64,000 nt of DNA, taken from the NCBI GenBank assembly GCA_902509965.1, contig CABWZP010000004.1:165-64164 (forward strand), in the 5' to 3' direction. Position 1 is the stretch's first letter. Each line of letters opens with the position of its first letter. The position numbers and the translations under genes were made by a program. Below the pieces are notes generated by a model that saw only the letters and a list, made by a program, of their open reading frames with translations, made no database searches and was not told where the DNA came from. Below, piece after piece: positions 1 through 64,000 of the stretch. The stretch comes from an uncultured SAR86 cluster bacterium. Lineage in GTDB: Bacteria; Pseudomonadota; Gammaproteobacteria; Magnimaribacterales; D2472.

Positions 1-1
1 T

Positions 2-1729
2 CGTTTATTTTTACAATTAATGATTGCTCACCATGATGGTGCTCTTGAAATGGTGAAAGAGCTCAAGAAATTTTCAGGCTCAGCTTATGACCCTATTCTA
101 AATGAATTTATTGCTGACTTGGTGAATGATCAAGGTGTAGAAATTGAGCGAATGAATATTATTGCTGTAGGTCTTTCGGATGATCCAAGGTCAGGTTTAA
201 CTGGTGGTTTATATTTTGCTGACGAAGCTATTATGAATATGGAATTAATAACTTCATTAAAAAAACCAACTGGTTTTTTTGATCCAAGTAATCCTGAAGG
301 ACGTGGCTCAAAAGATTTAACTAAAAATGAAGATGAAGATAAAGTTGTAACAACTGAAAAGGCTGCAAGGTCACTTCGATCCCCAATGTTAAGTTTTTCT
401 AATACTGATATGGCATTTAGAGATGATTTACTTGTCGCTGGAAGTTATCACGGATTTAATATGTACAAAATTGATAAAGATGGTATTCCAAATCTTCTAT
501 CATCAATAGTTTGTCCAGGTGGTCAGGGTGATGTTTCTATAGTTGGTGATCTGCTCATTATGTCTGTTGAACAACTTAGAGGAAGGCTTGATTGTGGTCG
601 TGAAGGTGTTGGCAGAGATGCAAGTCCAGAGCGTTTTAGGGGTATAAGAATTTTTGATATTTCTGATCTTTCTAGACCAAAACAAGTAGGTGCTGTCCAA
701 ACGTGTCGTGGCTCCCATACTCACTCAGTGGTATCCGGTCCATCTGAAGATGGAAAAATTATTGTTTATAACTCTGGGACGGCAAGTGTCAGAGATGAAG
801 AAGAATTAGAACAATGTATAGGAAATATTCCTGGTGATGAGAGAACAGCTCTGTTTAGAATAGATGTTATTGAAATTCCAATATCCGATCCTTCGAAATC
901 CAAAATAGTTTCTAGCCCTGCTGTATTTGCTGATCTTGAGACAGGTGCCTTAGCAGGACTATGGCGAGGTGGCGATCATGGTGATGAGACTCAAGATACC
1001 AGCCGAACTGATCAATGTCATGATATTACAGTCTTTCCTTCAGCAAATATAGCTGCTGGAGCCTGCTCAGGTAACGGTATCTTATTTGATATAACTGATC
1101 CATATAAGCCTACAAGATTGGATGTTGTTACTGATGAAGGTTTTGCGTATTGGCACTCTGCAACATTTAATAATGACGGAACAAAGGTAATATTCACTGA
1201 TGAATGGGGTGGCGGTGGACGAGCGCGTTGTCGAGCATGGGATCCTCTGAACTGGGGTGCAGATGCTATTTATGACATTGTTGATAATAAACTTGAATTT
1301 AGAAGCCACTACAAGATGCCTGCGCCTCAACTAGAAACAGAAAATTGTGTTGCTCATAATGGTTCTATTATTCCAGTACCGGGTCGTGATATTTTTGTTC
1401 AAGCTTGGTATCAAGGTGGAATCTCAATAATGGATTTTACTGATTCAGCAAACCCTAAAGAAATAGGTTATTTCGATAGAGGGCCTATTAATAAAGATAT
1501 GTTGATTACTGGTGGATATTGGTCTGCCTATTTTTATAAAGGGTATATTTATGGAACAGAGATTACTCGAGGTCTTGACGTTTTTAAACTAGTGCCTAGT
1601 GAATATCTCAGTGAGGATGAAATTGGCTTGGCTTCAGAGGCATTACCAGAAACAGGTCCCGAAGTATTTAATCCTCAACAACAAGTGCCTTTGATCTGGC
1701 CAAATAATTCTACAGATGCGTCACTTTGA
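2..1729 (+). CDS. DUF305-like / LVIVD-repeat beta-propeller protein (5' end outside window)
   Basis: The frame is open from base 2 (RLFLQLMIAHHDGALEMV, a DUF305-type HH.GA..M helix), so the ATG at 20 is internal. Downstream there are repeated strand motifs (DVSIVGDLLIMS, GIRIFDISD, RIDVIEIPISDP, GILFDITDP, GISIMDFTD, GLDVFKL) typical of LVIVD repeats. Confidence 0.6.
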   Translation, partial: RLFLQLMIAHHDGALEMVKELKKFSGSAYDPILNEFIADLVNDQGVEIERMNIIAVGLSDDPRSGLTGGLYFADEAIMNMELITSLKKPTGFFDPSNPEGRGSKDLTKNEDEDKVVTTEKAARSLRSPMLSFSNTDMAFRDDLLVAGSYHGFNMYKIDKDGIPNLLSSIVCPGGQGDVSIVGDLLIMSVEQLRGRLDCGREGVGRDASPERFRGIRIFDISDLSRPKQVGAVQTCRGSHTHSVVSGPSEDGKIIVYNSGTASVRDEEELEQCIGNIPGDERTALFRIDVIEIPISDPSKSKIVSSPAVFADLETGALAGLWRGGDHGDETQDTSRTDQCHDITVFPSANIAAGACSGNGILFDITDPYKPTRLDVVTDEGFAYWHSATFNNDGTKVIFTDEWGGGGRARCRAWDPLNWGADAIYDIVDNKLEFRSHYKMPAPQLETENCVAHNGSIIPVPGRDIFVQAWYQGGISIMDFTDSANPKEIGYFDRGPINKDMLITGGYWSAYFYKGYIYGTEITRGLDVFKLVPSEYLSEDEIGLASEALPETGPEVFNPQQQVPLIWPNNSTDASL

Positions 1730-1751
1730 ATGTATTTTTCAGCACTAAAAA

Positions 1752-2582
1752 ATGATAGCAGCATTTGATTTTGGTATAACCAATACAGATTTAGTTATAA
1801 AAGATCAAAGGATAAAGTTTTTAAGTGTACCTTCACCTTTTGACAGAAAAAATCGAGACTTTGATGTTACTGAAAGGCATGTAATAGAAATTTTAGAAAA
1901 GTTAGATATTAATATTAAAGAAATTTCTTCTATAGGTGTTACGGGTGGTAAATCTGCTGATCTACCAGATAGAATATGTGACGTACCTATTACTAAAGTT
2001 AATGAAATTGATGCAATTGGCAAGGGTGCAAGGTCTTTATATAAGATATCTAAAGAATCTTCACTTGTAGTTAGTTCAGGAACCGGAACGGCTTGTGTAC
2101 ATATTCAAAATACTGCAACAAATCACCTAGGAGGAATTTCTGTGGGTGGTGGGATGTTAGAAGGCTTATCAAATCTTCTCGTTAATATTCCTCATGGAGT
2201 TAAAATTAATAACTTTGCAGAGAAAGGAAACAGAAAGATCCTAGATGTAATGATTGGTGAAGCTGTTAATGAAATTGGAAATCTTAATGCAGAAATAACG
2301 GCAGCAAACTTTGCAAAAGCAAGAAATGAGCCTACTAATTCAATCGAAGATATTTCTGCATCTTTGTGCAATATGGTTGGTGAAGTTATTGGAACAGTTG
2401 CATATCTTAATGCATTACTTGTAGGCTCTAACAAAGCTTATTTTTTAGGGAGAACTAGTATGCTTAGTGAAGTTAAAAAAGGAATTGATGCTCGATTAGC
2501 ATTGGCAGGCATAGAGGGTATTTATGATGACAATAGAGCTTTTGGTAATGCTATAGGTGTTTTAGATACTATAGATATTTAA
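1752..2582 (+). CDS. type II pantothenate kinase-like (CoaW/Fumble family, ASKHA fold)
   Basis: Motifs FDFGITNTD, SSGTGTACVHI, LGGISVGGGMLEGLSNLL, ITAANFAK, VGEVIG and NRAFGNAIGVL parallel the staphylococcal type II PanK motifs as I recall them. Confidence 0.55.
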   Translation: MIAAFDFGITNTDLVIKDQRIKFLSVPSPFDRKNRDFDVTERHVIEILEKLDINIKEISSIGVTGGKSADLPDRICDVPITKVNEIDAIGKGARSLYKISKESSLVVSSGTGTACVHIQNTATNHLGGISVGGGMLEGLSNLLVNIPHGVKINNFAEKGNRKILDVMIGEAVNEIGNLNAEITAANFAKARNEPTNSIEDISASLCNMVGEVIGTVAYLNALLVGSNKAYFLGRTSMLSEVKKGIDARLALAGIEGIYDDNRAFGNAIGVLDTIDI

Positions 2583-2620
2583 ATGTCTTTTCCTCTATAA
2601 TATCTCGCAGGAAACTGAAA

Positions 2621-3874
2621 ATGATCATAACTGATAAATCTATAATTATTACACTGGCTGTGCCAGTATTCCTATTACTTATAGTAATAGAATATTTATA
2701 TGGTCTAAAAGTTGGTAAAAATAATTATAAGCTTAGTGATACATTTACAAGCCTTGGTTTAGGCTTAATGAGTAGATTTCCTCCAATGTTAAATATTGGG
2801 CTTCAAGGAGCGGCCTTTGTATATGTCGGTTCATATTTAAATCTTAAATTACTTCCACTTGATAGTCCTATTACCTGGATTGTAGGATTCTTATTGTATG
2901 ATCTTTCATACTATTGGATGCACAGAATGCATCACGAAATTAAAATCTTATGGGCTACACATAGTGTTCATCATCATGGAGAGGAATTTAATCTATCAAC
3001 TGCATTAAGGCAAACTAGTACTGGCTGGCTTTGGAAATGGATTTTCTATATCCCGATGATAATGCTCGGAGTTCCAGGAGAAGTATTTGTAACAGTTGCG
3101 GGAATCAATCTTGTCTATCAATTTTGGGTTCATACAAAACATATTGGCCATCTTGGAATATTAGAAAAGATATTTATAACTCCAATGAATCATGGAGTTC
3201 ATCATGCAAAAAATGCTGAATATATTGATGCTAATTATGGTGGCGTTTTTATCATTTGGGACAGAATGTTTGGGACTTACATTCCTGAGAGATCAGATAT
3301 AAAACCAGTATATGGAACTGTTAAACCCTTAAATAGCTGGAATCCGATTTGGGCAAACTTTCAAGTTTTCTATCAAATGGTTCAAGATACCATTCATACA
3401 AAAAAGCTCAGAGATAAAATTAAAATATGGTACGGATCTACTAGCTGGCGTCCTGCAGATGTTATCGAGAATAATCCAAATCAAGAAATGGAATCATTAA
3501 CTAAAAAATATAACCCTCCTCTAAACAGAGAGCAAAAAATATTTGGTGTTTTTCAAATTTTTTCCATAGTAATATTAGCAGCAACTGTAATTGTTACTGT
3601 TAGTAGTCAAACCTATCAAGAAACTTCAATCTTTGGATTAATATTTGTACTAACAATTATTTTGATTTCTTCAATCCTTCAAAATAAAGAAAACAGCTTT
3701 AACATTCAGCTATTTTTCTCCTCTGGACTGGTTTTACTAATTTTATCAGGAAGTGTTGTAAGCACTAGCTTGTTGGCTTCACAAGTTATTATTGTTCATG
3801 CATTAATAAATATTTTGTACATAGTAATAGGAATCCCTATTCAAAAATACTCATTAAGAGAATCTGTTAATTAG
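2621..3874 (+). CDS. fatty acid hydroxylase / sterol desaturase family membrane protein with extra C-terminal TM region
   Basis: Histidine boxes HRMHHE, HSVHHHGEE and HGVHHA. About 120 additional hydrophobic residues at the C-terminus. Confidence 0.75.
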   Translation: MIITDKSIIITLAVPVFLLLIVIEYLYGLKVGKNNYKLSDTFTSLGLGLMSRFPPMLNIGLQGAAFVYVGSYLNLKLLPLDSPITWIVGFLLYDLSYYWMHRMHHEIKILWATHSVHHHGEEFNLSTALRQTSTGWLWKWIFYIPMIMLGVPGEVFVTVAGINLVYQFWVHTKHIGHLGILEKIFITPMNHGVHHAKNAEYIDANYGGVFIIWDRMFGTYIPERSDIKPVYGTVKPLNSWNPIWANFQVFYQMVQDTIHTKKLRDKIKIWYGSTSWRPADVIENNPNQEMESLTKKYNPPLNREQKIFGVFQIFSIVILAATVIVTVSSQTYQETSIFGLIFVLTIILISSILQNKENSFNIQLFFSSGLVLLILSGSVVSTSLLASQVIIVHALINILYIVIGIPIQKYSLRESVN

Positions 3875-4601
3875 AGTTTCCTAGTTCTTTTGCTGGAATT
3901 CCAGCCACTGTAATTCCTGGCTTCACACTTTTTAAAACTAAACTTCCAGCAGCAACTGTAGAGCCTGCTCCGATTTCTATATTTCCTAAAATTGTACTTG
4001 AAGCATATATAGTCGCCCCTCTTTTAACATCAGGATGTCTTTTACCCGAATCGCTACCTGTTCCACCGAGTGTTACTCCTTGAAATATAGAAACCTCAGA
4101 TTCGATATTGCATGTCTGACCAATAACAATGCCTGTGGCATGATCCATCATTACTGCTCCAGCAATATTGGCAGCAGGATGAATATCAATACCAAATACT
4201 TCAGATGCTCTATTTTGGAAAAATAATGCCATTGTATGTCTCTCATTTTTCCAAAGGCAGTTTGCTGCTCTATAAGTAGCTAAACCAAGGAAGCCTTTAT
4301 AAAAAAGCAAAGGTGTTGATAAATAATCACAAGCTGGGTCATTTTCTTTAAAAAATGCTAAGTCTTCTTCTAGAGAAGTCTCTATATGATCACATTCTCT
4401 ATAAACTTCTAAAATAAATCTTTTTATATCGTTTGCTGAAAGAGCATCTGAGTGCAGTTTTGAAGATAAAATTGAAGCAACAGCAGCTAATAAATCAGTT
4501 TGTGATGATATTAATGAATGTAAGAAAGGACCAAGACTTGGCTCAGCATCTTCGCGCAATTTAATTTCCTTTTTAATTGTTTTCCAAAGTTCTCTATCCA
4601 T
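3867..4601 (-). CDS. cysE: serine O-acetyltransferase
   Basis: Hexapeptide-repeat core GIDIHPAANIAGAVMMDHATGIVIGQT and a typical SAT N-terminal helical domain. Confidence 0.85.
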   Translation of the reverse strand: MDRELWKTIKKEIKLREDAEPSLGPFLHSLISSQTDLLAAVASILSSKLHSDALSANDIKRFILEVYRECDHIETSLEEDLAFFKENDPACDYLSTPLLFYKGFLGLATYRAANCLWKNERHTMALFFQNRASEVFGIDIHPAANIAGAVMMDHATGIVIGQTCNIESEVSIFQGVTLGGTGSDSGKRHPDVKRGATIYASSTILGNIEIGAGSTVAAGSLVLKSVKPGITVAGIPAKELGNSN

Positions 4602-4676
4602 ATTTTGAGATTATAGACTAGATTAAGGCCCTCTATTTATATAAAATGCCAATCATTAATTTATAAGGACTATGAC

Positions 4677-6824
4677 ATGAGTAAGTTTTTTCTTTCTTTA
4701 CTTCTATTAACCCAGATTAATTTTCTTTTTGCAGATGAAGGGATGTGGGAACCATCTCAACTTCCAAATATTGAAAAAGATATTAGAGCTGCAGGATTTA
4801 AGGGCAATATCAAAAAGTTTAGTAACCTTTTTGAGCATCCTTTAAATGCCATAGTCAGTCTAGGAGGATGTTCAGCAGCTTTTATTTCTGATTCTGGACT
4901 TATTGCAACAAATTATCATTGTATAGAAGGTTCATATCTCCAGTTTAATGCCAGAAGACTTGAAGAAGATTTATTTAAAACGGGTTTTTTAGCTAAAAAT
5001 CTTGATGAAGAGGCTCAATCTGCACCTGGTGCAAGGGTTTATATTACCCAAGAAAGTACAAATGTAACTAAAGCAGTTCTAAAGGGAACTACTGAAGCAC
5101 AATCTGAAAATGAAAGATATAAAATAATTCAAACTAACAGAAAAAACTTAATAAAGAGTTGTGAAACTAGTGAAGAATTTCAATGTGAAGTTAGAAGTTT
5201 TTATAGCGGAGAAACCTACCAATTAATAAAAAAATTAATAATTAAAGATGTAAGACTTGTCTATGCTCCTCCTCAATCTATTGGTGAGTATGGAGGAGAG
5301 ATAGATAACTGGATGTATCCTCGTCATACTGGTGATTTTGCGCTCCTTAGGGCCTACGTTAGCCCTGCTAATGAGAGTAAGGAATTCTCTAAAGAGAATA
5401 TCCCATATAAATCTAAGAACTTTCTAAAAGTCTCTAAAGGCGGGATCAAAGAAAGTGACTTTGTTATGGTTGCTGGATATCCTGGAAGAACTAATAGACT
5501 ACTACCTTATCCAAAAATAAAATTTGATGTTCAATTTGGTTTCAAACATTATGTAGAATTCTTAAAGTCAGGTATAGATTTAATGAGAGATCTTACTAAA
5601 GATGATGAAGCTAAAGCTCTAAAATATAGAGGCAGTATAAGCGGATATGAGAATTACTATAAAAAAATATCAGGTCAAATTGAGGGAGCAGAAAACTTCA
5701 ATTTACTTGAACAAGAAGAGCAAAATTGGAATAAATTCCTAGATTTTCTAAATTCTAATGGATCTACTTCTGAAAAAAATGCTCTTGATGCCCTCTTAGA
5801 AATTTCAAATGAGCAAAATAGTGAAAGTATCAATAATATGTATTATGGAGGCTCTTCACTTATTGGAACTGCATCAACGATCTATAGACATGCATATGAA
5901 AAGACGAAGCCTAATGAAGATAGAGAACCTGGTTATCAAGAAAGAGATTATGAGAGATTAGTTAATGGGATGAGGGGTATGGAATATAGATTTGACGCAG
6001 AAGTCGATAAAGGTATCTTTTTATTCAGATTAGATAAATACAGAAATGTTAACAGCGAAGACAGGCGTAAAACATATAGTGAGTTATTAAAGCTAGATGG
6101 TCCCTTCGAAGAAACTGTTTCTGTGGTAGATGAAATGTATGCATATTCATCAGATCTTCTTGATATGTCAAAGAGAATTGAACTATTAGATGCCTCTATT
6201 GATGAGTTAAATGCGTCATCAGATCCATTTATTATGTTTGCTAGAAGTATGTTTAATGAAGGTATGGAGCGTGAGAAAAAAAATAAAGCTCGCTCAAGCT
6301 TACAGCAAAAAAATATATCTATTTTTATCAAATCTTTAAGAAGATTTTATAAATCTCAAGGTAAAGATATATATCCTGACGCAAATGGGACTTTACGAGT
6401 TACTTTTGGAAATGTAATGGGGGTTGAGCTTAACGATGGTGTCTATTACAGACCATTTACAACTCTTGAAGGTATTAGTCAAAAAAATACAGGTATAAGC
6501 CCATTTGAGGTAGATACCAAACAACTCAAATTAATTAATAATAAAGAATATGGTAGTTATGAATTTAGTGAAATTGGAAGTGTTCCAGTGAACTACATAT
6601 CAAATTTAGATATAACAAACGGTAATTCAGGATCATCAACTTTAAATGCTAAAGGAGAGTTTGTAGGATTAGCATTTGATGGAATGTTAGAAACTATAAT
6701 TTCTGATTATAAATTTATACCTCAAACAAGAACTATTCATGTAGATTCTAGATATCTCTTATGGACATTAGAAGTATTCGAAGAAGATACAAGGCTAATA
6801 AATGAAATGAAGATTGTCAGATAA
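4677..6824 (+). CDS. S46 family dipeptidyl-peptidase (DPP7/DPP11-like), secreted
   Basis: Signal peptide followed by DEGMW. A HC...catalytic His region and a C-terminal GNSGSS serine motif. Length is about 715 aa. Confidence 0.85.
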   Translation: MSKFFLSLLLLTQINFLFADEGMWEPSQLPNIEKDIRAAGFKGNIKKFSNLFEHPLNAIVSLGGCSAAFISDSGLIATNYHCIEGSYLQFNARRLEEDLFKTGFLAKNLDEEAQSAPGARVYITQESTNVTKAVLKGTTEAQSENERYKIIQTNRKNLIKSCETSEEFQCEVRSFYSGETYQLIKKLIIKDVRLVYAPPQSIGEYGGEIDNWMYPRHTGDFALLRAYVSPANESKEFSKENIPYKSKNFLKVSKGGIKESDFVMVAGYPGRTNRLLPYPKIKFDVQFGFKHYVEFLKSGIDLMRDLTKDDEAKALKYRGSISGYENYYKKISGQIEGAENFNLLEQEEQNWNKFLDFLNSNGSTSEKNALDALLEISNEQNSESINNMYYGGSSLIGTASTIYRHAYEKTKPNEDREPGYQERDYERLVNGMRGMEYRFDAEVDKGIFLFRLDKYRNVNSEDRRKTYSELLKLDGPFEETVSVVDEMYAYSSDLLDMSKRIELLDASIDELNASSDPFIMFARSMFNEGMEREKKNKARSSLQQKNISIFIKSLRRFYKSQGKDIYPDANGTLRVTFGNVMGVELNDGVYYRPFTTLEGISQKNTGISPFEVDTKQLKLINNKEYGSYEFSEIGSVPVNYISNLDITNGNSGSSTLNAKGEFVGLAFDGMLETIISDYKFIPQTRTIHVDSRYLLWTLEVFEEDTRLINEMKIVR

Positions 6825-6839
6825 TTAAAGATTTCAGAA

Positions 6840-6963
6840 AGGGCTCGAAGGTTACATTTTAGAGAAACTTTGCTTTGATTTCTTATAGGAGATTATCAAA
6901 GCACACTTTTAAGGTTCTATGTAGATAAGGGAAACTCAACACCTTAAACCATAACCTTCGAGT
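6840..6963 (-). ncRNA. candidate Fur-repressed small RNA (novel, unnamed)
   Basis: No ORF between the convergent gene ends. A minus-strand promoter with an overlapping Fur box lies immediately upstream. There is an 11-bp perfect closing helix (6844-6854/6952-6962) and a 9-bp hairpin (6871-6879/6895-6903) with a CU-rich anti-SD loop. The ends are approximate. Confidence 0.4.
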
Positions 6964-6965
6964 GC

Positions 6966-6998
6966 GTAAATGATAATCATTCTCATCTAAGAATACAA
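6966..6998 (-). promoter_or_regulatory. Fur box overlapping sigma70-like promoter (-35 TTGTAT 6998-6993, 17-nt spacer, -10 TATCAT 6975-6970)
   Basis: 6966-6984 matches GATAATGATAATCATTATC at 16/19 positions. The core TGATAAT-C-ATTCTCA (6971-6985) is a near-perfect 7-1-7 palindrome. Confidence 0.6.
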
Positions 6999-7002
6999 CC
7001 TT

Positions 7003-7035
7003 TTATCTTAAAAAAAGTGCATATTTTTAAGATAA
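7003..7035 (-). terminator. AT-rich hairpin downstream of katG (possible terminator)
   Basis: A 12-bp inverted repeat, ttatcttaaaaa / tttttaagataa, with a 9-nt loop, 14 nt past the katG stop. It is weak because it contains a single G:C pair. Confidence 0.35.
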
Positions 7036-7048
7036 ATTTAGTTAAGTA

Positions 7049-9208
<2,160 letters not shown>

Positions 9209-9282
9209 TTATGAAAAATATAGATGTAATGATTTTACAACAAATTAAAATTATTTTTTACAAAAAATTTATAAAAACTTTA

Positions 9283-9319
9283 TTGCTAATAAATATAAAC
9301 TAAATGATAATTATTTCAT
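9283..9319 (+). promoter_or_regulatory. putative promoter (-35 TTGCTA 9283-9288, -10 GATAAT 9306-9311) with Fur-family-like box 9305-9319
   Basis: In TGATAAT-T-ATTTCAT one half-site is perfect and the other is degenerate. The site overlaps the -10 element upstream of the small ORF-sodN-sodX unit. Confidence 0.3.
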
Positions 9320-9341
9320 TCATAAAATATAGGAAAATATC

Positions 9342-9527
9342 TTGAAAAAACTAACATCAATACTATTTTGCAGTTTTGCATCATTCAATTTAAGTGCTCA
9401 TGGAGAAGGAATATACAGTCTACATATTCATGGTGAATCTATTTTAGGTCTTGGATTAATCGCAGCTATGTTTCTAGTAGTACCATTGTATTTTTCAAAG
9501 AAATTACTTTTAACTAAGGAGAAATAA
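9342..9527 (+). CDS. small His-rich membrane-anchored protein (hypothetical)
   Basis: TTG start 8 nt after AGGA. Signal-like N-terminus ending in LSA, then HGEGIYSLHIHGES, one TM helix and a basic tail. It abuts sodN with a 1-nt gap, and the sodN SD lies inside its 3' end. Confidence 0.45.
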   Translation: MKKLTSILFCSFASFNLSAHGEGIYSLHIHGESILGLGLIAAMFLVVPLYFSKKLLLTKEK

Positions 9528-9528
9528 T

Positions 9529-9990
9529 ATGTTTAAAATTCAAAAAGTGAGTGCACATTGTGATATACCTTGTGGTGTGTATGACCCGGGTGCTGCTCAG
9601 TATGCTGTGTTAAGTGTTATTAGGTTTATTGATTTAATAAATGAAATGCCTGAATCATTAACTAGTAAGGATGATTTAGCTAAATTTACACGCTTAGTTC
9701 AACAAAAAGAGGAACACTCTGTGATTGCTAAAAATGAAGTTACGGTTATTTGGGGTGATTACTTTAAAGCTCCTCAAATTGAAAAATTTCCAGAAGTGCA
9801 TGAGTTGGTGCATGGGATTATGATGGATGGATCTAAATGTAAACAGGGCCTTCATAGAGAAGATGGTCTCAGTATGCTTTCTAAAATAAATGATTTTGCT
9901 GAAATGTTTTGGGCGACAAAAGAAGTTGAAACTGAAAAGAAAATTTCACCTTATGCTCCAAATTTAGAAATAGTAGTTCCGGTTTTATAA
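9529..9990 (+). CDS. sodN: nickel superoxide dismutase precursor
   Basis: Pro-peptide MFKIQKVSA followed by the Ni-hook HCDIPCGVYDP. AAGGAG SD upstream. Confidence 0.9.
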   Translation: MFKIQKVSAHCDIPCGVYDPGAAQYAVLSVIRFIDLINEMPESLTSKDDLAKFTRLVQQKEEHSVIAKNEVTVIWGDYFKAPQIEKFPEVHELVHGIMMDGSKCKQGLHREDGLSMLSKINDFAEMFWATKEVETEKKISPYAPNLEIVVPVL

Positions 9991-9994
9991 TCTG

Positions 9995-10264
9995 ATTAGA
10001 ATCTTCAAGGTTGTAGGGGTCAGCATGCTTCCTGCTTATAAACCAAATGATTATGTTGTTTGTTTAAAAACAAAAAAAATTAAAGCAAATGATGTAATCA
10101 TTATGCAAACTGATGATCTTGGAAAGGTAGTAAAAAGAGTCAAATCAATATCAGGTAATTCTTTAACAATATTAGGTGATAATAAATCTTATCATTCACC
10201 CATATATGATGCGACACATAAGCTGGATACAGTTATCGGAAAAGTTTTATTTAAATTATTTTAA
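9995..10264 (+). CDS. sodX: Ni-SOD maturation protease (S26 signal-peptidase-like); start codon uncertain
   Basis: VVGVSMLPAYKPNDYVVC (nucleophile Ser motif G.SM.P) and VVKRVKSISGNSLTILGDN (Lys motif). The Ser codon lies upstream of the first ATG (10025). The frame is open from 9977 and offers only CTG 9992, ATT 9995 and ATC 10001. Confidence 0.7.
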   Translation: MRIFKVVGVSMLPAYKPNDYVVCLKTKKIKANDVIIMQTDDLGKVVKRVKSISGNSLTILGDNKSYHSPIYDATHKLDTVIGKVLFKLF

Positions 10265-10666
10265 GAAATTTTTCATTGCTGCAAGCGTTTTTGATCCCAC
10301 ATGATGCTCAATCCCTTCACTGTCAATTTCAGCATTAGCTTTATCAACACCCAGCTTTGTTAAAAATGCTAGGACAATTAAGTGACGCTCTTTAACACGT
10401 TTTGCAAGTTTAGATCCCTTAGCTGTCAGTTCTACTGGCTTATAGGGCTTGGTATATAAAAGATCTTCATCTTGCAATCGTTTCACTATACGAGAAACGG
10501 TAACATGACTAACATTGAAGTATCTTGCTAGGTCTAGCACCCTGCACTCACCTTTTTCTTCAACTAATTCCATTACAGCCTCAACATAATCTTCAGCAGT
10601 TTCGCTGGCATGACGTGAACGCGTTTGTGAAAAGGGAACTGAACGAGCCTTAATCTTTTTTTTCAC
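10256..10666 (-). CDS. mntR: manganese-responsive DtxR-family repressor
   Basis: Close to E. coli MntR in layout: EDYVEAV, an HTH (VSHVTVSRIVKRL), ERHLIV and SEGIEHHV metal ligands, and no SH3 domain. Confidence 0.85.
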   Translation of the reverse strand: MKKKIKARSVPFSQTRSRHASETAEDYVEAVMELVEEKGECRVLDLARYFNVSHVTVSRIVKRLQDEDLLYTKPYKPVELTAKGSKLAKRVKERHLIVLAFLTKLGVDKANAEIDSEGIEHHVGSKTLAAMKNFLK

Positions 10667-10713
10667 TACTTTCCCGCCTTTTTTTTTAAATTAACTATAC
10701 ATAAATTATACCC

Positions 10714-10742
10714 TTGACATCATCCGTAGCCATTGCTACATT
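10714..10742 (+). promoter_or_regulatory. sigma70-like promoter (TTGACA-17-TACATT) containing MntR-box-like palindrome GTAGC-CATT-GCTAC (10726-10739)
   Basis: The perfect 5-4-5 inverted repeat inside the spacer resembles the enterobacterial MntR operator core CATAGC-N4-GCTATG, as I recall it. Confidence 0.45.
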
Positions 10743-10748
10743 TATACC

Positions 10749-11294
10749 GTGAAAGATTACCTTAAATATGATGACGTGAAAATTTTTAAATATGAAAATT
10801 TTTATTTATCAGTAATTTATACCATCGGGCACATATTAGTCGCCATGACATGTAATAGGATAATTACTGGGGCATCACTAGATATGGCAGCAGCTGATGC
10901 ATTAATAGAGCCTATAATCAATGGATTTTGGTTCTATTTCCTTTTAGTGTATTTAAAAAAAATATTCGTCCATAAAATTGAATCGAGTAATTCGGTATTT
11001 ATAAGCGTTAATCAAATTGGTTTTTTATTAGCATTTCTCTATACAGTTGGTCATATTCTTATTGCTATGACTTGCAATAGATTGCTGACAGGGGCATCTT
11101 TAAATCTAGCAGTTATTGATGCATTTATAGAACCTATAGTTAATGGTTTCTGGTTTTACCTGCTATTTGAATTTTTTAACAAATATAAGAAGAAGAAAAT
11201 ATCCAGTGGTTTTCAAACCTTCAGCAGCATCTCCAAATCAAGCAAAGTTTCTAGACTCGCACCATTAAATAATAAAATACATTCTGATCTTTAG
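10749..11294 (+). CDS. membrane protein with two tandem DUF2061-like repeats
   Basis: Internal duplication: YTIGHILVAMTCNRIITGASLDMAAADALIEPIINGFWFYFLL versus YTVGHILIAMTCNRLLTGASLNLAVIDAFIEPIVNGFWFYLLF. GTG start with no SD; it may be leaderless or may start at the GTG at 10776. Confidence 0.55.
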   Translation: MKDYLKYDDVKIFKYENFYLSVIYTIGHILVAMTCNRIITGASLDMAAADALIEPIINGFWFYFLLVYLKKIFVHKIESSNSVFISVNQIGFLLAFLYTVGHILIAMTCNRLLTGASLNLAVIDAFIEPIVNGFWFYLLFEFFNKYKKKKISSGFQTFSSISKSSKVSRLAPLNNKIHSDL

Positions 11295-11519
11295 AATTCT
11301 GAAGCTTTTGGTTTAAAACTGGAACTAACTAGCAATCTCCTTAAGAAGCTATGGAAACAATTTTAATTTTTAAAGCTTTACATTTACTCAATAAAGTTTT
11401 TTAATAAGTCTAATCGAGATTTGGTCCTATTGCCGCGATTTAAAATAAAGTGCTAAAACGGAATTATTCCCAGGATTAACAACTAACAAGATGAATTATT
11501 CGTCTATGGAGGATAATAA

Positions 11520-12413
11520 ATGAAACCCTTAATTTTAGACTCAGCTCTTGGTACAGAGCTTGAAAATCGTGGAGAATATCTACCAAGTTTTAAAACATCA
11601 ATTTGGTCTGCATATTCATTGATACATAATCCAGATGTAATCACCCAAATTCACATAGATAATATCGAAGCTGGAGCAGATGTTATTACAACATCAAACT
11701 ATCAAGCTACACCCGAACTTTTAAAACGAGAACCAAGTGCTCCTTCTTATGATTATTTAGCTAAACGTGCAGTTGAGTTGTGCCAAGAAGCGGTTATAAA
11801 AACTAATACAAAAACAAAAATTGCCGGGTGCTTTCCTCCTATCCATGTAACATTTAGACCAGATTTAACTTCTAAAGAAAAACATTTAAGAAAATTTTAT
11901 AAAACTCTTGGAGCAATATATCAAGATAATGTCGATGTTATCATTTGTGAAACTATGGCATCCTTATATGAAGGAACTATTGCAGCTAATACAGCAAAAG
12001 ATTTCTCTAAGACAGTTTGGTTATCTTGGACCACTAGAGGGAACAAACTTAATAGACTTCCAAGTACTGAACTTTTACATGATGTAATTTTAAAATCTAT
12101 AGACCTAGATATAGACTGTCAATTGGTTAATTGTGTCCATGCAGATACAGCAACACTTGCAATTAATAGCTTAAATAAAGAAAAAAGTTTTGGAATATAT
12201 GCTAACTCATCAATATATAAAAAAAATAAATTAGAGGGTTTTATAAGTGATTCTGATGAATGGCATTATCATAATCATAAGCATATAGATCAAGTTGAAT
12301 ATGGTAAATATGTGTCGCAATGGATTAAAGAAGGTGCATCTGTTGTTGGTGGTTGTTGTAGGACAACAACAGAACATATAAAAGTTATAAGAAAAATAAT
12401 CGATGCAATATAA
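11520..12413 (+). CDS. homocysteine S-methyltransferase family protein
   Basis: N-terminal LDSALGTELE motif and C-terminal zinc-site GGCCRTT. GGAGG SD. Confidence 0.8.
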   Translation: MKPLILDSALGTELENRGEYLPSFKTSIWSAYSLIHNPDVITQIHIDNIEAGADVITTSNYQATPELLKREPSAPSYDYLAKRAVELCQEAVIKTNTKTKIAGCFPPIHVTFRPDLTSKEKHLRKFYKTLGAIYQDNVDVIICETMASLYEGTIAANTAKDFSKTVWLSWTTRGNKLNRLPSTELLHDVILKSIDLDIDCQLVNCVHADTATLAINSLNKEKSFGIYANSSIYKKNKLEGFISDSDEWHYHNHKHIDQVEYGKYVSQWIKEGASVVGGCCRTTTEHIKVIRKIIDAI

Positions 12414-12430
12414 AGCAGATTATTAAAAAA

Positions 12431-12506
12431 GTGGTGGAGCTACGCGGGATCGAACCGCGGACCCCCTGCTTGCAAAGCAGGTGCTCTCCCAGCTGAGCTA
12501 TAGCCC
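12431..12506 (-). tRNA. tRNA-Ala (anticodon UGC)
   Basis: The reverse complement reads GGGGCTATAGCTCAGCTGGGAGAGCACCTGCTTTGCAAGCAGGGGGTCCGCGGTTCGATCCCGCGTAGCTCCACCA. It folds as a cloverleaf with the G3:U70 identity pair and an encoded CCA. Confidence 0.95.
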
Positions 12507-12570
12507 CACGAATGAGCCGTAATTGTACTTTATATGATATAAATTTGTACACTTATTATTATGAGGTGTA

Positions 12571-12607
12571 AAAAAAAAGAGTTACCTTATTAAAGGTAAC
12601 TCTTTTT
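12571..12607. terminator. bidirectional rho-independent terminator
   Basis: An 11-bp perfect stem (agagttacctt / aaggtaactct) with a 4-nt loop, flanked by an A8 run and a T5 run. It sits just past the TonB receptor stop. Confidence 0.7.
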
Positions 12608-12625
12608 ATCCTCTTCTAACTTTTA

Positions 12626-14788
12626 TTAGAAATTAATTGTGAATCCAACCTTAACTGATCTAGGTTTCTGTGATCTAGCCCCATTCTTTGGTGCTCTTGC
12701 GACTATATCAGCGTCATCACTTACATTCTCTACAACGGTATAGATAGTAACTTTATCTGTAAGTACTTGTCTTAAGCTAAGATCAACAAATGTAAATGAT
12801 TCGATGTTTTCGAATTCATCACACTGCGCTGTTGAACAAGTGCTTCCATATTTTGCAATTCTAATATCGCCACTTAAGCCTGTATCAGTAACAAAGCCTG
12901 CAACAGCAGCTAGTTGTGAGTTTGGCAGATAAGGCACATCATCGCCTGTAGCAACAGTACCAAAGTAATCTGAATCAAAACTTGATTGAAATTCAGATGA
13001 AATGTTTGCCCAAGTTAAAGCTAATGGATAAGATACGCCGTTAACACCCTCTATAAGAGTAGAGGCTTTAACTTCAAGACCGGAAACATCAACCTCTCCA
13101 CCATCAAAGGTATCACCAGCTTCACAATCTCCGCCGCTAGAATTTTTACATTCTCCAACAAGATTTGCGTAATCGCTTGAGAAGTACATGACTTCAAGAG
13201 CAGTAACATCCTTGTTATATCTGAATCCGAGCTCTAAGTTATCAGCCTCTTCAGCATTACCACCAAATACAGGCGACATTCCCTGATGGAAACCGGCAAC
13301 TAGTTTTAAGTTTTCATTCATATCATATGTTGCGCCAACTCCTGTTGTTGAATAATCTCCTGAGGAGTATTTAGGATAGCTTGAATTAGGCATTGTTCTT
13401 GTTGGAACTCCGTCATCCCATCTCATTTCAACTTTATCGAATTCTTCAGATCTGTGTCCAACAGTTATAGCAAGATCTCCCATGGTGAAAGTGTCTTGTA
13501 CAAACCATGATGTTGCTGTTGTAGTTCTTAATCTATTATTGCTTCCAGTATAGCCTGTAGAACATGAAACTAATGGTGTAAGACCACCCAGAGATGTCTG
13601 ATCAGTACATTCATAGCTTTGCAATCTGCTTTCAGAATCTTCCATATCTCTATAACCAACTAATAATGAGTGATTACCAATATCCTTAGAAATATTAAAT
13701 TGAGTTCCTTCATTAGTATAGAATCTATTGTTATGCTTTAACTTTACCGTTACAGCTAATGATCCATCAAGAATTGCTTGAGCATTGGCATCACCAGCAT
13801 TTGCAGCAGCAATAACCTCATCAATACCATCTTCTACTCCATGAGCTTTTGTACTATTAGCTTTATCTACTTTGAACCAATCTCTATGATAATCATTACT
13901 CCATGTAGTTGCTGTAACTTTAAAACCTTCAAAGTCACCAACGTAAGTTAAAGAAGTCTGGTCACCATCGTTATTCATAACATCATATTTAGTCATGCCA
14001 TATCTTTGTCTTGGATTTCTATCAAAACTAGATTGAGTAAGTCCTACGTATGTTTGATTTGACATCTCATCAACATCGAGAAGCTTAAGAGTTAATTCAT
14101 GAGCACCTGATGTATAACGTAACTTAGCGAGGACATCTGATTTATCAAAACCAGTATCTCCACCTACATTAGCGATAGAATCAAACCCATCTGCACTATG
14201 CTCATGCACTTCAACCATTCCAGACATTTTCTCAGCATTAAAACCAAGTGTCATATGAGTTCTAGAAAGACCATCACTACCCATTTCTTGAGTAACAAAA
14301 CCACCATTAGCTTCAGGAATAGGAGTACTAATCATATTAATAGCTCCACCAATTGTAGATGGCCCCTGAGTAATTGCTGCTGGTCCTTTAAGAACTTCAA
14401 CAGCATGAATTCTTCCAGTAGTTGGGAAATAATATGCTGATGCAGATGTATATGGAGCTGGAGCAATCAGAACTCCATCTTCCATTAAGGTAACTTTACC
14501 AGATCTATCAGGAGCAGTACCTCTGATAGATATATTTGGTCTAAGACCATACCCATCTTCAGTTCTTACGTATACTCCAGGCACAGCTGATAAAATTTTA
14601 TGTATATCAGTATCAACCAATTTAGCAAGATCTTCATTAGAAAGAACTGTTGCAGAACCTGCTACATCCTCCTGAGACCCTACTATAGTAACAGTTTCAA
14701 CTGTATTCATTTCCATTTCAGCATAAGCGCTTAAGCTAAATAATGCCAAGAAAGCAAATGAATTTAAGACTTTAATATTAATACTCAT
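12626..14788 (-). CDS. TonB-dependent outer-membrane receptor (iron/siderophore type inferred from Fur box)
   Basis: Signal peptide, plug domain (TVTIVGSQED..., RGTAPDRSGKVTLMEDGV) and a C-terminal Phe (TINF). I place the start at the ATG at 14788, 8 nt after GGAG. Confidence 0.9.
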   Translation of the reverse strand: MSINIKVLNSFAFLALFSLSAYAEMEMNTVETVTIVGSQEDVAGSATVLSNEDLAKLVDTDIHKILSAVPGVYVRTEDGYGLRPNISIRGTAPDRSGKVTLMEDGVLIAPAPYTSASAYYFPTTGRIHAVEVLKGPAAITQGPSTIGGAINMISTPIPEANGGFVTQEMGSDGLSRTHMTLGFNAEKMSGMVEVHEHSADGFDSIANVGGDTGFDKSDVLAKLRYTSGAHELTLKLLDVDEMSNQTYVGLTQSSFDRNPRQRYGMTKYDVMNNDGDQTSLTYVGDFEGFKVTATTWSNDYHRDWFKVDKANSTKAHGVEDGIDEVIAAANAGDANAQAILDGSLAVTVKLKHNNRFYTNEGTQFNISKDIGNHSLLVGYRDMEDSESRLQSYECTDQTSLGGLTPLVSCSTGYTGSNNRLRTTTATSWFVQDTFTMGDLAITVGHRSEEFDKVEMRWDDGVPTRTMPNSSYPKYSSGDYSTTGVGATYDMNENLKLVAGFHQGMSPVFGGNAEEADNLELGFRYNKDVTALEVMYFSSDYANLVGECKNSSGGDCEAGDTFDGGEVDVSGLEVKASTLIEGVNGVSYPLALTWANISSEFQSSFDSDYFGTVATGDDVPYLPNSQLAAVAGFVTDTGLSGDIRIAKYGSTCSTAQCDEFENIESFTFVDLSLRQVLTDKVTIYTVVENVSDDADIVARAPKNGARSQKPRSVKVGFTINF

Positions 14789-14824
14789 AAATAACACTCC
14801 ATATATGTTCGGTTAGATTTGTGA

Positions 14825-14853
14825 ATGATAATGATTATCATTTAGATTTACAA
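14825..14853 (-). promoter_or_regulatory. Fur box (perfect TGATAATGATTATCA, 14826-14840) overlapping promoter TTGTAA-17-TATCAT
   Basis: A perfect 7-1-7 Fur palindrome. The -35 element is at 14853-14848 and the -10 at 14830-14825 on the minus strand, about 40 nt upstream of the receptor start. Confidence 0.8.
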
Positions 14854-14922
14854 GTATTTATATATAATTATTTATAGGCAAAAGTATATGCAATACATAA
14901 AGAATCTATATACAAAGAGGAT

Positions 14923-15351
14923 TTAAGTTTTGGAATTGCCTCTGATAGCAAAATATAAACCTAAGGTAAATAGGAATATTTGCTCAGATTTAAATAACCT
15001 TGGAGTTATGAACCATTCAGGATGTCCTAAATAAAAAGCTCCAATCATAATTACAACAACAGCTCCGCCTGAAAGCCTTGTAATTAAATTACCTAAATTG
15101 TTTGCAAAGAAACCTCCTAAGATAATTCCTACCCCAGCTGCCATCTCACCAATTGATACAGCAGAAGCTACAACATCAGGAGCTGGCATTCCCCCACTCT
15201 CAAACCACTTAACAAGATTTTGAGGAGGTAAAGGCAATTTACCATAACCATGAAGAAAGAAACTAATCCCTAAAGAAAGTCTAAGCAACCAAGGCGTTAT
15301 TCCAAGAAAGGGTTTTGCTATTGAGTCTAGGGTTTTATTTAAAGTATTCAT
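14923..15351 (-). CDS. DoxX-family membrane protein
   Basis: Four predicted TM helices. LRLSLGISFFLHGYGKL is typical of DoxX. Confidence 0.65.
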   Translation of the reverse strand: MNTLNKTLDSIAKPFLGITPWLLRLSLGISFFLHGYGKLPLPPQNLVKWFESGGMPAPDVVASAVSIGEMAAGVGIILGGFFANNLGNLITRLSGGAVVVIMIGAFYLGHPEWFITPRLFKSEQIFLFTLGLYFAIRGNSKT

Positions 15352-15392
15352 GTAATCAGTTTATTTAAAAATAGTAAATGAAGCAATTTCTT

Positions 15393-16697
15393 TTACTGAA
15401 TAAAAGGATCGCTATCATCTATCAAATTAAAGCCTTTCATATCAGTAAATCTATTTAATTCATCATTTCCAATATTAATAAAAGCATACATTAGTCCCGT
15501 TTCGCTTATTTTTTCTTTTAGAATGCATCCCATGCTATAAAGTTTTGACCTAATAATACCCAAATCTGCATCTAAAGAGATCCATCCTCTGTAAATGCCT
15601 TCAAACAGAGTATTGCTTATAGACTCTCTTAATTCCTCTAATCCTTTATTTTTTTCAGCCGAGATCCATATCTGTCTTCCTTCAATATCAGACCTGGATT
15701 CAAAATCTTTATAACCCTTTAAATCACTTTTATTGTTAATTCTAATTTGAGGAATTTTAGCGATGCCTAGCTCTTCTAACAATATATCTACCTGAGAAAC
15801 TTTGAATCTATAATCAGGGTCTGAAATATCTACTACGTGAAGTAATAAATCTGCAGATTTAAGTTCGTCTAAAGTTCCTTTAAAGGATTCAATTAGTTGA
15901 GTTGGAAGATCTGAAATAAATCCTACTGTGTCTGAAAATAAAATAGAACTAAGCTCCGGATCAATATTTTTTCTTGTAACAGAATCTAATGTTGCAAAGA
16001 GTTTATCTGCAGCGTATTGCTCGTTATCTGTAAGTCTATTAAATAATGTTGTTTTGCCTGCGTTAGTATAACCAACTAAAGCAACCAGCTTGTTACGACT
16101 CTTCATTCTTGAGTACTGATTAATCTTCTTTTGTTTATGACTTTTATCTAATCTAGCTTTAATTGTCTTAATTCTGTTATTTATTAACCTTTTGTCAGTC
16201 TCTAGCTGAGTTTCACCTGGGCCACGAAGCCCAATTCCCCCTTTTTGTCTTTCTAAATGAGTCCAAGCCCTAATCAATCTAGTCGATAGATGGGTTAGCT
16301 GAGCTAACTCAACCTGTAGTTTACCAATATGGGTCGATGCTCTTGATGCAAAAATGTCTAAAATTAGCCCAGTCCTGTCAACCACCCTGACATTAAATGC
16401 ATTCTCTAGATTTCTTTCTTGTGAGGGGGAAAGTGTATGGTTAAAAATTACAATTTCAGCACAAGTTTCCTCGACTGATCTTTTGATTTCTTCAATTTTT
16501 CCCTTCTTTAGAAAATGACTGGCCAGTGGCGCATCTTGCTTACCAGAAATTTCATCTAGTATCTCAACACCAGAGGATCTTGATAAATCTTTAAATTCGG
16601 CGAAGGCGTTAATTGCAGACTGATCTTTTTGTAAAGAAGTTACTTCCATTTGTACAATAATTGCTTTTTGTGGAGTTGATATTGGAACTTCAATCAT
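15393..16697 (-). CDS. hflX: GTPase HflX
   Basis: HflX N-terminal domain plus the G-domain motifs GYTNAGKTTLFN and DTVGF. Confidence 0.9.
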   Translation of the reverse strand: MIEVPISTPQKAIIVQMEVTSLQKDQSAINAFAEFKDLSRSSGVEILDEISGKQDAPLASHFLKKGKIEEIKRSVEETCAEIVIFNHTLSPSQERNLENAFNVRVVDRTGLILDIFASRASTHIGKLQVELAQLTHLSTRLIRAWTHLERQKGGIGLRGPGETQLETDKRLINNRIKTIKARLDKSHKQKKINQYSRMKSRNKLVALVGYTNAGKTTLFNRLTDNEQYAADKLFATLDSVTRKNIDPELSSILFSDTVGFISDLPTQLIESFKGTLDELKSADLLLHVVDISDPDYRFKVSQVDILLEELGIAKIPQIRINNKSDLKGYKDFESRSDIEGRQIWISAEKNKGLEELRESISNTLFEGIYRGWISLDADLGIIRSKLYSMGCILKEKISETGLMYAFINIGNDELNRFTDMKGFNLIDDSDPFIQ

Positions 16698-16952
16698 ATA
16701 TTGACTTCATTGTAGAACCTTTATTAGATTTTTTGCTATTATATTTAAGTAAGCATTGATTTTTAATGCTTAGGGAGCTATTAATTAATAAAGCAGAGCG
16801 TTTAGCAAACTCAGAACAAGCTAGCAAAAAGCGAAGATCAATTAAGAAAATTGTTTCAGAACAAAAAGAGAATCTATATAGAAAAATAAGAAAAGCAAAG
16901 AAGAAAAGAATTTAATCTTAGATTTTTTATAATTTACTTTTTGTAGCTGGCT

Positions 16953-17702
16953 TTAAATGATCCAAGGCAATATTGCCTTTCTGGATGCAGGATACTCTTT
17001 AAATTCCTTTTTATACCACTTGTGATTAGCAATAGCTCTTGGAAAAAGGTTGGCAAAAGTCCATACGAAAAATATAAATCCTGATAGGCTAAAGGTAAGG
17101 ATAGCCCAGCCCATCCACTCTAATAGCTCGCCAAAATAATTTGGAGATGAAATTCGTTTAAACAAAAAACTATTTGGAATATGGTAACCAGGGCCTTTTT
17201 CTTTTCTTAAATTAATTAAAATATAATCTGAGCGAATATTTATATATAGCCCAATAATAAAAATACATATCCCAAAAATAAACACTGGGGAACTTAGCCA
17301 GTCTAGAGAGTAGCTAGCGAAATAAAAAATCCAGTAACCTTGAATAGAAACATTGATAATGTTGAAAAAGAAAGCTGACAAAGCTATGGTTAAAGGCATT
17401 TCTTTACCAGTCATGTTAACTCTATAAGGCCAAATTAAAGTTCTGTGAACATAATGAGTCATCCAAAGAGTTAAAAAGATGCCTGAAACTAGATTTAATG
17501 ATTCCCAAGCACCTGCAGCCAATATAAGCATTAAAAATACACATGGAGATTCCATAAAAACCCAGCCAAACCTTGCAGATACATTGGGTCCCCAACCATC
17601 CTTAAGATGTCTTCCATATGGAGCAACTACGTAAAAAAGAGAAAAGAATATAACTATAGCTATAGCAATCCAAGCTATTGAGAATATATTAAATGAGCTC
17701 AT
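16953..17702 (-). CDS. steroid 5-alpha-reductase / DUF1295 family membrane protein
   Basis: Polytopic membrane protein with the C-terminal NYFGELLEWMGWAI motif. Confidence 0.65.
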   Translation of the reverse strand: MSSFNIFSIAWIAIAIVIFFSLFYVVAPYGRHLKDGWGPNVSARFGWVFMESPCVFLMLILAAGAWESLNLVSGIFLTLWMTHYVHRTLIWPYRVNMTGKEMPLTIALSAFFFNIINVSIQGYWIFYFASYSLDWLSSPVFIFGICIFIIGLYINIRSDYILINLRKEKGPGYHIPNSFLFKRISSPNYFGELLEWMGWAILTFSLSGFIFFVWTFANLFPRAIANHKWYKKEFKEYPASRKAILPWII

Positions 17703-17707
17703 TTGAT

Positions 17708-18097
17708 CTAGATTCCTCCGGTAAGAGAAGAGGAGTAAATAACAATAAATCCAATTATAGCTAAAGTCGGAATTGATATAAGATCAAGGATATTATCTTG
17801 CGATGTCATGCCTTTAATTTCTTCAAGCGAGGAATAAAACTCTTTAGAATTAAACAATAAGGTATAGGCTCCATATGCATGACCCAGCATTACTAGCCCC
17901 ACAATCCAATTAAGTGGTGAGCTGTTTAATAAAACAAAACCATTAATAAAGACAAAGAAAAACTCAGATTGCAGATATGTATTTTTATTTTTAGGTAATG
18001 CTATCCAATTTGAAAAACTGTAATTAAATGTTAAAAGAAGTAGTTGCAGAATAGCTAAAAATAAGTAGATATAGCCTAAAATTATAGTCACGTGCAA
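17708..18097 (-). CDS. hypothetical membrane protein
   Basis: About four hydrophobic helices. Tightly packed, 5 nt upstream of the DUF1295 gene. No motif recognised. Confidence 0.45.
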   Translation of the reverse strand: MHVTIILGYIYLFLAILQLLLLTFNYSFSNWIALPKNKNTYLQSEFFFVFINGFVLLNSSPLNWIVGLVMLGHAYGAYTLLFNSKEFYSSLEEIKGMTSQDNILDLISIPTLAIIGFIVIYSSSLTGGI

Positions 18098-18157
18098 AAT
18101 TTTACATCTTTGTTGGTATATTATCTAATAGTTAAACAAATAGGTTAGGGACAATAC

Positions 18158-19270
18158 ATGAAAGTATTATGTTTAGGCGGCAGCGGCGGCATGGGAAGGT
18201 ACGCCACTAAAGCTATTGCTGATTTCGAAGAATTAGAGGCAATTACAATTGCAGATTTAAATAAAGATGCTGCCGAAGAATTTGCAAAATCATTTGATGC
18301 AAAGGTTCAAGGAATTGGTCTTGATGTGACAGATACTAAAAATTTAGCAGAGGCTCTTAAGGCGCATGATTTAGTTCTTAACACTACAGGTCCATTTTTT
18401 ATGTTTGGGGTCCCTATCTTAAAAGCTGCTATTGAAAATAATTGTCACTACATAGATATTTGTGATGACTGGGAGCCAACCGAAGAAATGCTTAAACTTG
18501 ATTCACATGCAAAAGATGTTGGAATTTCAGCAATTATTGGCTTAGGTGCAAGCCCTGGTATTACTAATTTAATGGGTCTAGTTGCTATGGAAGAATTAGA
18601 TTCAGTAGATACTGTTATAACAGGGTGGGATTTAAGTAGTGTAAATCCTGCAGAAGAATCATCTCAAACAGGAACGAATGCAGCAATGATTCATGGTATT
18701 CAGCAAATGACTGGTAAAGTAAAAATATTCGAGGATGGTCAACTCAGTATGGTTCAATCGCTTAAGGAGCTTAAGATTAACTATCCAGGTAAGGGTATTT
18801 ATAAAGCAAATATTTTTGGGCATCCAGAGGCAATATCATTTCCATATCATTTTCCAACAATAAAAAATTCATTCAATGTTGCCCATGGAAGCAAAAAAAT
18901 AGACATCTTTATAATAAAAATTATCTTATGGCTTTCAGAAAAGAATATTATTTCACAAGATAAAGCTGCAAATATTTTTCATTGGTTAGAAACGCAAACA
19001 AATAGACCGAGTTTTAGTTCTAAAAAAGCAGGTTTGCCCGCAATTTATGGTCTTGCCCATGGAATAAAAAATGGAAGCGCTGCTTCAGTTGGAGTAACTT
19101 TTAGTGCCAATAACTTAGAAAAGGAAGTTAGTATGGGGGAAGCAACAGGTCATCCTTTAGCATTAGGGTTAAAACTTTTCCTTCAAGGAAAAATTAATAA
19201 ACCAGGTGTCTTTGCTCCTGAAGGTGGAGTAATAGATACCCAAGATTTTTTAATGCATATGCAGAACTAG
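18158..19270 (+). CDS. saccharopine dehydrogenase-like NAD(P)-binding protein
   Basis: N-terminal Rossmann motif MKVLCLGGSGGMG and the family-typical GASPGITN. Confidence 0.65.
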   Translation: MKVLCLGGSGGMGRYATKAIADFEELEAITIADLNKDAAEEFAKSFDAKVQGIGLDVTDTKNLAEALKAHDLVLNTTGPFFMFGVPILKAAIENNCHYIDICDDWEPTEEMLKLDSHAKDVGISAIIGLGASPGITNLMGLVAMEELDSVDTVITGWDLSSVNPAEESSQTGTNAAMIHGIQQMTGKVKIFEDGQLSMVQSLKELKINYPGKGIYKANIFGHPEAISFPYHFPTIKNSFNVAHGSKKIDIFIIKIILWLSEKNIISQDKAANIFHWLETQTNRPSFSSKKAGLPAIYGLAHGIKNGSAASVGVTFSANNLEKEVSMGEATGHPLALGLKLFLQGKINKPGVFAPEGGVIDTQDFLMHMQN

Positions 19271-19304
19271 AGGGTCTTGAAAAAGGTCTAGATATATCGA
19301 GATC

Positions 19305-19829
19305 GTGGGAAATATAGTTTTGAATAAAGATAAAATTAATATTTCACTCATAGGTATGCCTGGAGCAGGTAAAACAACTATTGGCAAAGTATTAGCTTCA
19401 AAATTAAGCCTTAAGTTTATAGATAGTGATCATTTGATTGAAAAAAGGAATAATCAATCTATTCAAGACATCTTGGATTCTGAGGGACACGAAGAACTTC
19501 GGTTAAAAGAAGAAGAAGTTATCTTAAGTTGTTGTCTAAATAGTGCTATTTTAGCAACTGGGGGTAGCGCAGTTTATAGCGATAAAGCAATGAGCTTTTT
19601 AAAAAATAATTCAATTGTTATTTATTTAGATATTCCAATAATTTCAGTCATGCAAAGAGTCGGTGATTACTCAAATAGAGGTTTCGCAGAACCAAACGGA
19701 AAGTCGCCACAGGATGTTTTCGATCAAAGAACGGTCTTGTATGAAAAATGGTCTCATTTAACAATAGATGGAACCCATGATGTAGATACTGTTGCTGAGA
19801 AGATTATCAAAGCTGTTTTGAATAATTAA
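19305..19829 (+). CDS. aroK: shikimate kinase family protein
   Basis: P-loop GMPGAGKTTIGK, followed by DSD and ATGGSAV motifs. GTG start. Not adjacent to aroB. Confidence 0.7.
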   Translation: MGNIVLNKDKINISLIGMPGAGKTTIGKVLASKLSLKFIDSDHLIEKRNNQSIQDILDSEGHEELRLKEEEVILSCCLNSAILATGGSAVYSDKAMSFLKNNSIVIYLDIPIISVMQRVGDYSNRGFAEPNGKSPQDVFDQRTVLYEKWSHLTIDGTHDVDTVAEKIIKAVLNN

Positions 19830-20740
19830 ATAGCAGCCTGTATTAGTAAATATGATGATGGGATGATAATCATCCATAAGATTAATGCTAATTGAAGCGG
19901 TTTTATTGAAATATTACTAAGAGCCTTTTTATCAATTTGTGAACCTATACAAAACAAACCTAGTAATAAGAAACATTGGCTAGTGAGTTTTATGAAACTT
20001 ATGGTCTGAGAGTTAAAATCAATAAATGAACCAATTGCAATTGCTATAATAAAAAATAAGACAAAAAAAGGAAGCTTGGATTTATTTGATGGCGCTGCTT
20101 GATGTTTATAAGATAAAAATAAAATAAGGGGAATCAGCCATAATGTCCTACCTAGTTTTAAAGTCGCTGCAGATTCAACTGCCTCTTCTCCATAAATCAT
20201 AGCCGCTCCAACCACTGAACTTGTATCATGAATAGCCATGGCTGCCCATGCACCAAACTGATCCTGGGAGAGGCCCAAATAAAGACCAATGATAGGAAAA
20301 ATAATTATAGCTAATGCGTTTAATAAAAATATTATTGTAATGGCAGTTAATAAATCTTTAGGCTTAGCCTTAATGATAGGTGCAATCGCTACCATTGCAG
20401 TTCCTCCACAAATAGCAGCTCCTGAAGCAATAAGTACAGTTAATTTTTTATCAAGGCCTATAAGTTTGCCGATATAAATTCCAAGAAAAAAAGTAACAAT
20501 AACTAGTAAAGATATATATGGCATATAGAAATCAGTTACTGAGAAAGCTTTTGTTAAAGATATTGATAATCCTAAAATAACTATGCCTGCTTGTAATAAT
20601 TTTGATCCTACTGACTTGGTAATAAAATTGTCTGGAAGATTTAATGACAGAGAATAAATAATTCCAACTAGAATTGATGCTACTGCAGAGCCTGACCATA
20701 TAGCAAAAATAGCCAGAAGAATGCCTATAGAAAATTTCAT
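19826..20740 (-). CDS. YeiH/UPF0324 family putative sulfate exporter-type membrane protein
   Basis: About 10 TM helices. Sequence character of the YeiH family. Confidence 0.6.
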   Translation of the reverse strand: MKFSIGILLAIFAIWSGSAVASILVGIIYSLSLNLPDNFITKSVGSKLLQAGIVILGLSISLTKAFSVTDFYMPYISLLVIVTFFLGIYIGKLIGLDKKLTVLIASGAAICGGTAMVAIAPIIKAKPKDLLTAITIIFLLNALAIIIFPIIGLYLGLSQDQFGAWAAMAIHDTSSVVGAAMIYGEEAVESAATLKLGRTLWLIPLILFLSYKHQAAPSNKSKLPFFVLFFIIAIAIGSFIDFNSQTISFIKLTSQCFLLLGLFCIGSQIDKKALSNISIKPLQLALILWMIIIPSSYLLIQAAI

Positions 20741-20755
20741 TTTTTAATTCTACCC

Positions 20756-20788
20756 TAAAAAAAAGCCCCGCAAGAGCGAGGCTTTTTA
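20756..20788 (-). terminator. rho-independent terminator after TonB receptor
   Basis: Hairpin agccccgc/gcgaggct (one mismatch) with a 4-nt loop, followed on the minus strand by a U8 run. Confidence 0.6.
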
Positions 20789-20803
20789 AAAATTTACTTA
20801 ATA

Positions 20804-23704
20804 TTAAAAGTCATAAGAAAGTCTTATGCCATAAGTAGCTTGAGGTCTGGCCCAAATGCTCTTACTCATACCAAGTGGTGCAGTAGCATCACCAACATTC
20901 ATAACATTAATTTCATCAGTAATGTTCTGACCATAAATATCTATGCGCCAGTTTGCATCTTCATCATTTGGCGTAATAGCTATTAAAGCATTAAGTTCTG
21001 TCCATGGATCAACTTTATCCCATGCAAGATTAAATAATGATGTAGATCTTTCGCCTTGATGATATGCATCTAGTCTAAAATCAACATTATAATCAGATGT
21101 ACTTAAAGTATATTGCACTCCGACATTAGCCATTAACTCTGGATGTGTAAGACTGTTACCACCAATATCAGATAATCTTCCATCCATAACAACATCAGAT
21201 GCGCTGCAACCTAATGAGGCGCAAACGATACTAGCCATAATTTCATAATATTGTCTTATAGCGAGTGATGGTAAGTGGCCTGGTGTTACGCCAGTTTGTA
21301 AGAAGCTTACTGGGGTAGGAACTCCAGATTGTCTATCGCCATGGAATTCAGCAGGAATAAGAACTCCATCCTGAAGTCCAAAAGTTGCCCATCCGCCAGC
21401 TAACCATGTTTGCCATATTGCTGTTGCAACATCTTTTCTTACAACAAAGACTTCAGCATCGGCTGCGCCTTTCATCATATGCCAGTCACCACAACCAGAT
21501 GTTAAACAAAGATCAGCATTCACAGGGTTTAAGATCATGGTTCCATCAGCAATTTCTGATGTTTCATAACTCATACTTGCATTAATTTTCCATTCAGGAG
21601 CCATAGGCGGGATCCACAGGAATTCAGCTTCAACACCACTCATGATTACATCAATACCCTCATTAACTCTGGTTTTATTTTTAATTTTAGTAACTTGATA
21701 ATCGGATGCATCATACATATAAGCAGAAGCATTTAATCTCATTCCTTTTGCGGGGATTTCTCTTTTAATACCAACTTCAAAAGCTAGTAAATCAGTAGAT
21801 GGAAAAACCTGCGGTGTATCAGGATATAGTTCTGGATCAAGAGCTCCATTAAAACCACCACCCTTAAATCCTTGAGAAATACTTGCATAAACCATAGTGT
21901 TGTCATCAAGTTGATGATCAACTACAAATCTACCTGTAGTATTTTCAAAACTTACTTCAGGATCTCCAACAGCTCCAGCTCCATACCAAGAATCACCAAA
22001 TTCAGGTATAGCATTTCCAGCCATAGGAATTGCAGTGAATCCTGCACCTGCAGCTCCAAAACCTACAACACTTAAAAAAGGTGAGCGTCCATACTGTTCT
22101 TTATAATCTTGGGTATGTCTTAAGCCTAAAGTATAACTAGTTTGCTCAGAAGCTTGATAATAAACTTCTCCAAATATTGCTGTACTTCTTGTAGCTGAAA
22201 TACTGCTTGATCTGTATAAAGGTGCATATAACTGAACAGCGCCTTGAGGGAATCCTGTAAGCGCAGTAGGAGGCGCTAATGCTAATGCATCGAGGCCGTT
22301 TGCAGCAATATCATAAACACTTAAATTGCTTCCTGATGTATGAATAGCTCCAAGGAGATAATTCATATCACCATCTAGATTTGATTGAATACGAGCTTCA
22401 AATACTTCTCGCTCTATTTTTGGATTGTATTGTCTATCAAATCCATCTGGATAATTCATAGTATCTGTAATACAACCACCGTAAACTCCAAAAGTTCCAT
22501 CTTCAAGTTTACAATCTGGTCCATATCCACTCATTGGGACATAGCCACCAGGGAAGTATGGATTATCTTTGAAACGCAATTTATCCATTTCCTCTGAAGC
22601 ATAGGATCCAGTTCTGTCATACATTCTATCTTTTCTCATTGCTGAAAAAGTGGCATCCCAATTATCATTTAACTCATGATTTACTATTAACATAGAAACA
22701 TCATTATCAACAATATACTTAGGCAGACCTCTTACATTAGCCTCCCAAAAACCCTGAGGTGCTCCTGACATATCAGTGAAAGGGGTAAAATCTAATATTC
22801 CAGTCAGAACAGCTAAATTCTCAACATAAGTAGCCATTGGATGAGTGAGCTCATGTACTAATTCTCCACCAGGAGTACAACCCACTACTAATGAAGGATC
22901 TCTTTGACAATAAACATTATTTACATAATGACGCATTGAATCTTCATCGTATGCTTCGTGAATAACAGTAATATCAGTTTTATCATTTACATCCCATGAA
23001 AGAGAAAATCTCCATGCATCACTATCTCTATTATTAATATGACTTACAGGTGACTTAGAATAAATGTTCTTAATATCACCATCTCTAGTAACACTAGAAG
23101 TTGCAAGTCTTACAGCCATTTTTTCTCCGAGGGGAAGATTGAATGTTGTTTTCATTTTTCTTAAATTAAAGCTTCCATTTTCTATATTGACGCTTCCTGA
23201 CTTTTCACCCAATACAGGTCTTGCAGTAATAAGGTTGATAGCTCCACCAACAGAGTTTTTACCATAGAGAGTCCCTTGAGGGCCTCTTAGCACTTCAACA
23301 CGCTCAAGATCAAAGAAATCTCCATCTTGCATTGTGTAAGAGCCAACAGGTAAATCATTAATGTGAGTTTCAACACCACTTTCAGCCGTCGCAGATACCG
23401 CTAAATTTGTAATACCTCTAATATTAAAGGAGCCTCCAGATGAATCTCCACCTTGAAAGCTTAAACTAGGTGTAACTAATTGAAGATCGGAACCGCCTTC
23501 GATTTGTTGATCCTCAAGCATTTGTGCACTTATAGCCGTAACAGCAATAGGAACATCTTGTAAACTTTCTTCAGTTCTTTGTGAGGTAACTACAATCTCT
23601 TCTAAGACAGCGCCCTCTTCTGCAATTAGAGTTGGTGTAAAGCTAAATACTCCAACAATCAAAAAAGAAAAACCTAATAATTTTTTGTGAAAATACGAAC
23701 TCAT
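20804..23704 (-). CDS. TonB-dependent outer-membrane receptor (large, carbohydrate-locus type)
   Basis: Signal peptide, plug (EEIVVTSQRTEESLQDVPIAVTAIS, RGPQGTLYGKNSVGGAINLI) and a C-terminal YDF. Confidence 0.9.
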   Translation of the reverse strand: MSSYFHKKLLGFSFLIVGVFSFTPTLIAEEGAVLEEIVVTSQRTEESLQDVPIAVTAISAQMLEDQQIEGGSDLQLVTPSLSFQGGDSSGGSFNIRGITNLAVSATAESGVETHINDLPVGSYTMQDGDFFDLERVEVLRGPQGTLYGKNSVGGAINLITARPVLGEKSGSVNIENGSFNLRKMKTTFNLPLGEKMAVRLATSSVTRDGDIKNIYSKSPVSHINNRDSDAWRFSLSWDVNDKTDITVIHEAYDEDSMRHYVNNVYCQRDPSLVVGCTPGGELVHELTHPMATYVENLAVLTGILDFTPFTDMSGAPQGFWEANVRGLPKYIVDNDVSMLIVNHELNDNWDATFSAMRKDRMYDRTGSYASEEMDKLRFKDNPYFPGGYVPMSGYGPDCKLEDGTFGVYGGCITDTMNYPDGFDRQYNPKIEREVFEARIQSNLDGDMNYLLGAIHTSGSNLSVYDIAANGLDALALAPPTALTGFPQGAVQLYAPLYRSSSISATRSTAIFGEVYYQASEQTSYTLGLRHTQDYKEQYGRSPFLSVVGFGAAGAGFTAIPMAGNAIPEFGDSWYGAGAVGDPEVSFENTTGRFVVDHQLDDNTMVYASISQGFKGGGFNGALDPELYPDTPQVFPSTDLLAFEVGIKREIPAKGMRLNASAYMYDASDYQVTKIKNKTRVNEGIDVIMSGVEAEFLWIPPMAPEWKINASMSYETSEIADGTMILNPVNADLCLTSGCGDWHMMKGAADAEVFVVRKDVATAIWQTWLAGGWATFGLQDGVLIPAEFHGDRQSGVPTPVSFLQTGVTPGHLPSLAIRQYYEIMASIVCASLGCSASDVVMDGRLSDIGGNSLTHPELMANVGVQYTLSTSDYNVDFRLDAYHQGERSTSLFNLAWDKVDPWTELNALIAITPNDEDANWRIDIYGQNITDEINVMNVGDATAPLGMSKSIWARPQATYGIRLSYDF

Positions 23705-23829
23705 AATATCCCCCGATAATGAATTGTTAATTATTGATGTTATTTATAACCTACTAAACAGATATACAAATAACTTATATATATAAAATTTATAGCTAAA
23801 ATCAAGAAAAAGCAAATTTTAAGGAGAGT

Positions 23830-25557
23830 TTATTTGAGCTTAGGATGAGTATATTTTTTTGATCTAAATACCTTACCCTCTTCAATTGTTCCTCTAATCT
23901 CAATATCTTTAATCTTGAGAGGATTAATTGTTAATGGATTTTCAGATAGAACAGTGAAATTTGCATATTTACCAACGCTAATCGATCCATAATCTTTTTC
24001 AAGATTTATTGTATATGCAGCATTTAAGGTAACTCCCTCTAATGCCTCTAATACTGATATCCTTTGATTTGGCCCAGCAACCTTATCTGCATAATTAATT
24101 CTATTTACTGCAGCATGCATAAGCACTAAAGGTGATGCAGGTGCCATTGGCATATCTGAGTGCAAGGATAATGGAATCTCTGCTCTAGCAACATCACCAA
24201 GACGAACCATTTCTTGTGATCTTTCATATCCCACACCCACTTTGCTATATAAATCAGACAAAACGGTTACATAATATGGATTCGCACTCACCATAAGTCC
24301 TAGCTCTTTAATTCTAGCTATTTGATCAGGAGCTGAGTAGCCAAAATGCACAATTGTTGTTCTATGATCTTCTCGTGGATTACGTAAATTATTTTTTTCT
24401 ACTGCATCTAAAATTCTATCTAATCCTGAATCACCATTTTGGTGAATATGAATTTGGTAATTGGCATCCCAGTATAATTTGAAAACCTTATCAAATACTT
24501 CTGCCTCCATTAACCAAACTCCTTGATGACCATCAAGATAACCATCTCTCAGAACCATATTTTGAGAATACATAGCTCCGTCTGTAAACAATTTTATTTG
24601 CTTGGGAAGATAATGAACTTTGCCAGCGCCCCATGAAAGTAAAGCTTCTGTTTCGTTTAAAAGCTCTGAAATCTCAAAATGCTCAAGCATATACAAAGCA
24701 CTTGGAATAAATAAGGACCTAAATGGAGTGGCCTCATCGCCTAAGACATAATTTTTTATATTTTGTATATCTTTGTTATACATTGCTCCAGGATTAGCAA
24801 TCAAGGTGACCCCCTGCTCTTTAAGATACTGCTCAGTTACTGCAAAGCCTTGCATGATTCTTTGCGGCGAAGCAAGATATTGCATAATTTTTGGCATCAC
24901 CATTATTAAACCTCTTTCAGAAAAATGACCTTGATCATAATCAGCTAATTCTTTTTCTGCTGGCGTTAAGTTATTTAAGTCATCTTTGTTAATACCAAAT
25001 AAATCTAGTGCTTTTGAATTCATAATAAATTCATGAAAAGACCGATGAATAATCAAAATAGGTCTATCGGAGGAGATTTTATCTAAATCATCTTTAGTTA
25101 ATTTGCCATGAAAGTAGTGATGAAAACCCCAACTAATTAAGGGAGTATTTTTATCCTCAATATTTTTTTCTAAAAGTTGTAATCTTTTTAAATAGCTAGC
25201 TCTATCTCTTACACCTTTAGTCTGTTTATTTGGCAAAGACCAATCATCAATAGCTACTATTTCAGAGCTCATGGTAATGGCTGCTAAAAGAGGATGAATA
25301 TGATGTTCTATAAAACCAGGAATAATTACATCATTTGCAAATGAGTAATCTATTATTGCATCTGGGAATTTATTTATTAAGGACTCTTTTTGGCCAACAG
25401 CATGTATTTTAGCGCCTCTAATCATTACAGCATTAGAATTTTTATTAGTAGCATCTAGGGTAATTAAAGTTTTAGAAACAATAATTCTATCTAGGTCTTC
25501 ACTAGCTGATGAGAATATTGAAAGAGTAATTAAAAAAGTTATAAGAAATTTATTCAT
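23830..25557 (-). CDS. secreted metal-dependent amidohydrolase (amidohydrolase-3/YtcJ-like)
   Basis: GFIEHHIHP metal motif. I place the start at the internal ATG at 25557 (MNKFLITFLITLSIFSSA signal peptide), which removes the overlap with the divergent GH3 gene. Confidence 0.7.
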   Translation of the reverse strand: MNKFLITFLITLSIFSSASEDLDRIIVSKTLITLDATNKNSNAVMIRGAKIHAVGQKESLINKFPDAIIDYSFANDVIIPGFIEHHIHPLLAAITMSSEIVAIDDWSLPNKQTKGVRDRASYLKRLQLLEKNIEDKNTPLISWGFHHYFHGKLTKDDLDKISSDRPILIIHRSFHEFIMNSKALDLFGINKDDLNNLTPAEKELADYDQGHFSERGLIMVMPKIMQYLASPQRIMQGFAVTEQYLKEQGVTLIANPGAMYNKDIQNIKNYVLGDEATPFRSLFIPSALYMLEHFEISELLNETEALLSWGAGKVHYLPKQIKLFTDGAMYSQNMVLRDGYLDGHQGVWLMEAEVFDKVFKLYWDANYQIHIHQNGDSGLDRILDAVEKNNLRNPREDHRTTIVHFGYSAPDQIARIKELGLMVSANPYYVTVLSDLYSKVGVGYERSQEMVRLGDVARAEIPLSLHSDMPMAPASPLVLMHAAVNRINYADKVAGPNQRISVLEALEGVTLNAAYTINLEKDYGSISVGKYANFTVLSENPLTINPLKIKDIEIRGTIEEGKVFRSKKYTHPKLK

Positions 25558-25629
25558 CGACAATATGCTAACAGTTATTTTAAAAATTGAGTAATTGAAG
25601 ATATGTATTAAAGGATTTAATATTGATTC

Positions 25630-28056
25630 ATGACTAACATAAATAAGCTTATTCAAGATCTTACTCTTCGAGAGAAGATCAGCCTAATGAGTGGTTTCAA
25701 CTCATGGTATACAAATAAAATTGATAGACTAGATATTCCAAGTATCAAAATGTCAGATGGTCCTAATGGAGTAAGAGGAGATTCAACTTCAGGTAAATCC
25801 TCTGCTTGTTTTCCTTGTGCTATATCAATAGGGTCTACATGGGACATGGATCTTATAAATCAATTAGGTGTCGCATTGGGCGAAGAAGCAAAAGTTAAAG
25901 ATGTAGATGTTTTACTTGGACCTACAATCAATATTCATAGGCACCCTCTTGGTGGAAGACACTTTGAAAGCTTTTCAGAAGATCCTTTTTTAACAGGAAA
26001 AATTGCAACTGAGTATGTGAAAGGAGTTCAATCACAAAATGTTGCTGCATGTTTAAAACATTTTATTGGCAATGATACTGAATACGAGAGGCATTTAGTT
26101 AGTTCAAATATTGATGAAAAAACTTTAAGAGAAATATATCTACTTCCATTTGAGATGGGTGTTAAAGAAGGAAATGCTCAAGTAGTAATGAGTGCTTATA
26201 ACAAACTAAATAATATCTACTGTAGTTCTCATAAAGAACTTTTAATTGATATTTTAAAAGATGAATGGGGTTTTGATGGTTATGTAGTTAGTGACTGGGG
26301 CGCAGCGTTAGAAACTGAGGAGAATGCTAGAGGTGGTCTAGATTTGGAAATGCCTGGTCCCGAAAATGTATGGGGTGATCAGCTATATGCGGCTGTAAGT
26401 GAAGGTAAAGTTGAAGAAGAATTAATTAATGACAAAGTGAGAAGAATTTTGAATATTGCTAGCTTTTCAAAAAGATTTGAGAACCCAACTAATAAGCCTG
26501 AGGAAAGCAATGATTCAGCAGAGCATAGGAAACTTCTTAAAAAAGCTGCAGCATCTGGCATGGTGCTTCTTAAAAATAATGATTTATTGCCTTTAAAAAC
26601 TGACATTAAAAATCTTGCAATCATTGGTCCAAATGCTAAAGAAGCTCAAATTATTGGAGGAGGCAGTGCAAGTCTTAAGCCTCATTACCAAGCTCACCCA
26701 TTAGAAGCATTTGAGAATAAGCTGGGGGATCAAATAAATATTTCATATGCAAAGGGTTGTCACACACATAAATATCTTCCAAAAGTTAAAGAAGAATTAA
26801 TGGATGATGAAAAAGGATTCTTGGTTCAATATTTTGAAGGTTCAAAATTCGATGAAAATATCCTTGTTGAAGAACATCTAATAGGCAACAAATTTTGGGT
26901 CTTTGAAGGTTTTGCCAAAGATGTAATTGCTAAATTTGATCGACCTGACATTTCTGTTAGATTCTCATGCGCATATACACCCGATATTTCTGGTAATCAT
27001 GAATTTGAGATATTTGGTATTGGAAAGGCTCGACTTTTTATCGATGGCAAAGAACTTATTGATAATTGGACAGAAACTTCTCCTGGAGAAGCATTCTTTT
27101 CTTTTAGTTCAGATTCAAAAAAAGCTTTGGTTGATCTTGATGAAGGTAAAACTTATCAACTGGAAATTAGATATAAATTTGAAGGGAATTTCCCAGCAAT
27201 TTATATTGGATGCCAGACACCAGACAAAGTAAATTTATTTGATGAAGCTTTGGAAGTAGCTAAAGCAGCGGATCAAGTTGTTTTAATTGTTGGTACAAAT
27301 TCTGATTGGGAAACAGAAGGTAATGATAGGAGTGATTTTAATTTGCCAGCTAATCAAAATCATCTCATCGAAGAAGTTTTGAAAGTTAACCCAAATACTC
27401 TGGTTGTTCTTAATACAGGCTCGCCAGTAAAAATGCCTTGGGCAGATAGGGCTGAAGCGATCTTACAGACTTGGTTTGCTGGACAAGAGTTTGGTAATGC
27501 TATGGTTGATATTATAACTGGAGCAATTAATCCTTCAGGAAGATTACCAACTTCATTCCCTAAAAACATTGAGGACACTCCAGCATTCAATTCTTATCCC
27601 GGCAAAGACCTCCAAATGAATTATGAAGAAAAACTTTTAGTGGGTTACAGATGGTACGACAAAAAAGATATCAAAACCCTCTTCCCTTTTGGGCATGGCC
27701 TTTCTTATACACAATTTGAATACACTGATTTAGAGGTTGAAATTCAAGCTAATAATAAAGTTTCATGTACATTTTTAATTCAAAATACCGGTCTAATTGC
27801 TGGAGCAGAGACTGCGCAATGTTACATTGGTTATAAGACTGATGATCATTCTGAGCCTAAAAAAACACTACAAGGTTTTAGTAAAATAACACTTAACCAA
27901 GGTGATAAGTCTAAAGTTGAAATTAATCTAAATTCAAGAAATTTTTCTTCATGGAATGAGGCTAAACAGAATTGGGAAGTAAGATCTGGATCTTATGAAA
28001 TATTTATTGGTTCCTCAGCAGAGAATATAATTCTTCAAAGCACCATTAATCTATAG
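25630..28056 (+). CDS. bglX: glycoside hydrolase family 3 beta-glucosidase with PA14-like insert, cytoplasmic
   Basis: GH3 motifs (KMSDGPNGVR, KHFIGND, VVSDWGA nucleophile region) and a C-terminal fibronectin-like domain. No signal peptide. Confidence 0.85.
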   Translation: MTNINKLIQDLTLREKISLMSGFNSWYTNKIDRLDIPSIKMSDGPNGVRGDSTSGKSSACFPCAISIGSTWDMDLINQLGVALGEEAKVKDVDVLLGPTINIHRHPLGGRHFESFSEDPFLTGKIATEYVKGVQSQNVAACLKHFIGNDTEYERHLVSSNIDEKTLREIYLLPFEMGVKEGNAQVVMSAYNKLNNIYCSSHKELLIDILKDEWGFDGYVVSDWGAALETEENARGGLDLEMPGPENVWGDQLYAAVSEGKVEEELINDKVRRILNIASFSKRFENPTNKPEESNDSAEHRKLLKKAAASGMVLLKNNDLLPLKTDIKNLAIIGPNAKEAQIIGGGSASLKPHYQAHPLEAFENKLGDQINISYAKGCHTHKYLPKVKEELMDDEKGFLVQYFEGSKFDENILVEEHLIGNKFWVFEGFAKDVIAKFDRPDISVRFSCAYTPDISGNHEFEIFGIGKARLFIDGKELIDNWTETSPGEAFFSFSSDSKKALVDLDEGKTYQLEIRYKFEGNFPAIYIGCQTPDKVNLFDEALEVAKAADQVVLIVGTNSDWETEGNDRSDFNLPANQNHLIEEVLKVNPNTLVVLNTGSPVKMPWADRAEAILQTWFAGQEFGNAMVDIITGAINPSGRLPTSFPKNIEDTPAFNSYPGKDLQMNYEEKLLVGYRWYDKKDIKTLFPFGHGLSYTQFEYTDLEVEIQANNKVSCTFLIQNTGLIAGAETAQCYIGYKTDDHSEPKKTLQGFSKITLNQGDKSKVEINLNSRNFSSWNEAKQNWEVRSGSYEIFIGSSAENIILQSTINL

Positions 28057-30049
28057 ATAAATCTTTCATCTCTTGATCGCTTAAATTGATTTGAGTTGCC
28101 TCAATTGAGCTATTGGTTTCAAAAATAGTTCTAGGTCCAATAAGAGGAAATATTAAAGATGATTTTTGAACTACGTAAGCTAAAGCTACCTGAATTGGTT
28201 GAAGATTCTTTTGTTCAGCTATTTCAAAACATTTATCTCTTCTTTTAAGATTTTTTTCATTATGCCAAACTCTTATTTCTTCTTCTAAAGAGGGATTTGA
28301 AAAATGTTCATTAGATGTAATCTCTTTTTTCTTAATAAAAAAACCTCTAGCTTGGCTTGACCAAGGAAATAACATGACATTATTTTCAAGAAGATAAGTA
28401 ATGTATTCATCATTAACTCCAACGCACCCAGGCCAGACAGGATCAACCATTTCAGCTAAACTAAAATTATTACTAAGTGCTGTAAAAGGCTCTTTGTTAT
28501 GGGATTGTGCATAATTTCTCGCTTCAGAGAAACGGCCTAGCTCCCAATTTGATGCTCCAATTAGATTTATCAAGCCTTCTCTCTTAACTTCATCTAAAGC
28601 GTCCATAAATTCAGAAACTGGTATGTCTGGATTATCTCTATGTAGACAAAAAATATCTAGGGTTTGGATATTTAAGCGTTCTAATGACTCTAGAATTTGA
28701 GGCCTAATAAATTGCGGCTCACATTGAGGTGTATGTGCGCCCTTACCAATAACAATGATCTCTTCTTCAAGATTCCTTGAATTAATCCAATCCCCTAAAT
28801 ACTTGTCACCTTTACCATTGTTATAAATATATGCTGTATCAAATATTCTACCCCCTGCTCCATAAAAATGATCGAACATACTAAAAGCATGTAAGCTTGA
28901 GGTTTGATTGTCACAACCCAAAGCTAATCTTGATGCATTTTTTTTAATGCCTGTGATATTAGTATTTTTAAATTGGGGTTTTTGCATCAAATAAAATTTA
29001 GAAGCTGGTATTGGTGAGTTATCTAAAGTTTCATATGGGCACTTGATACTTAGTTCCTGCCTCCACTTATCCAACCAAAGCATGTTACTTTGTGTATCTG
29101 CATGAGAGACAAGATCAGACTCAAGCTTTTTTTCTTGAATACAGCTTGAAGCATGATCAATTTCTCTAGTGAATAAACCAACCTTATCTATATATGGAAC
29201 CTCTTTAACTAGAACTCCTGAGTCAAGAATTTTGATAGATGAACTGCCATCTTGAAATTGCCCACAATGCCATGGCTGTTCAATAACTAATTCTAAATCT
29301 CCATTTTTAATTTTAAGATCATTAGAATACTCCTCATCTATTGCGCAACTAATTTTTGCTTCAATTTTATCTGAGAAAACTAAATATGCTTCTGATTGAA
29401 GATCAACACCTGTCTCATCTAATCTGCCGGTTGCATGAATACTTTCAGGGTCAGCAAATGGCAAGCCTTGCAGGCTACCTGCTATTAATTTGGCCATCGA
29501 TAGTGGATAGCATCCTACATCTAAGATTGCACCTCCTCCTAACAATGGATTCCTTAAACGATGCTCTTTGGGAAGTTCAGCTGAGAACCCAAAGGAACTT
29601 TCAATTAAAATCTTTTCTTTAGTATTTTTAAAAATTTCTAAATGCTCAAGAATATTAAAAGTTTGAGGATGGGTTCTATACATATAAGCCTCCATCAAAA
29701 ACACTTCTGCTTCTTTTGCTAAATTTAGCAGAGTCATGCTCTCTAAATAATTCATGGTTAGAGGTTTTTCACATAAAACATGCTTATTATTTTTAATAGC
29801 CTCTAATGAGTAAAAGTAATGCGAGTTATGAGGAGTCGCGATATAAACTGCATCAATTTTTTTTGAGGATATAAAGTTATTAAGGTCTGTATAGGGATCA
29901 ATATGAAATTTTGTAGAAAATTGATCAAGTGACTTCGCATTTCTTCCAAAAACACTGATCAATTCTGAATCCTTACAATATTTAATAGAATGAGCAAAGG
30001 CATTGGCTATATTGCCCGAGCCAATAATACCCCATTTGGTTTTATGCAT
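28046..30049 (-). CDS. fusion protein: Gfo/Idh/MocA oxidoreductase (N) + aldo/keto reductase (C)
   Basis: The N-terminus has WGIIGSGNIA, the EKPL motif and GGGAILDVGCY. From about residue 350 there is AKR signature sequence (FDTAYIY, LDIFCLHRDN, IGASNW). Confidence 0.75.
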   Translation of the reverse strand: MHKTKWGIIGSGNIANAFAHSIKYCKDSELISVFGRNAKSLDQFSTKFHIDPYTDLNNFISSKKIDAVYIATPHNSHYFYSLEAIKNNKHVLCEKPLTMNYLESMTLLNLAKEAEVFLMEAYMYRTHPQTFNILEHLEIFKNTKEKILIESSFGFSAELPKEHRLRNPLLGGGAILDVGCYPLSMAKLIAGSLQGLPFADPESIHATGRLDETGVDLQSEAYLVFSDKIEAKISCAIDEEYSNDLKIKNGDLELVIEQPWHCGQFQDGSSSIKILDSGVLVKEVPYIDKVGLFTREIDHASSCIQEKKLESDLVSHADTQSNMLWLDKWRQELSIKCPYETLDNSPIPASKFYLMQKPQFKNTNITGIKKNASRLALGCDNQTSSLHAFSMFDHFYGAGGRIFDTAYIYNNGKGDKYLGDWINSRNLEEEIIVIGKGAHTPQCEPQFIRPQILESLERLNIQTLDIFCLHRDNPDIPVSEFMDALDEVKREGLINLIGASNWELGRFSEARNYAQSHNKEPFTALSNNFSLAEMVDPVWPGCVGVNDEYITYLLENNVMLFPWSSQARGFFIKKKEITSNEHFSNPSLEEEIRVWHNEKNLKRRDKCFEIAEQKNLQPIQVALAYVVQKSSLIFPLIGPRTIFETNSSIEATQINLSDQEMKDLSID

Positions 30050-31394
30050 TTATTAACTTCCTTTCCTCGATATCTTGAATCAATTTTTCATGAAATGCTT
30101 TATCAATAGGATAAAAATAAACCAGAATAAAGCTGATACATACACCTGCAAGTGGTATCCAAGTCATTAATGATTTTAGTCCATCTAAGGTTTCTTGGGT
30201 TTGAACTTGGTTTGGTTCAAATCCAATAGTTGTTAAAGCCATTCCTAAAATAACAGCAGCAAACGCTATAGCGCCTTTTTGAGCAAAGGTCATGAAGCCA
30301 TATAGTGAGGATTCAGTTCTTATCCCAGACTTCCACTCACCATACTCAATGGTATCTGGAAGCATAGACCAAAATAAGATTCCTGTCGCACCATTACCTA
30401 TACCAATCAAACCAAGAATAATAAGTAATTCATTTAAGTTTTTAATTGGATAGAAGTAGAATGTTAAAAATCCGATGAGTAAAAAGATCATTGAGATCAT
30501 CCAGGCATTTTTTTTACCTATTTTTAATGCGGCATAAGCCCATAAAGGTATAACTGCGAAGGAGACACCGCTACTCACTCCAAGAATTAAGCCTTGGTAC
30601 TCATGAAGATCTAAATAATATTTAGCAAAATAAATTAGGTTATTGTTAAACATTAAAGTTGTTGAGCCTAATATGAGTATTGAACCAAAAACAATCCAAA
30701 AAGGATAATTGTTAGCTACCGATTGTGATACCTTCTTAAAATTTGGCAAATCAGCTTTGTTAAATTCAAAATCTCTTTCCTTAACAAAATACACCGTAAT
30801 ACTTAAAATAAGAATAGCAACCAAGCCAGCAATTAAGCCTAAATATATAAATCCAAGAGCCTCTTCTCCACCTCCAAACCAAAGCACAATAGGAAAACCA
30901 AAAGCAGATACTGTTAAGGTTCCAAAAGAAGCTGCCAGCATGCGAGCGGTAGTTAATTTTGTTCTTTCATCACTATCATCTGTGATACGAGCAGTAAGGG
31001 ATGAATAAGGAACGCTTACAATAGTAAAGCAAGTTCTATGAATTAAATTGACTGCTAATAAAAATAAAAATAATAATGTTCCTTCAAATGGTGGTACCCA
31101 TAATAAAAGTACAAAAGATAAAGCTAATGGAATAGAGCCATAAAATATATAAGGACGATAGCTTCCCATTTTTGTTCGAGTTCGCTCAGCCATATAACCC
31201 ATAAAAGGATCAGTAATAGCATCCCAAGCTATGCCTAATGCATAAATCCAACCAGCTAATAAAGGTGAGATACCAACAACATCAGTATAAAAATAAAGTA
31301 GGTATAAGCCAACACCACTCCAATAGAGACAAATTGCATAATCTCCTATTCCATAAGCTGCTCTAACTTTGTTGCTGACGATATTGGTATTCAT
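30042..31394 (-). CDS. GPH-family (MelB/YicJ-like) glycoside:cation symporter
   Basis: 12 TM helices. N-terminal YGIGDYA and DAITDPFMGY motifs typical of GPH transporters. The stop overlaps the downstream start by 8 nt. Confidence 0.8.
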   Translation of the reverse strand: MNTNIVSNKVRAAYGIGDYAICLYWSGVGLYLLYFYTDVVGISPLLAGWIYALGIAWDAITDPFMGYMAERTRTKMGSYRPYIFYGSIPLALSFVLLLWVPPFEGTLLFLFLLAVNLIHRTCFTIVSVPYSSLTARITDDSDERTKLTTARMLAASFGTLTVSAFGFPIVLWFGGGEEALGFIYLGLIAGLVAILILSITVYFVKERDFEFNKADLPNFKKVSQSVANNYPFWIVFGSILILGSTTLMFNNNLIYFAKYYLDLHEYQGLILGVSSGVSFAVIPLWAYAALKIGKKNAWMISMIFLLIGFLTFYFYPIKNLNELLIILGLIGIGNGATGILFWSMLPDTIEYGEWKSGIRTESSLYGFMTFAQKGAIAFAAVILGMALTTIGFEPNQVQTQETLDGLKSLMTWIPLAGVCISFILVYFYPIDKAFHEKLIQDIEERKLINA

Positions 31395-31476
31395 GTTCCG
31401 CTTATTAATTATTTTTATACATAATGTATATCAAAAACATCTACGTTGCATGCCAAAAATATGTAAGACTAGTAGT

Positions 31477-32382
31477 ATGAATTATCAAGAAGGTTACGCA
31501 GAAGGAAATGGAACTAGAATTGCTTATCGCGATTATGGCCCTGAATCAGCTGAACCAATTCTTCTAGTTCATGGTCTTGGAGCTCAGCTTGTTCATTGGC
31601 CTGTGCATTTAATTGATTTTTTAATTGAAAATAATTATCGACCTATTACTTTTGATAATAGAGATGCTGGCCTCTCATCAAGATTTACAGCTAAGCCTTC
31701 TTTTGTCCTAGACTATATAAAATACTATTTACGCTTTCCTATGAAATCTGAATACACTTTAAAAGATATGTCTAAAGATAGTGTTGCGGTTTTAGATGCT
31801 TTGGAGATTGATAAAGCTCATATTTTAGGGACCTCAATGGGTGGTATGATTGCTCAAATTATTTGTTCTATGTTTGCTAACAGAGTTAAATCATTCACTC
31901 TTATTGCATCAACTGCATCAGTTCCAGGACCTTTAAATGGACCTTCAAAAGAAGTTCAGGATGTAATGTTACAAAGATCTAAAATGATTAATCCTACACT
32001 TGATGATGTTTATCAAAGAGAAATTAAATGGGTTTCTTTGATTGGAATGGAAGGTAGAGATTTAATGACTGACGAATTTCGTCAAGATGTGATAGCTAAT
32101 TATAATCGAGCAAAAGATAAGGCTGATGGATTTGGTTATGCAAGACAACTTCTTGCGATACTTGCTTCAAAAAATAGAATTAAAAGAGTTAAAGCTATAA
32201 AAGTTCCTACTCTTATTATTCATGGAGCAAAAGATCCAGTTATTGATGTTAAAAATGCATATAAAATGAAGAAATTAATTCCAAATAGTAAATTAATAGT
32301 GATACCTAATATGAGGCACTTAATAGAAGAAGAAATATTGGATCAATTTAAGCAAGACTTGCTCATACATTTAAAGAATTAA
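31477..32382 (+). CDS. alpha/beta-fold hydrolase
   Basis: HG oxyanion motif (LLVHGLG) and nucleophile elbow GTSMGG. The start is placed at the ATG at 31477 rather than at the long upstream extension. Confidence 0.75.
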   Translation: MNYQEGYAEGNGTRIAYRDYGPESAEPILLVHGLGAQLVHWPVHLIDFLIENNYRPITFDNRDAGLSSRFTAKPSFVLDYIKYYLRFPMKSEYTLKDMSKDSVAVLDALEIDKAHILGTSMGGMIAQIICSMFANRVKSFTLIASTASVPGPLNGPSKEVQDVMLQRSKMINPTLDDVYQREIKWVSLIGMEGRDLMTDEFRQDVIANYNRAKDKADGFGYARQLLAILASKNRIKRVKAIKVPTLIIHGAKDPVIDVKNAYKMKKLIPNSKLIVIPNMRHLIEEEILDQFKQDLLIHLKN

Positions 32383-32383
32383 A

Positions 32384-33475
32384 CTAAACCAGTTCAGCAA
32401 CATATTGTCCTATTGCAAGACAACTTGTAACGCCAGGGCTTTCAATTCCTTGAAGATTAATTAAACCATCTACTCCATGATCTTGCGCTCCAAGAATAGA
32501 GAAATCTTTCATTTTTTCATTTGAGTTTTGTAATTTAGGTCTTATTCCAACATAGTCAGGTTGTAATTTATCTGGATCCATATCTGGCCAATAATTATGT
32601 ATAGAATTTATAAAATAATCCTTTAAGGACTCATCAAATGAAAAATCTATAACATTAACCCATGTAACATCGGGACCAAATCTTATCTGACCACCCATAT
32701 CAAAACCAACATGTAATCCGGAACTAAATTCTGAAGCTAAAGGATATACAAGCGAGTGAAATGGATGGGGCCCAGAGTATTTAAAATAATGTCCTTTTGC
32801 ATAATAAATAGGCGAATTATATTTTTGATCAAGTGGTTGTATTTTCTTTGAGATGATATCTGAATGAAGTCCTGAGGAATTAACCAAGATTTTGGCATTA
32901 ATACTAAAATTATTTCCATCATTACAAATAATCTCAAAATTGTTTTCAGATTTTTTAGCAGAGATAAATGAGGTATTTAAGGAAACAACTCCTTGGTTAT
33001 GCTGGATATCTCCCTCTAAAGCAGTAATCAATTCGGGAACATCGATAATTCCTGTCTCTGGAGAATGAACTGCTCCTTCTACCTTTAAATCAGGATATAT
33101 AGACTGTATTTTATCTTTTGAGCAAAGCTTTAAACTCACTCCATTTTTTATACCTCGATCATAGATATTTTTTAACTTACCTAATTCATGCTCTTCGGTG
33201 GCAATAATATATTTCCCAATCTTTCTATGGTTAATATTCTTAAGTTCTGCATATTTATAAAGCAGAGCATTACCAGATATACAAAATTGTGTTTTTAACG
33301 ATTTGTTTGGATAGTACATTCCTGCATGAATGACACCAGAGTTTCGAGATGAGATCCCTTCTCCAGCTCTTGATTCTTTTTCAATAACTACAACGGACAT
33401 GCCTAGTTCGCTGCAATATTTAGCAATAGATAAGCCAACAACACCAGCTCCAATAACAGCTAGGTCAAAGATGAT
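32384..33475 (-). CDS. FAD-dependent oxidoreductase (L-2-hydroxyglutarate oxidase LhgO-like) with apparent ATC start
   Basis: The Rossmann motif FDLAVIGAGVVGLSIA is encoded in frame upstream of the first ATG (33400). An in-frame TAA lies at 33487-33485, so only the ATC codons at 33475 and 33472 are available, 4 and 7 nt after AAGGAG. Confidence 0.7.
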   Translation of the reverse strand: MIFDLAVIGAGVVGLSIAKYCSELGMSVVVIEKESRAGEGISSRNSGVIHAGMYYPNKSLKTQFCISGNALLYKYAELKNINHRKIGKYIIATEEHELGKLKNIYDRGIKNGVSLKLCSKDKIQSIYPDLKVEGAVHSPETGIIDVPELITALEGDIQHNQGVVSLNTSFISAKKSENNFEIICNDGNNFSINAKILVNSSGLHSDIISKKIQPLDQKYNSPIYYAKGHYFKYSGPHPFHSLVYPLASEFSSGLHVGFDMGGQIRFGPDVTWVNVIDFSFDESLKDYFINSIHNYWPDMDPDKLQPDYVGIRPKLQNSNEKMKDFSILGAQDHGVDGLINLQGIESPGVTSCLAIGQYVAELV

Positions 33476-33500
33476 AGATCTCCTTTATAACAAATAAATT

Positions 33501-33806
33501 TTAAAGAATTTTATGTTTCCCTTTTAAGATCTCAAAGTACATAACGTGATCTCCAATAAAACTATAAAAAGGATATGTGAAAGTGGCTGGCTTATTGTGC
33601 TCAACAAAAAAATGAGCTACCCAAGCAAAACCATATCCAGATAGTAAAGAGTAAAGTAAGAACATAAAGTCAAAAGTCATAAAAAATCTTACGTAGAAAA
33701 ATATAGCTATTGATGTGCCTATAAAATGTAAAAGCTTTGTATGTTTATTATCATGCTCACTTAGATAGTAAGGATAAAAGTCCTTAAAATTATCATATCG
33801 TTCCAT
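33501..33806 (-). CDS. DUF962 (Mpo1/YGL010w-like) membrane protein
   Basis: FKDFYPYYLSEHDNKHTKLLHFIGT and VAHFFVEHNKPATF are characteristic of the family. Confidence 0.6.
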   Translation of the reverse strand: MERYDNFKDFYPYYLSEHDNKHTKLLHFIGTSIAIFFYVRFFMTFDFMFLLYSLLSGYGFAWVAHFFVEHNKPATFTYPFYSFIGDHVMYFEILKGKHKIL

Positions 33807-33898
33807 ATTTCGTCTCCCTATTTGATAACAATAATGCCATATGACTTAGTATAAATAAAATATATTGATAGGCTATGCTGCTTTGTTAAGATGAAGTA

Positions 33899-34153
33899 AT
33901 GATAGAAAATTTTTTACAATATGGTCAGTGGGTAATACTAATATTAAGTATTTATAGCTTATATCTAGTCAGTTCGATTAAACATGAAAAACGTTTAAAC
34001 GGTTATATTTTTACTGCTCTTAGTAGATTTGGTGGAGCGCTTATATTTTTAGCAGTTGATCTGCCAGCATTTGTTATCGCTAATCTGATTCAAACTTATA
34101 TTGCCTGTAAAGGCTATTTTGATAATAAGAAAGTAGGTGAAAAGAAAGATTAA
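33899..34153 (+). CDS. hypothetical small 3-TM membrane protein
   Basis: An 84-aa ORF with three hydrophobic segments and a charged tail. No family recognised. Confidence 0.4.
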   Translation: MIENFLQYGQWVILILSIYSLYLVSSIKHEKRLNGYIFTALSRFGGALIFLAVDLPAFVIANLIQTYIACKGYFDNKKVGEKKD

Positions 34154-34158
34154 GTTAT

Positions 34159-35820
34159 TTATTTTTGAAATGATGAATCAACATTCCCTTTAAAACAATT
34201 TATTATGAACGGATAGTCATCGGTTACATAGTAACCATATTGGTTTTCATAGGTCATTCCATTACACTCATCTAAATCACCAGAATCAGTCCACTCCCAA
34301 TCTTCTTCGTAGATACCTGAATACTCGCCTCCAGGGTTAGTGTTAGTTTTTATAGATCTAGTACCCCAGGATTGATAAATAGATAAGCTTTCTTGGCACT
34401 CTTCTATCTTCAAATCTCTAATTAAATGAACAGGATTACCTCCTCCTCCTTCACGCGCGTCATTCTGATCTACTGTTACACATAGATTAGGATAACTGTT
34501 TACCACAATATTGCCGCTTGTAAGAAATGTAAATTTTTGGAGATCACTACCATTACAAACACTTAATGCTAAATCATTATCTGAACTATTAAACGTCATG
34601 CAAACCTCAAAACTAGGCATAAAAAATTCATATCCACTGATTAGATTTTTATCAAATCCTTGATCAACTGATATCTCGCCTTGATATGAATAGCATGTAT
34701 GCGCCTGAAGTCCACGTTGAGTATCGGCATTCTCTTTAGATCCTACAATATCGATGCAGAAATTCCTTGAATCTTCCAATGGATCTAGTAAATAAATTTC
34801 AATTATTGACCCTCGCGTTCCTTCTTTTAGGGTATATCCTGAAAGTGCTTTGCGATAAGTTCCTGTCAGTGAGTCTAAAATATAGGAGCCATATATAGGA
34901 AATCCATCTGCGGCAAAACCAATTACAGGAGAACCATTGCCGGTTGGATTATCATCAAACATAGCATTTGGGTTACCATGATAATGATATGTTCCATCAG
35001 GTTGAACATGAGCATTATGAATGTCGGCTCCAAACTTAGTTGAATATTCTAAAGGAACTAAACGCCACTCTGCATTTTGAGGACACCCAGCTTCAGTATT
35101 TCCATCTGCATCAGCTCTTGGTTCTGAGGGGTAATAGCAACCTCCACTTTTTACATCAGCAACAACTCCATTAAGCATAACTGCATCCCATGTTTGGCCA
35201 CTTATTTCAGTATTCTGTGATGCTTGTTGCGGTGATCTACTTATTACAAAGAGCCTGTCTTTTTCTGCTGCATCAGTTCTAAAATTTGCTGAAGAATCAT
35301 TAAAATCATGATTGGGAATATTGTCACTAAGAAAGTTACAAGATTGATCTTCAACTTCAATATCTACATATCCTTCAAAATCAATAGCTCGAGTTAAATC
35401 TCTAACCTCAGACTCATAATTTTCAACATAATCACTGCAATCAGGGCTTCTGTTAGAAAAGATTGTATTACTAATATTTATTCTGCTTATTACTCCATTA
35501 ACTTGAATAGATGCACTACCAGAAGTAGCTGAACTACTTGAGCAAGAAAGATTGTAAATATTAGAACCTGAATTATTGATAATGACCTCTTCGTTGCCTG
35601 AAGTTGTTTTTGTTCCAGACCAATTTCCAGATGCAGTGCAACTTTGAGCATTGGTAGAAGACCAAGTTAAGGTGGTAGCTGTTCCAACTTCTACTTCTAA
35701 ACTACTGGCTGAAAGACTAACAGATATAGTTTGGATTGGATCTGGCTCTGGAGCTGAACCTCCTCCGCCACCACATGCTGTAATTACAAGAAGACATAAA
35801 GATAATGCTACACTTTTCAT
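34159..35820 (-). CDS. lipoprotein with Ig-like module and split YHYH domain
   Basis: Lipobox LLVITAC followed by a Gly/Ser linker. There is a TLTWSSTNAQSCTASGNWSG module, GTYHYHGNPN, and a distal DECNGM...YGYYVTDDYPFIINCF, with a Cys-rich ~150-aa insert between the two halves. Confidence 0.6.
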   Translation of the reverse strand: MKSVALSLCLLVITACGGGGGSAPEPDPIQTISVSLSASSLEVEVGTATTLTWSSTNAQSCTASGNWSGTKTTSGNEEVIINNSGSNIYNLSCSSSSATSGSASIQVNGVISRINISNTIFSNRSPDCSDYVENYESEVRDLTRAIDFEGYVDIEVEDQSCNFLSDNIPNHDFNDSSANFRTDAAEKDRLFVISRSPQQASQNTEISGQTWDAVMLNGVVADVKSGGCYYPSEPRADADGNTEAGCPQNAEWRLVPLEYSTKFGADIHNAHVQPDGTYHYHGNPNAMFDDNPTGNGSPVIGFAADGFPIYGSYILDSLTGTYRKALSGYTLKEGTRGSIIEIYLLDPLEDSRNFCIDIVGSKENADTQRGLQAHTCYSYQGEISVDQGFDKNLISGYEFFMPSFEVCMTFNSSDNDLALSVCNGSDLQKFTFLTSGNIVVNSYPNLCVTVDQNDAREGGGGNPVHLIRDLKIEECQESLSIYQSWGTRSIKTNTNPGGEYSGIYEEDWEWTDSGDLDECNGMTYENQYGYYVTDDYPFIINCFKGNVDSSFQK

Positions 35821-35851
35821 ACTTATTTAGATTAAATCTAGTAGTAATTGC

Positions 35852-38458
35852 TTAAGAACGAACTCTTTCGTTTTTAGGATCATATAAAGATCCCTTTCCA
35901 ACTATTTGAACAGTCATTGGATATACACCATTACCATTTTCGTTAAAGTATTCAAGTATAAGTGCTTTGCCTGGTATGGCAATATTCATAGGCAAGTAAC
36001 CCATAACAACATGTTTTTTAATTGATGGGCAATAAGACATACTGGTGCTATAAGATCTTCGACCTTTGCTGTCAATAGGTACTTCACCTGTAGCAGGGTC
36101 AACGATTGGAGATATACCAACTGGATAACGTGAACCGTTATCCATTATATTTAAATCATCTAACGTCATAGTACATAAAATTGCACTAGGTTCTTCTTCT
36201 CTGTGAGCAAGATGAGCTGCTTTGCCGTGAAAGTCTGCTGCTTTTACTAGACGTCTCTCAATCGCAGATTCACAAGCGTTATAGTTAGTCTCTAAATCTG
36301 CACCTTGAAGCCTGAAGCTTTTTTCAAGGCGTCGACTATTAGCATAAGTTTCAATACCAACTGGAACGACTCCAACCTCTAACAAAGAATCATATAGAGC
36401 CAAACCATCTTCACTGTCATTATTTAAATAAAGCTCCCAGCCACTTTCTCCAACATAAGAAATGCGTGCAGCCCAAACATCAACTTTCTTTCCACCAGAT
36501 AAATTCAGAGTCAGATGTTTTGCAGTAACAAAAGGAAAATTTTCAATACTGATTTCATTAGGATCTACGAAGTGACCCAAAGCATTTTTAGCTTCAGGGC
36601 CCCATAATCCTAAAGTTGCTATATCGTGAGTTCTGATATTAATATCAGCATCTAAGCCAGTATCATCACGATAATTTCGCAAAGTCACCCAGTCTCTATT
36701 TCCATCTGCACCACCAGTAACTATCCTATAACTATCTGAACCTAAACGTGAAATAGTAAGATCCGCATGAACACCCCCATCATCGTCCAAGAAATTGGTA
36801 TAGATCATTCGGCCTTCTTGTGTATCTCCACCAACTTTTGCTACTGAAAGATATTCCAGCATTCGTTCTGCATCTTTACCTTTGATATCCATAATCGCAA
36901 AATGCGATAGATTAATCATCCCAGTTGAATCACTCATAGCTAAGTGTTCAGCATTAGCTACTTCATATGGAACATGACGTTGATCCCATTCATTTTCTCG
37001 AACTGGAACATCTTTTAAATAATCACCTAATTTTTCTCGATTTGTTTCATAAGCTAAAGCACGTTCCCAACCAGCTACCTCATTATCAAAATAACCTCCA
37101 AGCTCTTTTTCTCTTGCATAAAAAGGACTTACAAATATCTCTCTATTGCTTATATAGGGTTCCCTAGGATGAACCGCTGGAGTGTAAATAGTTTGTGCAT
37201 TCTCAAAAGATCGTGTTTTTACGAAGTCTTTTTCTTTTTGTGCAGGATAAAATCTATCTATGTGAAAAGCGCTCATATCTACTTGAGTTTTACCATTGAT
37301 CATAGATTCAGCACATAATCTTGCACACCCAGGGCCATCTTTTACCCAGACTGCTTCACATAACCAGAAACCTCTTACTTCAGGACTTTCACCTATCAAT
37401 GATCCAGCATCAGGAGTTACAGATAGCAGTCCATTAAATGAACTTCTCTCATCCCAACCTAGCTCAGCAAGAATAGGAGTGGTTTCAAAAGCTTTTTCTA
37501 AAGGTTCAGCAATTTCTTCAAGACTCAGATATCTCATTGAATCAGAAGTCATCGTTTTATCAGGATTACCTATATCTTCTGGATCAACTAATCGGGGTTC
37601 TTTATCCTCATAGTATCCCCACTCAAGCATCCCTCCATGAAGTCTACCTGTATCCCTAACATAAGCTGAATTTCCTTGATCACGAAGAAGTGGGTAGACA
37701 AGGAGTTCTTTTGTTCCTTGTATTTCAGGTAATGGTCCAAAGAATAACAAAGGATGCTCCACTGGCATAAGCGGAACTGGAACGCCAGCCATGTTTCCCA
37801 TTAAAGGTCCCCAGATTCCAGAGGCAATAACAACTTTATCAGTTTTGATTGTTCCCTTGTCTGTTTTTACCCCAACAATGCGCCCATTTTCAATTTCAAA
37901 ACCTACGGCTGGTGTATCAGTAAATGTTTTTAAAGCACCTTTATCTTTTGCATGCTCTACAGCAAAATTAACTACATCCTGAGAACGAGGAGTAACAAGA
38001 CCAGCATCTGGATCCCACATTGCACCTCGAATTGATTCTTCATCTAAAAGAGGGAATTTTTCTTTAGCCTCAGCTGCAGAAATTAATCTAACATTCGTTC
38101 CAAAAGATTTGCCTGATTCAACTTTACGTTTAAGCTCTTCCCAACGAGCATCATCATCTTTTCGACATATTTCAAGACCACCTTTCTTTAGAAAAAAGCC
38201 ATTCTCTTCATAAAACTTCCTACTAAAATCCGTTGCCCAACAACCTAACTTGTCATGCGTTGTGTTGTAGACAAAGTCTGAAGCATGAGCAGTTGATGCA
38301 ATATCTGATGGGATAATAGTAGATTTTTCTAACCCAACAATATTCTTTTGACCAAGCTCTGTAAGCCAATAGGCAAGCATCGAGCCAACGATGCCACCTA
38401 CACCGACAATAACTACTTCGGCATCTGCAGGAAATTTTGAAGTTACTTCATCTGTCAT
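35852..38458 (-). CDS. dimethylglycine/sarcosine dehydrogenase-like protein (FAD oxidoreductase fused to GcvT folate-binding domain)
   Basis: N-terminal VVIVGVGGIVG Rossmann motif and DAO domain, with a C-terminal aminomethyltransferase-like half. At 868 aa the size fits the DMGDH family. Confidence 0.75.
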   Translation of the reverse strand: MTDEVTSKFPADAEVVIVGVGGIVGSMLAYWLTELGQKNIVGLEKSTIIPSDIASTAHASDFVYNTTHDKLGCWATDFSRKFYEENGFFLKKGGLEICRKDDDARWEELKRKVESGKSFGTNVRLISAAEAKEKFPLLDEESIRGAMWDPDAGLVTPRSQDVVNFAVEHAKDKGALKTFTDTPAVGFEIENGRIVGVKTDKGTIKTDKVVIASGIWGPLMGNMAGVPVPLMPVEHPLLFFGPLPEIQGTKELLVYPLLRDQGNSAYVRDTGRLHGGMLEWGYYEDKEPRLVDPEDIGNPDKTMTSDSMRYLSLEEIAEPLEKAFETTPILAELGWDERSSFNGLLSVTPDAGSLIGESPEVRGFWLCEAVWVKDGPGCARLCAESMINGKTQVDMSAFHIDRFYPAQKEKDFVKTRSFENAQTIYTPAVHPREPYISNREIFVSPFYAREKELGGYFDNEVAGWERALAYETNREKLGDYLKDVPVRENEWDQRHVPYEVANAEHLAMSDSTGMINLSHFAIMDIKGKDAERMLEYLSVAKVGGDTQEGRMIYTNFLDDDGGVHADLTISRLGSDSYRIVTGGADGNRDWVTLRNYRDDTGLDADINIRTHDIATLGLWGPEAKNALGHFVDPNEISIENFPFVTAKHLTLNLSGGKKVDVWAARISYVGESGWELYLNNDSEDGLALYDSLLEVGVVPVGIETYANSRRLEKSFRLQGADLETNYNACESAIERRLVKAADFHGKAAHLAHREEEPSAILCTMTLDDLNIMDNGSRYPVGISPIVDPATGEVPIDSKGRRSYSTSMSYCPSIKKHVVMGYLPMNIAIPGKALILEYFNENGNGVYPMTVQIVGKGSLYDPKNERVRS

Positions 38459-38481
38459 ATTATTGTCTTTTTAAGCTTTAT

Positions 38482-39786
38482 TTACTCAGCGTAATCGAGC
38501 CCCTCTTCCTTCTTAACTTCACGAATATTTGGAGTAACTGACTTTCTAAAAGGTATATCAACCACCTCTCCATCAACTGCAACTCCAGATGTTTCTGAAA
38601 ACTCATCGGGTAGTCTTACTTGTAATTTGGTTCCTACTTCTGATGAAGTCCAAGGTACCCAGCCGAGTGCAATATTTGTGTTGAGTTCAGGAGACCACCA
38701 TGGAGAAGTTACATAACCCATGTCATTTCCATCTGTATCAGCTATCAACCAAAAATCCGGAGCATAATCCGTAATCTCTTTTCCGCCTAGGGTTAATCCA
38801 ACCATACGCATTTTAAATGGGAAGTCTCCAGCATCTATAACTGCACGCTGTCTTTCAAGTTCCTCTTTACCAATATAGTCAGCTTCTTTATTTCTTGGTA
38901 CTTGATAACTCAGATTAACTTGGAAAGGAGAAGTCTCATGATCTAAATCTTGACCCCAAGATAAAATACCAGCAGCTATTCGACGATGGTGAGCAGGAGC
39001 AATAACCATGAGGCCAAATTCTTCTCCAGCTTCAAGCACAGAATTCCAAACTAGCTCTGCATTTTCATGTGCATCGCGAACATAAATTTCATAGCCTTTT
39101 TCTCCAGTAAAACCAGTTTGACTGATGACAACGTCCGCACCACCAATATTAGTTTCCATAAGACCATAATAAGGAATCTCTCTGAGTTCCTCACCTGCAA
39201 GCTTTGCCATTAAATCTTCTGACAAAGGGCCTTGGATTTGAACAGGACATACATCTATTTCATCAATAATGACGTCATATTTTTTACTAACATTAACTCC
39301 TTGTAACCAAAGTAATAGATCGCTATCTGAAATTGAGAACCAAAATTCATCTTCAGCAAGTCTCAATAAAACTGGGTCATTGAGAACCCCGCCTTTTTCG
39401 TTACATAAAATTGCATATTTACCATTGCCTGGTTCAATTTTTGTTGCATCACGAGTAATTACATAATCTGTAAAAGCTTCTGCATCAGGACCTTTAACTC
39501 TTATCTGTCTTTCAACAGCAACGTTCCACATAGTGACACGATTAACCAATGCTTCGTATTCAACCATAGCTCCGCCATCTTCTGGCCTGATATAGCCTCT
39601 TGGATGATATATACGATTGTAGACAGTTGCTCTCCAGCAACCAGCTTCATGAGACAGGTGCCAAAAAGGTGACTTTCTTACACGAGTCGAAATTAACATT
39701 TCAACTGGCGTGCGACCACTTTGTCTTAGATTATATGGAACTACGCGATCGCTCTGATCGACACTTGGATGATTTGGATTTGACAT
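38482..39786 (-). CDS. GcvT-family aminomethyltransferase (THF-dependent demethylase, DmdA/LigM-like)
   Basis: TRVRKSPFW and VWNVAVERQIRVKGPDA motifs typical of GcvT-fold demethylases. Strong GGGGAG SD. Confidence 0.65.
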   Translation of the reverse strand: MSNPNHPSVDQSDRVVPYNLRQSGRTPVEMLISTRVRKSPFWHLSHEAGCWRATVYNRIYHPRGYIRPEDGGAMVEYEALVNRVTMWNVAVERQIRVKGPDAEAFTDYVITRDATKIEPGNGKYAILCNEKGGVLNDPVLLRLAEDEFWFSISDSDLLLWLQGVNVSKKYDVIIDEIDVCPVQIQGPLSEDLMAKLAGEELREIPYYGLMETNIGGADVVISQTGFTGEKGYEIYVRDAHENAELVWNSVLEAGEEFGLMVIAPAHHRRIAAGILSWGQDLDHETSPFQVNLSYQVPRNKEADYIGKEELERQRAVIDAGDFPFKMRMVGLTLGGKEITDYAPDFWLIADTDGNDMGYVTSPWWSPELNTNIALGWVPWTSSEVGTKLQVRLPDEFSETSGVAVDGEVVDIPFRKSVTPNIREVKKEEGLDYAE

Positions 39787-39988
39787 ATTTACTCCCCCGA
39801 GATTTAAAAACTTATAACTACTTTTTATATATATATATACAAAGTATGAAATAAATTTACGCCTTTTTTTTCATTTTGTAAATCAAAATTTTTTGCTAAA
39901 AAACACACCATCTAGAATCATTAAAATAGCAGGTTTTTAGATTAAAAAATTTGTAATTAATGTAAGATTTTTTTGCTATTATGCTGAT

Positions 39989-40459
39989 ATGAATAAAAAA
40001 TACCTACTTACAATAATGTGTTCATTTACTATGTCAGCATTCGCTGCTAGCGACCTCGATCAAAGTGTTAATTCTGAAACTAAGTTATTAGTTCATAAGA
40101 CAGCGACTTGTGGTTGCTGTAAAAAATGGATTAAACATCTTGAAGATAATGGATTTATAGCTGATGTTCAAAATCATAAAAATCTAGCAGAAATAAAAGA
40201 GACGTTAGGAATTAAGTCTGAATATAGATCTTGTCATACTGGTGTATCTAAAGATGGTTATGTTTTTGAGGGACATATACCCAGTCAATATATAGCTCAA
40301 TTTCTTTCAGAGGATCATCCTGATGCCCTTGGTCTTTCGGTACCTGGAATGCCTTTAGGTTCACCTGGTATGGAAGTTGGTGATCGCTTTATGCCTTATG
40401 AAGTTCTTCTTCTCAACAAAGATGGAAGTAGTGAAGTCTACGCTAAAGTTAACAGATGA
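39989..40459 (+). CDS. DUF411 (CopG-like) periplasmic metal-binding protein
   Basis: Signal peptide, then CGCCKKW, SCHT and GLSVPGMPLGSPGME motifs. Confidence 0.8.
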   Translation: MNKKYLLTIMCSFTMSAFAASDLDQSVNSETKLLVHKTATCGCCKKWIKHLEDNGFIADVQNHKNLAEIKETLGIKSEYRSCHTGVSKDGYVFEGHIPSQYIAQFLSEDHPDALGLSVPGMPLGSPGMEVGDRFMPYEVLLLNKDGSSEVYAKVNR

Positions 40460-40489
40460 CTCGAACCTCCGACCAATGGATTATGAATC
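40458..40489 (-). repeat. partial copy of tRNA-Ile2(CAU) (anticodon loop to T-loop), direct repeat of 41169-41200
   Basis: 29/29 identical bases (gactcgaacctccgaccaatggattatga) and 31/32 overall. The flanks do not complete a cloverleaf. Confidence 0.75.
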
Positions 40490-40497
40490 TTGGTTAT

Positions 40498-41124
40498 CTA
40501 TAAGTTAAAAGAGTTACGAATACCTTCGATTACAAACTCTATAGCCAGAGCTCCAAGTAATAATCCAAAAATTTTCTCGACTACTGTTACAACCGTTGGT
40601 CCTAATCTAGATGAAAGTTTGGCTGAAAGCCACATAGCAAGAGCAGCTATCAAAACTACTATAAATATAGGTAAATAAGATACAACCGCATCTGCAATGC
40701 TTAGATAAGATTCCTTAGATAACAGTAAACTAGTAGCCATGGCTCCTGGGCCCGCTATCAAAGGTATTGATAATGGAAATATTGCTATAGATTTTATTGT
40801 TTCATCATCTATCGCTGTATCAGCAGTATTTTGTCTTTCTAATTGTCTTTGGCCAAAGACCATTTTAAAGGCGATTACAACAAGAAACATGCCTCCAATA
40901 ATTCTAAAAGAGTCCATACTAATATTCATTGTATCTAAAATGGCATTACCAAATAACCAAAAAATAGAGAGAACTATCAGAGAAACTATGGAAGCTCTGA
41001 TATAAATTGTTTTAACTTGTTGCTTGGTTAAGCCTGATGTTAAACCTGCAAATATAGGCACCAATGAAATTGGGTTTACTGCAATAAAGAGTAAAAGAAT
41101 GCTTTCAATTAGTGTGTCAAACAT
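40498..41124 (-). CDS. MarC/UPF0056 family membrane protein
   Basis: Six-TM protein of about 208 aa with MarC-family character (NPISLVPIFAGLT, IAGPGA). Confidence 0.75.
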   Translation of the reverse strand: MFDTLIESILLLFIAVNPISLVPIFAGLTSGLTKQQVKTIYIRASIVSLIVLSIFWLFGNAILDTMNISMDSFRIIGGMFLVVIAFKMVFGQRQLERQNTADTAIDDETIKSIAIFPLSIPLIAGPGAMATSLLLSKESYLSIADAVVSYLPIFIVVLIAALAMWLSAKLSSRLGPTVVTVVEKIFGLLLGALAIEFVIEGIRNSFNL

Positions 41125-41153
41125 TTAAACCTCGGTTTTTATTACGTGATGAA

Positions 41154-41230
41154 TGGTGGGCCCGGGAGGACTCGAACCTCCGACCAATGGATTATGAGTC
41201 CACTGCTCTAACCAACTGAGCTACAGGCCC
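41154..41230 (-). tRNA. ileX: tRNA with CAU anticodon, most likely tRNA-Ile2 (lysidine type)
   Basis: The reverse complement is GGGCCTGTAGCTCAGTTGGTTAGAGCAGTGGACTCATAATCCATTGGTCGGAGGTTCGAGTCCTCCCGGGCCCACCA. The C4:G69 and C5:G68 pairs and the TTGGTC variable loop resemble E. coli ileX rather than elongator Met. It lies directly downstream of rpoD. Confidence 0.85.
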
Positions 41231-41235
41231 TAAGA

Positions 41236-43035
41236 TTATTCGTCTAAGAAACTTTTTAAATGACTTGAACGGCTAGGGTGACGTAATTTCCTTAGCGCTT
41301 TAGCTTCGATCTGCCTAATACGCTCTCTAGTTACATCAAATTGTTTTCCAACTTCTTCTAAGGTGTGATCAGTATTCATTCCGATACCAAATCTCATTCT
41401 TAAAACTTTTGCTTCTCTTGCTGTAAGAGAAGATAAAACGTCATCAGTAGCAAAGTGCAAACTATCCTCAGTTGCATTTTGTAGTGGTGACTCAATAACA
41501 GTATCTTCGATAAAATCACCTAAACTTGAATCTTCATCATCACCAATTGGTGTTTCAGTTGAAATAGGCTCTTTAGCTATTTTTAAAACTTTTCTGACTT
41601 TATCCTCAGGCATATCTAACTCTTTACTTAACTCATCTGGAGTTGGCTCTCTTCCAATATCCTGCATCATTTGTCTTGATACTCTATTAAGCTTATTAAT
41701 TGTCTCAATCATGTGAACCGGTATTCTTATCGTTCTTGCTTGGTCAGCAATAGATCTTGTAATAGCTTGTCGAATCCACCAGGTAGCATAAGTAGAAAAC
41801 TTATAACCTCTTCTATATTCAAATTTATCAACAGCTTTCATTAAACCTATATTGCCTTCTTGAATAAGATCTAGGAATTGTAGACCTCTATTGGTGTATT
41901 TTTTGGCAATAGAAATTACAAGCCTAAGGTTTGCTTCAACCATGTCTTTTTTAGCCCTTCGCATCTTGGTTTCACCCATAGACATGCTTCTATTAATTTC
42001 TTTAATCTCTTTAACGCTTAAGCCAACTGCTTTCTCTAAGGCTATTACTTCTTTTTGCGCAATCACAACATCTTGTTTAATAGCTTCTAAAAGATCTTTC
42101 TTATATTTCTTTTCTTTTTGCAATGAGTCAATCCATCTAACTTTTGTTAAATTATCTGGGAACAATTTCAAGAAATCTTTTCTTGGAACTCTTGCTTTTC
42201 TTACTACCAGCATCTGAATAGCTCTTTCTCGATCTCTAATATCATTTAGTCCAGATCTGGCAATAGAAGCCAATTCTTCAAACATTTTTGGACTGAATTT
42301 TAAAAATTGAAAGATTAATCCTAATTTTTCATATTCTACTTTAGCTTCTTTAGAACTTTTACCTTTAGCATCTATAACTTTTAAAGTCTTGTTATATTGT
42401 CTTTTAAGGTTGGTCATTCTTCTTTGAACTTCTTCCATGTCAGGACCAGTAGGCTTTTCATCGTCCTCTTCTTCTGCTTTAGCTCTTTCACTTCCAGGGC
42501 CAGCTGAAGGAACTTCTTCCATCTCTTCTAAGAATCCTGTTAAAAGATCATTAATCTTTTTCTCTCCATCCTTAACCATTTGGAAATAATCTATAACATG
42601 CGTAACAGTTGTTGGGTATGCAACACTTGCATTGAGAAGATCGCGCATACCCTCTTCAATTCTTTTAGCAATCTCAATTTCACCTTCACGGGTAAGAAGA
42701 TCAACAGTACCCATTTCTCGCATATACATTCTTACAGGATCAGTTGTTCTGCCTGTTTCATTCTCTACAGCAGCTAAGGCTGCAGCAGCTTGTTCTAAAG
42801 CAACATCATCTGAATCTTCAGATTCAGCTAGCATTAAGGTATCTGCATCAGGAGCAGTTTCATGAACTTGCAAACCAAGATCATTAATCATTCCAATAAT
42901 TTCTTCGACTTGATCTGGATCGGAAATATCATCAGGCAAGTGATCATTCACATCTGCATATGTTAAATAACCTTGCTCTCTTCCCTTTTCTATCAGTTCA
43001 GATATCTTTGAGCCTTTCTTGCTAAGTTTGTCCAC
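41236..43035 (-). CDS. rpoD: RNA polymerase sigma-70 factor
   Basis: Full RpoD architecture: acidic region 1, and regions 2-4 with [12 protein letters not shown] and the C-terminal [10 protein letters not shown]. Confidence 0.97.
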
Positions 43036-43085
43036 TGAATCTCCGTATATTTAGTCTTATCTATGTTGGGATAAATTACTAATTT

Positions 43086-44858
43086 TCAATCTCTTTTTGA
43101 GCTTAAATTTTTCAATAAAGCTGTGTCTTCTTCACTTAATTCAGCTTTCTTTAAAATGAACTGTTGAAGCTCTCTTCTTTCAGCTGATGAAATGTGCTGC
43201 ATATTATACTTTTCTTTTAAGATTTCCTCTCTATCTTTTTGATTTTTTACAAAACTATGTAAACAGTCCTGCAACATACTGATTGCATTTTCTTCTGTTA
43301 GAGCTATTTCACTCATTAAAGCTTCGCTAAATAATCTTTTAATTTGATCAGATTGAATTTGTTCAAAAACTATAGATGGATTAATTTCTGGATTATCTAA
43401 ATATTTATTTTGAACTTCTAAAAGAAATAAAAACTTCTCATTGTTATGAATAGACTCAAATGCCCTATCTTTTGCAAGATGAGGATATTGAATAAGTGCA
43501 GTAAAAATACCTACGATAGCTTTTCTTGCTAAAAGTGATCCACTATTCTCTTCATTGGCAGCAGTCTCATTTGATACAGGTATGTTTCTAGGTTTTTGAG
43601 TATTAGAAGAGATTAAGCTTGCAAAATCTAATCTGCATATTGAAGCAATTTCTTCAATATAGGCCTGTTTTAAGGTTTCATTATTAATACTATTGACCAA
43701 AGGTATAGCGAATTTAGCAGCCTTTGATCTGCCTTCAATAGTTTCTAAATCATCAACTTTCTTAATCCTTGATAAAAAGAATTTAGAAAAAGAAATATTA
43801 TTATCAAGAAGTTTGAGGAAAGCCTCTTTGCCTTTTTCATTGATATAACTATCAGGGTCATGCCCTTCTTCTAAAAAAATAAAACCTATTTTTACATCTT
43901 CTCTTAAGATAGGTAATGCATTCTCAACTGCTTTCCATGCAGCCTTTCGACCAGCAAGGTCTCCGTCAAAAGCTACGTATATATTTTTTGCATAGCGCAT
44001 AAGCTTTGAAACATGCTTTGCAGTTATTGCGGTTCCAAGCGAAGCGACAGCATTTTTAACTCCATTCTGATGCAGAGCTATAACATCCATATAGCCTTCT
44101 ACAACTATTAGTGAATCAAGAGATTTATTTAGTTCCCTTGCCTCATACAGACCAAAGAGTTCATTGGACTTACTGTAGGTTTTTGTTTCAGGTGAATTGA
44201 GATACTTGGGTTCGCCATCACCGAGAATTCTTCCACCAAAGGCAACACATTGCCCACGAATATTTCGAATAGGGAACATAAGCCTAGCTCTAAAGAAATC
44301 AAAAATCTTTTCCTCTTTGGTGCTAAATAATCCTGATTCTAAAATATCTGCTTTAGGATATTTTGATGTAACCTTGTCATATAAATTTGTCCATCCATCT
44401 TTTGCATATCCAAGATTAAAAAATGCAGCAGTCTCTCCTGAAATTCCTCTATTCTTTAAATACTTTACAGCCTCAGATCCATCTGAAGATTTAAGTGCGC
44501 TTTTATAAATTATATTAGCCTCATCATTTATTTCTTTTGCTTTAGACTCTTCAACTGTTTGTTTGGTGTATGGAACCTCCAAACCGACACTAGAAGCGAT
44601 AGTTTCAACAGCATCTACAAAATCGAGATTTTCATAACGTCTTAAAAAATGTATGGAATTTCCAGATGCATTACAAACAAAACAATAAAAGAATTGCTTA
44701 TCCTGATTAACTGCCATTGAAGGCTTTTTATCATCATGAAAGGGGCATAAACACCAAAAATTTTGACCTTTTTTAGTCAACTGTATTCGTCTGCCAACAA
44801 TATCGACAATATCGGATTGATCAAGAATTTGATCTATAAAACTAGAGGGTATCGACAC
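43086..44858 (-). CDS. dnaG: DNA primase
   Basis: Zinc finger CLCPFHDDKKPSM...CFVC, a TOPRIM domain (EGYMDV) and a C-terminal helicase-binding domain. Confidence 0.95.
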   Translation of the reverse strand: MSIPSSFIDQILDQSDIVDIVGRRIQLTKKGQNFWCLCPFHDDKKPSMAVNQDKQFFYCFVCNASGNSIHFLRRYENLDFVDAVETIASSVGLEVPYTKQTVEESKAKEINDEANIIYKSALKSSDGSEAVKYLKNRGISGETAAFFNLGYAKDGWTNLYDKVTSKYPKADILESGLFSTKEEKIFDFFRARLMFPIRNIRGQCVAFGGRILGDGEPKYLNSPETKTYSKSNELFGLYEARELNKSLDSLIVVEGYMDVIALHQNGVKNAVASLGTAITAKHVSKLMRYAKNIYVAFDGDLAGRKAAWKAVENALPILREDVKIGFIFLEEGHDPDSYINEKGKEAFLKLLDNNISFSKFFLSRIKKVDDLETIEGRSKAAKFAIPLVNSINNETLKQAYIEEIASICRLDFASLISSNTQKPRNIPVSNETAANEENSGSLLARKAIVGIFTALIQYPHLAKDRAFESIHNNEKFLFLLEVQNKYLDNPEINPSIVFEQIQSDQIKRLFSEALMSEIALTEENAISMLQDCLHSFVKNQKDREEILKEKYNMQHISSAERRELQQFILKKAELSEEDTALLKNLSSKRD

Positions 44859-45243
44859 TTTTATTGAACCAGTTATCTAATATAATTTTAGCTGCATGGG
44901 CATCTACTAATGTAGACCCAATATCAGCTACCTTTTCTCTTGCTTCAAAACTAGTAAGTCGTTCATCCACATATTCACACTTTATTTTTGATATTTTTGT
45001 AAGTTTTTTTACAAAACTTTCTACAGTTTTCATAATATCACTTTCTGTTCCATCCATATTTAGAGGTTTACCAACTAAAATTAATTCTGGCTTCCATTCA
45101 TCGAGTACCTTTTCAATCTCAGGCCAATTTATCCTATTCCCGTAATTAAAAATAATACTTAATGGTGATGAAGTCTTTGTTAAAGTTTGTCCAACAGCAA
45201 CTCCTATTTTTTTTGTACCAAAATCAAATGCTAGTATTTGCAT
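44842..45243 (-). CDS. ruvX: Holliday junction resolvase-like / pre-16S rRNA nuclease
   Basis: MQILAFDFGTKKIGVAVG is a YqgF motif. I place the start at the ATG at 45243, after AAGGAA. Confidence 0.85.
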   Translation of the reverse strand: MQILAFDFGTKKIGVAVGQTLTKTSSPLSIIFNYGNRINWPEIEKVLDEWKPELILVGKPLNMDGTESDIMKTVESFVKKLTKISKIKCEYVDERLTSFEAREKVADIGSTLVDAHAAKIILDNWFNKSVDTL

Positions 45244-45248
45244 TTCCT

Positions 45249-45869
45249 TTAACCGCCGAAGTTCCAATCACGAACTATCTCTAAGATCTTATAACCCTTT
45301 TGCATTTCTTCATCAAAAGGACTAAAGGGCGCAGACTCTCTTAAAATTTGCAAAGCAAGTTTATCAGTCTCTTGGTCACCAGAGGATATAAGGATTTCTG
45401 ATTTTAATAAATTTCCAAATGAATCGACTGTTGCCATTAGCCGGACTGTTTGATTTGAAGAGGCATAATCGGAAGCAACAATAAGACTCTGACCAATGGT
45501 TTCAACTTTTCGTTGCCAAGAATTTAAATAAAAAGCTTCAGAAGAATTTACCTCCGAATTTGCTTCCAGCCTTTTTACTTTATATGTTTCTGCTCGCATA
45601 TCTTTTCTTGTTAAAGCACTATCAGAAGTTTCTGGTGAAAAGGTATCTATAGCTTCTTCGTTCATACTTAAAAAGCCATCTTGCTCTATAGAAGAATTAG
45701 CAAGCCTAATATTAATAATTGGTGAATCGTCAAATGTTGGAAGATTGTATACATTTGAAAAAGTAATTCCAAAAATTATAAGTAGATGTACTCCAATAGA
45801 AATATAGGTTGATTTACCGATGTCTAATCGTCTTCTAACTTTTTTATTACTTAGAATTGCATAACTCAT
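45249..45869 (-). CDS. TonB C-terminal-domain family protein
   Basis: N-terminal TM anchor plus a C-terminal TonB-like fold. Its position between gshB and ruvX matches the Pseudomonas arrangement. Confidence 0.5.
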   Translation of the reverse strand: MSYAILSNKKVRRRLDIGKSTYISIGVHLLIIFGITFSNVYNLPTFDDSPIINIRLANSSIEQDGFLSMNEEAIDTFSPETSDSALTRKDMRAETYKVKRLEANSEVNSSEAFYLNSWQRKVETIGQSLIVASDYASSNQTVRLMATVDSFGNLLKSEILISSGDQETDKLALQILRESAPFSPFDEEMQKGYKILEIVRDWNFGG

Positions 45870-46792
45870 AAACCAGCAAACAATTCCATAATAGGATCTT
45901 CTCCTGTTTGATCAAATATCTGTCTTGCGCAAGTTGGACTGGTAACATTTATTTCTGTTACTTTGCTGCCAATCATATCTAGTCCTGCAAATACAATTCC
46001 ATGTTGCATCAAGACTGTCCCTATTTCATTTGCAACTGCCTCTTGATGAGGTTGTAAATCTTTTGCTACACCCTTGCCACCAGCAGCTAAATTACCTTTA
46101 AAGCTTTCCCCTTGCGGTATTCTTGCTAAAGTTTTATTGAAAGGTTTTCCATTGATAATAAGAATTCTGAAATCTCCATCATAAATTTCTGGTAGAAATT
46201 CTTGTCCAACAATTGAAGTCTTCCCTTCGTTAGTAAGCTCTTGAATAATAGACTCTTCATCAGAACCTATCTCACTTAATTTATAAATTGATTCTCCTCC
46301 CATTCCATTAAGAGGCTTAATTACAATTTCGCTAAAATCTTTAGCAAATGCCTTAAGTTCAGATGCTTTGGAAGAAATAAGCGTACTTGGAATGTATTTT
46401 GTAAAATACAGAGCAAATATTTTTTCATTAAACTTTTTAACTGCACTTGGATTGTTAATGACATTTGCTCCATTCGATTGTGCTAGATCAAGCAAATGTA
46501 ATGTATTCATATAATTCTCATCAACTGGGGGATCTTTGCGCATAAAGACATATTGAAAGTCTTTTAGGTAAATATTTTTACCAGATTCTTCTAACAAAAT
46601 ATCTTTAGCCTTAAATTCAATTTCTTTTGCATGAGCTTGAACCAAGCCATTACTAAAAGAAATATCGCTTGTCTCACATTGGTAAGGTTGCATATTTAGA
46701 CTTTGAGCATGCTCAATCATGAATAAAGAAGTATCTTTCATAATATTAAGGCTAGCGACTGGATCTGTTATAAATAGAATTTTATTACTCAT
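45866..46792 (-). CDS. gshB: glutathione synthetase
   Basis: ATP-grasp protein with prokaryotic GshB N-terminal and C-terminal motifs (MRKDPP, GDFRILIINGKP, NLAAGG). Confidence 0.9.
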   Translation of the reverse strand: MSNKILFITDPVASLNIMKDTSLFMIEHAQSLNMQPYQCETSDISFSNGLVQAHAKEIEFKAKDILLEESGKNIYLKDFQYVFMRKDPPVDENYMNTLHLLDLAQSNGANVINNPSAVKKFNEKIFALYFTKYIPSTLISSKASELKAFAKDFSEIVIKPLNGMGGESIYKLSEIGSDEESIIQELTNEGKTSIVGQEFLPEIYDGDFRILIINGKPFNKTLARIPQGESFKGNLAAGGKGVAKDLQPHQEAVANEIGTVLMQHGIVFAGLDMIGSKVTEINVTSPTCARQIFDQTGEDPIMELFAGL

Positions 46793-46797
46793 TAGAC

Positions 46798-47541
46798 TTA
46801 AATATTTCCTACAAAGGATTGTATTAGAGTAGCGCTAATTATTGGCGCTGTCTCTGCTCTAAGAGTATTTTTTCCTAACGATTTAGGAGTAACACCCTTT
46901 TCTACCATAATAGACCTTTCTTGATCAGAAAAACCAGACTCAGGACCACTAATAAAGATATATTCATCTTTTTGCTCTATATCATCCGCTGATAGAAGAT
47001 CAGTTGCTTCTAAATCAAAGAAACAAACAAAACTAGTTTTTTTTGAAATCGCATCAGCATTAAGCACTTCTTGAAGTCCCTCAAAATACTCTAGAGTTGG
47101 AAGGTAATTAATTCCAGACTGCTTACAGGCGCCAATAACTACTTCATTAAGCTTATCTTTTAATTTTGATAAATCTTTTTTAATTAAGCTTTGATCTAAT
47201 CTGTCTGGTTTAAAAAAAATTATTTTAGTAACCTCAAGCTCAGTTAGCTTTTGGGTCATAAAAGCCATATTGTCTTTTTTAATATATGGAAGAACTGCTA
47301 CAAGGTTTTTATTACTCCTTGTTGATATTTGAGGTGAAGAAATGAGTTCAACCTCTGTATTTCTTTTTGAACAGAGTGTGATATTTGCCTTACAAAATAA
47401 ACCTTCTCCATCAAATAATTCAATAATATCGCCTTCCTTCAACCTAAGAACCGTTGCTAAATGAGAAGACTGGGCAGATTCAAGCTTACAAGCAAAACTA
47501 ATATTAGCTAAATTTTTAAAATACATTCTATGAGTTTTCAC
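46798..47541 (-). CDS. rsmE: 16S rRNA (uracil1498-N3)-methyltransferase
   Basis: PUA-like N-terminus plus a SPOUT C-terminus (ISGPESGFS, LRAETA). Confidence 0.8.
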   Translation of the reverse strand: MKTHRMYFKNLANISFACKLESAQSSHLATVLRLKEGDIIELFDGEGLFCKANITLCSKRNTEVELISSPQISTRSNKNLVAVLPYIKKDNMAFMTQKLTELEVTKIIFFKPDRLDQSLIKKDLSKLKDKLNEVVIGACKQSGINYLPTLEYFEGLQEVLNADAISKKTSFVCFFDLEATDLLSADDIEQKDEYIFISGPESGFSDQERSIMVEKGVTPKSLGKNTLRAETAPIISATLIQSFVGNI

Positions 47542-47574
47542 AATACCATTATAATAACTATTAAAATTCTATAA

Positions 47575-48138
47575 ATGGCTATTCATACTTTACTTTTAAT
47601 AAGGCACGGTGAAGCAAGCGCTTCATTCGGCGAGCATAGTGACCCTGGATTAAGTAATAGAGGCAAAGAGCAAGCCAATAATTTAATAGATACTTTCTCA
47701 AAAGAAAATCTTGATAACTTTAAATTTATATCTAGTCCAAAATTAAGAGCGGTTGAGACGGCGCATCCTCTAAAATTGCAATACAACAAAGATCTTGTTG
47801 TGCAAAATCAATTTTCTGAAATACCCTCTGATGATATCCCTCCTCATAAAAAGCAAGATTGGTTGAGAGGCGTTATGTCACAAGAAATCAATACTCTCCC
47901 AGAAGCAGTAAAACTTTGGCAGAACAATATTATGAGCACCCTTTTAAATATTGATAGTGATGCAATTATCTTTAGTCACTTTATGGTGATCAATGCTGTA
48001 GCAGCATCAGTGCTTAAAAATAATAAATTACTCTATTTCTATCCTGATTACACTTCGTGTACTAAATTATTAGTAGAAGATAATCAAATTATTGAAATTA
48101 TTGTGGGTGATGATAAAAAAACTTTAATTAATCTTTAA
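47575..48138 (+). CDS. histidine phosphatase family protein
   Basis: LLLIRHGEA catalytic motif. Confidence 0.7.
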   Translation: MAIHTLLLIRHGEASASFGEHSDPGLSNRGKEQANNLIDTFSKENLDNFKFISSPKLRAVETAHPLKLQYNKDLVVQNQFSEIPSDDIPPHKKQDWLRGVMSQEINTLPEAVKLWQNNIMSTLLNIDSDAIIFSHFMVINAVAASVLKNNKLLYFYPDYTSCTKLLVEDNQIIEIIVGDDKKTLINL

Positions 48139-48201
48139 TTTGCTATTGAGCATTTTTTAATCAACTGTAAAATTATGGATTCTGTTTTTTAAAAACTAAG
48201 T

Positions 48202-48468
48202 TTGGCAAAAAAAAATACATCTTTCGATGACTATTCAAAAAAACCTTTAAAAGAAGAGGTTCGAAAAGCCATGAATCGCTATTATCAGCAACTTGATACA
48301 AACATGCCTATCGATGTATATAAACTTGTTCTTGATGAGGTTGAGCCACCTTTGCTTATTGCAACAATGAAATTTGTAAATCAAAATCAAAGCAAAGCAT
48401 CCCAAATACTTGGTATTAATAGAGCAACTCTTAGAACTAAACTAAAAAAATATGGGCTTTTGAAATGA
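48202..48468 (+). CDS. fis: Fis-family DNA-binding protein
   Basis: VYKLVLDEVEPPLL and the C-terminal HTH QSKASQILGINRATLRTKLKKYGL parallel E. coli Fis. TTG start. Confidence 0.75.
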   Translation: MAKKNTSFDDYSKKPLKEEVRKAMNRYYQQLDTNMPIDVYKLVLDEVEPPLLIATMKFVNQNQSKASQILGINRATLRTKLKKYGLLK

Positions 48469-50006
48469 ATGCGCTAAAACCAAAAACAGCCTTAATAAGC
48501 TTATCTAACAAAGAGAGTCTAGAGACTCTAGTTAATTTCCTTGTCTCGCAAAATGTAAAAATTCTCTCTACAGGCGGAACTTATAAGGCTATTAAAGAAA
48601 TTACAAATAATGTTATTGAGGTCTCAGACTTTACTGGATTTGAAGAAATGATGGATGGAAGAGTGAAAACACTTCATCCCAAAATACATGCTGGCATTCT
48701 TGCTAGACGTGATCAAGATATGGAAGTTCTATCAGAGCGTGGCTATGAAACCATCGACTTAGTCGTAGTGAACTTATACCCATTTAAAGAAACGATTGCC
48801 TCAGGTTGTTCTTTTGATGAAGCAATTGAAAAAATTGATATAGGCGGTCCTACTATGATTAGATCTGCTGCAAAAAACTTTAAAGATGTGGCTGTTGTAT
48901 CCGATCCTTCAGATTATTCTAGACTGATTGATGAATGGGAAAGCAAAGAAGGTATTTCTTATGATTTTAGAAAAGAGCTTTCATTAAAGGTCTTTACGCT
49001 AATGGCTGATTATAACGCTGCCATTTCAAATTACCTTGCTGGAGAAACTCAATCTCACTTGCCAGATTACTCTTTTAGTAAACAAAGCTCGCTTAGATAT
49101 GGAGAAAATCCTCATCAGGCTGCAAGTCTCTTAACATTTGCCAATTTAGAACATAAAAATATTGCTAATGCTGAAGTTATACAAGGTAAGGAGCTTTCTT
49201 ATAATAATATTGTTGATGCAGATGCTGCATGGGAATGTGTTCGAGAATTTAGTGAGCCTGCATGCGTGATTGTTAAACATGCTAACCCTTGTGGCGTTTC
49301 TGAGTCTGATTCTATTTTTAATGCATACGATTTGGCTTTTAAAACAGACCCAACTTCTGCTTTTGGTGGGATTATTGCTTTGAATAAAATGCTTGATGCT
49401 AAAACAGCTAGTGAAATAGATAGTAGGCAGTTTGTTGAAGTTGTTATTGCTCCTGACTATGAGGAAGCAGCTCTTGAAATTTTTGCGCAGAAAAAAAATA
49501 TAAGGATCCTTAAAGTCGATCTTATTCAAGACGATCCTTATCCTGGGGTTATTAAAAAAGTATCTGGTGGAATATTAATCCAAAGTGATGATACTTTTAT
49601 GGTTCCGCAGGAAGATTTGAAGTGTGTTACTAAAAGGCAGCCAAGTGATAGTGAGATAAATGATCTAATGTTTGCATGGAAAGTTGCAAAATTTGTAAAA
49701 TCAAATGCAATTGTTTATGTCAAAAATAAACAGACAATTGGTATTGGAGCTGGTCAAATGAGTAGAGTAATCAGTGCAGATATAGCAAATCTAAAGGCAA
49801 AAGAAGAAGGTTTAGAAGTTCAAGGAGCTGTAATGGCATCTGATGCATTTTTTCCATTTAGAGATGGAATTGATAAAGCTGCATCAAGCGGAATAGCGGC
49901 TATTATTCAACCTGGTGGCTCTATTAGAGATGAAGAAGTTATTGCTGCTGCAGATGAGAATGATATAGCTATGCTATATACAAGTAACAGGCACTTTAGG
50001 CACTAA
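48465..50006 (+). CDS. purH: bifunctional AICAR transformylase / IMP cyclohydrolase
   Basis: MGS-like N-terminus (ALISLSNK, GRVKTLHPKIH) and an AICARFT C-terminus ending in SNRHFRH. Confidence 0.95.
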   Translation: MNALKPKTALISLSNKESLETLVNFLVSQNVKILSTGGTYKAIKEITNNVIEVSDFTGFEEMMDGRVKTLHPKIHAGILARRDQDMEVLSERGYETIDLVVVNLYPFKETIASGCSFDEAIEKIDIGGPTMIRSAAKNFKDVAVVSDPSDYSRLIDEWESKEGISYDFRKELSLKVFTLMADYNAAISNYLAGETQSHLPDYSFSKQSSLRYGENPHQAASLLTFANLEHKNIANAEVIQGKELSYNNIVDADAAWECVREFSEPACVIVKHANPCGVSESDSIFNAYDLAFKTDPTSAFGGIIALNKMLDAKTASEIDSRQFVEVVIAPDYEEAALEIFAQKKNIRILKVDLIQDDPYPGVIKKVSGGILIQSDDTFMVPQEDLKCVTKRQPSDSEINDLMFAWKVAKFVKSNAIVYVKNKQTIGIGAGQMSRVISADIANLKAKEEGLEVQGAVMASDAFFPFRDGIDKAASSGIAAIIQPGGSIRDEEVIAAADENDIAMLYTSNRHFRH

Positions 50007-51274
50007 TGCAAGTATTAGTAATAGGTTCAGGCGGCAGAGAGCATGCTTTAGCATGGAAATCAGCACAAGATAACTCAGTTACCAAAGTATTTGTATGTCC
50101 AGGAAATGCTGGCACAGCCTTAGAACAAAAATTAAGCAATATTTCAATTGATGCAAATGATTTTCAAGCCATAGAGGGTTTTTGTATAAAAGAAAATATT
50201 GGTCTGGTAATTATTGGTCCTGAACAGCCTTTAGTGAATGGCTTAGCTGACTATTTACAAAGTAAGGGTATAAAAACTTTTGGTCCCTCTCAAGCTGCCG
50301 CTCAATTAGAAGGCTCAAAAACCTTCTCTAAAGACTTCTTTATTAAATATGGAATCCCAACAGCTGCCTATGCTTCTTTTGACAATTATAATGCTGCCAA
50401 AGATTATATAAATGATATTGATTATCCTACAGTTATAAAAGCTGATGGTCTTGCTGCTGGTAAAGGTGTCATTATTTGCAATAACAAGGAAGATGCAGTT
50501 GAAGCGTTAGAAAGTATTTTTAAAGATCAGGCTTTTGGTGAAGCTGGAAGTAGAGTAGTAATTGAAGATTTCCTTGAGGGTGAGGAAGCAAGTTTTATAG
50601 CAGTAGTAAGCAAAGATAAAATAGTTTCACTTGCAACAAGCCAAGATCATAAAGCTGTTGGTGATGGCGATGTTGGTTTAAATACCGGAGGTATGGGTGC
50701 TTACTCGCCTGCTCCTATTGTTGATGAGCGCATGCATCAAAAAATTCTTAATGAAGTTATGAAGCCAACTATGGATGGTTTAATAGCTGAAGGCTCTCCC
50801 TATCTAGGTTTTCTTTATGCAGGAATAATGATCAGCAAAGGTGAATTAAAAGTTCTTGAATTCAACTGTCGTTTTGGAGATCCTGAAACACAACCTATCT
50901 TGCTTAGATTGAAATCTAGTCTCGTTCAATTGTGCCTTGCAGCTATTGATGATCAATTAGATTCATATGAAATAGTTTGGACTGATAAACACGCCTGCGG
51001 AGTTGTAATAGCCAGTGCAGGCTATCCAGAAAGTTATGCCTCTGATCATGAGGTTGCTATTAAACCTTCAGATGATTTAGACATGAAATTATTTCACGCT
51101 GGAACTAGACTTGATGGAGATACAGTAAGGACTGCTGGGGGAAGAGTTTTTTGCGCTACAGCTTTAGGTGATGATTTGAAGTCAGCGCAAGCAAAAGCTT
51201 ATAATTTAGTGAATACAGTTTCTTTTGAAGGAGCTTTTTGCAGAAAAGACATAGGTTATAAAGGTATTAAATGA
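50006..51274 (+). CDS. purD: phosphoribosylamine-glycine ligase
   Basis: MQVLVIGSGGREHALAWK and an ATP-grasp core. Confidence 0.95.
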   Translation: MQVLVIGSGGREHALAWKSAQDNSVTKVFVCPGNAGTALEQKLSNISIDANDFQAIEGFCIKENIGLVIIGPEQPLVNGLADYLQSKGIKTFGPSQAAAQLEGSKTFSKDFFIKYGIPTAAYASFDNYNAAKDYINDIDYPTVIKADGLAAGKGVIICNNKEDAVEALESIFKDQAFGEAGSRVVIEDFLEGEEASFIAVVSKDKIVSLATSQDHKAVGDGDVGLNTGGMGAYSPAPIVDERMHQKILNEVMKPTMDGLIAEGSPYLGFLYAGIMISKGELKVLEFNCRFGDPETQPILLRLKSSLVQLCLAAIDDQLDSYEIVWTDKHACGVVIASAGYPESYASDHEVAIKPSDDLDMKLFHAGTRLDGDTVRTAGGRVFCATALGDDLKSAQAKAYNLVNTVSFEGAFCRKDIGYKGIK

Positions 51275-51906
51275 GTATTGTTGATAACATTGTTAACGAA
51301 TTTGATATAGCACTTAAAACGCTATCAAATAAGAAATATGGAACGGATAGACCCTATCCGCCAGAGCCTGCTGAAAAAAATTCAGAGGAGCTTACTCAGC
51401 AAGAAAAAAAATTATCTATCCAAATGATGCGAGTAAATTTGGCAGGTGAAGTTGCAGCTCAGGCTCTATATAGAGGTCAGGCATTAGTATGTAAAGATCC
51501 TGAAGTAAAAAAACATCTTATTGAGGCTGGAGAAGAGGAAACAGATCATCTTGTTTGGTGTAAAAAGCGCTTAGATGAGTTAGATGGAAAAGGCTCAATC
51601 CTAAATCCAATTTGGTATGTAGGCTCTTTTGCTATAGGAGCAGTTTTTGGTAATTTTGGTGAAAAAGTCAGTTTGGGTTTTGTAGAAGAAACAGAAAAGC
51701 AGGTAGTTGCACATATAGATAAGCACTTAGATAAAATATCACCTAAAGATAAAGAGACAATTGAAATATTGAAAACAATGCGTGAAGACGAAGACCTTCA
51801 TGCTCAACAAGCTGTTGATAATGGTGGAAAAGAACTTAAAATTCCAGCAAAAAAAATAATGTCTGCTACTGCAAAAGTAATGACAACAACAAGCACTTAT
51901 ATTTAA
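51271..51906 (+). CDS. coq7: demethoxyubiquinone hydroxylase (di-iron)
   Basis: Ferritin-like E..H motifs (GEEETDHL, REDEDLHA) and the NLAGEVAAQALY motif. Confidence 0.85.
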   Translation: MSIVDNIVNEFDIALKTLSNKKYGTDRPYPPEPAEKNSEELTQQEKKLSIQMMRVNLAGEVAAQALYRGQALVCKDPEVKKHLIEAGEEETDHLVWCKKRLDELDGKGSILNPIWYVGSFAIGAVFGNFGEKVSLGFVEETEKQVVAHIDKHLDKISPKDKETIEILKTMREDEDLHAQQAVDNGGKELKIPAKKIMSATAKVMTTTSTYI

Positions 51907-52649
51907 AAGCTTCCCCTCATAAGACTCTCACCAATTAAAAAAACATTAATACCTCTTTCTTTTAAATAGTTCATATCATCTTTATTTTTAATGCCAGATT
52001 CAGCAATAAAAATATTATTAGCTGAGAATGAATTTTTTAAATTCACTGAGTTATTAATATCAACTTCAAATGTTTTGAGGTTTCTATTATTAACTCCTAT
52101 TAATGCATTATTAAAATGCTCAACCCTTTGAAGCTCTTCTGCATCATGAACTTCAATCAAGTAATCTAATTCAAGAACTTCAGCTAAAGCTACAAAATCG
52201 GTTATTTCTATATCTGACAGAATGCTCGCAATTAATAAAATACAGTCAGCTCCTATTAATTTAGCTTCATAGATTTGATATTCATCAACCATAAAATCTT
52301 TTCTTAAAATAGGTAGTGATGTTATTGCTTTGACATCTTTTAAGTATTGATTACTACCTAAAAAGAAGTCTTCTTCTGTAAGAATAGATAAGGCTGCAGC
52401 ACCAAAAGCTTCATATTCTTGAGCTTTTTGGATTGGATCAAAGTTCTCGCTAATAATCCCTGCACTTGGTGAAGCTTTCTTTATTTCTGCAATAACAGCC
52501 TCTGCTTTTCCAGCAAGGCTTGCCTTAAATTTACCCTTTGGAAGATCTAGTCTGCTCAGCTGCAATTTAATTTCATCTAAAGATACTGCTGACTTTTTCT
52601 TAACTAATTTAGCTTTAGTATTTTTTACAATGTCATTTAAAATTGTCAT
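51903..52649 (-). CDS. trpC: indole-3-glycerol phosphate synthase (monofunctional)
   Basis: EIKKASPSAG and LRKDF motifs. Confidence 0.9.
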   Translation of the reverse strand: MTILNDIVKNTKAKLVKKKSAVSLDEIKLQLSRLDLPKGKFKASLAGKAEAVIAEIKKASPSAGIISENFDPIQKAQEYEAFGAAALSILTEEDFFLGSNQYLKDVKAITSLPILRKDFMVDEYQIYEAKLIGADCILLIASILSDIEITDFVALAEVLELDYLIEVHDAEELQRVEHFNNALIGVNNRNLKTFEVDINNSVNLKNSFSANNIFIAESGIKNKDDMNYLKERGINVFLIGESLMRGSF

Positions 52650-53659
52650 TAGCTATTTGATACTCTTACATAGGCTGCTAGCTTGTCAGCTGCTTTGCCG
52701 CTATTCATTAAATCAAAAGCTAGCTCTACTCCATCTTCAATAGACTCAGTTTTTTTTGCAACATAAAGACCAGCCCCAGCATTTAGAGCAATCATGTCTT
52801 GAATTGCTGATTTTTCTCCGGCAAAAGCCTCTCTTACTAAAAGCAGACTTTCTTCAGGAGTTTGAGCAGATATCTCACTAAAGTCTGCAGTAGAAAGGCC
52901 AAAATCTTTTGGTGATATTTTGTACTGATTAATTTTGTAGTTCTTAAGTTCAGAAATTGTGGTTGAGCCTGTAATAGTTATTTCATCTAGGCCATCATCT
53001 CCATGGACAATTAAAACATGCTCCATATGTAAATTTTTTGATACCTCTGAAAAAGTCTCAAGTAATTTTTTATCATAAACGCCTAGAACCTGTCTTTTAG
53101 CTCCACAAGGATTGGTATGAGGGCCTAATAAGTTAAAAATAGTTTTTTGGCCTATACGTTGTCGTGCTGGCATGACATATTTCATAGATTGATGATGTAA
53201 AGGAGCAAATAAGAATACAAATCCAACCTTTGCAAAAACTTTTTCAAGTTTTTCTCTATCATGACCAATATCAGCACCTGCAGCTGTTAAAAAATCTGCA
53301 CTGCCAGACTTGCTAGAAATAGCCTTATTGCCATGTTTAGTAATTTGAGCACCTCCAGCTGCAGCAACAAAGGATGATGCAGTAGAACAATTAAATGTAT
53401 GAAGCCCTGTGCCGCCAGTCCCACAAGTATCAATATGACTTCCATCTCCCAAATTAAATCTTAAAGATTTTTCTTTCATAACTTGAGCAGCAGCTGTTAT
53501 TTCTAACTCTTTAATGCCCTTTTCATTTAAAGCTAAAAGAAATTTCTCAATATCGCTATCATCAACCATACCGGTCATTATGCTTTCCACTGCAAACTGC
53601 ATCTCTTCAGACTTTAAGTCCTTCTTGGTTTCTAATTTTTTTAGAATAGTTTCAATCAT
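52649..53659 (-). CDS. trpD: anthranilate phosphoribosyltransferase
   Basis: DTCGTGG and KHGN motifs. Confidence 0.9.
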   Translation of the reverse strand: MIETILKKLETKKDLKSEEMQFAVESIMTGMVDDSDIEKFLLALNEKGIKELEITAAAQVMKEKSLRFNLGDGSHIDTCGTGGTGLHTFNCSTASSFVAAAGGAQITKHGNKAISSKSGSADFLTAAGADIGHDREKLEKVFAKVGFVFLFAPLHHQSMKYVMPARQRIGQKTIFNLLGPHTNPCGAKRQVLGVYDKKLLETFSEVSKNLHMEHVLIVHGDDGLDEITITGSTTISELKNYKINQYKISPKDFGLSTADFSEISAQTPEESLLLVREAFAGEKSAIQDMIALNAGAGLYVAKKTESIEDGVELAFDLMNSGKAADKLAAYVRVSNS

Positions 53660-54219
53660 AATGTTAAGAAATTTTGAATGAGTTTTTTACCAAAATCTGT
53701 TTCTATGGATTCAGGATGAAATTGTACTCCGTAAATTGGTCTTTGTTTGTGCTGAACTGCCATGATGATGTCAGGATTATCTTTGAGTACCGAGGTTATT
53801 TCTAACTCATCTGGTAATGAGCTTTTTTCGATGATTAGGCTGTGATATCTAACCACTGAATAAGGATTATCAATATCTTTAAATAGATCTTTATTGCTAT
53901 GAGTAATTTCTGAGAGTTTCCCATGAAATATTTCTGGAGCTTTTATAATCTTGCCACCAAATGCTGCTCCTATAGATTGGTGTCCTAGACAAACTCCTAG
54001 TATGGGAACCGATGAAGCTTTTATTAAGTCAATTGAGATGCCGGCTTCATATGGAGTACAAGGTCCTGGAGAAATTACGATTTTATTTGGATTAAGCAAA
54101 GCTATATCTTGGAGAGTTATTTCATCATTTCTTTTTACGATAACCTCTTCTCCGAGTTCTCCAATATAGTGGACTAGGTTATAAGTAAAAGAATCATAAT
54201 TATCTATAACTAAAATCAT
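53656..54219 (-). CDS. trpG: anthranilate synthase component II (glutamine amidotransferase)
   Basis: The GVCLGHQ nucleophile and the FHPES motif. Confidence 0.9.
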   Translation of the reverse strand: MILVIDNYDSFTYNLVHYIGELGEEVIVKRNDEITLQDIALLNPNKIVISPGPCTPYEAGISIDLIKASSVPILGVCLGHQSIGAAFGGKIIKAPEIFHGKLSEITHSNKDLFKDIDNPYSVVRYHSLIIEKSSLPDELEITSVLKDNPDIIMAVQHKQRPIYGVQFHPESIETDFGKKLIQNFLTL

Positions 54220-55682
54220 AAAATCATCTCCATAGCATCAACAAATGCCTTGGATTTTTGTTTACATTCTAACCACTCATTTTCTGGTACTGAATCAGCA
54301 ACTATTCCAGCTCCAGCTCCAACATGAATAATATTATCTTTAATAACAGCAGTTCTTATTGCTATAGCTGTATCTATATTGCCATTCCAAGAAATATATC
54401 CTATAGCTCCGCCATAAATTCCTCTGGAGCTTGGTTCGAGTTCATGAATAATTTCCATTGCTCTTATTTTTGGAGCCCCAGATAAGGTGCCAGCAGGCAG
54501 TGATGCTTTGAGAGCATCAATATAATTTAAATTGCTATTGATACTGCCAACAACATTTGAAACGATATGCATTACGTGTGAGTATTTTTCAATAATCATT
54601 TTATCGGTGACTTTTACTGATCCAATTTTTGAAACTTTACCAACATCATTTCTTCCTAAGTCAATTAGCATTAAGTGTTCGGCTATTTCTTTTGGATCAT
54701 TTAATAAATCTTTTTCATTCAAATTATCCTCTTCAGATGAGCTGCCTCTTTTTCTGGTTCCAGCAAGTGGCCTTAAAGTTAATTCCTCATCTTCTAATCG
54801 AATAAGAATTTCAGGAGATGAGCCTACCACTTGATAGTCTTCAAAATCTAAGAAATACATATAGGGAGATGGATTAAGTTTGCGGATTGCTCTATATAAA
54901 ACGAATGGATCGCCATGGAAATCTGAGCAAAAATCTTGGGCAAGAACTACCTGCATAACATCACCTTCTTTGATATAACTCTTAATTACATCAACGGCAT
55001 CAAGATATTCTGGCTTAGTAAAGTTTGATTTAAATTCAAGCCTTCCGGAAGGCTCCTTAAAATTATCATTAGGAATTTCAATCGAATGATTTATTAAGCT
55101 CTCAATTTTATCTAATTCATTTTGAGACTCCTCATAAGAGAGTTTTTGAGGACTTGCATTAAATATGATCTTAATTGAATTAGCAAAGTTGTCATAAACA
55201 ATTAATTTTTCTGCCTTGATTAGAAATATTTCTGGCATATGATCTTTAAATTTCGAATTCTTCGCAGTTAAATCAGCAATTCTAGCTTCAGCATATTGAG
55301 CGCTCTCATAAGCAAAAAATCCAACATAACCTCCATAAAATCTTGGCATTCCATCTAATTCAGGTGCAGAATCTTGGGAGGTAATCTCCTGAATACTGCT
55401 GAGGGGGTCCTCAGAATAAAAAGAATCTATAACACCATTAATATTGGTTTCAACTTGATTGCCTGAAATTTTTATAAAATCTTTGCAACCAAATCCAATA
55501 ATTGAATATTGAGCCCACTTATCCCCTCCTTCTACAGATTCCAATAAAAAGGTATTTTGCTGTGCTGAGACTTTTAAATATAAAGAGATGGGTGAATCTT
55601 CAACATTATCAATTTCTCGTGTTAAAGGAACTATTGAATAGGCTGAATTAGCATAATTTATATACTCTTCTTTTGTAGTCAT
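54216..55682 (-). CDS. trpE: anthranilate synthase component I
   Basis: Chorismate-binding C-terminus (GTLSGAPK, GGAIGY, GAGIV). Confidence 0.9.
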   Translation of the reverse strand: MTTKEEYINYANSAYSIVPLTREIDNVEDSPISLYLKVSAQQNTFLLESVEGGDKWAQYSIIGFGCKDFIKISGNQVETNINGVIDSFYSEDPLSSIQEITSQDSAPELDGMPRFYGGYVGFFAYESAQYAEARIADLTAKNSKFKDHMPEIFLIKAEKLIVYDNFANSIKIIFNASPQKLSYEESQNELDKIESLINHSIEIPNDNFKEPSGRLEFKSNFTKPEYLDAVDVIKSYIKEGDVMQVVLAQDFCSDFHGDPFVLYRAIRKLNPSPYMYFLDFEDYQVVGSSPEILIRLEDEELTLRPLAGTRKRGSSSEEDNLNEKDLLNDPKEIAEHLMLIDLGRNDVGKVSKIGSVKVTDKMIIEKYSHVMHIVSNVVGSINSNLNYIDALKASLPAGTLSGAPKIRAMEIIHELEPSSRGIYGGAIGYISWNGNIDTAIAIRTAVIKDNIIHVGAGAGIVADSVPENEWLECKQKSKAFVDAMEMIL

Positions 55683-55683
55683 G

Positions 55684-56118
55684 TTAAAAATCTATTATGT
55701 GCCCAATGGAAATATTATGCTCTTTAAACCAGCCTTTATTAACCTCTAAAGCAAAAGCAGCTTTATTTTTAGAGCATGTGCTAGCTTCAGACATGGGAAC
55801 CATATCATAAATTTCTAAAATTTCTTTTTCTTTGGACATAAAAGCAATACTAAGAGGAACTTTAGTATTTTTCATCCACATACATCTTAGCGTGTAATCT
55901 TCCCATACAAAAAGCATGCCTGTATTTGGTTGAAGTGATGATCTAAACATTAACCCTCTTCTCCTAGAAGAAAAATTATCTGCTACTTCAATATTAGGTA
56001 ATATTGATTTTAAGTTTATAACTTTGGGTTCTGTAAAAGCAGTAGCAGGAAAGAAGAGACTGCTAATAAGAAAAAATTTAAGAGATTTGTGCGCGGAGAT
56101 TTGAGATGGTTTCTTCAT
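55684..56118 (-). CDS. DUF192 (COG1430) secreted protein
   Basis: RRRGLMFR and ALEVNKGWF motifs. I place the start at the ATG at 56118 (MKKPSQ..., signal-like), which overlaps the rpe 3' end by 41 nt. Confidence 0.55.
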
Positions 56119-56746
56119 AATTATCAGTGCCAAAAATTGCAGAACCAGCAACAAATGTATCGGCACCAGCTTTAGCGACTTCAGCAATAGTGCTTAAGTT
56201 AACACCCCCATCAACCTCCAATCTGATATCTTTTCCAGTTGCATCAATCATTTTACGAACTTTAGCAATTTTATTAAGAGTGCCTTCGATAAAGCTTTGA
56301 CCTCCAAATCCTGGATTTACACTCATGAGCAAAACAAGATCTAGATCCTCAATCACGTCATCAAGTACGCTCAAGGAGGTGCCTGGGTTTATGGCCAATC
56401 CTGCTTTACAACCTTTATCTTTTATGGCGCCAATAGATCTATGGACATGTTTTGTGGCCTCAGGATGGAAGCTAATCAAATCTGCTCCTGCATTGATAAA
56501 ATCTGCAGCCAAATCATCAACAGGCTCTATCATAAGATGGACATCGATAAAATTCTTGATTCCATAATCTCTTAAAGACTTGCAGACCATGGGCCCTATA
56601 GTCAGATTTGGTACATAGTGATTATCCATGACATCAAAATGAACCCAGTCGGCTCCAGATGACATGACATCCTCTACTTCAGCTCCAAGCGTTGCAAAAT
56701 TTGCTGAAAGTATCGAAGGTGCAATTATGTATTTATTATCACTCAT
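56078..56746 (-). CDS. rpe: ribulose-phosphate 3-epimerase
   Basis: [22 protein letters not shown] and VNPGFGGQ motifs. Confidence 0.92.
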
Positions 56747-56749
56747 GGG

Positions 56750-57421
56750 CTAATTCTCTTCTTTATGAGCACTAATGGCAAGAGAAAGACGCTCAGGAGA
56801 CCCGACATCTATCCATAATTCCCTTGCTTCATGGCCTGTGATCTTATTTTGGTTAATAAGATCTTTCAGCACATAATTCCATATATCAAAAGGTGGTTTT
56901 GGCAATTGCGTTGTTTTAAAAATAATTGGATTGATGACTGATATCCCTGCAAATGTGAGCTCATTTTGAGATTCAGAAATAATAACTTGATTATTTTTTA
57001 TAGAAAAATCTCCAAAGTTATTATGTTCTGGATTTGAAACGCCGACTAAATGAGCAGCACTAACCTCAGTTGGCAATGTATCTATTGGTATCTCATGATA
57101 GGTGTCTGCATTAATCAAGAGAAATGGCGCATCACCAAGATGCTCAAGAGCATTTAAAATACCACCGCCTGTTCCTAGAATGCATTGTTCTTTTATAACT
57201 GTAATATCATGATTTGAATAATTTTTAGCTAAATGTTTTTCGATCATATCTCCTAGATAGGAAACATTTATAACGATTTCATTAATACCTGCATCTAAAA
57301 TCTTATTAATATTTCTATCAAGCAAAGTCTCTGATCCTACTTCAATAAGAGGTTTTGGCATATCTTTAGTAAATGGTAGAAGTCTTTTACCTATTCCAGC
57401 AGCAAGAACCATTGCTTTCAT
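56750..57421 (-). CDS. murU: nucleotidyltransferase (MurNAc-1-P uridylyltransferase MurU-like)
   Basis: MVLAAGIGKRLLPFT sugar-nucleotidyltransferase motif. Paired with an amgK-like kinase next to lptD, as in Pseudomonas. Confidence 0.65.
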   Translation of the reverse strand: MKAMVLAAGIGKRLLPFTKDMPKPLIEVGSETLLDRNINKILDAGINEIVINVSYLGDMIEKHLAKNYSNHDITVIKEQCILGTGGGILNALEHLGDAPFLLINADTYHEIPIDTLPTEVSAAHLVGVSNPEHNNFGDFSIKNNQVIISESQNELTFAGISVINPIIFKTTQLPKPPFDIWNYVLKDLINQNKITGHEARELWIDVGSPERLSLAISAHKEEN

Positions 57422-58371
57422 AATGATGCTAATTTCTCAGTTAATCTGGGTTTAATTGTATCAAGCATATAGTTTTTACAAGACCAATTATTTGGAAGAA
57501 TGTTTATTAAATTATCTAAAATCATTGGCAAGTCATTTAATCTGAAAGATCTTTTATTATTCATATAAAGCCTTGATAAGGTTCCAAGTATTCTCATATT
57601 TCTCTGGATCCCACCCCATCTAAAACACTCAAATAATTCATCAGCATTTAAATCTACTGCAGATTTAGTTTTATAAAATGCCAAAGAATCTTTAACAAAA
57701 GACTCATCAAATATTAAATAGTGATCTAACAATATTCCGGCTAAATCAATTCCTACAGGCCCTATACAAAGATCTTGAAAATCTATAACGCTAATCACAT
57801 TAGCTTTTGAAGCAATAAGATTCCTTCTTTCAAAATCAAAATGGCAATTGAGTTTAGGGTGGTCACTAAGATTTTTTATTGTTGCAGCAGATAATTCTAA
57901 AATTGATTTATCAGCTTCGATTTCTAAAAATTCTTTGCAAAAAACTTCACTAAAAAGACTTATCTGATCTAGCAATTCATCTGCAGAAAGATTTTGAACA
58001 TCAAGATTGGGGATTTCTTGAATCTGAATGAGCAACTCAAGACTTTTGTGTGTTAATTCTGTTTTATTAGATTCATTAAGTATTTCTAAGAGATTATCAT
58101 CACCTAAATCTTCTTGAATGGTAATACCCAACTCTGGGTTATGCAGAAAAACCTTTGGTACATTTACATTATGTGAAGATAACATTTCTGCTAAGTTGCA
58201 GAATTCAAGATGATTGCCATTTGATTTATCTAAAAAACAAAGTACTAAATGATTTGAGTTATATATTAATCTCCAGTACTCCCGTCCGCTTGCTTCCAAC
58301 TTTAGAGCTATAGCTCTTTCACACTCATACCCGCATTGAGTTGCTAACTCTATAATTTCTGATTCTTTCAA
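57418..58371 (-). CDS. amgK: aminoglycoside-phosphotransferase-fold kinase (AmgK-like MurNAc/GlcNAc kinase)
   Basis: APH-fold catalytic region HFDFERRNL...IDFQD. A 4-nt overlap with the murU-like gene. Confidence 0.6.
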   Translation of the reverse strand: MKESEIIELATQCGYECERAIALKLEASGREYWRLIYNSNHLVLCFLDKSNGNHLEFCNLAEMLSSHNVNVPKVFLHNPELGITIQEDLGDDNLLEILNESNKTELTHKSLELLIQIQEIPNLDVQNLSADELLDQISLFSEVFCKEFLEIEADKSILELSAATIKNLSDHPKLNCHFDFERRNLIASKANVISVIDFQDLCIGPVGIDLAGILLDHYLIFDESFVKDSLAFYKTKSAVDLNADELFECFRWGGIQRNMRILGTLSRLYMNNKRSFRLNDLPMILDNLINILPNNWSCKNYMLDTIKPRLTEKLASL

Positions 58372-58372
58372 A

Positions 58373-59230
58373 TTAGCTGTTTTTTACCTCATCTGGCAAT
58401 GGAGTATTATCCGGAACAAAGAAATCAGGCATTAGTTCTGCAAAAGGAACATTTGCATACTTGGTAAAATCTTTAACTCCGGCTTCAAAAAGAACTATGT
58501 CATCAATGCAAAAATTACCACTAAAGGTTTTAGAGTCTTTGGTTAAAATTGTATAAGCAGCATCAGCCATAATATCAACATTTCTTGATAATCTCATAAT
58601 CTCATCTCCACCAAGATGATTTTGAACAGCTGCAGTTGCTATAGCAGTTCTTGGCCATAGTGCGTTAACTGCAACGCCTTGGTCTTTAAATTCTTCAGCC
58701 ATTCCTAGAACACACATGCTCATAGTGTATTTAGCCATGGTGTAGCCAACATGAGAACCAAACCATTTTGGATCCATGTCTAAAGGTGGTGATAAATTTA
58801 ATATATGTGGATTATCGGATTTAAGGAGATGTGGTAAACAATATTTACTAACCATGTAGGTTCCTCTTCCATTAATTTGATGCATAAGGTCATAGCGTTT
58901 CATAGCAGTATCAAGAGTATTTGTTAATTGGATTGCTGAAGCATTATTGATACATATGTCTATACCCCCAAAATGTTCAACAGCTTTATTTACTGCATCA
59001 CGAACATTATCTTCATCACGAATATCACACACCATTGGTAAGGCATCACCGCCAGCTTCAATAATCTCTTCTGCAGCAGTAAAAATGGTGCCAGGGAGTT
59101 TAGGATGTGGTTCTGCTGTTTTAGCAGCAACGACAATTTTTGCTCCATCTTGAGCAGCTCTTTTGGCCATAGCTAGTCCAATACCTCTACTACCGCCAGA
59201 AATGAAAATAACTTTATCTTTTAAACTCAT
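58373..59230 (-). CDS. SDR-family oxidoreductase (HSDL2-like)
   Basis: ISGGSRGIG cofactor motif and YTMAK catalytic motif. Confidence 0.8.
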   Translation of the reverse strand: MSLKDKVIFISGGSRGIGLAMAKRAAQDGAKIVVAAKTAEPHPKLPGTIFTAAEEIIEAGGDALPMVCDIRDEDNVRDAVNKAVEHFGGIDICINNASAIQLTNTLDTAMKRYDLMHQINGRGTYMVSKYCLPHLLKSDNPHILNLSPPLDMDPKWFGSHVGYTMAKYTMSMCVLGMAEEFKDQGVAVNALWPRTAIATAAVQNHLGGDEIMRLSRNVDIMADAAYTILTKDSKTFSGNFCIDDIVLFEAGVKDFTKYANVPFAELMPDFFVPDNTPLPDEVKNS

Positions 59231-59242
59231 AATTTTGTTCCT

Positions 59243-59983
59243 TTAAAATTTTTCTAAATAAGGTCTAAGATCTAATTCTTGTGTCCAGGCTGATCTATCT
59301 TGCGAATGAACGTTCCAATAAGTCTCAGCGATCTTTGCAGGGCTTAGGATACCGTCTTTTTCTTTAAGTGCATATCTGTCTGGAAAATTTTCTTTTATCC
59401 ATGGCGTATCAATTGCTCCATCAATAATCATGTGTGCAACGTGAATGCCCTCTGGGCCAAGTTCTCTTGCCATGCTTTGAGATAATGCTCTAAGTGCAAA
59501 TTTAGCTCCTGCAAATGCAGAAAAACCTGATCCGCCTCTAATAGAAGCTGTAGCTCCGGTGAATAGGATTGATCCATGACCTCTTGGTTTCATATATTTT
59601 GCAGCCTCTCTTCCTGTTAAAAAGCCAGCAAAAGCTGCCATTTCCCAAACCTTTTTATAAACTCGAGCGGTAGTCTCTTCTATTGAGAAATAAACATTAG
59701 CCCCAGGATTAAAGATAACAACATCAATTGGAGCTATAGTTTCTTCAACTTCTTTAAATAAGTTAATAATTGAATCTTCATCTCTGGCGTCGACACCAAA
59801 CCCCTGAGCCCAACCTCCTTCGCTTTTAATTTGATTGGTTAATGAGTCAAGCTCAGCCGAACTTCTTTCTCTTCGAACTGGACATACCTTGTATCCTTCT
59901 TTAGCAAATTTTTTTGTTAATGCGCTTCCAGTTGCAACACCTGCGCCTATTATAATTGCCGAGTAATCTGAATTATTTTTCAT
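59243..59983 (-). CDS. SDR-family oxidoreductase
   Basis: IIGAGVATGSAL Rossmann motif and an SDR core. Confidence 0.75.
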   Translation of the reverse strand: MKNNSDYSAIIIGAGVATGSALTKKFAKEGYKVCPVRRERSSAELDSLTNQIKSEGGWAQGFGVDARDEDSIINLFKEVEETIAPIDVVIFNPGANVYFSIEETTARVYKKVWEMAAFAGFLTGREAAKYMKPRGHGSILFTGATASIRGGSGFSAFAGAKFALRALSQSMARELGPEGIHVAHMIIDGAIDTPWIKENFPDRYALKEKDGILSPAKIAETYWNVHSQDRSAWTQELDLRPYLEKF

Positions 59984-60026
59984 ATGAAATTTTATCTTGT
60001 AATATTAAACTTTAACAAATTAATTA

Positions 60027-60632
60027 ATGAAAATGAAAGTAGACTTTATATTTGATTTTGCCAGTCCTAATGCTTATTTCTGCCATAAGGTAATTCCAGA
60101 AATTGAAAATAGGACCGGTATAAGCTTTAACTATGTACCTTGTTTGCTGGGAGGCATTTTTAAAATTACTAATAACCAAGCACCTATGATGGCCTTTAAT
60201 GGCATAACAAATAAACTAGAATACCAAAATATAGAGATTCAAAGATTTATACAAAAACATGATCTTAAAAACTTCACGATGAACTCATTTTTTCCAGTTA
60301 TGACTCTTCAACTCCAAAGAGGAGCTATTGCTGCAAAGTCATTAAACATTTTTGATGATTATATAGAAGCAATTTTTAAAGGAATGTGGGAAATGAGTCT
60401 AAATCTTGCAGATCAAGAAATCCTAATTGAGCTTCTTGCTACTGAAACTCAAATAGATATTCCTAATCTTATTGAAAAGATGCAAACTCAAGAAATTAAA
60501 GATCAGCTTATTCAAAATACTAGCAGTGCAGTTGAAAGAGGTGCTTTTGGAATTCCCACTTTTTTTGTAGATGATGAAATCTTTTTTGGAAAAGATAGCT
60601 TGGGTGATCTTGAGGACTTTATTACAAAATAG
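60027..60632 (+). CDS. 2-hydroxychromene-2-carboxylate isomerase / DsbA-like thioredoxin-fold protein
   Basis: DFIFDFASPNAYF N-terminus and GAFGIPTFFVDDEIFFGKD C-terminus. Confidence 0.75.
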   Translation: MKMKVDFIFDFASPNAYFCHKVIPEIENRTGISFNYVPCLLGGIFKITNNQAPMMAFNGITNKLEYQNIEIQRFIQKHDLKNFTMNSFFPVMTLQLQRGAIAAKSLNIFDDYIEAIFKGMWEMSLNLADQEILIELLATETQIDIPNLIEKMQTQEIKDQLIQNTSSAVERGAFGIPTFFVDDEIFFGKDSLGDLEDFITK

Positions 60633-60682
60633 AACTTTCCATAAGATACGCTTTCTAAGCTAACAGGTATAAAATAAATAAA

Positions 60683-63019
60683 ATGAAAAAAACACGATTA
60701 GCTGCTATGTCAGTAATATTATTGTTAGCATTTAATCTTAATGCTCAAAGTAATAATTCAGAGCTAGTCACAATAAATAAATCATTTAATGCAACAACTT
60801 GTCTTATTTATAATCCAGATACAGGAATAATAATCAAGGATGCAGATATTAGTATTGAAGCTGACTCACTGAGATTTAGTGATAATCAAGCCATTAGCCT
60901 CAATGACAACGTAAAAATTGATTTTCCAGGTGGTCTTCTGAGTTCTTCTAATGCACTAATTGGAGCTTCTAAAGAGTTAATAGAATTTAAAAAAGATACT
61001 ACTTTATCTCTTGAGCAGATACTTCTAAAAGGTGACGAGGGATTTTTCAACAGAGCAAATGATGCAGTTGAAATGGAAAATGGCAACATCTTTTTATCTT
61101 CAAGAGGTTTAAATATTGATTTTAAGTCATTAAGAGGATCTTTAAGTGACGAGTTGAAAATTGAAGAGCCTAAGATTACTTCCTGCGCAGATTCAAAGAC
61201 TGGTTGGCTTATTAGAGCTGATGATTTGGTATTAAATAATAAAACTTTTAGAGGTTTTGCTAGAAACCTTACTCTAGAACTGGGTGGTACTAAAGTATTG
61301 AAAGCACCCTATCTACCTTTTGCAACAACAAGTGAGAGATTATCAGGCTTCCTTGAGCCTTCTATCTCATCATCTTCTGATGGTGTTGATTTTTCTATTC
61401 CTTACTTTGCAATATTATCAGGCCATTCAGATATTACACTGAGCGCAAGAAATATTGCTGAAAGAGGTTCTGGTATAGAGCTAAATTATCGTTACATTAA
61501 AGAGCATACTAAGAATAATGTTGATGCTTTATACTTTAATAACGATAAAGAATTGCAGAAAAATTTCCCTGAACTAGCAGATTCAAGATGGGCTTATAAA
61601 ATTCAAGACTCTTTGATGCTTAACAAAGCTTCGGGAATTAATTTTGGAGAGATTGTAATTAATTGGGCCGAAGCTTCGGATGCTATGGTTTTAAGAGATA
61701 TTCCAGGGGAAATTACTTCAGTTGGGTTACAACGCGATCATTATTTAAATCAAAATATTACAATAAGTTCACGTTTTAATAACTTGGCAATGGAAGTTGA
61801 GTATCAAGGCTTTCAATCTTTAAATCCTCTATTATCAAATGGTTACAAGAAATCACCTGCAATTAATTTTAGTTTCAATAAAACATTTGATTCTATAGAT
61901 ATTAAACAAAAGCTAAATATTGCTACTTTTAAAGCAAGCAGCCTGCATGAATTTTTTGGAGCTTCATCAGAAATGGGAAGATATCTAAATTCTATTGAGG
62001 ATCCAATTGAAGGAAGGCGAACTTTTGCAGACATAACCATATCTAAAATCTTTGATAAAGAATTTATTAAAATTAAAGCCGCCATAGGTGTTAAAAGTTT
62101 AAGTTATGATCTGCAAAATGCATCGATTCAAAATAATAATATAAATAGCCCTAATCTAGAAATTGATATCAGTAGCATTTTTGTAAAAATGAATTCTGAT
62201 GGAATGTCTTTTATCCAACCTAGAATAGTCTTAGGTTATTCAGAATATAAGGATCAAACTGGTAATCCAGTATTTGATAGCAATATCTTGGCTTATAACA
62301 ATCAAGTTTTTTCTAATGATCGTTTTTCAGGAATGGATAGAATTGCTGACAACAATTCTCATAGTGTGGGTTTTACATATAAATTAAGGAGGTCTAGTCG
62401 AGATATATTTAAATTTAGTCTTGCCAAAAAATATAATCATTCTGAAAACAAGGTATATCTAACCTCAATGCCTCCCATGATGAATAATAAGAATAAATTT
62501 TTTATGTCTTCAATGTGGATGCCTGATATGAATAATTCATTCAAGATATATGGAGGCTACGACACAAAAGATAATGAACTTCATATTGGAGGGATAAATT
62601 TTATGACAAAGTCATCAATAGGAACTCTTGGAGTTGCTAAAAGATACAGAAGAAGCGCTGGTGACTTTAAACAAACTCTTAATTATTCTGAAATATTTGC
62701 TGCAATAAATCTTAGAAAAGGCTTTAAAATTATTGGTAAATTACAACAAGATGATGAGTATGATATTAAGGTAGAGAGCATGCTTGGAGTCGAATATGAG
62801 AACTGTTGTGTGGCTTTTAGAGTGATAGCGAGTGATAAAAATCTTACTAAATATAATGATCTTTACAATTCAAACTATACATACCTAAATGATGCATGGG
62901 ACAATATGATAAATATTGAAAACAAAAGTAGAATTAACTTTGAATTTGAGCTTAAGGGGTTTAATTCATCAATAAATAAAATAGATAAGCTGCTTCAAAA
63001 TTCAATACTTAATTACTAG
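60683..63019 (+). CDS. lptD: LPS-assembly outer-membrane protein
   Basis: Signal peptide, OstA-like N-terminal domain, a large beta-barrel and the conserved CC pair near the C-terminus (YENCCVAFRV). Lies upstream of surA. Confidence 0.85.
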   Translation: MKKTRLAAMSVILLLAFNLNAQSNNSELVTINKSFNATTCLIYNPDTGIIIKDADISIEADSLRFSDNQAISLNDNVKIDFPGGLLSSSNALIGASKELIEFKKDTTLSLEQILLKGDEGFFNRANDAVEMENGNIFLSSRGLNIDFKSLRGSLSDELKIEEPKITSCADSKTGWLIRADDLVLNNKTFRGFARNLTLELGGTKVLKAPYLPFATTSERLSGFLEPSISSSSDGVDFSIPYFAILSGHSDITLSARNIAERGSGIELNYRYIKEHTKNNVDALYFNNDKELQKNFPELADSRWAYKIQDSLMLNKASGINFGEIVINWAEASDAMVLRDIPGEITSVGLQRDHYLNQNITISSRFNNLAMEVEYQGFQSLNPLLSNGYKKSPAINFSFNKTFDSIDIKQKLNIATFKASSLHEFFGASSEMGRYLNSIEDPIEGRRTFADITISKIFDKEFIKIKAAIGVKSLSYDLQNASIQNNNINSPNLEIDISSIFVKMNSDGMSFIQPRIVLGYSEYKDQTGNPVFDSNILAYNNQVFSNDRFSGMDRIADNNSHSVGFTYKLRRSSRDIFKFSLAKKYNHSENKVYLTSMPPMMNNKNKFFMSSMWMPDMNNSFKIYGGYDTKDNELHIGGINFMTKSSIGTLGVAKRYRRSAGDFKQTLNYSEIFAAINLRKGFKIIGKLQQDDEYDIKVESMLGVEYENCCVAFRVIASDKNLTKYNDLYNSNYTYLNDAWDNMINIENKSRINFEFELKGFNSSINKIDKLLQNSILNY

Positions 63020-63027
63020 GAAATTTT

Positions 63028-64000
63028 ATGAAAAAACTAACAATATTCTCATTACTGATTGCGCTCCCTTCTATCCTGCTTGCGAGAGTAGAAATATTAG
63101 ATAGAGTGGCTGTTATTGTTGATGATGGATTAATCATGGAGTCGCAAATCATACAAAGTATTTCAGAAATCAAGCTGAATATGCAGGCGCAAAATATGCC
63201 CATACCACCAGCAGATGAAATGCGCGAACAGGTAATTGAAAGATTGATTATAGAAGAGCTGCAATTACAACTTGGAGATTTATATGGAATAAGAATAAGT
63301 GACGGAGAACTTAATCAGACTTTCAATACCATTGCTTCTAATAATCAACTCTCACTTGAAGATTTTATATTAACTATAAAAGAAGCCGGGCAATCATATG
63401 AATCATTAAGAGAAAAGATTAGAAATGACATGATCATCCAAAGAGTTCAAAGAGGTAAAGTTGGAAATGAGATAAATATTACAGAGCAAGAGTTTGAAAG
63501 CTTTATGATGACTGATCCATCTGTAGCTCAAATAAGACCAGAATTGTCTGTAAGACAAATACTTGTGAAGACAGAAAAAAATGCTCAAGCTGTTCTTAGA
63601 AGGCTAGAAGCTGATGAAAGTTTTGAAGCAATTGCAAAGGAGATTTCTCTTGCAAGCAACGCCTCCTCCGGCGGTTTAATGCCATGGAGAAAAATTGCTG
63701 ATATGCCAAAACTATTTGGCACTGCTTTAGAAGAAGAAGTTGTTGGAACAATAAGTGATCCTATTTCAACAGGATCAGGATTCCATATTCTTAAGATTGA
63801 AGAAAAAAGAGGTCCCTTTGTTAAATATGAGAATCAGTGGAATGTGAGACATATTCTTCTTATGCCTACTGCAATTAGAGATCTCAATGCTACATTAAAT
63901 GAGATTGAGGATATTCGTAATCGAGTTTTAGCAGGAGAAGATTTTGGTGAGCTAGCAAAAGAATTTTCTGAGGATGAGGGTTCTGCCTTAAATGGTGGAG
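63028..64000 (+). CDS. surA: periplasmic chaperone/PPIase SurA (3' end outside window)
   Basis: This ORF is not in the supplied track because it runs off the window. My own translation gives MKKLTIFSLLIALPSILLARVEILDRVAVIVDDGLIMESQI... followed by a parvulin-type domain (GGLMPWRKIADMPKLF, GFHILKIEEKRG). Confidence 0.85.
   Translation, partial: MKKLTIFSLLIALPSILLARVEILDRVAVIVDDGLIMESQIIQSISEIKLNMQAQNMPIPPADEMREQVIERLIIEELQLQLGDLYGIRISDGELNQTFNTIASNNQLSLEDFILTIKEAGQSYESLREKIRNDMIIQRVQRGKVGNEINITEQEFESFMMTDPSVAQIRPELSVRQILVKTEKNAQAVLRRLEADESFEAIAKEISLASNASSGGLMPWRKIADMPKLFGTALEEEVVGTISDPISTGSGFHILKIEEKRGPFVKYENQWNVRHILLMPTAIRDLNATLNEIEDIRNRVLAGEDFGELAKEFSEDEGSALNGG

Follow-up and report, generated by a model that had tools for sequence, protein, structure and literature searches.

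What does a promoter under a Fur box drive when no protein-coding gene follows it? In a stretch of 64,000 nt of DNA (the window, below), such a promoter points into the spacer between a gene for an S46 peptidase and katG. Titles of related genome loci, together with base composition (about 34% GC), place the window in a SAR86 gammaproteobacterium. SAR86 bacteria are among the most abundant heterotrophs of the surface ocean and long resisted cultivation; they have small genomes with few regulators. Iron often limits growth in the surface ocean. After comparing the locus with its relatives, we are confident that the spacer contains a conserved and previously unannotated gene for a folded RNA of about 126 nt, read from the minus strand behind a Fur site and a promoter of its own. 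This RNA is most likely a new regulator of iron starvation.

The promoter and its surroundings

The peptidase gene and katG are convergent, with a spacer of 224 nt between them. Beyond the spacer lies a neighbourhood of metal and oxidative-stress genes (7049-14853). The features of the locus are:

4677-6824, plus strand: S46 peptidase gene
6966-6984: Fur box GTAAATGATAATCATTCTC, matching the consensus at 16 of 19 positions; lies across the spacer and -10 element of the promoter on the minus strand
6970-6975, minus strand: -10 element TATCAT, 17 nt after the -35; TATTAT in L001
6993-6998, minus strand: -35 element TTGTAT; the TTG is kept in all homologues but L042 and L001
7003-7035: AT-rich 12-bp hairpin between the -35 and the katG stop, with covarying stems and U runs on both sides
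7049-7051, minus strand: stop codon of katG (catalase-peroxidase), whose likely start is the ATG at 9181
9529-9990: nickel superoxide dismutase (Ni-SOD) gene, divergent from katG
10256-10666: gene for a DtxR/MntR-family metal-dependent repressor
12626-14797: gene for a TonB-dependent receptor, with a Fur-box promoter

The initial annotation of this region had proposed a -35 and a -10 with a 17-nt spacer, covered by a near-consensus Fur box. All of the coordinates agree with the sequence, and the 16/19 match is at 6966-6984. A 15-mer at 6971-6985 (TGATAATCATTCTCA) has 1 mismatch to the 7-1-7 palindrome. The promoter of the TonB-dependent receptor does have the same layout as 6970-6998, as had been pointed out: TTGTAA-17-TATCAT, with a Fur palindrome at 14826-14840. 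If up to 3 mismatches are allowed, the Fur 19-mer has 4 matches in the window (0.13 are expected from shuffles), and two of these overlap each other at the receptor promoter.

Two other Fur-like sequences may be mentioned here. The fourth match (16/19; 53859-53877) falls within the coding sequence for a class-I glutamine amidotransferase (53656-54219) and may be due to chance. Upstream of katG, between it and the divergent Ni-SOD gene, there is an AT-rich imperfect palindrome (GAATGAAATAATTATCATT; 9300-9325, minus strand) that resembles a Fur-family operator and differs from the Fur 19-mer at more than 3 positions.

Of 15 distinct sequences of this region, 14 share an unchanged Fur box and -10. 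L001 has changes at three positions of the box, which still matches at 15/19. Thirteen of the 15 retain the TTG of the -35 and the 17-nt spacing; L042 and L001 have lost the -35. A generic scan for sigma-70 promoters did not list the minus-strand promoter at 6970-6998, as the -35 shares just 3 of its 6 positions with TTGACA. With such a poor -35, which two lineages have lost, the promoter is predicted to be weak. We consider it probable that the small RNA gene is repressed by Fur.

The spacer had been described as free of open reading frames. Our scan agrees: there is no ORF of at least 20 amino acids between 6824 and 7049. Also, the indels among the relatives' copies of the element are not multiples of three, so the element has no coding potential. 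We considered a small peptide encoded by a 16-codon ORF from 6986 and rejected it: the ORF begins upstream of the predicted RNA start, and indels in the relatives break its frame.

Fold, conservation and the strand under selection

The predicted RNA and its parts, all on the minus strand, are:

6838-6963: predicted small RNA of about 126 nt, with a putative start at A6963 and a putative 3' end in the C/U tract after P1
6952-6962: 5' arm of P1, CUCGAAGGUUA
6948-6941 with 6915-6908: P2, 8 pairs
6938-6935 with 6929-6926: P2b, a 4-pair extension of P2
6903-6895 with 6879-6871: P3 hairpin, 9 pairs, with the 15-nt loop AAUCUCCUAUAAGAA
6855-6870: unpaired linker AAGUUUCUCUAAAAUG, with the invariant core AAGUUUCUCUAAA, the third CU-rich motif
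6844-6854: 3' arm of P1, UAACCUUCGAG; also the inverted repeat across which the module of L001 flips
6833-6843: C/U-rich tail CCCUUUCUGAA, after P1

The elements that had been noticed in the window by itself are all present: the perfect 11-bp closing helix (6962-6952 with 6854-6844), the 9-bp hairpin with its loop, and a second loop with UUUCCCUUAUCU. Across the 15 distinct sequences, the overall fold is a three-way junction of P1 (11 pairs), P2 (8+4) and P3 (9). The P3 loop includes CUCCU, which is like an anti-Shine-Dalgarno sequence, and the P2/P2b region (6908-6948) carries the invariant GAGUUUCCCUUAUC. With the core of the linker, there are three invariant CU-rich unpaired motifs (GAGUUUCCCUUAUC, CUCCUAU, and AAGUUUCUCUAAA). 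In the alignment of the 15 sequences, the loops are invariant and the stems drift. By analogy to known small RNAs, the three motifs look like anti-Shine-Dalgarno seeds.

We looked for this locus in other genomes in two ways. Guided by protein similarity, a scan of species-representative genomes turned up eight from SAR86 that have the peptidase-katG arrangement, with peptidases that are 79-86% identical at the protein level, and a pattern scan of metagenome contigs found thirteen more loci, one of them partial. In 14 related loci, identity to the window is 88-98% over 6833-6990, which comprises the element and its Fur box. For the same 14 loci the figures are 76-98% for the peptidase DNA and 72-97% for the katG DNA, and what is left of the spacer reaches no more than 84% in most loci or resists alignment, so the element is the most constrained DNA of its neighbourhood. 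The initial annotation had asked whether the helices and the Fur box are conserved in relatives, and in these SAR86 loci they are.

Identity to the window is mosaic over 5700-8200 in L006, L042, L084, and L132. For example, the peptidase gene is 78% identical and katG is 89% identical in L006, as against 84% and 72% in L132. This suggests recombination breakpoints around the spacer.

Which strand is the functional one? The minus strand has a minimum free energy of -34.6 kcal/mol (z = -3.3 relative to dinucleotide shuffles). The plus strand is its equal in this respect (z = -3.8), so folding energy by itself is no guide to the strand. The drift of the helices is. For 32 pairs in 15 distinct sequences, 478 of the 480 pair cells (99.6%) are standard pairs on the minus strand, including 45 G·U pairs, and there are 2 mismatches. 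If the same pairs are read from the plus strand, 434/480 are standard, and 45 of the 46 mismatches are C·A or A·C. When the 3' partners are displaced by 1-3 columns, pairing falls to 33-53% of the cells, and out of 500 shuffles just 1 does as well as the real alignment in pairing, pair-type count, or covariation score. Among the variable pair positions, the drift preserves minus-strand pairing at ten and plus-strand pairing at one; if both directions are equally likely under neutral drift of a palindrome, then we estimate p ~0.006 (binomial test). P1 has one compensatory change from A-U to U-A (in L002) and four one-sided changes to G·U. In P3, 5 of the 9 pairs vary, solely by changes that keep G·U on the minus strand. 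Because the drift maintains pairing on the minus strand and breaks it on the plus strand, selection acts on a minus-strand RNA, and this counts decisively against a 3' UTR of the peptidase mRNA.

Classical covariation is weak. The change in L002 is the only true double compensation, because the sequences are so close to each other. Our covariance model (R1) is built from closely related sequences and has an effective sequence number of 1.15. R1 scores the minus strand at 170 bits and the plus strand at 21 bits, the model having been built from the minus-strand alignment. Run over the window and 41 loci, it identified the element once at each syntenic locus and nowhere else in 385 kb, with no second copy or distant homologue in the window or in 40 other, more distant SAR86 loci. 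There was also no match in phage and plasmid collections. The element is known from one SAR86 subclade and one syntenic position: in relatives whose peptidase is about 70% identical, the synteny with katG is lost and the element is absent at this position. L039 and L032 have Fur-box matches as well, these being located well upstream of the peptidase gene. We rejected the match in L039 (the one of these two loci that we read) as a further copy, as that box is the operator of a gene for a signal-peptide protein.

Transcripts, an inverted lineage, and other explanations

The putative start at A6963 lies 7 nt after the -10 and 1 nt before P1. P1 is followed by CCCUUUCU, and in some relatives the tail is a run of 6-7 U. 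P1 and this C/U tail are thus a probable terminator, which would give an RNA of about 126 nt. The stems of the hairpin at 7003-7035 covary (for instance CCCTTTT/AAAAGGG in L084) and there are U runs on both sides of it, so it looks like a bidirectional terminator, probably for katG and for read-through on the plus strand. Several RNA contigs end at 7000-7036.

The RNA runs that we examined are unstranded assembled metatranscriptome contigs, with flat depth and no iron metadata. (Runs X12, X39, X40, and X42 are DNA, not RNA.) A 171-nt region from this locus is present in many marine metatranscriptome assemblies. Some contigs cross the spacer and extend past the predicted start and end (6721-7018, 6776-7000, 6821-7036, and 6431-7011), so there is read-through from katG or the peptidase gene, or else carry-over of DNA. 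Four rRNA-depleted runs, which were picked by the flanking genes and not by the spacer, have zero coverage of 6847-7001. In three of the four, all from one study, the peptidase contigs break off abruptly at 6843-6846 and have adapter-like tails. In X53, a peptidase contig ends at 6853, and a separate contig, which is katG read-through, runs from inside katG to 6838; the two overlap by 16 nt. This pair fits the pattern of convergent transcripts, with the minus-strand 3' end in the predicted tail, though the contigs are unstranded. No terminator-like site precedes the peptidase contig ends at 6843-6853 on the plus strand. These ends are at the edge of the predicted overlap and could reflect processing of a sense-antisense duplex. 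We did not see an abundant discrete RNA in the unstranded contigs; an RNA of 126 nt may be lost in standard library preparation.

One lineage has a different arrangement. In the single-cell genome L001, the segment between the 12-bp repeats is exactly inverted, with the flanks and the Fur box in place:

L001:6145-6265: inverted module, corresponding to the forward module at L132:3662-3781

L132 is a metagenome contig with the usual orientation. The peptidase genes of L001 and L132 are 99% identical and their inner segments differ at few positions, so the two appear to be nearly conspecific. Metagenome contigs from two studies (runs X64-X67) reproduce the arrangement of L001, with 0 differences over 227 nt in X64. 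As these contigs agree, the inversion is natural, and we rule out an artefact of MDA or other amplification. Both arrangements, forward and inverted, thus occur in near-conspecific natural genomes.

Orientation follows lineage: 20 assemblies are forward, versus one inverted lineage. Both orientations with identical flanks occur in no assembly or contig, and contigs cannot reveal minority forms. (The one raw-read DNA run, X24, had no coverage of this organism.) No recombinase domain was found in the eight nearest genes that we scanned. Also, the P1 repeats drift in ways that break the symmetry of the DNA and keep G·U pairs in the RNA. Given an orientation that is fixed per lineage, drift that is compatible with the RNA, and no recombinase nearby, we read L001 as a rare evolutionary inversion across the closing helix of the RNA and not as a switch. 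In L001, the sense RNA would lie in the 3' UTR of the peptidase gene, and the Fur promoter would make its antisense. A simple Fur-promoter model does not explain this inversion. The natural inverted variant offers a ready-made comparison for function.

The inverted lineage, and no other, also has an extra 152-codon ORF between the Fur box and katG (L001:6286-6744, minus strand), whose stop codon is inside the Fur box. The predicted protein, for which Pfam has no match, features a signal of the lipoprotein type (LSAC) and a hydrophobic stretch with a glycine zipper.

Could these observations be explained without a small RNA that acts in trans? One explanation, which we consider unlikely, is that the minus-strand RNA is real but acts in cis, either as a 3' end module or terminator for read-through from katG or as an antisense partner of the peptidase's 3' UTR. 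In the antisense version, the 3' UTR would reach the hairpin at 7003-7035, and the Fur-controlled antisense RNA and the mRNA would destroy or sponge each other. The X53 contig that runs from inside katG through the spacer to 6838 favours a cis role, as do the peptidase contigs that stop at 7000-7036, by the bidirectional hairpin, and the sharp ends at the edge of the overlap. However, the contigs are unstranded and may include DNA, and katG already has a terminator in the 7003-7035 hairpin. A plain terminator or antisense RNA would need neither three invariant CU-rich motifs nor a conserved Fur promoter of its own. A cis role would also be compatible with a role in trans. The initial annotation had named another alternative, that the region is just the 3' UTR or terminator of the peptidase mRNA on the plus strand. 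Although the plus strand folds just as well, and some RNA runs have contigs that continue from the peptidase gene into the spacer, we give this idea almost no credence. It fails the strand test (46 mismatches in the conserved helices, versus 2 for the minus strand), the plus strand has neither a U tract after the structure nor a terminator-like site, and the peptidase contigs of four runs end short of the structure, at 6843-6853.

Another idea is that a Fur-regulated RNA acts without pairing to mRNAs, for instance by binding or titrating a protein through its CU-rich motifs. Such a role would suit loops that are invariant while the stems drift, and the 64-kb scan (see below) did not find a convincing mRNA target. 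In many gammaproteobacteria hfq lies upstream of hflX, and there is no hfq at this position in the window (hflX is at 15393-16697, and we inspected 16697-16953), which would also fit. But the motifs look like anti-Shine-Dalgarno seeds, the target search spanned 64 kb only, and we know of no bacterial protein that recognises CU-rich motifs of this kind in such a way, so we think that protein titration is quite unlikely. The inversion in L001 relative to the near-conspecific L132, reproduced as it is in contigs from two studies, raises the question of whether the element works at the level of DNA, as an invertible switch or as a miniature mobile element bounded by 11-12-bp inverted repeats. Either is very improbable: the orientation is fixed by lineage, none of the eight nearest genes that we checked encodes a recombinase, the repeats lose their symmetry as DNA yet keep G·U pairs as RNA, and each locus has just one copy, whereas the rest of the window, the 40 other loci, and the phage and plasmid collections have none. 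We specifically rejected a miniature inverted-repeat mobile element, as dispersed copies are absent from the 385 kb and from those collections. It is also improbable that the RNA gene is a reversible cassette, flipped by recombination or template switching across the repeats of the closing helix. If it were, then one orientation would yield the regulator from the Fur promoter, the other would put the regulator in the peptidase's 3' UTR and have the Fur promoter make antisense, and SAR86 lineages could rewire or silence an iron-stress regulator by inverting 120 bp of DNA.

A possible role in iron sparing, and comparison to known small RNAs

As an explanation of the whole, we lean towards a stand-alone, Fur-controlled small RNA that would act in trans on mRNAs of iron proteins. 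On the narrower point of whether it is a trans-acting, iron-sparing regulator, we consider the question nearly balanced, tilting slightly towards yes. In the mechanism that we propose, we infer the start and end of transcription, the repression by Fur, the base pairing in trans, and the identity of the target. The RNA would be made from a stand-alone minus-strand gene, from about 6963 to about 6838, whose sigma-70 promoter has its spacer and -10 under the Fur operator. When iron is plentiful, Fe-Fur would occupy the operator and the RNA would be off; when iron is scarce, the RNA would be made. It would fold as a three-way junction closed by the 11-bp P1, and P1 with the C/U tract behind it would end transcription. 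The junction would display the invariant single-stranded CU-rich motifs UUUCCCUUAUC, CUCCUAU, and GUUUCUCU, which would most likely pair with the purine-rich ribosome-binding regions of mRNAs for iron-using proteins. This pairing would lower translation, as in the iron-sparing responses of the RyhB/PrrF/IsrR kind. The haem enzyme encoded by katG would be the leading candidate target.

In the 64-kb window, the katG leader (AUAGGAG) ranks second among 53 start regions for the P3 loop. The initial annotation had described the pairing of CUCCUAU with the Shine-Dalgarno region of katG as just 7 nt and not significant on its own, and we concur: it is 7 nt in most lineages and no better than controls. 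Across nine lineages, the pairing energies for katG sense were no better than those for katG antisense or for the peptidase controls. In the L132/L136/L001 lineage, the loop is ACCUCCUAUAA and the katG leader is UUAUAGGAGGU, with 11 complementary bases (-16.8 kcal/mol) and changes on both sides.

Scans for other targets in the 64-kb window found nothing that beats control genes or antisense strands. The best match of loop 2 near a start codon (31352-31342) was rejected, as it lies inside the coding region of a transporter. The other candidate that we examined is cysE (minus strand, start at 4601; region 4577-4625). It has TATAAT 8 nt before its ATG and appears to be leaderless. From +3 to +15 its sequence complements the invariant linker (AAAGUUUCUCUA, -13.1 kcal/mol); the complementarity is conserved in most relatives, in a stretch that is also constrained by coding.

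If our proposal is correct, then this would be the first post-transcriptional regulator of iron described for SAR86, as far as our literature searches go, and a new family for Rfam. It might also be used to track in situ iron stress of SAR86, in metatranscriptomes that retain small RNAs. We did not find any report of this element in the literature. The only non-coding RNA of SAR86 that we did find, from Dupont et al. (PMC3358033), is in a sugar-metabolism locus elsewhere in the genome.

The element had been said to resemble no known iron-responsive small RNA, and the comparison to Rfam bears this out. No family, including RyhB, PrrF, NrrF, and FsrA, matched at the gathering score in the whole window, and with E ≤10 there were only chance snoRNA-like matches at 6700-7150. 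There is no tRNA or tmRNA at the locus either. From its sequence and predicted fold, then, we view the element as a real and probably Fur-repressed small RNA, which belongs to a known kind (the Fur-controlled small RNAs) but to no known family, and so as a new RNA family.

RyhB (RF00057) and PrrF1/PrrF2 (RF00444) are the Fur-repressed, iron-sparing small RNAs of Enterobacteria and of Pseudomonas, respectively. Like them, the SAR86 RNA is a short non-coding RNA of a gammaproteobacterium with pyrimidine-rich unpaired regions, behind an orphan promoter under a Fur box (here the 16/19 box at 6966-6984), and it adjoins genes for iron and oxidative stress. However, neither family matches the SAR86 RNA in sequence or structure, even at E = 10. 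RyhB and PrrF are chains of hairpins with a classical terminator, whereas the SAR86 RNA is predicted to be a three-way junction closed by a long-range helix. Also, PrrF is a tandem pair, and the SAR86 RNA is present in a single copy in the window.

Small RNAs of the DapZ/MicL type are associated with 3' UTRs: they have their own promoter and share a terminator with the upstream mRNA. The SAR86 RNA comes right after katG and shares its strand, and one RNA contig suggests that read-through from katG ends at the same 3' end. It differs in that its promoter is located after the stop codon and the terminator hairpin of katG, not inside the coding region.

IsrR of Staphylococcus aureus and FsrA of Bacillus subtilis are Fur-repressed and have several C-rich loops that pair with Shine-Dalgarno regions. 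RyhB, PrrF, FsrA, and IsrR all act through seeds of the anti-Shine-Dalgarno type. IsrR and FsrA are from another phylum and are unrelated in sequence, and the motifs in SAR86 are UUUCCCUU, CUCCU, and UUUCUCU. But they too have Fur boxes in the promoter and several C/U-rich motifs in the loops or linkers of a stable fold, and the SAR86 RNA has three invariant CU-rich unpaired motifs in a fold that is supported by its relatives. In their probable mode of action, IsrR and FsrA are probably its closest analogues.
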